DNA of 64,000 nucleotides from Bugula neritina (GCA_964035545.1 OZ037768.1:23469319-23533318), one strand, 5' to 3'. Counted from the stretch's first letter, positions 1 through 64,000 are shown. Made by a program: numbers and translations. Notes: generated from the letters alone by a model not told the origin.

Positions 1-756
1 AATAAAGTCACTTGTTATAATGTACTGACTACCAGTTCCCTCAAAGTACAAAGCATTAAATTTGCTCATGAAGTATATAGGCCAGGGTATTTGTACAATG
101 AAAAATAAAGAGAGATATGGAGAATTGTATCTTATACAACAGTCACGTCTGAGCCGGTTATTTCCTTTTAAGTTGTAAGTCAAGCAGGTGCTCTAGGTAA
201 CCTATGAAGGCCGTTCCACTAATGGGATTACACGTAGATACAACCTCCGTGTGGGACCCAATTATTTCCTGTTCCGGGAATATTTTTGTCAATTTCAATT
301 CAGTATTTTCAACAATTATAATTAATCAGTTTGATTCATAGAACTGGAAGAATTTTTTGATAATAAAAAGAATAAGTCCGCCTTGCGCCATATTTTCGGT
401 GAAGAAATGTCAACATGACAGTCAAGAGGCAAATACTTGCCTAAAAAAGGATGTAAAGTGAATTCACTGTAACTACTTCTATTGTCATCAGGTTAAGTCA
501 CTGTAACTATGTATATTATATAGTTTCACTGTAGCTGAAATATAAATTTCAGAAGGTTTTCCAGATTTTCACTGTAGAACTTTAAAATATTTAAAGAATC
601 AACTGATATAAGAGTTTGGGAAAATCAATGATTTCAAGTCATGTTATTATAAGAAGTAATTGCAAAACATAAAATGAGAAGCAAACTAGAACTAGCATAC
701 TAAAGGAATTCACTGTAGCTGTAGTATTTGAGGAGTTCACTGTAGCTAAAACCCAC

Positions 757-3700
757 CTGGAGGATTGAGTAGTTCTTCGTAGAGCTTCTGATTGGCTTTC
801 CTTGACTGCCACAACATCTTCACCTTATCAACCAGTTCATACTTCTCCTTGCAGCCTTTATAGTCGACTAAGTTACGTACTAGAATAGTCTTCAGCTGTT
901 TCACTGAGAGGCTCTCCAATTCGCTGTCGGAGTCGAAATCCGTGACGGAAATCTTACTGGGGTCGGGAGTCTGAAATACATAATATATGTCAGAACACCA
1001 CAACTCCAAGTCACCGAATATTACAAAACTGATACAATACAACATAACAGCCATTGAAACTCTCCACGATATTACTTGCATACAACATTAATTGAACAAA
1101 ACATCTCAACATAAGTCAATATTCTATGAACATTTACAAGAAAGCATTTGCTTTTAGTGAAGCGTTTCCATAAAGACATTGTGATGTCATGATGTAGACT
1201 CAGTACCAGTTTAGATTCAGAGTCTGCGGTTCGAGAGAGTATAGAGGCCTCCCGACTTTGGTCCCCGGATGTGAGTACAGGATGGTCAGCTCGTGAGTCG
1301 ATCACTGGAGGGTGGTCAGGTGAGTCGGCAGGGTGAACTCTCTGATTCGACTACAACACCAAACATATGCTGTTCTTAGACTATATTCTCTCAACAGGGT
1401 AGAAGGAATGGCAGGGTGTATGTGAAGGACAGGGTAGAAGGACAGGGTTCATATGAAGGGGAGGGTAGAAGGACATGGTTTATATGAGAGAAAAAGTAAA
1501 TCTACTCCAACAATGAACTATGATATGATATAACCAATTTTAGTTCTGGTGTATTTCGGTCATGAAAATCTCCTGGAGTCTGCAATGTTTCTGATTAAAA
1601 GACCTGTTAGGTAGTCACCATAACTATCTAACTTTTCACTACTAACCCTCTTTCCCCACCTCAACATAATTTTGTATTGAGAACATTATGTACAGTTTAA
1701 ACGTAGCACCAAAATTAATTACAAATTATTTTATGATGAATTACTATATCAATTTGAATATTACAGAAATAAAACCATGTAAATATTAAAGTCACAGCAC
1801 CAGAAATTAAATGTTTTCCTATCTTTTGTGAGAGTTGACTGAGTTCACTTCTAACCAGAGCAACCTGAAGACATCCTCTGAAAAGAAGTTATACAGGATT
1901 CTAAATCCCCATTCAGTAATTCTCTCACAGTTTGAGATTTACTACTCTGAACAACATAGTGTGCACAGCAAAACATACTTCAATGTAGGAATATCTAGCA
2001 AAGGCAAAATTTAATCCCGGAAATAGTAGCTGCAGGAAAGTTGGAACGGTTATCGCCCCCCTCGCCTACATACCTGAAAGTCACAACCAAAGCAACACCA
2101 CATCATGTGATAGCCGCATGGCGGGTAAAGTTAGAGACTAATATCCACAGAAAGAGTGGACAGAGCAGTTGAGTTGAGGGTTGTGTTTGAGATAATACTA
2201 GTATAGTATAAACTACTACTAATACCGCATCAGCTATAACGTAGCCCAAATATGCAGTCACAATATAGTCCAAGTATATATGAAGCGACAATGTAGTCTG
2301 AGTATATATGCAGCTACAATATAGTCCAAGTATAGAGCCCTGTGTGACAACAGCGTACAGTAAAGCCGGAGTAGAACACAGTATACTGTAACTAGAGAGT
2401 TGATAGTAGCAGTAGTAACCCTGCGCAAGGCGAGCAAGGCAAACGTTTACATGCAGCCTATAGAAACCAATCAACAAAACTTTAAATGAATAATACATGA
2501 GAGTAAAACTCTATTGTTTGAGGGACACTGGCAGAGCCTCCTCATCGCGCCTGTTGACACTAGCGTAAAACTTAGGTTATGAATATAAAAGCAAACTAAT
2601 GATTATAATCTATACGTAGAGGTAACATTACGGTTCAATTACTTTGTCAATAATCAATGAATAGCGACATGTTATCTATATGTTCATAATATGGTGAGGG
2701 TGTTAGTAAGTCTAATTGAATTTACCTTCTACTGTTACAAGCTGTACAACAACTCTACATGCATACATAATTCACGAGGCAATATTTTAACAAGTACTCA
2801 ATAAAGCCAACAACCGTGTTATGATTAAATCTAGGTAGAGATAAAATAACTTTAACAATGCTGAGATGAAATTGTGAATTATGGCTTTAAACTGGAAATG
2901 GTCTGACATTGCCAAGTTTTAAAGTATCTGACTATATTAGTGTGTGAGTCATTTAGTAAGGTATATTCAGTAGGTAGAGCAATTTATTCTCAAGTATCAC
3001 AAAATGAAAAATTTTCAATAGAAAGGCAATTTCTTCATCCATTTCATCACTAGTTATTTACTATCACTTGGTAGAGTTTGCTGGAGCTTATGAGGATAGA
3101 GTCATGAAACATATCGGGGGCACAACTTCTATATTCTTGTGCATGTGCGTGAATATCACAGTGTTACATGGCAATACATGGTATTGTTACATAACATTAA
3201 ATATAATATTGTGGTACAAAGCAACCATTTCAATATAATGTTAGTTTTATAAATCCTGTTCTTCAAAAATTGAGGTTTATTAAAGAAAGATTTGCATTTT
3301 TTACATTAACTTGTAGTAATTTTTAAAATATGAAATGAAGGATTATATCTTGTACATTTATCATTACACTACATTTACCAGTAGGTAACTCTGTTAACTC
3401 GGCACACCAGAGAACATTAAGGGCTACAGGAAATAGGGGTGGACATAACTCATGCGGAACCACTTATATAGCTGTTAGATGACAGCTAATGGGTGATAAA
3501 TAGTTCATAACTGTAGAGGGGGAAGCATTATTTTCCTGGTAATAAATTGGCTTACCAACAATCATACGAGTTTTTATAAAACCAGGTGATGTGTTTACAC
3601 CTTCATGATTTTTAGCTAAAGTTCAATTAGACCAAGAAAGTTGTCTTACAGTATAGAAGCAACTCGGACAAAATTATTGTCCCGATTGACAAATTTTCAG

Positions 3701-6700
3701 CATACAGTCAACTGGAACATGGAATTTTCCTTTAGCCTAGGATATTCAACTATATCAATAACTTTTTTAAAGGGTTTTGAACAAACTGGTGGTGTAAAGG
3801 CTGGACTCTGCATGGGGGAATTGAAACCAAAGCAAACCATTTGAGCACCTGGTGATTGGCTGGACAATGCAGTTTCGTCCAATCACAGAACAGCTTGCAA
3901 AGTGCTGCAGAAGTCTCACTATAGTACTGCTTGGCAAGACTAAACAACTTTTAACAAACAAAATTGTTTTAAAACTTGTTCATCTTGCTTGGTTTACTGG
4001 TCCTTCTCAACCTTCAAAAACTGAGTACAAGTAACATAGACCAAGTCTGACTCTGAGTACAAATAACATAGACCAAGTCTGACTCTGAGTACAAGTAACA
4101 TAGACCAAGTCTGACTCTAACTCACTCTAAGTTCCTCCACCCTCTGTCTCTCCTGTTCCAGTGCGGCGAAGTGGGTTCTGCCTCCGTAGTTTTCAAGTAT
4201 GAGATCAACGAGATCCGCCTTCTCCAAGCATCTCTCCACTTCCGGTATGTCCCGACGTATCAGGAAGGCCTTCAAGTGCTTCACCTAAATCAGACAACAT
4301 CCTTTACTCTCTACTCGAACACACAGCAAACTGGTATCAACACAACACGGCCATTTGAAATGTGTAGCCAAACATGAGGGAAAACAGATTACTTTTGTGT
4401 TTGGTTGATTGAAATGTATTCCATTCACTGCACAAAATTAATTACTTTTCAATATTTACAAACTAGCAGAAGGATATTTATTCAGCAGGACAAAAGCTGA
4501 AACAAGGAATTGGTGAAGGAGAAGTTGAGTTGTGATTCAACTCTGAATAAATCAACTCAATGCCAGATAATCTGAGGTAATCTTTCAACTTTGTCACTTT
4601 GACAAACAAAACTGTTTTGAGACAGAAAAGGAGAAAAGCAAAGAAAGCTAACACCATCTTCTACTTTTACCTGATGTGTGAAACAATTGGTTTCTATTAT
4701 TATCAACTTAACCAATTTAGTCGTCAGTGATGCTCAAAAGAACACAACTTTAAAATAATACACTAAACCACACAACATTGTCTTGCTCAATTTCACTACC
4801 TCAGCTTTGCAGTATAATCTATTAATTTCATTGACTTGAGACACATAGCAAAACTTTACTTAATTTTAGTTGTTTTTCACTACCAGAGCATTTTGTTTAT
4901 AGAAAATCTTAAAAAAAACTATTTTCAAAAAAATTTTCAATTACAGAATTTTCAAGACGACAATCATCAGGAGGAAACAGACAGACAGAGCGGGTTTCAT
5001 ACTTTCAGCTGGGTGAGCTGCGGCTTGGTTGGATCTGGAGACGTGAGGATGAAGCAGTTGTGGCAGCAGCCAGCAAGTATGTTCTTAGCCTTGCTGAGCA
5101 GCTCTCTGTTGGCAGCGGACATAGTCTGAGAGAACGCAGCCGTACGGTAAGTGTGGGGGGAGGTCTGCACCCCCAAACATGATATACACATCAGTTTCTG
5201 ACACTCCAAACACAGTCGCTAGAAAATACAAACCAGATAGGTTGACATAATAGTAGTTTTAGAAATGGTAAAAAAGTTGCCTTCGTCATAAAACAATATT
5301 TATACAAACTACTGAAATACTTTACGGGAAGTGTACTGTGAAAAATAAAATTATAATAAAAATGTAGTTTCATGATACAAATTTGTACCAGAGGCATTTT
5401 AGTCCCATTGATTATAATATAGCAGTTGAGCAAAGTAATAGCATGATGATGGATATTGATAGAACTTTTAACTAAGGTAGTCAGAAATGATTTTCATGGA
5501 GTTTGAAACACGACCCAACCCACATTAGAGACGTGCCTGTTGGGCCTGTCGTAAGTTCAGATGGTAAACATACTATTATCAGGATATGCGGCAATAGGTG
5601 TATTCAATGTAATTAAAGTTTACGCAACAACTTCCTTGTAGCAGTGCCAATTATACTGTATATCTATTATATCGTAAATATTTCAACTCAAAACTAGTAT
5701 TATAGAACTGAGTAATCAATAAACCCATCAATACAGGATATTATCTGCATTTTGACTTAAAAATCAGCTAACCTTACCATAACTGCGCATTGCCGATTTA
5801 ACCGAGGAGAAATTCGAAATATTTTCAACTAAATGCAAATGTCCACAGTATACTTTTTCTGACTTAAATTTCGAACTACAAACTAGTGAAAAAAGAATGA
5901 ATGGCCATCTTTTATTATTTCTTTAATAATGACTTTGGTTAAATAATCTTCATCAAAACATTTTAGAAACAGAAGTATGAAGCAGTCATAAATCAAGTCA
6001 TAGGGTTTGGACTCAAACGCTTCACATGTCTACTTTCATGGAGCAGACATAGCTGCTTGTAGACTGAGTTCAAGGTGGGGGGGTGAACGGCTCTCCCACC
6101 CACTACACCGGAGCAGGTCAGATTTATGGCAATTTGTTTTTTAAGACCAGAAAAAAAAATTCTCAGGATTACAGCAAAACAACTCTGAAACTTTTGAATG
6201 AAAACCGGTTTTCTGTTCGTATGTGTTCTATGAATTAACGATTGGTACAGTGGGAAGGGGTTTGGACAACGTGCTACGTCAGCTAAGGTAGGGCATTGGT
6301 GATGTCAGGAAAGGCAGACGGCCACAGAGGCTCCTGCATTACTCCAACTCCTTAAATCAACACGGTATTGGGCAAAAAGATCCTATACGTTTACAGCTCT
6401 AATGGCAGAGAGTGAAAGCCATTCAAGCGTACAAGGAAGTAAATCTTATAAAGACTATTTGTTTTTCTTTTCTAGTTGCTAAGATTGTAACTTGCATGTT
6501 GCTAGATTTCTGTGACATACAAATTTTAAGTCAATACTATTTGAAAGTCTCCATATACACAAATACAAATATAAAGCAATATTTCAACACAATCCAGTAG
6601 CAAAACAAATGTACATGTTCACTCACTCTATCTTTTCTAGAAAGGGGACTGAATTTGAACTGACACTCGTGGCATCTGTTGAGAGGTGAGGCAGCAGAGT

Positions 6701-6713
6701 TATTGGCACCCAT
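757..6713 (-). CDS. RNF34: E3 ubiquitin ligase RNF34/RFFL (CARP family)-like; FYVE-like zinc finger plus two SAP-like domains; 3' partial (RING exon expected beyond window start)
   Basis: Phase-consistent GT-AG exons 6713-6627, 5218-5003, 4284-4126, 1350-1207, 970-757. Translation MGANNS..CHECQFKFSPLSRKDR|RLCLECQKLMCISC...CCHNCFIL..PQLTQLK|VKHLKAFLIRRDIPEVERCLEKADLVDLIL...LSVKQLKTILVRNLVDYKGCKEKYELVDKVKMLW matches recalled RNF34/RFFL motifs (LKVKDLRQYL..CREKEDLVDLVL; L.VRQLKEIL.RNFV.Y.GC.EKWEL). The last visible exon ends CCAG|gtgggt at 757. Confidence 0.88.
4021..4116. repeat. 32-bp tandem repeat x3 beside the donor of RNF34 exon 3
   Basis: CTGAGTACAAGTAACATAGACCAAGTCTGACT at 4021, 4053 and 4085; exon boundary at 4126. 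Confidence 0.9.
6240..6350 (+). mobile_element. Decayed SINE-like repeat (copy 1)
   Basis: CATTGGTGATGTCAGGAAAGGCAGACGGCCACAG resembles 25244 CATTGGGGTTTCAGGAACGGCATCCAGTCACAG and the GTCAGGAAGGGCATCCGGCC core of widespread metazoan tRNA-SINEs; A-box-like TGGTACAGTGG upstream. Confidence 0.4.
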
Positions 6714-7539
6714 TCTGACAGCAGTCAGGGTATAGTAGCAGCAGTGTTGTTAGAGTCAGCGTATAGTAGCAGATGATATTCTCATAACCACTTGATCAAT
6801 GATAGAAGCTACAAGAAAAGAAATACCAAATCCAGAGAATAAATAACCGTCTCCTCGTTAAATTCAAGCTACAAAAATTAGAAGTCACAAATGGCACGAT
6901 ATACTTTCAGCAAATATTACTCTAACCTCTAAAAATTTTAGGCAGCTATTACAAGTATTAATGAGCTTGAAAACGAATTTAGTAACTGAAAGAATACTGA
7001 AATTAGACAGTTTCAGGAATAAGAAATCAAGTTTCGTAGACAAAGTAAAATACTACAAATGCCAAAATTATTGGCTAATCATAAAGACAGTGCTATTTTA
7101 AAACACTAACCAAGCCAGATTAACTTTGCTAAAGTGACAAAGACAGTAAAAGTGCAAATTGAAAGGCCACGATTTTCTACCATTAGACACCTTTAATATC
7201 CATAACAAAACTTAAACTTACTTTACCTAGAATAAAATCATGTAATCATATAATCATATAATTCCAATTATATAAGAAAGTAAAAACCTTTCATAAATAT
7301 TTAATGTAGAAGTAAATAAAACCGTTAGACACTTTGACTTTGGCATTGCATAGAATATTTTTCAGTGCACAAAATATCATGATGGCCAGAGTGAGTACGT
7401 TTCAAGCTTTTTATTTAATTTAATTTTTTGAGCCTAAACCCAAAATAAGTCTAAGAATTTATATCTACTAAATTTCATATAACATATTTTGAAATAATAC
7501 CCATACTTGAAAGCCCATAACCATTAATCAACAATCATT

Positions 7540-8365
7540 GCAAAGTCTTAGTCTAGTGCAAAATTAAAATTCACAGTCATAACTGTGAGCATGAGTATCA
7601 CTATGACACTCAGCACATGTATTACACTTAATACTTGATACTACAGATAGTGATATTAATGAATAATAGTTTTACTCCTCACTGATATTTTTCATTATTT
7701 GGCTTTATTTTCAGTTGCAGTGAAATTCAAATTACTTTTTATAGTCTCGCAGTAATATAACACTTAGTCTTATACTCATAGCAAACCACAGTGATAAAAA
7801 TCATACTGATTTCCATAATCAAACTGAATACTGAATTAAATGCCAATCATATGCCAATGCATGTTAACAGTCATACTCGGTTTATAATGATAAGTAGTAA
7901 TGATAGTCTTAGTTAGTGCTGCATCCATACTCATGCTCATTTTGATACTGATACTCTATTAATACCTAGTCAGTCTACAATAACAATTACAAAATCAAAC
8001 TCGAATAGCAAATTTAAAAGAAAAATAATTCTAGTCTCATAGTTAATGAGAATACTGAAATACTGAAAGTGAAAAGACCCATAGACTTGCTCTTAGTCTT
8101 AGATTTAGAGTGATACTAGAAAAATTAATACTCACAATAGCAACAACTTATTATCATTATCATAATTACACTTACAGTTACAGTTATATTCTGATTCATA
8201 TCTAAATTTTTATACTCATACTGATAATTATTATTATGATCATTAGGATTATCATAACCATCATGATCAGGCATCAAGTATAATAATAATTACTAATAAT
8301 AGTCTAATACGTTACTAATACTAATAGTAATACTAATACTAATACTAATACTAATAGTAATAGGT
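7540..8365. repeat. Decayed hexamer-periodic low-complexity tract (ACTAAT/ACTCAT/ACTGAT) in the RNF34 5' UTR intron
   Basis: Recurrent ATACTN motifs, becoming a near-pure (ACTAAT)n at 8313-8361. Confidence 0.6.
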
Positions 8366-9659
8366 ATTGATTACATTTACTTTTGTTCTTTTGAGATGTC
8401 GATTACCGTTGAGGCTTACCTTTAGCTTTCTTAAAAATAAATGCGTTCAGTTTCAAATCCCGTGACAGTTGGTGTTGCAACCTAAAGTAGAAGTTAAACT
8501 TTACTTTTAAAGTTTTATTAACAATGATATTTTACTTCCCTTTGGTTGAAATCAACAAAAAAGTGTAATACTAATTTGCGAGTCTTTTGTTGGTTATTAG
8601 TACTACTGTTAGTGTAGAGCAAAGTTGGATTTCATTTAAAAATTGATAGTAATGTTAATAATAGTACTGCTGTAGTAGTTGTTGTATTTGTAGTGACAGT
8701 GTTGTGTCTTAACTACGTGCAATTACGGAAAATGTTTCCAATTAATCACGTTACCTAAATGAACAGAAATTCGACTCGGCACATCACCACCACATGAGTG
8801 ATTGCACATGATATACCTATTATTACGCGGCACTGATACGGGTGTTACTTTTAGAATGTTGTGTTCCATTTCAGTAAAATAGACAATTTAGTGTGGTTCT
8901 AAGGCGTCACTTTATACGCGATAAATTATTGTTGTTTAAATTTGCGTTGGAAATTCCCATATTGCAACTGGTGGTGGCGGTTTTTGTGCGACTTTTTCTC
9001 ATGAATTATACAAATGCCACTTTTATTAAATCAGGTTTTCAAGTTTTTTCAAATTAGACTTATATTCTAAAAGTGTGTCTAGACAAAATCTTTAAAATTT
9101 GAAACCACTTCTATAATTCAATCAGTGTGTAAATCACTACTGTTTGCGATCTATCCATTAACCTTGTTGATTCATTACTAAAAGTTACATTTAACAAATT
9201 TGCACATATGTTACCTTTTGGTAGTGTAAGAAATAAGTGTTTAGACCATTTTCAAATAAAATGTTTGCAGGCAAGTGTGTCAAAATCAATGTAGACTTCA
9301 AGATAGAAAGAAGAGCTCTATAACTGCACAAGTCTATCAGTCAGGGAATCACATTTTAGCAAGGCAAATAAATTCACAGAAATACTAGTAAAATAAATTT
9401 ATTACATTTTAATATTGAAGGTTATTTTCAATTTAAACATTAAAAGATTGTCCACGGTTCAACATCAACCCTGTCAACAAGCCTGAAAATATTATGATTT
9501 GAACTGCATCACATATCACACGAGTGCTTCAACAAAAAACAAACATATAAAATAAAATGACATTATATCTAGTAGAACCGTAAGAAAACATGCTTGCAAA
9601 AGCAAATTATATTTACAAGACATTATAGAACTCAGTCTATAGAATAAGAAATTCGCAGG

Positions 9660-12600
9660 CTATACAATAGACTCATCATTATCTAGCAATTTCAGCACTT
9701 GTTCCAGTTTTAGGTTAGCTTCTTCAAAGGAAGGAAACTTCCCAATAGATCTCCTGGCCGTTTCATATGGCTTTTGGTAATGTGCCAGGGAGTCGGGCAG
9801 CGTGCTGTAATCTTCATGAGTTGATCTCCTCAGCTCCTCTTCATACGACCCGTCAAAGTACTGATTAGACATGGCGCTCTTCACTCCTTCGTCATCCAAA
9901 ACTGCGAAACTGTGAACGCTGCTAGAGTCGCTATCGATAGAGGACGACTCCTGGAGCAGACGTTTGGCCGAAAGTTTTATAGAGCCGGAGAGAACGCGTC
10001 TGTGTCTCATGGCTACTGGAGAAGCAGACGTGCTGCTGCATGCACTTTCAGATTTGCCAGTTTCCAGAGAGTAGACGCCATTTGTTATTATGCTAGTATC
10101 ATTTTCTAGTGAGAAGGAGTTGTCTGCCCTGTCAGCTGTTGCATCAGTAACAGGTAGTTTACTTGTAGGCTGAGTGGATGGAAAGACGGTTATTTTGATT
10201 TCCGGGAAAGCTACAGGCTGGTCGACATCACGTAGAGAAGTGTCAATCATTTCTTCAGTGCAGTCAGCACCAGTACTAACAGTGATAGTATTAGTATCAC
10301 TAGCAGTTTCAGTACCAGCACTAACAGTGGTAGTCGTAGTATCACTAGCAGTAGCAGTATTAGTATCATCAGCAGTGGTAGTATTAGTATCACTAACAGT
10401 AGTATCACTAGCAGTATTGTTACTAGCAGTATTGTTACTAGTACTACTACTAGCAGTAGTATTGTTGGTAGTGGTAGAACTAGGGCTAATAGTTGTAGTC
10501 GAGGCGCACACGGTGGCACTCGGTGAGATCAATGGAGTTAATTTCCTGTTACTTTTGGTTTCAGATCTGACTGGTGGGAATGAGATTATAATTTCAGCTT
10601 CTTGCTTATAGTCTATATTATTATTTTTAGTAGCCTTAGATTGATCACAAGGTGGCGGGGTGGGGCTTTCAGAGCCCACACCCGACTCACGAGTTCCGAG
10701 AGCTTTGCAAGCTTCTTTTTCTCGCCGGCTCTTGTGTATGTCTTCACTTATTGCCTCCAGGTTGCTAAGAGCTTTAGAGTAAAGGCTTTTAGTTGAATTG
10801 ATGTCACTCTGAAGTTTTTCAATAACCTGCTTTTGATTCTCTAAACTCGTGTGGAAGTTTGCCTTCATCTCATAATAAGGCCTACAATATAAAAATAATA
10901 TCAGTGGCAATAAGTTGGAATTGTCTGATCGAAAGCTTTACATAAAAAGTGAATAGCTTTCAAATGACAAAATAATTCATATTTATAGGTTTGTTTTTTA
11001 GACAAGCAGATAAATATTGACTGTGATTGTCAGTAATAACTAAAATATTGCTAAAATTTATTGAAATTATAAAAAGTGGTGGATCCAACACCCCCTGTAC
11101 AAATAACTTAGTAACACAGCGTGGGTCAGCCCCTGTTCACATTCACCATCAGCTACTGGAAGTGGTGTCGCTGTAATATTCATCTACCTGGGAAGGGAGC
11201 TAAACTCAGCTCCCCCTAACCACTAACCAGGAAATACTAAGGCTATCTACTACTTCACAATGCTAAGAAAGTGATAAGGGGGACAACCCTTTCCCAGACT
11301 AGTTGCATGAGTAGCTGTATCATAGACTCGGAGTACATACTTGGATTTGGAAATGGACCTTTTATGGTTCATATACTGAGTATTCACTTCCTGTTGTATG
11401 TCTGCATAGAGTTTGGCTGTCCTCTGATTCTCCCCCTCACTTATAACTCTCTCCCTCTCTGCATCCATCACCTACACATGTGTGAAATACTCTGTAGTAT
11501 TATATTATATACCAATGTATAACCTTAACAATAAATTATTGCGTTCAACTGTACAAAATACAGTTGATTGTGTAAAAAAATACCAGGGTAATATAAAAGC
11601 CTGCTGTGAAAAAACATGGCCATTTTACATCTTCGTCTTTTTATAATTTTTTTGCAAAATTCATTTAAATAATCATTTTTTTTCAAAACTGAGAAGCTTT
11701 GGTTAGCTCAGTCATTAGAAAATTATGTATCGAATAGCACGTGTGTATTTCTGCATAAAACTAGTGGCAGGTCTAATTTACCAAGCAAAACATCTTATGA
11801 CAGTATGTCTCAATAAGCATATATTCAAGAGAAGGGTCTCAATGTCATACATACATTAAGGCATTAAGGTGTGCTATTATGACTGAACAAAAACAATTTA
11901 GTTTGGGAGTTGTCAGTCTTTTTTAAACTAGCACAACTCTAAATGCTACAATGGCTGCTGAAGGACTCTAAAAATTCACAATTTAGTATATTTTTGAGCC
12001 TAATCTAAAGATGTATAATATAATTTTTATAAGAGGGTACCCATAGTAACAGCAAAAGTACTATTCATTCCCATTAAGTACTTTTCCACTAATTTCAAAA
12101 GGTGCTAACTTCTAACACTTGAAGCTGTATGTACTAGATAACAAGACATGAAGATGTGCACGTTGTGTAGTGGTGGGTGTAAGTAGAAGATACTAGTACC
12201 TATTATATGCTGAATATCACCACAACAATAGTCTATCCAGTATTAACAGTTAGTCATAGAGATAGAGAGCAGTAAAACAATCCACTATTGTCTACTCTAG
12301 TAAACACAAGTGCAATTGAGTTAGTCATTCCTTCAACTTGAAATTCAGTTTTCCCAATTTGTTGAGAGAGTTGAATAACTGTGAGTTGAACTGCTGTGAG
12401 TTAAATAACTGTGAATGTAATCCCTGTGAGTTTAAAGTGAAGAAACAGTAGCAAGTAATCCATATAATAGTAATAAATGCCACCAGCATATTCAGGCTGA
12501 GGACATCTTAAATTAAGTGAAAACACTAGCAGAATTAACTACAAAGCAACAATGTCAAATAACTAACCCAGTAATTCTATTTTTAATTTATTTCCCTAAA

Positions 12601-15600
12601 TATTAAAGCAAATAATATTTGTAATACTATAATAGTATAGTTAGAGAGCGTATTACTAAAATATAGACCAAGAAAGTCGTATATATAAACTATAGCAAAT
12701 TAATTCAGTGTAGATATGTAGTTGCAATAGAGTCAGTGTATTATAGGTTAGTTCAGGATATTGTCCATCACAATTTAACCAGTAGCTAGTAAAATAACAC
12801 GCACTATGCTTGATATTCAATATACTAAATTAATGCAGTTTATATATGTTGCCTTTACATGCTGGATATTTTACATTTCATTCTGTTACAACGTAGCCGG
12901 GTCACTGTACTTATATATAGAATATCGTAATAATTTAATGAATGAGCCAGTCAACACTGACACTGAAACATTTCCCCATCTTCCCCCACATACACAAGTT
13001 TGAAATGCCTCAGCAATGAATCGACTTAATATTGAAACTACAACTAAATCCCATTACAGTAACTGCATTATATTACAACACTGCGTAGACTGTGCTCTCT
13101 ATGTCAGCAACGCCCTGTCTATTCCTAGCACTTACTGCTCTATGTCACCCTACAGTGAATCACCTAAGCTAGCTCAACATTTATTAACAGTTTTGATTAA
13201 TGGGAGAGATGAAGATGGTAAGCCTTCTATTTATACAGCAAACTCGTGTGAGACAACAACATATAAATCATTTTCTCTCTTCAGCTAAATTTCTGTTTCA
13301 ATTAACAACTAGTCTAGAAAGTATTCCCACTATTTTCCGGCTGCAAACGCATACTGGTAATAATTTACAGGAACTATTACCAGAATATTTACTGCATGTT
13401 TCATGGTAATATCAGGTACCAGTATTTACCTGAATGAGATCTTATTCAGACCTAGTGACTATATTAGAGCATTACATATGATGTATATATAGCATAATAT
13501 TATTACATAATGTATGAATAATTTTATATCCGTTATATTAAACCATATATACATAATATATCATTGTATAGTTGAAAAAACAGGAGGGAATTTAATTCAG
13601 TTGTTTTATCACAGAGACACAGGGGAGAGTTAGTATGTTTGTCTCCCCTGGCAAGGAGTGTAGAGATCTCCCCCAGCAAGGAGTGTACAGATGAAGGGGG
13701 ACCCACCTTGATAGTGGCGTGGTTGAGCATCTCCTGCCACGCCGTGTCAAAGGAGGGTTTGTTAGAGAAGTACCCCTGTTCCGCCAGCTCCACCATCTCC
13801 CTGGCAGCTGCCTGCATGCTCATAGCTCGCTCAAATTTAGTGGCCGACTGGTACGCCTCTATCTGTACCTGCAACAGTAACCACAACAGTGTACCTGTAC
13901 CTGCAACAGTAACCACAACAGTGTACCTGTACCTGCAACAGTAACCACAACAATGTGCATTCAAGTACATAAGGGATATATCATTGCGTTAAGCAGTGAT
14001 TGAAACTACTTGAACTTTCATTGAATGTGAAACCACAATCACGGGCTTTCCATGTATCGATCTCAGATCGATCGTTTTTCCATGAGAGTGTCAGATCGAT
14101 CTCACAGAGTTAGCTCCTCTTAAGTGAAAAATACTTTAAGAGTATAATTTGCTGACCCATCCAACTGATTAAGGCTACTGCTGTCAAAAAACAAGATTGT
14201 TGCAGTCTAAAAATTAACGCCAGCTAAAAACTATACGCAGCAAATCTTTTAGCTTGGAGTAAATTGACCAATTTATAATAATCAATTTTAATTTTTTAGC
14301 TTGACAGCTTATATAAAATTAATAGCTGTCTTGCAGATTATTCATAAACCTACAGGATTGCTAGGCTTGAAATTACGCAGCAAATAGCTAATGAAAGTAA
14401 GTTTTACTAGCCATTTAAATTCAATTTAAATGCTCCCATTTTTTGTACCGCCTCCTACCGTCTATTACTTTATATAATTGAGTTTTTTTAATCATAGTAC
14501 TGAAAGTCAAAGTTTTGGCATCTGAAAATGTGGCTCTTGTAATTATTAAGTAATTTGCTTAGTAATTAACAATAAATTATCATTTTTATTAGCGGACGAA
14601 ATTTTAGCAAACAGTCTTTTTCTACTTCTCAGGTTGATCTTTCGTCTCTCCATGGTCTTATTGCCTTGAGATCGATCTGAGTTCGAGCTCTACAGACCGA
14701 CCAGCTCAGAACGACTGAGGTTGATCTTTGGCGTCTTTCCATGGATCGATCTCGGGGAGATCGATCTAAGATCGATACATGGAAAGCCGGTGAATTTCTA
14801 TTACCAATTGTATATCTATGTTATTGTTACATCACATAATACATGCATATACAATACCCCATACTATATTACATACTATATTATATACTATATACTACAC
14901 TATACTATATACTACACTGTACACTACACTATACTATATACTACACTGTATACTATACTATACTATATACTATACTATACTATATTATACTACACTATCT
15001 TATATACTATACTACATACTATACTGTATAGTGCATACAATAGTAAGCAAACACATGGCAATGTCACAGCTGGTATATATCAACACAGCCGCATCTACAT
15101 TATCATTGTATATACTATATTATATACAACAATAGCACAGCCATGACCTAACACTTATAATCATAACAATATAACTTACGCAGTAAACACATGGAGTAAA
15201 CACACATATGGGAGATTAGTGGTGATGTTTATGTAAATCTAACTTCTTATCACAGCTGTTTACAGAGTGAGTAAAATAATACTTCATTTCCTCATATTAA
15301 CAATCCACCTCAAGTTTTCACTGAGAGGTTAAACTTTATGCTAGCTGTGATATTATCATAATAAATAAGAATATTATGGTACAAGTTCCAGCCTTCTGTC
15401 ACATGCTAATTCTTGTATCAGTAGAAAGCTCAAGTGTAGACACATACACAGTATACATAATATATTATATACTGTAGACATATGTTATATACAGTAGACA
15501 TAATATTATATTATACACTGTATACATATATTATGCTGTAAACATATATTATACACTGTAGACATATATTATACACAGTAAACATATATTATACTCTGTA

Positions 15601-18038
15601 TACATATATTATACTCTGTAGACATATATTATACACATATGCACCTCCTTAGCCTTGAGTCTAGAGTCATAGTAGGGTTTAGCTTTCTCTATGCAACTTC
15701 CCAGCTTCTTACTTAGAGATTCAAGTTGTTGAGTGGACTCGGTGAGCTGGGTGCGGAACTTAGCCCGTGCCTCCTGGAAACCAAACATAGAGCTAAGGAC
15801 GAGTGAGTGGAGATAATCACTTAACAAAATACAGAGTATTTAAACCGTTGTTAATGTTAAGTAAATAGTAAAAAATCTCTACTGGGAAATAGATTACATT
15901 TCAAACTTGTATAGAAATTCTTCAATGTCAAACACAAAATGTCTAGGCCTTATGGCTACAGACACTACGGTTCCAAGTTTAGCATTATGGGGGTGGGCTT
16001 TTCATTTGATGTTTGGAAACAATTGCATCGAATCACACCACAATCACAAATTCATTAAATTTTCAAATGGACTATTCAAAATATATCTACACATGAAAGC
16101 TGGACTCAGGACAAGCTAATGGTTATAAATCCCCGACACAATGTCCAGTGTGGTTTCAGTTACAATGGTGAATGTGTCACCATGCAGTTATCAGTAGAGT
16201 TTATGTAACATTGTCTTGTCAAAAGAATGGGAGAAACTGGGGACAAAAGTAGATGGCCTAGAAATAGTTCTAAAATTAGCAAACAATTACATCTGTATTT
16301 ATTGTACAACCAGCAAAATAAAAATTGCCATCAGATGAATTCTAACTCTTTATAAAAGAATTTTGATAACTTGAATAGATTTAAAATTAAAACCTCCAGA
16401 ATTTCTTTAACAGAAATTATCAAATATGTATTCTCAAAGGAATTGAGTAGTAAATGTTTATATAAAGTGCAACGTGTAGTGAACACATGACACATTAGTC
16501 CAGTAACAACTCTAGTCAGTTCTCCTGGGGCTACAGTAATCACCCTTGATGTGTTAACTTGAGACTAGTATACAAAACTACTACTACACAGATACTGTAA
16601 GGTCTGTAGCTGCTGCTATTAGGGTATTGTAGTAGAGCATGCTGTCAGCCAGTAGATTATGCTGTCAGCAATGATCAGCCTTCCACAATATATATATAAG
16701 TTCAATAACTAGTTGACAAGATTACAGTTTATATCAGCTGTTGATATGAAAACCAGCTTGCATGTACAATGCTTGATTGTTAGGACTTCTCTATCTACCA
16801 GAGTCTAAGCAAACTAGGAGTGTATTAAATAGTTGCGTTAACCTGGAATACAACTTAGCACATGACCTCTGTAATGACTTTAATTTAGAGTTGAATGAAA
16901 ACTTCAAAAGAAAGAGTGAAAAGATGCCTTATGGTAGAGGTCAAATGTTATACTTACATCCACATCATTTTCCAGTCTGTTTATTAGTAGGGAGGCTTTA
17001 TTCAAACGCTCCAACTCATGCTGCAAGAACAGAAAACAAAACTTAGTCTAGCATTTGATTTGTAAATAGCAATTATTGGAGAACTTTTATTTGGAATTGT
17101 GAGTTCAAATTTTGCAAGGTTATTCAACGGATCACAATAATAGATTTTAGCTTCTTAAGATCCAAACTTAAGACAAACAAGCTAATAATAAATATGTAAG
17201 AGTTATTATAACACAGAATATGACGATTAAGGGTGTGAATTTTTTGCAAAATAATTAAATTTATGGTGACTGGTGAGAATATATTTTACTGACTATAATT
17301 CACTTTTGATGTCAGCCCATATTGACTAAGAAATAATTTAAATAATTTGCATAGTTTCAATACATTATAAAATCAAACCTATAAATTAGTAAATACCAAC
17401 ACAGATAGGCCTGCTTTGTAATACTTGATAGTTATTGCTATTTAAAAAATATATAAAACAGAAAATAAAATTTGACTGTTAAATAAGTAGTTTGTTGATT
17501 GAAATATGTAATTTTATTTGATCCAAAGATTCATGTAAGGATTCACAGGAGAAGACATGACTTGAGGCATCACTCCACAAAACCTAACCTTAAACTTCAA
17601 TTTAAAGAAAATCCAGCTGAAAAACTAGTCAAGTAAAGAAGCTTAATCAGTTTTGTAATTTTCTTGAGTAGCTATTACTAAAATTATGATTCAAAAACTA
17701 TACCAACTTTATAAATATCAAAATCAAACATTACCATTATTATAAATGGTAAGTATATTTACTGGCTTATCAGTTGATGGCATTGATAATTAAATTATGT
17801 TTTTACTTGTGGTCATAATATTTGCATATTCCAGTATTCAATTCATTGACTTTGAGCTAATATAATGTTTTACTAAAGAGAAATCTAAAGCCTTTAAAAT
17901 TATAACAAATCTTTTTGACTATTGCAATTGTTTATGACTGGGTTATTAATTTTAGAGACAAAATAAGCATTATTATTATGGTACTCATACCTGAATTCTA
18001 GGATCTAATGGCTCGTCGTCCACATCTGCATCAGTCAT
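9660..18038 (-). CDS. SH3BP5L: SH3 domain-binding protein 5-like (SH3BP5L/parcas family Rab11 GEF), about 584 aa
   Basis: Exons 18038-17991, 17020-16958, 15773-15645, 13868-13707, 11471-11341, 10881-9660, all GT-AG and phase-consistent. Motifs LDPRIQ|HELERLNKAS, LGSCIEKAKPYYDSRLKAKE, AAAREMVELAEQG, DTAWQEMLNHATIKV, SKSKPYYEMKANF and YSKALSNLEAISEDIH are diagnostic of the SH3BP5 family and closer to SH3BP5L. Confidence 0.93.
13863..13952. repeat. 32-bp tandem repeat x3 duplicating the SH3BP5L exon 4 acceptor
   Basis: CTGCAACAGTAACCACAACAGTGTACCTGTAC, period 32 (13869, 13901, 13933). Confidence 0.92.
14040..14792. mobile_element. Non-autonomous DNA transposon (MITE-like), CAC...GTG termini, CMC/CACTA-like
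   Basis: 34-bp TIRs: CACGGGCTTTCCATGTATCGATCTCAGATCGATC (14040) versus the reverse complement of the right end CACCGGCTTTCCATGTATCGATCTTAGATCGATC (ends 14792), 2 mismatches. 3-bp TSD AAT at 14037-14039 and 14793-14795; subterminal GATCGATCT repeats; no internal ORF. Confidence 0.88.
14860..15030. repeat. (TATAC)n-like microsatellite
   Basis: Imperfect ACTAT/TACAC repeats just right of the transposon. Confidence 0.85.
15440..15640. repeat. About 22-bp AT-rich minisatellite beside the donor of SH3BP5L exon 3
   Basis: ATATATTATACACTGTAGACAT-like units ending about 5 nt from the exon boundary at 15645. Confidence 0.85.
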
Positions 18039-18059
18039 TGCATAGAAGAACTGCTGCTG

Positions 18060-19147
18060 AAAATTGAGTTGGTAACAATAATATGTATATTAATAATTAT
18101 ATCCCTACACAAATAAATTAAATATTGATATTATAAAATAAATTTCGGCAAGCAAAGTAATCGCAAGTTGAAGTAGTAAAACTAAATAAATTGGAGTTGA
18201 TTTAGTACAACTTACTATATAGCTTAATATTTAAATCTAGGCATTTTTATAATATAAAGCTCATAGATCATAAACATCATTACATTTACAGTAATTAAAT
18301 TCAATTAATGTTTAGGTTAAACTTCAACTTGAGTCTTGAACTTGAGTCTCGAAGTAATTATAATTATTTACTTTTACTTTTAGTTTTACTTTTCTGTTTC
18401 AGTAGATTGTCGTTGAGTTACTCGATGTGCATGCTCTACTGATATCTAGTTTTATGATTATAATAACAATATCAAAATTTATAATAATAACTAATAGACA
18501 ATATACGTTTTGGCTAGATAACAGTGTATAGAACTCACACTGAAATTGAACTGGTTGCAATGTAAACAGTTGGACTTAAAATGAATTTCTAGCAGAATTA
18601 GCCTTATGTCCCTATTTTAGTGAAAGAAGGGCTGTTTGAACGTAAGCTGTATAATACCGTAATTTCATTTGATTATAAATGTTCGAGTTTAGCTAAACCC
18701 TCTAAAGACGCGGCCTTTATATTACCCGCAATGTCAAATAGTTTACGACAATAACAAAATATTTTTATGCAATGCTCTCTTTTAGCTGTGTATTGAGTCC
18801 TAATAAGAAAAATGAAAACAGATCATTTCAAACACTCTATCATAGGCATTTTTCTCACAAAACAATTAACAGTCATGTGTTTGCCTGCAAGCAATAAACA
18901 AAAACTAGTCAATATGTAATCATTGATATCTTCTTATTTCTATAAAGTTTCATCATACAGTTTCAAACACTGGTGGAGATCACTGACATGGTATTTTCAT
19001 TGCAAGTGCTTGTAGTTGTAACCAACAAGTAAATTTCTATCTAATTTGTTGATGCTTTACATCAGATGAAGCGATCTGCCTGTTTTTGATGATTGAAAAA
19101 TATTTTAAATAAGCTGAAGTTTTAAAAATTGCAATAATCTGGAAATT
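18060..19147. promoter_or_regulatory. Probable bidirectional promoter between SH3BP5L (-) and FARSA (+)
   Basis: Start codons are head-to-head 1.1 kb apart; the SH3BP5L first coding exon has an upstream acceptor (18057), so a 5' UTR exon lies within this interval (donor-like GTGAGT at about 18537). Confidence 0.55.
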
Positions 19148-32469
<13,322 letters not shown>

Positions 32470-35311
32470 TATTGCATCACATCCTGTTAGTGAAGTACAC
32501 AACGTCCCTAAAGTGCATACATTTACATAGTCACTTGTGCAGTTATATGTACCAGTTTCTGCTGGATTTCTATTTGATATAAATAAATAAATTCTGCAAC
32601 ATTTTAAAGTAATTGTTTTTCTTAGATGTAAATGAGCATCCTTCAAGTTACGGCAACTTTATTATGTTTTGACTTTAACTCTGACTATTCAATAGAGGAT
32701 AGACTAACAATAATTTATTGAATAATATTCCAATAATAAGTAGGAAAACGATTAACAAAATAAATTCACGATATATATTGTCTACAACTATAAGAATCAG
32801 ACTACTTGAATATGACAAGTGACAGCTAAGTGCAACAGTCTAGCTATTGTAAGCTCAATAGTAAGAAAGCTCAAGTAGCTGTACATGTTATAAGGTGAAG
32901 GTCAAGTTGTGGTCACTAGATTTACTACAATCGACTTGAAGCAATCGACTCTTTCAACAGAGATGTGTTCTCAAGTTATTTCTATTGCTATATTTAAATG
33001 CAAAAAATAAGAATTTCTGCAATTTAGTGTTCAGAAATATATTTTCATTACACTACAAAAAAACCGCTTTTGGTGTTGGGAAGCTAATAGCAAAATGTTG
33101 ATGACAAATGCTCACAGGGTGTAAGGTTATGTCATGTTACAATAATCAGTCAGTAATAATCAATTGAAGTTATGAATTAGAATGCACTGAGCTATACAAA
33201 TATGGAATGCGAGCCTCTTCAGCCCCAACATCACGTGATAACAATAGCTGCATGATGCAACCTTCTACTACTGCTCAGCCGGCGGAAGTGCAATATTGAG
33301 ACCATATGACACACACAACATCCGTATTTTCACTGCAACTTCTATATTAAGTTGAAGGTGTGTACATCCTATGATCACGGGTCATGGCTTATTAACTTTA
33401 AATTCTAAAGAATAGTTAAACCAAGGGGGAGTTTAAACTAGTTAGTTGACTTTACTGGTAGGAAATGTTTAGCGATGTTATTGTGCATCACCTCCTGATT
33501 GATGCTTAAAATATTATTGTTTGTAGCGTGTCTAGAGCTAATACACATATTGTTTTCAATTAACAATATTGTACTAGTGTAAAAATATTTTGTCAGCTTT
33601 ATCAAAACCATAATTTTTATTTGAAACTTTTAGCATCTTATGTGTACATTTATAACAATCAATTGCAGTTGTGCGATAAGTTACATTAAAAAATAAAATA
33701 TATAGTATAATAATATTTTTTGTTTTTATACAATTTTGGATCAATTTCACATTCTGTTTTGTGCCAAAACATGTAGCTCATATATTGCCACAGTGTTTTA
33801 ATGTCTAGAAACATGGGCATATTATAGTTTAAATAACATGTTTAAACTGATACAATGCACTTCAAACCTTATACTGCTGGTGATAGTATTTTTCACACTA
33901 GTTCTAAATTTTTTATAAGTAGTTTTACATTGTTTTTCTTTATACCCTAGCTGTTTCCATTCTATGGCCCATGCATTAAAGCCTGTATTTGCAGCACCGG
34001 TTTTTATTTAAAAGTTTCGTTTTCAACTAAAAGTACCACAAATATATTTAAGATGTTATACTAAAATATTATTTACTCTTTAATGTGATAGGAGTATAGA
34101 TTATAATGATATAATTTCATGGGGTGGTGCTAAATGTGGCCCTAATTAGGCGTTGCTAAGCAACACTCACCAAACACTTTACTAGAACAGATACAGATTC
34201 ACTGAAGTAACATAATGCTGGAGGAAAGGCTCCATTAACCAAGCTAATCAGAGCCATTTAAACTCATTCTCGTGACTTGAGTGTAAATACCGCCTACACA
34301 TTTCGACCAGGATTCCATTTTGGTGATTTCTAGGCGTAGGTGGTAGTTCACATCACGCTTCATTAGACAGTTTCTAGGTTTCTCGTATTTATCAACAGGT
34401 GGAACGACTAAATGCTAGGCAGGGGGTAATCATTTGCTGCATAGGCAACAATAGTTTCACAAATAAACTGAATTCTGTTGCTCTGCGTAGACTAATAACA
34501 ATGTCTCATTTAAACAATTATATAACAGACGTTATACAATAATTTTGTTAAAAGTTTTCTGATAATTTTCATCGATTTTTAGGTGAGGTGTACATGACTA
34601 TGCACACAATAAGCAACAAAACGTTTAGGAATATCTTTGGAGTTGCACTCTCATTGCAAGCTACTTAGTTTTTAATTTGTCAAGCTGTTAATTATTGGTA
34701 ATAAGTTTTGTATAAAGGACTAGTAAAGCTTATCAAAATATAAAAGTTCAGTTATTTTGCATATCACATAGTTTGACTGTAGCCGCTTGATATGTGTTCT
34801 AAGATTCTGTAAAATTGCTGTACAATTCACACTTACAATAATAAAGTAGTTTTTATATAGTAGTTTATTACAAATATATTCAACATATAAATTAGAGGAA
34901 TTGCAAATTGCTGTGACACCGGGATTGGGGTTGACCAAATTTGGTCGTAAACAATATAACAAGAAAAAACAACATAAATATATCAGTTACTTGCTAAAAC
35001 TTCAACAAAAAACATAACAATAAATATTAACCATTTTTGCTATATTGGTTTTTCAAATCTTCTGCTGATACTTGGTTATAATTTTATAAATTATTTTAAA
35101 TATATTTCTAAGTATAAAAACAATATTAATACAAAAAGGTTTGACTGGCAAATAATATAGTTACGTAGAGTAATTCTAACAAAAGTCATTTTAATTATGC
35201 GAGTCAACACCAAACTTTTACACTAATACATTTTTTTTAACTTTGCATTAGAAATCATATTATGAAATTGTTGAAATCGAGTGTTTCAAAGAACAGCGTT
35301 ACTTCTAGAGA

Positions 35312-36750
35312 TTATGTCAGCATTGCGTACGCCAATAGTCTGCAAAGTCGAAGGCTCCTTCCTTTGCACACGGGATTTTCATTGTAGTTGTTACTCGATC
35401 TCGCCATCTTGGGGTAAGCAGCGTAGCTCAGCACCTGTCTCTTTGCTCTCACAGCTGGCAGGTTGGCTCTTTGCATTAGAGAGGTCAGAATTAGAGACTC
35501 CTCCGCAGGAGCTAAAATGAAATTATTCAAATGATCAATGCAGACAAACTAAGCAAAATAATTAAATAATTCCGCAATATTTCATTTTGCAATACAATAT
35601 TTAAATCAATTTAATAAATTAATAGTTGTTGAAATAGCTTGAAACTTGCCAAAATTTACAAAATTAAAAGAAAATTGCTACAGAAGTAATTGTGAAATGT
35701 TGTTTTGATTTCAAGTTGTATTTTAAGAGTTCTTTTTGATAAATTTCAAAGTAAAATTTCTGCTCTGACTAAAATCAATAAAGGTGGTCGCAGAAGCTTA
35801 CCAGGGCTGCTGGGTAAAGACATCCCTGCTGCCGGCTGCAGGAGTTTGGAGAGCAGAAGAGATAAGATCAGAATAGACCTAAATCTAGCGGTCTTCGTAC
35901 TTCCACAGGGGTTCCAGGATCTGCCCGTTTTGGGTGCCCTGGTATCCGTTGGGCATGATGCGTTTCCATATACTGGTTTGGTTTCATTGAGAACCTCCAT
36001 TCTTTTAAACTAAAATAAAACATAATTTACAATGAATGACAGATGTTTAATAATGTAATCAACACAATTCAAATTGCTTTGATATATAAAAAAATTATAA
36101 TCCAATATATTATATTAATTTTTCAATGTGAAATACAATGTTATTTAATTATAACCAGCCAGGCAATGTAAATAAATGTTGGTTGTTTATAGCAATGGCA
36201 AATTAGATGAAGTTTATAACTGCATGTTGTAAGCAAAAACTATAAAAACATAAATTATTAAATACGACAGGGTGCAGATATGCGAAATGTACTGTATATG
36301 TGGGCTAAAACAAGCGTTGGTTTTGCATAAATTAGTCTTATTTTGATTTTCATCTCCCAATGGAATTGTCAATCAATTCCAAGAATTACTCTCTAAAGGT
36401 GAGGCACTGAGTTTTTAGTTTGGAGAATAAATTAGCTATTAAAATCAGCTGTAGGCTACAAGCGTTTATTCTAACACTTGCAGTTATATTCTATATAAAA
36501 CAGTTGCTATAGCTAGAGTAGAAGAAAAAATTGTTCATTCCAACCCCAGAAGCTTTTGTGCCCTTTACAGAAATGACTTTGAGTATCACAAAAAGCTGCA
36601 AGTTAATTGAAAAATAAATGTTGAAGATACATAAAGCAAGATTTGTGATAAGAAGGCAGCTTCCAAAAAAATAAAAAAATTTTAAATTAAATACAGTTTA
36701 AAGTAATAATTTATTTCTAGAAAAGCAGTAAATATTCTTACCTGCAACAT
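35312..36750 (-). CDS. Putative secreted peptide (neuropeptide/hormone-like) precursor, 138 aa
   Basis: Exons 36750-36742 (ATG TTG CAG|gtaaga), 36009-35802 (..CCT G|gtaagc) and 35511-35312 join in frame: MLQFKRMEVL...ARFRSILILSLLLSKLLQPAAG-MSLPSSPAPAEESLILTSLMQRANLPAVRAKR-QVLSYAAYPKMARSSNNYNENPVCKGRSLRLCRLLAYAMLT*. Basic n-region, hydrophobic h-region, AxG-type cleavage site, furin-type RAKR, N-terminal Gln and a Cys pair. Confidence 0.8.
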
Positions 36751-36834
36751 GCTATTATAACTTTTCTTGTGATGTTCTAAGCTAATTATAATCCTTTGGT
36801 TTAGCTGCACAGTAGCACTAAGAACTGAACAGAT

Positions 36835-36930
36835 GAGTGATTTTTACATAAATTAACTTTGTTTATATATACATGAATGCATGTGCTTTGACTCAATGAC
36901 GTCATGTGACTAGCAGTACGATTGACCAAT
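36835..36930 (-). promoter_or_regulatory. Core promoter of the peptide-precursor gene: Inr-like TCACTC, TATA box, adjacent AP-1 and CRE, CCAAT
   Basis: TATATAAA (minus strand) 36869-36862; Inr-like TCACTC about 30 nt downstream (36840-36835); TGACTCA 36889-36895 directly abutting the perfect palindrome ATGACGTCAT 36896-36905; CCAAT 36926-36930; further TGAGTCA at 37059-37065 and 37978-37984. Confidence 0.7.
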
Positions 36931-39288
36931 AGGAACAACCCATGAGTATTAATACTTGGAACAGCTACGCTATCAAACTTTCTTCATTATGATAATGTCA
37001 TTTTCACAGCACGTCCTTTGAATATCACTGCAGACAGCAGTGGTCTCGGCTGTCGGCATGAGTCATGGCTTAGAGAATCGAGTCCCAACAATATACAAGC
37101 CATTTTATCCCCAGGGGGCGCTCTTTACATAGTATCTGTCACTCGGCCATGTTTTACTTCTTATTCATAGGGCTAATAATTCTCTTGAATAAGCTTTTTA
37201 TGCATCATGTGACAAGATTTCAGTGAAAACACAATTGGATCAGCTGTTACAAACTACACATATATAAAAATATTCTTAATGCAGATAGTTTTGCTGTCAA
37301 AAGTTGTACATTCAATAGGAATAGAAAAAGATATTGCACTTGGCTGCTAAATTATAGTTATAGAGTATAGAGCGTGAGTACACATTTAGTGTCCAAGCAG
37401 CTCAGTCTATTACACTATATGTCATTATTGAAGTATGTCGGCTTATTCAAATGCCTTTGAACATACAAAGTCTACCAACTTTAAAACATCACCTGATTTT
37501 AAAAAATTATGATGATGAAAGTTTCTTGTAGAAATGTCTTCAAGTTTTCAAAGCAAGGAATGTTGTACTTCTTTAGCCTTGAAATAAACCAAAAGAGTTT
37601 TGCAATGTTTGTTTACAAACTATTTATATAGTGCCGTGTTTTTGGTTAGCACCAGTCTTGACTTTATTTAGTTAAATAGCTAATGGATGCCTCCCATTAT
37701 GTTTTGCAATGAGGCCAGACATGCACAGGTTATGCAATGCTAAGACAATGAGGCCGGTCAAAGGTGCTGTAAGAAAATAGCTCCACCTTATTTAATTGTC
37801 TAAACTACAGGCTTCTTGGCTTCCTAGCAACAACATAACATGTAGGGAACAATAGATGAGCATGTGCCCAGCATACATTCCACAAACTAAATTGGAATTG
37901 TTTAGCATTTCCTAGCAACTTTGAGGTATTTTGAGGAGATATTTTAAGAAGCGAAAATAATCATTAGCTTTAACCCGTGAGTCATGACCTTTGCATATGT
38001 TGCGACACTGTACTGGCTGCAGCAGCAAACAAGGATTTTAGAGTAACTTCTCTAATTCTATTATTAAATTAGGTTTTTTTGCTGCCGTGGGTTGCAGCTT
38101 GCTGTCATTTACTTGTTGGCTTCATGTTGAAATGCAGACAAACTGTGTTGAAATGCTTGAGGAATGCTTTTAATACAAACATTTTTTACATCAGCTTGAG
38201 CAATGTCAGGTCAGTTCATTGTATCTCTCTTATAATAGCCTGAGTAGTATTATTGTCAGCTAAAGGTGGCCTACACATGGTTCTCGTTGTTGTGGAAGCT
38301 GTGAGAGCTTAGGCTTCATGTGAAAATATACTTCCAGCAAATAGGAAATCATAAAGATATCCCGTAGTTTATGTTCTTATTGGAGACCTTTTCAATAGTT
38401 GGCAGTCCCACTTTTTCACCCCACCCCATACTAACGTTTCTAGTCAGTAGAGTTTTGTAAAATACATGAGTAAACTTTTTGAAAATGCAGATTTATCGGC
38501 CAACAGAAAGATTTTGAGAACTATTTTTTTGGTTTGACTAGTTAATGCCAGCAAAAATTAAGCATCTGGTTTTGATTTTATTTGTTGTAGTGGAAGTTGT
38601 GAGACTTTTTAATTTGAAAATTAAATTATGTATTCTTTTTGACAAGATTAACGAATCTTTTCAAATTCTCTTCTGATTAAATGGGATAAAAATTGTTGCA
38701 AAATGGAAAGCTATAAAATATTGCTGATTTAATATTTCATAATTTAGGCGGTATTTAGCTGCAATGATAGATACAACAAGTGACTGCATGTGAATTTTAT
38801 AACGACCTTGACATCTGTATAGATATAGAAATTATACTACTAGCTATACTTAAAAATACCCCTGTATGTATACATTTACAGTATATTTGTGGAATAAGTT
38901 CTCCTGTAACAAAAGAGACAGGAAATACCCAAGTTAGGGCGTGAATGAAATACTACAATTGCTATTACATATGGAAGCTCTATATTTGGGTAAAGCACAT
39001 TATAAATAGACACAAAATCAATTTCATACAAAATGATTGAGAATTAAACACATGTTAGATTATCTAACATTGATTTAAATAGTGTAAAACGTTTTACTGC
39101 AGGTATAAGTAAGAAAGTAAATATGAGTTACCTCTTTCAAGCTATTCAATACAAATACAAGCCAAAAATTCAATTGTTTAAAAATAGACACATATCAACA
39201 GAGAAAGGTGGGCTACCGAATATTATGTCAGTAAGTAGATCTTCTGAGTCCTTAGCAACAGTTGCTAAGGGGGTAAGGACATGCTGAC

Positions 39289-42200
39289 TTACTCCTCATC
39301 ACTAGAATCACTCTCTATCTTCTCCCCCATGATGTTCTCCCCCATGTCGTCCGTGCCGTCCCGGCTGTTATCTACTAGTCTGAGAGACACGACAGATAGC
39401 GAGTCCTTGAGACCAAAGCACAAGAGTTGTCCGTCCATAGCGACAGTCATGGCACTGATGCGAGTGTCAGGAGTGTACACAGCTAACACTACTCCCTTAT
39501 CTAAGTCCCACATAGAGATATCACCAGCGTATATTATAGCCTTGCTCCCACCTTTCAGTATGAAGATCTTATTCATTCCAAACTGAAAGTTCATTCCTTG
39601 GTAGCCATGGATCTTACGCAGTGAGCTCTTTTTAAAGGGCTCCCAGATACGCAGCTCACAGTTTCCTTTACCAAACAGAACTCGTTGAGCGTCGTCAGAG
39701 ATACCGATGGCGCAGACATCTTTCTCATTCTTTAGCCTCTTTCTCACCGTCCCCTCAAAGCAGTCCCACAGTGTCACGTAGCTCACCTACAAACATGGAA
39801 ACATGTTATGAACTGGGATGACACACTCTTGAACAACATATTAGAGCATGGTATATCTGCCATAACAGCAACCACCCTTCAGTAGCCTTCGAGTTAAAAG
39901 TTCCCAACCTTGGAAATATAATCTTCCCTAATTAGTTTCAAGTTTGTGACTTATCAAATGTTGTCAACTAGTTTCAATGCTGTACTTTGGTTCATTATAC
40001 TCAGTTTATACAACTATTAATATAATCATGACCAAGTCACTGAAAGAAGAAGCCTTAAGGAGTAGGGGGGCTTCTATTAAAACCTGGTATTCTATTTATA
40101 GCTGCCTTTTTACAAGCTGAAAAAGATGGACTAACTTCATTAAGAAACAATTTGCTGACATCAAAGATGTGTTTCATCAGATATGTTAAAGATATGTTAA
40201 TAGTAATGGTCATATGCTAATTATCTATACATGTAACTTTTCTTCTAACTTCTTCTCACATCAATTTTGAACTCTATCTATATATTACATATGCAGATTA
40301 TTCAATTTAATTTACAGCATAAACAAGAAACTTATATTTCAGATTGCATTACTTCTACAATTACAGAGAATTACAAATTTATAACCATGAGCTTCAAAAT
40401 GCAAACCATCCATGTTTCATCATATAGCAGCTACGTCACATGACCTAACAAAATGATTTCAGCATTTCTAAATTTTGGAACTCCATTTGAATGTCACGTT
40501 GTCAAAGTGATGCCATACTAGATTAATTACTTCAAGACATCCACTCAGTGCATGTTACTTAACCTCAGTTTAAAAGTCAAGGTTTAGTCTTGAACCAAAA
40601 TTGTTATAAATTCACCCACTCAACTTTCACTCCAAACCAAACAATCAAAAGTTACTTAAATGATTCAAATTGAAGCCGTAGACACATTATACATAGATTG
40701 CAATAGTCAGTATATAATATATCTCAAAGCACTTATTTTGGGCTAGAAATATAAGTTACTTGTAGCTATGGTTGCTAGGATACCGGTATACATATAAATA
40801 AACATGTATACCCAGTAAAAGATATTAATTAAGAAAATTAGCATTGACCAATATCTTTAGTTTAATGGAAGTGACTTGGTGTAAGCACTGAGACACTATC
40901 ATATTAGACGCTGTCACTACATTGCTCTATGCTTTCTATAATTTGCTAATTATTGCTAAGTGATAGCTGAAAGCTATTTCTAATTCACAATCAAAATTAT
41001 GAAAGTCGCTCCCACCATTGATACAAGAATAGTATTGCTTTTTCCTCAAACTTGAAGTTTTTTTTGAAATTCTATTGATAACTAAATTTCAATTAAAATA
41101 GATAAACTGTTCCAAGTGTAGCTTTCAGAAATTCATACATTGACTGCTATTTTAAACGATGCAGTCTACAAGATATGACATCATACCATGAACTAACCAA
41201 TAAGCTGCTTACCTTATCATCTTCATCGTAGTTTGTATGGACGAGAAAGCTGCCGTCGTATGTGAGGGCCGCGACGTAAAGATGTAGCAGGGAGTTGTCA
41301 TTCTCTAGCGTCTGTACATGGTCTTTCTTTTCCATATCAAACACACAGAGATGGTGAGAGAAAAAGGAGGCAACTACAACTTTCTCATCACCTACAGTAG
41401 ACGTAGTAAATACTTTATTATGAAAAATACTACGCGAATAAATATGATCTATTTTCATGCAATAGATATAACATAAAAAATAATGACTTTTAATATAATA
41501 CGTTGAGTCAAATGTAATGTATATAATTTTGTATTAGTAATGAAACGCTAATTCAAATATATAGCAATGGAGCAGTGGGTAGATAAGTTGGTCTAGTGTT
41601 CAGGACCAGAGCATCATCAGTGAGGTCAGGAGAGGCACTCAATTACTCCTGTGTAACTGTTGATGTTCTCATATTGTAAGAATGGTTTGATGTAAATTCC
41701 ATAGTATTATTATCGTAGCATTTTTACAGAGTTTTGTGATCATAAAAAGTTTGTAATAATTATACAACATGAATAATGTAAAAAATTAAAACTCTAATAA
41801 GATAACAAATAATATGTGAAACAAACCGCTTAGTATGAACTGCTCGACTCCATTTTCTCTCTCTTTTCGCTTCTCTTCCATTTCCTTCAACTCTTCTTCC
41901 AATTGCAGCTCTCGTCTTTTCTGACGTTTCTCGGAGGACTCTGTCCGTCTGTCCCAGGGTGTCATCTTAGCAGTGTACTGCCTCTTTTTCATGTGAACCG
42001 AAGCTTCCTGGTTCAGATGGTTAGCAGTCATGTCTGACTTGGACTGAAACGTTGGCTTTATCCGATACGCAATCGTACCTGGAGTAGAACAAACTCGGTT
42101 TGTCTTTTCATCTTCAGATAACTTCGAAGCCATTTACAAAGTGAATTTAAAAACATTTTAGCCTATCTTTGTGAAAAGGCAAATACGCATTTAGCCAAAA

Positions 42201-45200
42201 TCAGAAACCATAGCTAAGTGCTGCTTGCAGCACATTTGTTATGAACATATTATGAAACCAAGTGCGAGGTTAGGGGACGTATATCAACTCCTCCACCTAC
42301 CGGTTGAGAGACTCCAGATATAGATCTGGTTCCTGTTCTCTGATAGGCCCATCAGCAGGTCATCGTTGAGCAGTTTAAACTCGTGAGCTCTGGAGGGGAT
42401 GATATACACGGCCGGTACTTTGCGTTCAAATCTCTTCGCTCTCAGATCGTATATGTAGACAGACTGGTAGATGTTGGAAGAGCCAGTAATCCCCTTATCA
42501 GCTAAAATGTAGAGTACTAAGGCTATAGACTAAGGAAGCTAATGCTATGGTGACACGGAAAAGATTTGGGTCATAAAAAAAATACAGAATAAATGAAATC
42601 AAAATATAGCATACTTGCTATAATCCCTGAATTTTATAATATATCATTATATTTATGATATTATTATAAATATTTAGCGAAAATATACATATTTGCAAGT
42701 AGAGAACAGTTGTTAATAACACGGGTGGTGGACACAAACACTCAAACCTGAAATAGAAGGAAGGGTGTGCTAGGCTAATAGTAGACACAGCATCACGTGG
42801 GTTAATGAAAAAGCTGCTACAACTTTTTTGTGTGGGCCTATTATTTTTTCAAAATAAGTTAAAGGAGTTTTAAAGACCTCTCCTTTGAAGCCTTACTCAT
42901 CATAATTAAGCAAAGTAATAAAAATTATTACCTAATGTTTTATAGGAACCATTAAACAATTTTAACAGGAGCAAATAAAAATTGATTAGAAAATTTTTCT
43001 AGAACTTAATTTATTGAACTACAATTCCTTGTTATATACACACGGTTATTTCAATATATTTCTATGTTATTATCTATAGGAAATTCTAGGCATGGTACTT
43101 GTAGATGCACCATGACTAACTACATTTGTTTAAAGTAATGATATCAATTTACATTTATATTAAGCAGTAGTAAGTTTTGATAGTTAAAGAAGAGTTTGTG
43201 TGTTATTGGGGGAATAGCTTTTCTCTGACAGTCTACAATTACTAAATACCTTCCGTATAAGGCCGACGGAGATGATTTTGTGAGGGATTGCTCTCTCCGG
43301 AAAACCGGCCTGAGATATGTACAAACAAAATCATGAATAAACTGAATGCATGAGTAAAATCACTTTTGCAAAACTTCTTTAGTCCTTAGTCTATTATTAA
43401 CCATTGTGGGGATAGACCATTCTATTAATAGACATTGTGGGAAAGACTGTTATATTAATAACTATAAACTATCTTAGTTGGAAAATTTTCCAAAAACTTC
43501 AAGGGGTAACTATACTTGTGTCTGAATTCCTTTGCAGCATCTAAATTTTGAATTGAATATGAAATATGAATCAACAGGGTTGGGTATTATAAAAATCTTC
43601 TACACTATTTTACGGTATATAATTTGCATGCAAGCAGTCAGCCATTTTGGAGAGCACTATGCCTGCATGCCAAAGCACAAGTTGACAACAAAATGGTGGA
43701 CACAGAGGTTGTTACAATATTCACTGATATATAAGGATTAATCAGCTTATATAGAAGCAGCACAATTTCTGCCTCAAATGCTACCATAACAATTGACATC
43801 TTCCAGTCTACTTAAAACCTCTAAATTTTACCAAATGTTCTTGTTGAGTTGAAATGTGACCTCCAAGTGAGGACACAACAAATGTGACACAACACCATTT
43901 CTCAATAACATTCCCATGCTTTGTTTGGCAAACAAATAACCACACACAGTGCATGCATGAGATCAACTCACAAGCATGAATTATATAAAAACTCTTATTA
44001 TTCCGTATGCTGCTAATGACTTCAGTGTTGAAGGAAGAGAAGCTGTGTGAGCTGAACCTTACCGAGTATGACTGCCTTAGTATTTCTAATCACCACGATG
44101 TCTGTCGGGTCAACCAGACCGTGTTCTATTCTAACAGCAGTTCCACTAGTTTTGCCTTTGGCAACGTTCCAGACAGCAAGGGGTCCGTTGTCAGTGGCGG
44201 AGGCAACAACGTAACGGGGGTAGTCCTTCATTGCCACAAGATCAAATACTCCCACACTCTGTTTCATCTGTTGTTATACAATAATGTCGTGTAATACACT
44301 TTGTAAGTATATGTAATATATGGTATAATAAGTATATAAAAATACATGGTATAGTATGCAACACTATACTGTATAACAATTTGTCAATAATACGAAAATC
44401 GCTAAATGCAGCACAAAACTCTGGGTTTGGGTTCAACAACAGTGTGTGAATAAACAAGTTTTGCTTATTGCACTCGTGACCCCAAGCTTTGTGCTGAATT
44501 TAGCAATTTTCTAACAATACTGCTGATAAAAAGCAACTAAAACAAATGTATTGAAACACAATTTAGTCTTCTGCATAGTCTCAGTGAGACTTACTTTTGG
44601 TGCAGGTTTGATGATGGAGCCGCTGAGATTCCATAGTCTGAGAGTGCTCTCCCCTTTACTAGAGGTGAGTACATACTGGAGAGTAACAAGGCCGGCTATG
44701 TGAGCTACCCCCGCATGGCTAGCCAAGTGCTTGTGTTCCTCAGTCTCCATGTTCCACACGGCCAAGTCGGAGGACCAGGTGTGGTGGGAAGTGCTGGAGC
44801 ACAGACAATGTGAGCCGGTGTTGTTGATAAACAGTCTCTCTATGTTATCCTCGTCACAGCCTCGGAGCGTTCTGACAAACGCACCTCCTGAAGTAGAGAA
44901 TATGTCGACGGCGTAAGGCATCTCCCTCTTTAAATACTTGAACTGATACCCTGCAGCAAAGTACTCTCCGCTAATAGCCAAAGCAGTGATTCTAGCCGAT
45001 TCATTAGAACAGTTGAGGGTATAGACTACGACACCCGTCTTGATGTTCTGCGTGAAGGCTGAGGCTTCGTCTTTGTATGCCACCAGCAGCTGGTCTCCAA
45101 AGGTCGTCTCGCTGATGAGAAGAGTTTTGTCTTTGTTGATGACAGACTCGGCTTTCTCCTCGCCTTCTTTCTTGTCCTCTAACTGACACTCTTTGATCAT

Positions 45201-48200
45201 CGAGAAGTCCAACTCGAGGTTGTAAGATCTGCAGAAGATAACCAAATTCAGTCAAGTTTTCAACTAAACTTGAACAATAGTATAGTTGAAATTTATAGCT
45301 TTAGGTCCACAATAAACATTGTGAAGAAGAATGTCACCTCATAGTGTTGACTCCAATCAAACAGCAGACGAGCACCTTGGTATTCTGGCTAATCGCAATC
45401 TTGGCATAGTCGTCGAACTCACTGAAGGAGAAGAGACATTGGGAGGTGTTGATGTCCCAAACCCTGACACAGCTGGTTTCTGAGGTCACAATCACCTGGT
45501 TCTCTAAGGCTACTAGAATCTACACATGCAAATGAAGAAAGATTAACTTAAATTATACAAACAATCTTTATTTGTTAACTGGTAGATTTAAGGGAGCTTT
45601 GTGATTTTCAACCAATTGGTCAACTTTACGTGATGAGTTTTAAGGATTAAGTATTCAATTACTATATGTTTGTATCTTTTATTGAGTTGTCTATGCGCAG
45701 CACTGAAAACATAAATTCTACATTGAAATTTATCTCTTCAAATCAGACGTATAGTAAAGTCATGTGCTTGTCTCTAAGGAGGTATAAATTATCTCCCCGC
45801 TAAGAGAAATATAATTATTATGAAGTTGTTCAACACAATGCAAGTGCCAAAATACACAACTTTGCAACTATAGAAGATATAATTGTCTGTTTCTCTTTAA
45901 ATACAGCTCTTGTATCAAAATATTGATTCAAAATCTAAAAATAGCAAGTTCCTTGTTCCCTTAAAACTATCTTCGTTCCCTCTGTGCCAATTACCTACCG
46001 AATGTGATGGATTACTGCAACTAAGTTTCAATTCTACTAATTAGTTTTCGATTTCACACAATAAACAGGCAATTCATTGTTTACATTCTCAATAAAAAGC
46101 AAAGTAACAGCTGCAATGTTATATGACTATATACTATATTGTAGCACATCACACTACGTTATGGGATATTATATGAAATTACTTTAAATTATATTATATT
46201 ATACTAATTAACTACAGTATACAATATTATGTTATATTATATGACATTGTAATATATTATATAATATTATATTTTAATATTACACCATATATATTATACT
46301 TTATTATTTTATATTACGTCATATTATATTACATTGTATTATATTTTAATATTATATTATATTTTATGCTGTTGTATTATATTATATTATATTTCATTAT
46401 GTTATATTATTATATGAATAATGCTGGCGGAGCATTAGCCTACATTCTAGTTAAAGCTGTATCAATAAGAAGGGTGGGCAAAGCAGAGTACCCTATTCTA
46501 TAGACATACACACAAACCTGCAGAACGTCTTTGCCAACTCCAGGTATAGTCTTAGTAACTTTCCCAGATCTCAAGTCCCACATCTTGATGGTATTATCGA
46601 GGGATGAGGAAACGCCCCGCATGCCTTCTGAAGTTAGACCAATGGCCGTGATCTCAGCCGTATGTCCGACAAGAATGTCCGACAAAGCACCACCTAGAGA
46701 AAGAAACCTTGATCTCTTATGATAAATGTAACAGCATTGTATATAACACCACCTTGATCTCTGTACCATGACTACGTGTACAAGTTTCTTGTAAGAGCAA
46801 TGAAGTAAATACGGAGCCCAGTGTAAAGGCTACACGTCGTATAATGATGTGGCGGGGGTGTAGGTAGGAGTGTAGGTGGGGCGTAGGTGGGGGAATAGCT
46901 GGGGTGTAGGAAGAGAGGAACGTACCTGGAGGGGTGAGGCAGGTGATGGAGGGGTAGAAGGTGGGTATAGATGACCTGCTGATCTGAGCCATTAGGGGGT
47001 GACAGGCAGGATAGACCTTGGGGTCAGCTGAGGTCACCGGAACATCCTGAAAGGAGACAAACAGCAGACGTATAGCAGCTGATGTATAGTAGTATACATA
47101 TAGTAATATACATATAATAATATACGTAGGATAGTATACATATAGTAATATACATATAACAATATATATAATAGTATACATATAATAATACACATATAAT
47201 AATATACATATAAATATATGCATATAATAGTATACATATAATATACATATAGTAATATATATAATAATACACATATAATAGTATACATATAATATATATA
47301 TAGTAATATACATATAATAATATACATATAGTAATATATATAATAATATACATATAGTAATATATATAATAATATACATATAGTAATATATATAATAATA
47401 TACATATAAATACCTTCATGATCAAACTCCTAAGTCTGCCAGAAAGCTGAGAGCCGAGTTGTTTTGGGTCTTTCTCAAGTACTACTCTGCTAAGCTGAAA
47501 TGTCTCAAGTAATATGTTCAAGTCCTTATCTTTAGGCTCAATAGATATTGCCAAGTAGAAGTCATCAAATATGGTTCGTATCCCAGAGCCACATAGCTTG
47601 GCCAACAACCACTCATAATTACACAAACACTCAGACTTTAGCATGTCAAACTGGTTGGAGTTAATGAAGTGGTACGGTAACTCGTTCAACGCTCTCTTAT
47701 TGTACACAATGCTAGTCGTTCCGTCTTCTTTTTCCAGCTCGTAGGTGAGGTTTTGTGATGCCACATATCGCGGAACACCGTCTTCGTTGTTGGGAGTTGG
47801 CTTATTTTTCCCGCTCCACATTCCAGTGAAATATTCTGCCATTGCTTTGTGGTATGAAGGAGCCTAAACAGTCATGTTATATATTCATATAAAGATAAAA
47901 CTCTTGCGTACTGTGCACAGTAATTGTGTTGATTGTGTAGTTGAAGTGTGTTACAAACAGCAAACTTTAAAGGGTTGCAATCATCTTTATTCTGTCAAAT
48001 ATTTGATGAGTAGAGAATGCATATCAGGTAAGTAAAATTATGCTGAATGCATCCTTGTTGATGTTTATTAACTAAAAGTGGCTCTTTAGCTTAATTAAGT
48101 GTTATTTCTAAATTTTGCGCTGAAGAAATGTGACCATTGTATTTAAAATGGGACAACTACCCTAAACTATATACATAAACCAAATAAAACTAAATTATAA

Positions 48201-51200
48201 TGCAAAATAAAATAAGACAAAGCAATGGTCTATCATATCCCTTGCTTATAAATTAGATACAAAGTTATAAATAAATCTAGCTGCGCTTCATTGTCACGTT
48301 CTGATTGCCCAAGATAGTTTGAATTTACAAGCCCTGTGGGAGTAATCACCACACTGCAGTAATGAGCAGACGATTCTGGTTAGATATTTATTTTGTATAC
48401 AAATAGACCCACACAGTTGTTATGTAATTATGTAATTATATGCATTATGTATGTATATGTATGTTAAAAAAGGATCTTCAGATGGGATTGTAAATAAAAC
48501 TTTATCACTTTACTGCCTGCAAAGTTTTAATAAACACTTATCACTTACTCTGTCACACTATTTACTCTGTCACACTACTCACTCTGTCACATGCTACTCA
48601 CTCTGTCACACTACTCACTCTGTCACACTACTCACTCTGTCACACGCTACTCACTCTGTCACACTACTTACTCTGTCACACTACTCACTCTGTCACATGC
48701 TACTCACTCTGTCACACTACTCACTCTGTCACATGCTACTCACTCTGTCACATGCTACTCACTCTGTCACACTACTCACTCTGTCACACTACTCACTCTG
48801 TCACACTACTTACTCTGTCACACTACTCACTCTGTCACACTACTCACTCTGTCACACTACTCACCCTGTCACACTACTTACTCTGTCCCGCTGTAAGAGA
48901 TATCTCTCGGCAGCAGCCTCATGATACTGAGTGTGTGACCATTGGATAGTCTTTAGTCCGTCTGCTGCCAATTCTGTTACATAACTTTTCAAGTCTTGCC
49001 TCAGCCGAATGAGCAATGCAGGAGGACATCTTCTAATCTCCAACTACAAGAAAAAATGTTTCAATTGCTATTTCTGAATAGTTCTACAGGAGTTATCTAT
49101 CCATATTTCCCAGGCAAGCATTTCATAAACTATTAATGATGACCAAGAAAATAACTTTACTCGATCACTCAAAAGGTTACTTTAGTATTAGAGTGTTATA
49201 TACTTGAAACTGTGTATTAATGCAGAAATTACACCTGAAATGCTTTAAGTTTTCTAAGAATAATCACCTTGTACTGGACGCACAACTCCTCCATCACCAT
49301 GTCGTCCAATGAAATTAAGTCTTCCAGCTCATTGAATGTAACACCTTTTCGTGATGCTGTTATGTAGCCCAAAGCCCTTCTTACCAATGGCTCTCCGTGA
49401 TCTTTTTCCAAGCGGGCAAAAGCTACGGTAGCGACTCTACAAAAGGTATTCCTCAGATACAGGAAACAGGAAATGATCTTGCATGACTTCAAATCGATTT
49501 CAAATTTTCAATAAAAACCAACTTTTAAGTACAACTATCAAAGTTAAATCAACTTTGAGGTAAAGTTAACTTTTACTAGTTAATTGAGCAGAATTTGACT
49601 ACCTTTTGACAGCAGAGGCCAGCTTGTAGTTTTCTGGAAGAAGGTAGCTGGACCATTGAATAGCCTCGTGGAAAGCCGTCTGCAGAAAGAGGGGGTTGGG
49701 ACAGTCTTTGTATGCCTTCATTACCGTGTTGTACTGGTCGTCTGTGAGCGTGCGATTGGCTGAGCTTAGCCAATGAGACATGATTACTGCTGCATCCTCA
49801 GCCTGCAAATAATTTCCAAAATTTTAACAATATTTTTACATTGATGGTAATTATTGGCTAAGAATAAATACTTCCTCAATTTGGAATGAGTTTTTGAAAA
49901 ACAACCATGATGACTTATTGCTTTTTATAACTAAATGATAAAGAGTATACATATAATTACTTATAGAAAACTAGACTGGTGATAAAGAGTATACATATAG
50001 CCAATTGTTTAATATTAAATATACAACATAGGACTAACTGTTAAACAGTGAAGAAATGCTATAAAGAGTATACATACAAGTACCTAATAACTATTAGTTA
50101 AAGACTAAAGAGTATACATGAAAACCCGACTTACTGGCAGTTTTTCCACTTCCAGAAAGTTCTTCTCCATTTTACCCCATAACTTCTTGGCGGCTTCAAG
50201 TACTACCATTTTCTCTTCAGGTTGGCAGGAGAAGATAACTTTAACATGGGGAGGCAACTCTTTAGGCATCCATGGCAGTTTCCTTGCATCATGCTCATCT
50301 ACAATGTATGACATGTTTATATTATATAATTCAGTTTAAACTATAGACAGATGTCAGCTTACAGAGCTGAAACGTTGTTATGGGAAAGATAAATGCTACA
50401 TGCCTTAATGTTGACTAAATTCTAAAGCAACAGACAGACTAACCTGTTGTGTACACAATATATAGCCAGCTAGAGTTTGTAATATAGACACTGACGCCAT
50501 TTACCAACCAATCATACAGCCAATAATGATATAACAGCATATTTTTACATCAAGAAAATAAATATATAATAGTATAGTATATAGTATAATAATATATAGT
50601 AGTATAACACTATATAATAGTATAGCATATAATATAGTAGTATTTAATGTAGTAGGATTTAGTATAATATGATAGTGCATATTATATAATATATTACATA
50701 ATTTACATAAATTGTATTAGCAAAGATGCCACATATTATACACATGAAAAGCACCTTACAGTTAGTATTACAAGCATGTTATTGGGAGTTATTCTCACCT
50801 GCTAGTTGGTCTACTGAGTCAATCACAATTATCAGTGGCTGATCAGCTGTTGCAAATTTTATTCTTTCAGAAAAATCATTCACTAATCCTCGATAACCCT
50901 GAAATATGTAAAGTATGTGATAAACTAAATTAAAAAATGGTAAAAGAAAAAATTTGATAAATGCAACATTATTTTATAGTAAATTTGAAATAAGTTTGGG
51001 TAAAATATTACCTGCAGTATAGACTAATTTAATTTTTTTAGAGGGAAGCATTGAGGAACTATAATAACTATTCCAAGTGGAAAATTGCTAAGAGATAGAA
51101 TTCAGGAGTGTTTAGAGTAAATTGGAAAGTTGTTACATAGTAGCTGAAAATTTCCAATAGGAAATAAATGCCTGTAAGGCGGGAAAGTTATTAGACAATT

Positions 51201-54200
51201 TAGCTTGGAACTTGCTATCAATGCTTCTACAGATTCTAAGGTAAGGAGAGATCTACCAGATTTCAATGTGGAAATTTAGAGGATCTTGAATTATATAGAA
51301 TTATTTTATAAAAACAAAGTAATATCACATATACATGCATCTATGTATTTGTACAATGCAGGTATAACAATAATAAAAACAAATTATGATACAGAATTAA
51401 TTTTAATTTCAAAGATTAAATTATCGAATAAAAGTAAGATTACTGAAGCTAATTACAGTAAGGTTTACACAAAATATGATATTAGCTAATCGATGTTACA
51501 TATATAATAGTATATATTGGTATTATATAATTAAAATAAAGTATCTATATTGACATATCGGATATTTACAGACATTTTCACATAAAATAGCATGCACAAT
51601 CATATACGTGTGTGGAATATGAATTCTAAAGAGAGAGGGAGATGATTGCTAAATAACTACTTGTAGACTATATGCAGAAATTTTGCAAATAGCTAAATTG
51701 CAAGTTGATGAATAGACACTAAAACATTACATAAATATACTCAAAAGCTTTAAAAATATTAAATAACTTTTAATTTCGGTCATCTTAACAGTTTGTGAGA
51801 GACAATTTAGCTTTAGTCAATATAGAGAATGATTTTTACTGTCAAGTAAATGAAGTTAAGGCAGTGAATTGTATAATATCATATACTATATTCAATTTAA
51901 TCTATAAGATAGAGGTATATACAAGAACAGAGTGCAATGTGGGAGTTTTCTATACCTGTGCAGTGTTGAAGGAAAACAGCTACAAACAACCAATCAGAAG
52001 ATACAAAAATAAAGGAAAATAATGAAAGGAATTAGTTGCAGCTCATAATTAACAATATTCACAACTATTATTACAATGAACAGGTAAAATACAAAATATA
52101 AATATCAGACTATGAAAAAAATTAGAAAAGTTGCTTTAAAGTTCATTCTTGTAACTAAAAAGTTGTGCATGCTGCATTGCCTTACATTACATGAGGAGAC
52201 AAATATCATTTCACATTCCCTTCGTGTCCATTGACTATTATTAAGCTTTGTACATATTTTTAATTTAACTTCAACAGAATAATATATTTATAAACCAACA
52301 ATTTTCATATCAACCTTTGGTAAAACTACTTGACTTTAAATTGCATATGATACTTTAAATGCTCATATGTTAAATCCTAATCATATATAATATATGATTA
52401 TATAATGTAATATATATTGTAATAATATATAATATATACACTATATACTATTACATTATATATTATTATAATATTACTATATACATTACATTATGTTTCA
52501 CTAATATTTGTATTAGTATATATTATTATTTTAATATATATTATATTATATAATATATTATGAATAAAGCATAAAAAAGCAATCACTCCTACATCATAGC
52601 CCGAGAACAGAGAGTGAAACTAACCGTAGGTACTAGATCTGGGTCTGTGTTATATATTAGAGCTAGTTGTATGCTAATAGACTGTAGGAGTAGTCTAACG
52701 TTCTGTGACTCACTGGTGATGCCACAAGATCTGAATATCACAGCCGGAGATGCTCTACAAACATATGACTGACTGTCTATATACTGTCTATATACTGTCT
52801 ATAAACTGTATATAAACTGTCTATAAACTGTCTATAAACTGTGTATAAACTCTCTATAAACTACCAAAAACTTAACTCATCCTAACATCTTGTTATTATG
52901 TGTAAACTTTTACTATTTATTCACGAAAAAACCAAAGGAAAAGAAACACTATGAATATAAATAAAATCAATATTAACTAAATTATTTATTATTCAATTCA
53001 ATTTAAAATAATATCTAAACCAGGATTTTTAAAGAACCTTTTTAAACAATTTTGCGTACAATCACACAGCCACAACATAGCAGAAAGGTAATTGCCTCAC
53101 AAAAAGTTCTTCTTTAAATAACATACTATATCAATAGAGTTGTTCCATTTTTCCCATTTATTTTGACCATCCTTTGAAAGACAGATAATATGACTATGAT
53201 TATATATTCTCTAGCAATACAGAAGTTGTCGCAAACATTGGAAACCAGAATTGCATGAAGAATAACAGAGAAAGTGCTTGCAAATACAATATAAGACAAA
53301 ATACTAACTCTACCTGTCTTTGTAGTATCTACAATACAGCAAAGAATGTTCATTTTAGTCTAAACCTTAGATTCAACCAGCTATACCCTGGAGTTGATAA
53401 TATATAAGACTAAAGTCACGTAAGCTGTTGATAAATTTGTTGATGCAGTTAGAAGGTCTTATGCCATCAGCACGTCTGTTTATTTCATTAGTAAATTGGA
53501 GATTTTGTCTCAGCTGACACAGCATAAGGAGATGTGAGTCAGAAAACGCAATGCAAGAGGACAAAAAGGCGGCCATTAGTGCAGTGTATGAGATTCAATA
53601 TGTCATCTCCTTATGTACCAGATCGAATAGATATTCTGCAGAGAAACAAGCCCCATGTTGATTAGAAAAACAGTTACAGTGTTAAACTTTCTAATGATGC
53701 TTAAAAGTGCAAAGTGGCAAAAGACTTTAAAATGATTTTAGCAAAAGAAACTTTAATTACAATGACTGCATATTAGATATATAATAGATATAATAATTTA
53801 AATACATGTTTAATAAGAAGCCAATAAGATTTGAACCCTCAGTTAATGGTAATTCGTACACCAGAGATGAGTCGCTAGCTAGATATGAGTCATCAATCAA
53901 AGATGAGTCATTAACTAGTCTGATACTTACTGCTTACACCACTTCTGACAGTCTCTGGCTGCTCTGCAGACTAAACTCTTGCGACCCATTCCAGTCTTAC
54001 CATATATGGTCAATGGAAGTTGTGAGTCAGAACGTAAATACTCCTTGATCTGTTGCAGAAGTTCCTGCCTACCATGAAAACTTCGCGCCCTGAAAATTAA
54101 GTTAAAAAGCTCTAAAATGTAGTTGATACTTATCAAATGCCAAGTAACATTTCAACATCTGCACATATGTTCTGGTTAAAGTTGTACATAAATTCTCTAA

Positions 54201-57200
54201 TCTTTTTGAGAAATAAGCTTATTTCTGTTGAATAACATTTCTCTATCTACAGTAGATTGAGAAATAGACATATAATTTTGTTTAATAATTCAACATAGAT
54301 TCAATTTGAATAGAGTCAGTAAACATTGTTCAACAAGCACATTATAATATTTGTTTTTGAAGACCAAATACATTCTATTTTGGCAGAATGAATACATACT
54401 GACCTTTGCTGACAAAAGGTAACATGCTGTATGACCTCCACATACAGATTTCTCTCATGAGGGTTTGTAGGAATTGTCTCCTTCTCCTCCTCAAACATCT
54501 CAGACAGACTCTTTCTCACCAGATGGTTGATTCTGTCCACCAGCTTCTCTAGATACAGCATGTGGTTCCGGAGTAGCTCCGGGGCAAACCCCTCTTTGAT
54601 CCAGTCCAACCCGAATGTCTCCCGGTTTGTCTTCGGCATCTAGACGGAGTTCGAATAGTTTGAAGCTCGGCAACTTATTTGTATTTACACTTGCACAGAG
54701 CTTTAGGTTTAACATACAATCTGTACTGCTAGGGGGGGGTAAAAGACTTGGAAGTATGTTGCTATTACAATTTACAACTGAGCTACTGTAGGATTATGAT
54801 AAATAAGTTTTATTGGGCACAGAACATGTTAGATAGTTGAGTAGTACAGAGAGAGGGAGGGAAATCAGTATATACATAAAACAGTAGCTATTGAACTGAA
54901 AGCTGTTCATAGTTTTTCCTCTCAAAGCTTGTCTAGCAATAATACAACACCTAATAATTATACTACACATCCAACCTTAAGAGGTTTTTGGTTTTAAACA
55001 TTTGAAATGTGTTAAATGTATCAATACAAATACTATGATAGTAATAATTTAGCTGCTACAGTACTTTGAAAGTCATTCCGTATAAAATAATTTTGCCCCT
55101 ACTGGGGTTTGAACCCAAGACCTCCGGCTTGCAGGCTAGCGCGCTAACCATTGCACCACAGGGACTACCAGGTAAACTCAACCCTATAACACTCAAGAAT
55201 CAAAAACCAGTTAGTGAGTTACACAAGAAAGATGAAAAGAAATAAAAAGTTACCTCTCTGAAATTCTTTAGTTGTTCATTTAACTCTATCATTCGTAACT
55301 TTTTGGATTGTTCAGTCTCAATGAACTTTTGCGCCATCTCGTCTGCTTCATTGATTCCTTCAAACTGCTTTGTGAACCAGCAGATGCGGCCAGGAGAGAA
55401 CTGGTTGTGTCTAATACCAGCCTCGATCTCTAACTCTAGCACTGCAACAAATATGTCTTCGAAATAGTCACCACTCGTTACTTTTAGGTGCAGTAATGGA
55501 GAAACTTTTTGCCGAAATTTTTTTAATTTAGTTTATAAATTTCAGTTTTGGGCATGAGTAGAAAGAACATAAATTTATTACATTTTTTATTTAGAACACA
55601 GGCTTTTCACAATTTTTCTATTACTGCCCATCAATTGCTGGCTATATATATAGTCATTTGATCTATATACCTTATTATGCCAGCTATTATATTTTTTAGT
55701 CTTCTAAGTTTCTTATCAAAGCATAAGTACAAAATTTTTCGTTGACTACAAATTAGTAAATAAAGATCTCTTCTAATTATAACCAAATCTTTTGATTTGA
55801 AATTTTTCAAGGAAAGAACAATTATCTTTTCAGACAGAAGGAGATTTTTGATCTCATATGCAGTGTTTCTACAAATATCCCTTACATGACATGTGATATT
55901 TCTACAGATATCCCTTACATAACATGTGATATTTCTACAGATATCCCTTATATGACAGGTGATGTTTCTACAGATATCCCTTATATGACAGGTGATATTT
56001 CTACAGATATCCCTTACATGACATGTGATATTTCTACAGATATCCCTTACATGACATGTGGTATTTCTGCCACACATCTTCATCGGCTGATAGCTTAGAG
56101 TACTTCTGGAGAACAGAGAGAATGTTCAGAGCTGTCTCATTCCAAGATTTGGTAGCTGGAGCCTTTTTCTTTGGGTCTGTTTTATTGATGTCAGGAAACT
56201 TGGTGCTGAAAGAGAATGACATACCATATAACGGATGCTATCAGTTAGTTGTTAACTTTGGCCTTCAATATGCCAAATAAATTAGGAGTTTTTTCAATTT
56301 TTTACTAAGTAATTACTTTGGTATATCTAAGTTCAACAAACTAAGGTTAGAGGCAACTGTTTGTGTAATAAGCATATATTATAGTGAGTCATGTATGTGT
56401 AATAAGCATATGTTATAGTGAGTCATGTATGTGTAATAAGCATATGTTATAGTGAGTCATGGTGTGTAATAAGCATATATTATAGTGAGTCATGTATGTG
56501 TAATAAGCATATATTATAGTGAGTCATGTATGTGTAATAAGCATATGTTATAGTGAGTCATGTATGTGTAATAAGCATATGTTATAGTGAGTCATGGTGT
56601 GTAATAAGCATATGTTATAGTGAGTCATGTATGTGTAATAAGCATATATTATAGTGAGTCATGTATGTGTAATAAGCATATGTTATAGTGAGTCATGTAT
56701 GTGTAATAAGCATATGTTATAGTGAGTCATGGTGTGTAATAAGCATATATTATAGTGAGTCATGGTGTGTAATAAGCATATATTATAGTGAGTCATGTAT
56801 GTGTAATAAGCATATATTATAGTGAGTCATGTATGTGTAATAAGCATATGTTATAGTGAGTTATGGTGTGTAATAAGCATATGTTATAGTGAGTCATGGT
56901 GTGTAATAAGCAAATATTCTAGTGAGTCATGGGTGTGTAATAAGCATATATTATAGTGAGTCATGGTGTGTAATAAGCATATGTTATAGTGAGTCATGGG
57001 TGTGTAATAAGCATATATTCTAGAGAGTCATGTTTGTGTAATAAGCATATGTTATAGTGAGTCATATATGTGTAATAAGCATATGTTATAGTGAGTTATG
57101 GTGTGTAATAAGCATATTATGTTATAATGAGTCATGGTGTGTAATAAGCATATATTATAGTGAGTCATGGGTGTGTACAGCCAACACCTAACAAACCTAA

Positions 57201-60200
57201 CAAACATGTAAGAGCTTATGGGGATAGTTTGCTTACCTAATTCTCTGCAGACGGTAGACTGCGGGCACAACATTATCATCCCTCCGATACCATTCAGATA
57301 GGACCTGAGGCTTAATTTGCTCTAACTCCTTCTCCTTTTGTCCGATAGATAAGGCGAGCTGCTTGCTATGCTGCTGCCTAGCCTGGGTCTTCTTCCTTTT
57401 GTTACTTTTTTCTTCTGCAAAGAGTCACAGAATCATGCAGACGTTACAAGTCACAAAGTCTTGTGAAATTTAATAGCGTTGTGACAATCTATTTCAATCA
57501 ATTGAACAATATGTTTATTGTATTTTTGAAACTTCTAATAACAGATGTGGTTTAATTTAATGGAACAAAATTGCAATATGCAATTCGAAATTAATTATCA
57601 ACGCAAGTAGCAGTATTTTTGCTACCAGAAAGTCATTCATAGACTTGCAACGATATTTTTGTAGAATAATAAAAAGGGGACAACTGCTGATGCAAACATG
57701 CAACTGCTTGACTAACAGAAGCAAAAGGAAAACATGCACAAAAATATTTTGAAATATGCTCTAGCTTGAAAAGCTTATCAATAAAGTATTTTATAGTGAT
57801 ACTTACACAAGAAACTGGTTCAACACATTAAGTGGAAATTTAGAAAAAGACAATAACAGTAGTACAACTGGTGTAGGGTAGACCTTGTTCTTGAAGGATA
57901 TAAATAATCTCATACCATCGCTTGCATCCACTTGATCCTTTTCTTCATCTAGTTCCTTCTGCTCTTGCAGCAAAGACTCTATAGATGCTTTGAGATTGTT
58001 ATAGTCATTGCTCAAGTCATGGAACATTGTGTCATACTCTTCTGCGTCGATTGTGGGTGGCAGAATGTTGGCGCCCAGACGGCCAGACGTCAACGTCTGC
58101 AAGCAGTTTACTCAAATATAGCCTGTGATTCTTATTCACTACAGAAAGTGTGGCTGGTTATAGGGAATCGGACAAAGAATATTGAGACAAACTTAAAAAA
58201 AATTAATTCTTAGCATCAAGCATGGATTTCGTCTTCATACTTAGATGTTTGTGTTTTGGAGTTACTACAATTCTAAGTACAAATGAGTTCAAACATGCAG
58301 GTGCGCTGCTATAAACATAACTTTGAAATGTTATCCAAACATATCTGTACATGCAAAACCAATGAGCATTGTATTTAATTAGAATAGCAATAGGCATGCA
58401 TATATTGTGTTTAGCTGTCGATTTTATTGGACTTTGTTTGGATATTATGAGAAACTATGCTGTTACATGCAAGAGTATTTTGGTCATGTGGGCATACAAG
58501 CAGAAGACAGATGTGTAGTATCAATGTAGTGGAAGAGTGTGTTAACATTCAAGTATCAGGGGTAGATTAGGACCATATAACCAGGGGTGAGCTAGGGCCA
58601 TATTTAAACCATGGTTAGGGGTGGATTAAGACCATATAGCCATAGTCAGGGGGTTCAGGCCATTTCCCTAGAGTAAGGGGTGGATTATGACATATCCCCA
58701 GAGTAAGGGGTTTAAGACATTTTATTAGAAGGAAAAGAAGAACAAAAAGAAACTTCTAGAAGACGGAGAGTTCTATGACGGAGACAAATGACACTTACTC
58801 GGTTCTCTGATAAGCAGGGGTCGTAAATCTGAAAAGTGTGTCAAGTCATCATATTGAGTATAAAAATAAGAAGTACGGCAGCGATGTGTGAGGCATCACT
58901 ACCATACAATATTCACAGTTTTACTAACTTAACTATTAAGTTTTTTTCCTGGCTATCACAGTTTCTATTGCTTACATTACGTGGTTTTACCAATGAAAGC
59001 ATTGAGTGGCTAACACACATTCATACTTATGCTGTAACTAATTAAAATTTTCCTTGAAATTATTAAAATTGTGCATCTCTGAGTTTTGTACTTAATGAGT
59101 TACAAAACTAATGTCGGCCATGTTTGTTTACCTTTTAATTTTAGTAGCAGTGGTGTATATTTGGGGGCAGTTTTAAAAATCTGATTTGCTTAAAGTTATA
59201 GTTTTTTGAGAGAATTAAAGCGCAAATAAAATTATAAGAGTCAGTGGTTTTTAATCTAATGTGAATAAATGGAATGACGGAAACATATTGGTTGGAAAAA
59301 GGTAGCAAAACTTTCTTAGTTCAATTCATTCATACATCGAAACTAACTTAAATCAAAGGTTTTAAAAATCAAAAGAAACACTTCCTTTCTCAACAAAAAA
59401 CGCACTTAGAACTTAAGCTATCTTCTAATTTATTATTAATTTTAGACTAAGTTCTTACCACAAAGTTGACAGCTCGAGTTTGTTGAGCCTCTGCAACGGC
59501 CCCCATACAGTTGGATATGTATGAGTGGTTATCAAAAGAAACGTTATCCATTGACCAGTGCATGTCGTATATTCGTAGCTCACAGTTGTGTTGTAAACAG
59601 TATTCCTTCAGGTGTGGATATAATTCGGTCATGAGGTATCGCAACTCCCACTTTGTGTCTAGTCAAAGTGATATGGGAATAGTATTACATAGTAATCCCA
59701 ACATAATGAGCATTGGCAAGTTTTAAATCAACACAAGTGCCTTAATTGGCTAAAAATTAAAACTGTAGCATGTCTAACATTTGAGTTAGAAAAAAGGCCT
59801 TTGTTAAATTTGCAAAAATTTCAAACAATACTAAGAAGTTTACCAATTCTATAATTGTGCAACTTATAGCAGCTATAAAGATATTTGCTGTGTCAAATGG
59901 TGCAAACTAAAATTTCAACTATAGGAATGCATTACTATAATACATAGACTGTAGTATATAATTACATATTGTGTCGATACATTATAGAATATAAATATAT
60001 ATTATAATATTATGTAATAATTAAGATTTAAACAAGCAAATGACACACCTATGTAGTGCAGAATACACACCTATGTAGTGCAGAAGACACACTTATGTAG
60101 TGCAGAAGACACACCTATGTAGTGCAGAATATACACCTATGTAGTGCAGAAGACACACCTATGCAGTGCAGAAGACATGCCTATGTAGTGCAGAAGACAC

Positions 60201-63200
60201 ACCTATGTAGTGCAGAATATACACCTATGTAGTGCAGAAGACACACCTATGTAGTGCAGAATATACACCTATGTAGTGCAGAAGACACACCTATGTAGTG
60301 CAGAAGACACACCTATGTAGTGCAGAAGACACACCTATGTAGTGCAGAAGACACACCTATGTAGTGCAGAAGACACGCCTATGTAGTGCAGAAGACACGC
60401 CTATGCAGTGCAGAAGATACACCTATGTAGTGCAGAAGACACACCTATGTAGTGCAGAAGACATACCTATGTAGTGCAGAAGACACACCTATGTAGTGCA
60501 GAAGACACACCTATGTAGTGCAGAAGACACACCTATGTAGTGCAGAAGACACACCTATGTAGTGCAGAAGATACACCTATGTAGTGCAGAAGACATACCT
60601 ATGTAGTGCAGAAGACACACCTATGTAGTGCAGAAGACACACCTATGTAGTGCAGAAGACACACCTATGTAGTGCAGAAGACACACCTATGTAGTGCAGA
60701 AGACACACCTATGCAGTGCAGAAGACACACCTATGTAGTGCAGAAGTCACACCTATGTAGTGCAGAATACACACCTATGCCAGTGTTGCTGATGTACAGA
60801 CAGGCTACTTTGTTGTCCTGAGGACAGCGGATGTTGAGATTTCCTCTCAGAATTCGACTGTGCTTGTCATGGATTGGTAATCTAGAACTTTCTCTAGTCA
60901 TAGGTCTGAGGACAATGTGAGGGGTTGGGACAGGAGATATAGATGGCCCTACCTCTTCGTCCTACAGCATAGTGTAACCCCTCAGGCTATGTATGTGATT
61001 TTTGGGTTGGTTGAAAATTAATGCAATAATAGCCAAATGTATCTAATAAAAAAGATTTTATAAGTTTGCAAAATAATATATTAATATTTAAATACAATAT
61101 AATATTATATTCTATTATATATTTTCTACAACATAATTTAATAGTAACTATACATAATAGTATTACAGTACAGTTATATTGTTATAATATAATATTACTG
61201 TCATGTTGCAATATTATATAATTGACCTCATAATACAAACAAATAATATAATACAAATAACTTTATAAAAAAACCAATGTTATATATTATAATAATAGTA
61301 TCATGTGCTAATATAGTACCTTAAGGACTGCTTACTGTATATAAATTTAAATAAACCAATCAAACAAGGCACAAGCTAAATAAACACAATTATGTAACTT
61401 CAGGCACTTCTTAATACTAAACAAACATGGATTCTGTAATCTTACAGCTACTGTTGATACAAAACTTAATTGCTAATATAAATCTGAGAGAACAAAAACA
61501 AACAGTAGGAAATTTTATCAGCCAATCTAAGCTCCAACTATATCAGTATTCATGTGAATGGAGATTAAGTTTGAATGTAGCAATCAATCTATCAATTAAT
61601 CTACTAAAATTGGGCAGCTGTTAAGACTAAGTTCTACATAAGAAGGTGGGGCCGTGATACACTGTACCAACTAAAAGTGAAACATACTGTGTGTGAGAAA
61701 CTATAGTCGGTTTGAATTTATTGACAAGTATTATTGAGTTTATTTAGTTGAGAGCATTTTCATCAATACTAGTAAATGCAGGATAGAGGCTTAGCACTTA
61801 GAGTACTATTTCTATTGAAATGTGGCACATTTTCTACAGAATTGGCATCATGAATATTTCATATTGAGAAGCTGGGCCACTGTTTATACAGCAAACTAAT
61901 CGAATCTGGAGTGTTAGATGTGTGAGAGAATTCGTAGCAACAATTTCCTGCATTAATTGAGTATTTGCAATACAAAAGTATCAGCTTAAGGCATTAATAG
62001 AATATAGCTTTACATGCAAATTCATCACACAGTGAGACTGCGATTGTGCTGGTATATTCATACATTGAAGAGGCTATCAAGAATTGTAGCACTATTCATA
62101 AAGCTACTAGTGATGCATAGAAGATATTTTCAGTAATGAAAGAATTAAATAAGAATGGAATTCTATATCATTGCTATTACATTATTTTATGTTATAGTAT
62201 TTATTGTATTATCCTCTGTTATTTTATATCTTCTTATATTGTATTAAGTTATATTATGATGCACTAAAATTAATTATATCATATTTTGTTACATATTATT
62301 ATATTATATTATGTATTACAATATATTGTATTATGTTATATTATGCTATATTATGTTATATTATATAACATTATATTATGTTATATTGTATAATTAAATT
62401 ATACTAAATGTATTAAATTATATTAACACTTAATAAGAATAAAGTCTTATACATTGGTTAGTTTGAAAATAAATTTACAACTGATTGTCTGAGAAAAAGT
62501 AGTTGAAGACTAGATGTAGCCGTTGTATGTTTCTTTGAACAGCATATATACAGAAGAGCACAGGCTAAGGCTTACCTCAGTAACTCCATTACTAATAGTA
62601 AGTCTTTCTAGCTCGGGTTCCACATCTTCCTTTATGTTGTCCTGAGGATCTGCCTTCTCCCGTTGTGAATATTTTGAGCTTTCTCTGCTTGTGTTTATGA
62701 GTATTCCTAGATGGGAATATAATATATTAGTTGGTAGATGTCAATGAAACCATAGACATCATTGCTCATAGACTTTTAACTTTTAGATAATATTTTAAAA
62801 GAATTTTATCTCTTGTAAACTATGTATAAATTACTTAATAAGATGCAATATATGTTCTCAACTTTTCATTCAATACCACATCTGTATATATGTAACGCTT
62901 CAAGTACCTATACTAAATAATTGACAATAAGGAGCAAGTTTCAGCAGACGTATCAGCAGACGTACCTGTTGAGTCATCTTTGACTTCTTCAGATTGAGCA
63001 AGTTTGTCAGCACCAGTCACTGCAACATCCTCTTCGCTCTCCTCTGCTATGTCTGCAATGTTGTCTCCATTGATGTCTTCACTTAGTTGTAGAGAGGAAG
63101 TGATGTCAGGTAATGGCTCCAGAGATCCTACGCCTACCAGAGTATGAATGTGACAATTATGGCCGAAGTGTGAAACTTTAAATATACTTATACGCAGCAA

Positions 63201-63571
63201 GATGGCAGTCAATACATTATAACTTTATTGTAGATTAATATAGTAGTAATTAAATAATTATTTATTTAATAAAAAATTTGGAGTTGTACCAATAAATTTG
63301 TTCTCATTAACTTTATCTTTTGGACACAAATATATTCAAAGAAAATTGATTAAAAGTGAAAAAACTTTTTGAGTGGAAAATTAAAATAAAGTTTACCGAT
63401 TTCTGCTTTCAGTAAATCTCCATTAGCCTGTAGAGGCTGTAGTTGAGGCTTAGAAGTGGTGCGTTTGGGTCGAGTTTTAGTGGCTGGGGTGAAGGCCACT
63501 CGGTCGCCATATTCATTGTATCTCTGGAAGATGTCTCTGTGAACTTCTGCAGACGGCTGAGCCGGCGTCTG
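39289..63571 (-). CDS. NACHT and WD repeat domain-containing protein (NWD1/NWD2-like; DUF4062/TIR-like, NACHT, WD40); 5' partial
   Basis: 27 core phase-consistent GT-AG exons: 63571-63397, 63133-62966, 62706-62576, 60961-60775, 59658-59459, 58096-57916, 57414-57237, 56205-56051, 55441-55254, 54639-54404, 54089-53931, 52754-52625, 50898-50799, 50298-50135, 49802-49603, 49436-49268, 49043-48882, 47863-47414, 47046-46926, 46693-46518, 45519-45338, 45228-44595, 44267-44063, 42501-42301, 42078-41827, 41391-41213, 39786-39289. NWD-family motifs: ELYPHLKEYC..YDMHW, EWYRRDDNVVPAVYRLQ, LYVEVIQHVTFC, FHGRQELL, LIIVIDSVDQL, LPWMPKELPPHVKVI, LEKDHGEPLVRRALGYITASRKG, YNKRALNELPYH, and GH..WD repeats. Confidence 0.93.
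47085..47410. repeat. AT-rich 16-bp-like satellite filling a 367-bp NWD intron
   Basis: TATACATATAGTAATA-like units between exon boundaries 47046 and 47414. Confidence 0.9.
48541..48887. repeat. 17-bp minisatellite (about 20 copies), each copy containing a 5' splice site
   Basis: Gene-strand unit GACAGA|GTGAGTAGTGT (or GTAAGT); the first copy is the true donor at 48882. Confidence 0.93.
52770..52862. repeat. 11-bp-like TGTCTATAAAC repeat beside an NWD acceptor
   Basis: Units ACTGTCTATAT/AA starting about 15 nt from the exon boundary at 52754. Confidence 0.8.
55094..55165 (-). tRNA. tRNA-like element (Cys-GCA-like pseudogene or tRNA-derived SINE head) in an NWD intron
   Basis: GTCCCTG-TG-GTGCAATGGTTAGCGC-G-CTAGC-CTGCAA-GCCGG-AGGTC-TTGGGTTCAAACCCCAG-TAGGGGC-A folds as a cloverleaf with A box (TGGTGCAATGG) and B box (GGTTCAAACCC). 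However, the anticodon loop is 6 nt and the anticodon stem has an A-C mismatch. Confidence 0.6.
55866..56068. repeat. 33-bp minisatellite (about 6 copies) duplicating exon end plus donor
   Basis: Gene-strand unit AGAAATATCACATGTCAT|GTAAGGGATATCTGT; the true donor is at 56051. Confidence 0.92.
56363..57175. repeat. 33-34-bp minisatellite (about 24 copies) carrying TGAGTCA in most units
   Basis: GTGTAATAAGCATATATTATAGTGAGTCATGTAT and variants; ends about 60 nt from the donor at 57237. Confidence 0.95.
60044..60779. repeat. 22-bp minisatellite (about 33 copies); each unit reads GT...AG on the gene strand
   Basis: Gene-strand unit GTGTGTCTTCTGCACTACATAG; the array begins exactly at the donor CATAG|GTGTGT (60775). 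Confidence 0.95.
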
Positions 63572-64000
63572 CTGCAAACCACCAGAGTTATCAAGTCAAA
63601 GAGTTACAAGAGTTGCATAGTATTAGTATATAATTACTTGCAAATGTAAATAACTAAAAGTAATCAATTTGATATATAAAAATTTTAGTTTGGTCTGACA
63701 TATTATGGGAAGTTTAATGACAAACTCATGAAAACTACTACAAAAAATTGTGCTGCACACAACTATGGCAAACTTGAAATAACAAGAGTACGTTATTCGA
63801 GTAATTAACAAGTCTTAAGTTGTAAACTAAAGTCATTGTGAGGTGAAAAACAAAACTTTACAAAAAGCAATAAAATGCTTGACATAAAATGAAAATTCTG
63901 TAAAATAACTCTCAAAGAAAAAGTTACTGGAATATAAATTATTTATATTTTTGATGGTGCGAGACTCTAAATATTGGATTGTACTCTAAATATTGAATTG

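Follow-up and report, generated by a model that had tools for sequence, protein, structure and literature searches.

Whether three short segments on the minus strand of the 64-kb stretch of Bugula DNA analysed here (the window) form one gene, and whether this gene encodes the precursor of a secreted peptide, is the question raised by this locus. Little is known of the peptides that bryozoans use for signalling. The first-pass annotation had proposed that three exons join in frame into a 138-residue protein, and sequence reading and translation upheld both the join and the coordinates: the precursor gene starts with an ATG at 36750 on the minus strand, and its three exons, connected through GT/AG sites, give 138 codons in frame (Table 1). 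This ATG is the first one located 3' of a TATA-like box, with an in-frame stop upstream of it, and the start of exon 1 near 36840 was deduced from the position of that box. Exon 2 encodes a hydrophilic N-region with two cysteine residues and two N-x-S/T sequons, followed by a TGRSW motif, a hydrophobic segment and the residues A-A-G. The G+C content is 50% in exons 2 and 3, 27% and 24% in the two introns and 26% in the 3' flank. No paralogue of exon 2 or exon 3 was found in the window's own genome, which indicates a single-copy gene.

Table 1. Features of the Bugula peptide precursor gene in the window and exons of its probable counterpart on contig L004.
Feature	Position	Strand	Details
Putative core promoter	36862..36930	-	ATTGG 36930-36926; CRE TGACGTCA 36904-36897; TATA-like TATATATAAA 36871-36862
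Exon 1	36742..36840	-	predicted 5' UTR plus ATG TTG CAG (36750-36742); donor gtaaga at 36741, phase 0
Intron 1		-	732 bases; acceptor ttttatttag ending 36010
Exon 2	36009-35802	-	69 codons plus 1 base; donor G/gtaagc at 35801, phase 1
Hydrophobic core	35839..35874	-	12 residues (residues 49-60); signal-peptide-like h-region
Intron 2		-	290 bases; acceptor cattttag ending 35512
Exon 3	35511-35312	-	includes TAA stop 35314-35312
RAKR	35438..35449	-	furin/prohormone-convertase-type site; predicted cleavage
Predicted 41-residue C-terminal peptide	35315..35437	-	N-terminal Gln; internal K-M-A-R 35410-35399
C-x7-C ring	35342..35368	-	Cys codons 35368-35366 and 35344-35342
Probable 3' UTR	34864..35311	-	ends at AATAAA signal 34869-34864; transcript extent predicted
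L004 exon 1	2529 (first ATG after TATA)		18 codons ending CAG/gtatgt, phase 0
L004 exon 2	2686-2881		ends A/gtaagt, phase 1
L004 exon 3	3041-3336		after acceptor ttttcattgcag

The putative promoter contains a full palindromic CRE, TGACGTCA, which occurs once in the window compared to 0.39 occurrences expected and is located 26 bases 5' of the TATA box. The CRE and the TATA box, which are consensus matches only, suggest a cAMP- or activity-dependent transcription under a CREB/ATF-type control.

The coding potential of exon 3 was examined by comparison with a sibling species. The exon-3 word search gave one ORF (P0001) on a 2356-base contig (L002, JGI sample 3300003318), which reaches from the last part of intron 2 through exon 3 into the 3' flank. 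The two sequences differ by 24 substitutions in 195 coding bases with no indel, and several indels are present in the flanks. Eight of the 24 changes are non-synonymous, whereas 20,000 placements of these changes gave an expectation of 16.6 (P = 1.5e-4); the dN/dS is 0.14. The dN/dS is 0.10 for the 41-residue peptide, and the last 21 codons (35377-35315), which begin with N-P-V-C, exhibited six synonymous and no non-synonymous changes (P = 2.5e-4). By this measure, the ring plus its tail, formed by these last 21 residues, is the most constrained part of the precursor. The RAKR site is identical in the sibling, the K-M-A-R site is replaced by K-M-T-R and the C-x7-C spacing is the same. For calibration of the same species pair, the neighbouring WD40 exon (L011, same JGI sample) showed a dS of 0.27 and an omega of 0.03; this dS indicates that the two siblings are well diverged. 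Judged against this neighbour, the precursor protein appears to evolve about seven times faster, yet it is clearly constrained.

The other two minus-strand frames carry stops, and the antisense ORF has only 40 codons in L002. The plus-strand ORFs that cover the exons were rejected as mirror ORFs: the substitutions fit the minus-strand frame, and the sibling has a shorter ORF opposite exon 3. Elsewhere in the window, microsatellites (CT, TA/TG) and longer tandem repeats (27650-27750, 29300-29700, 46700-47400, 48450-48900 and 55630-56080) produce long spurious ORFs in several frames.

The 3' flank was compared for the same pair (window 34500-35311, minus strand, and L002:282-1100). The identity is 88-95% at aligned sites, the AATAAA signal is kept, and a 42-base indel separates the window from L002 at about 34948-34989. 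At synonymous sites of the peptide and WD40 exons, the same two species differ by 23-33%. This reflects either constraint on the 3' UTR and flank or a higher mutation rate of the G+C-rich coding sites than of their A+T-rich surroundings.

Two observations would be compatible with the absence of a functional coding gene, the ORFs being joined by chance or the transcript being non-coding. The single sequencing run containing this stretch is genomic DNA (its contigs are colinear with the genome, introns included), and a codon-usage score did not separate the precursor exons from other stop-free stretches, its training set being six long window ORFs taken as coding, four of which match Pfam. Against this explanation, to which we give very little credence, stand the frame-specific substitutions (P about 1e-4) without indels in exon 3, the islands of higher G+C content bounded by splice sites and a counterpart of the same structure at the same chromosomal spot, described below. 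Since purifying selection is frame-specific and a gene of the same build occupies the same place in another species, the observation is more than chance: judged from these comparisons, the small three-exon Bugula gene is real and kept by selection.

The precursor gene is flanked by the last exon of a NACHT/WD40-type gene (39788-39293, minus strand) and by the last PheRS-alpha exons (32462-31189). Related contigs were found by a search with the WD40 exon of the window. Three of them represent one more distant, bryozoan-like species: L004 (ENA ERZ1740065, 6.2 kb) and the near-identical L005 and L006 (Logan SRR3401492, SRR22824308), with a G+C content of 44-45% and a DNA identity to the window of 75-79% in shared exons. 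In this species (L004, L005 and L006), both flanking genes are present 3.4 kb apart with their order and orientation kept, and a gene of the same build lies between them on the same strand (Table 1). Upstream of this gene, at 2371-2408, the promoter elements follow in the same order: ATTGG, then a CRE-like TGACATCA, then TATAAAAA. The L004 product, of about 182 residues, exhibits a 51-residue N-region with two cysteine residues, N-x-S/T sequons being found in both genera, a TGKSW motif where Bugula has TGRSW, and a hydrophobic core also of 12 residues followed by S-A-A. Its basic sites are RRVKR, QQRR, KRR and RR, with KRR at the place of RAKR and RRVKR and QQRR upstream of KRR. The last exon encodes a C-x7-C ring followed by x-E-L-L-W, the corresponding residues in Bugula being R-L-L-A-Y.

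The similarity between the two genera is carried by exon 2, with a Smith-Waterman score of 41 compared to 22.9 ± 4.4 for shuffled sequences (P = 0.004). The similarity of exon 3 to L004 exon 3 was not significant (shuffle P = 0.31; pairwise E = 1.6), the best local alignment being the ring. The L004 gene is thus a probable orthologue on the basis of gene order, exon number, intron phases, promoter layout and exon-2 similarity, and not of the peptide itself. The long N-terminal region with its two cysteine residues, pointed out as notable in the first-pass annotation, recurs in this counterpart. It had also been expected that RxKR, the cysteine spacing and the intron phases would be conserved in related genomes; this was borne out in L004 for the spacing and for phases 0 and 1, and in the sibling for RAKR, but the L004 site is KRR.

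Contigs of three further species gave no counterpart. L008, L009 and L010 carry the WD40 exon and end before the expected place of the gene. In L007, from the species with 54% identity, the shared gene order is lost after the WD40 gene and no candidate peptide gene was seen. As far as can be seen, the gene is restricted so far to bugulid-like bryozoans.

Several other features of the region were recorded. The NACHT/WD40-repeat gene, directly upstream of the peptide gene, is large and multi-exon (39289 to about 51000, minus strand, the last exon ending at 39289) with Pfam beta-propeller matches, and related exons are found in at least 5 other assemblies with 54-98% identity; the colinear contig L007 shows an AAA_16/ATPase_2 match farther upstream. 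L007 is the most distant of the related contigs, and a reverse-transcriptase (RVT_1) ORF (L007:11797-12276) closely follows its WD40 gene, at the place where synteny with the window ends. The PheRS-alpha (tRNA-synt_2d) exons are convergent with the peptide gene. Also on the minus strand of the window are a rififylin/RNF34-like exon (746-1081) and a long exon of SH3BP5 (9660-10910), which includes a low-complexity stretch rich in Thr, Ser and Asn. A tRNA-like element at 55094-55165 (minus strand), which matches the Rfam tRNA family with 42 bits and for which ARAGORN names no anticodon, could be either a repeat derived from a tRNA or a degenerate tRNA.

We then considered what the gene would encode. 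All the features that had been read from the protein, namely the hydrophobic stretch, the acidic pro-part, RAKR, the N-terminal Gln, K-M-A-R, C-x7-C and the hydrophobic tail, were found in the translation, and the gene looks like that of a secreted-peptide precursor, secretion being predicted. The hydrophobic core starts at residue 49, i.e. after about 48 residues, which is atypical for a signal peptide. It is bordered by basic residues on the N side and by the small A-A-G on the C side, and its Kyte-Doolittle mean reaches a maximum of 2.93 over 9 residues and is only 1.54 over 19 residues, so that the core is short for a membrane span. The arrangement would correspond to a signal peptide's h- and c-regions, with an unusually long n-region before them. 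This n-region is probably translated, since its ATG is, in both genera, the earliest one downstream of the TATA box and stays in frame across the phase-0 intron.

The same long N-region before the core in both genera, with the first ATG in frame, would also fit a small membrane-anchored or otherwise non-secreted protein, in which the approximately 48 residues form a functional domain, the basic sites are unprocessed and the hydrophobic segment is a signal anchor or no ER signal at all. We regard such a protein as quite unlikely: the core has just 12 residues and a low mean over 19 residues, small residues fitting a signal-peptidase site follow it in both species, furin-type sites recur at corresponding places in Bugula and L004, and the strongest constraint is found in the C-terminal ring and not in the N-region.

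Our preferred reading, to which we give about an even chance, is that this real single-copy gene encodes a 138-residue secretory prepropeptide whose ring peptide is most likely an intercellular signal (hormone or neuropeptide) of an unnamed family. Entry of the chain into the ER would depend on segment 49-60, which would serve as the core of a signal peptide of unusual length or, with lower probability, as a short signal anchor. The small A-A-G residues would fit a signal-peptidase site, the C-terminal part then being luminal, and furin or a prohormone convertase would cut after RAKR and free the C-terminal 41 residues. The freed peptide would form a Cys-x7-Cys disulfide ring with a hydrophobic tail, and a ring peptide of 28 residues would result if K-M-A-R were cut as well; function would reside in the ring and its tail. 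The calculated masses of the linear products are about 4667 Da (average) for the 41 residues and about 3188 Da for the 28 residues, to be lowered by 2 Da for the disulfide and, in the longer product, by about 17 Da for pGlu. In the Bugula peptide, the ring residues are K-G-R-S-L-R-L, with Val before Cys1, R-L after Cys2 and 9 residues in all following Cys2. The N-terminus may carry a pyroglutamate, as had been suggested earlier: the N-terminal Gln is present in Bugula, but L004 has a Trp after KRR and the Gln is not kept.

The composition of the peptide raises the alternative of a host-defence (antimicrobial) peptide precursor, in which a signal segment together with a slightly acidic pro-piece would keep a cationic ring peptide inactive until convertase cleavage. 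The 41 residues have a computed charge of +4.7 and a pI of 9.8, the pro-part has a pI of 4.5, a hydrophobic tail follows the ring and the predicted peptide has no amidation signal, and many defence peptides are likewise cationic. Moreover, the prepro part is recognisable between genera and the mature part has diverged beyond recognition, a pattern typical of defence and toxin peptides; classical neuropeptides usually conserve the mature part, unlike here between genera. This pattern suits fast-evolving defence peptides or species-specific signals as well as a hormone. A defence function nevertheless appears unlikely to us, although it deserves attention, because the mature part is the most constrained between siblings (omega 0.10, and 0 in the last 21 codons), the gene is single-copy with no tandem family, and a promoter with a CRE would be more usual in neuroendocrine genes. 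A gene whose mature end is under purifying selection and which lacks paralogues agrees more with a receptor ligand than with a defence-peptide family.

Within the preferred reading of an intercellular signal, a more specific proposal can be made, which as a whole we consider speculative and unlikely to hold in every part. The gene would belong to a bryozoan-specific hormone family characterized by an extension of about 50 residues with two cysteines before the ER core, a seven-residue ring with a hydrophobic tail, a CREB-type promoter and an orphan receptor; the extension would then be either a long bipartite signal peptide or part of a membrane-anchored pro-hormone shed by furin. If true, a conserved, lineage-restricted ring peptide would be a candidate for regulating the behaviour or settlement of larvae or the physiology of the colony. 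Bugula is a major fouling organism, and the ring peptide would be a ligand for receptor deorphanisation. The long pre-signal extension, present in two genera, is in itself a small cell-biological oddity. Orphan peptide precursors are common in invertebrate genomes, and the present gene, known here from sequence alone, is a good lead rather than a surprise.

Database searches, run exon by exon, were then used to look for known relatives. Pfam gave no family for exons 2 and 3. In the word-index protein search, exon 2 returned nothing and exon 3 only the sibling ORF P0001. A HMMER search of an exon-3 profile against 1.84 billion representative proteins retrieved only P0001 and a spurious repeat protein (P0002). 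Scans of metagenome contigs with exon 2 and with the exon-3 profile gave no match; L002 itself was absent from the second, so that these blanks carry no weight. The ESM Atlas, searched by features, gave no usable match, the PDB sequence search with the 41 residues gave nothing at E up to 10, and the nine-residue tail string had no match in a literature text search. A neuropeptide survey of Bugula described 11 precursors (PMC4990251), and its text contains neither the first five residues of the peptide nor RAKR. The earlier statement that the peptide matches no named family agrees with these searches and with the traits by which elevenin, AstC, SSRP-like and MCH-type peptides are defined.

A strongly diverged member of a named ring-peptide family (MCH-type, allatostatin-C/somatostatin-type or elevenin) would account for a precursor layout shared with MCH, SS and AstC, with a C-terminal ring peptide after a basic site, for the basic residue penultimate to Cys2, as in MCH-type peptides, and for the Arg after Cys2, as in elevenin. 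We consider this very unlikely. The ring of 7 differs from those of elevenin (8), AstC (6), protostome SSRP-like peptides (4), SS (10-15) and MCH (8-10), the WK motif, the Met or Ile after Cys1 and C-R-G are all absent, neither Pfam nor HMMER gave a match, and MCH-type peptides are known from deuterostomes only.

Elevenin has a C-x8-C ring (PMC10175484). It carries D before Cys1, P at position -2 of Cys2 and R-G after Cys2, and the peptide directly follows the signal peptide. The resemblance is that elevenin is a protostome ring peptide of about 20 residues with an Arg right after Cys2, a residue also found in Bugula. The differences are the 7 residues between the cysteines in the window, the sibling and L004 instead of 8, the Val before Cys1, R-L before and after Cys2 and the position of the peptide at the C-terminal end in Bugula.

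In AstC, SS and SSRP-like precursors, as in that of Bugula, the ring peptide is C-terminal and is preceded by a dibasic or R-x-K-R site. The C-x6-C ring of AstC has a core that is aromatic or rich in Asn, and 1-2 residues follow its Cys2, whereas the Bugula ring has 7 residues and is followed by 9. Insect AstC also has an N-terminal pGlu. The ring contains 4 residues in SSRP-like peptides and urotensin and 10-15 in somatostatin, with a W-K motif inside the ring; in contrast, the 41 residues of the Bugula peptide contain no Trp, and its ring of 7 has none of these core motifs. For SSRP-like peptides, genes of three exons have been described, the last of which encodes the peptide, as in Bugula.

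MCH-type peptides, known only in deuterostomes (vertebrates, echinoderms and hemichordates), have a ring of 8 (vertebrates) or 10 (ambulacrarians), in which Cys1 is followed by Met or Ile and the residue penultimate to Cys2 is basic. As in Bugula, where RAKR precedes the last 41 residues, their precursor is short with a single C-terminal ring peptide after a basic site, and the starfish peptide has 28 residues, the length of the Bugula K-M-A-R product. Bugula (R-L-C), unlike L004 (N-L-C), has the basic penultimate residue, and it differs from the MCH type by its ring of 7, the Lys after Cys1, the 9-residue tail after Cys2 and the lack of a Pfam Pro-MCH match.

ITM2B, the source of Bri23, and the teneurins, the source of TCAP, are membrane-anchored precursors from which a C-terminal peptide is shed at a furin site; Bri23 has a Cys pair, and TCAP has about 41 residues with an N-terminal Gln. 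If the hydrophobic core were an anchor, the Bugula product would resemble them as a type II protein releasing a short C-terminal peptide after furin cleavage. These proteins are large with BRICHOS or teneurin domains, whereas the Bugula protein has 138 residues and no known domain.

Finally, in the frog Rana-box peptides, thanatin and bactenecin, a signal, an acidic pro-piece and a basic site precede a cationic peptide with a C-terminal disulfide ring, a layout like that of Bugula with no sequence relation; the Bugula gene differs in being single-copy and under purifying selection between siblings. Although by the tests made it is a member of none of these families, the precursor would work, in its layout, like those of MCH, SS and AstC.
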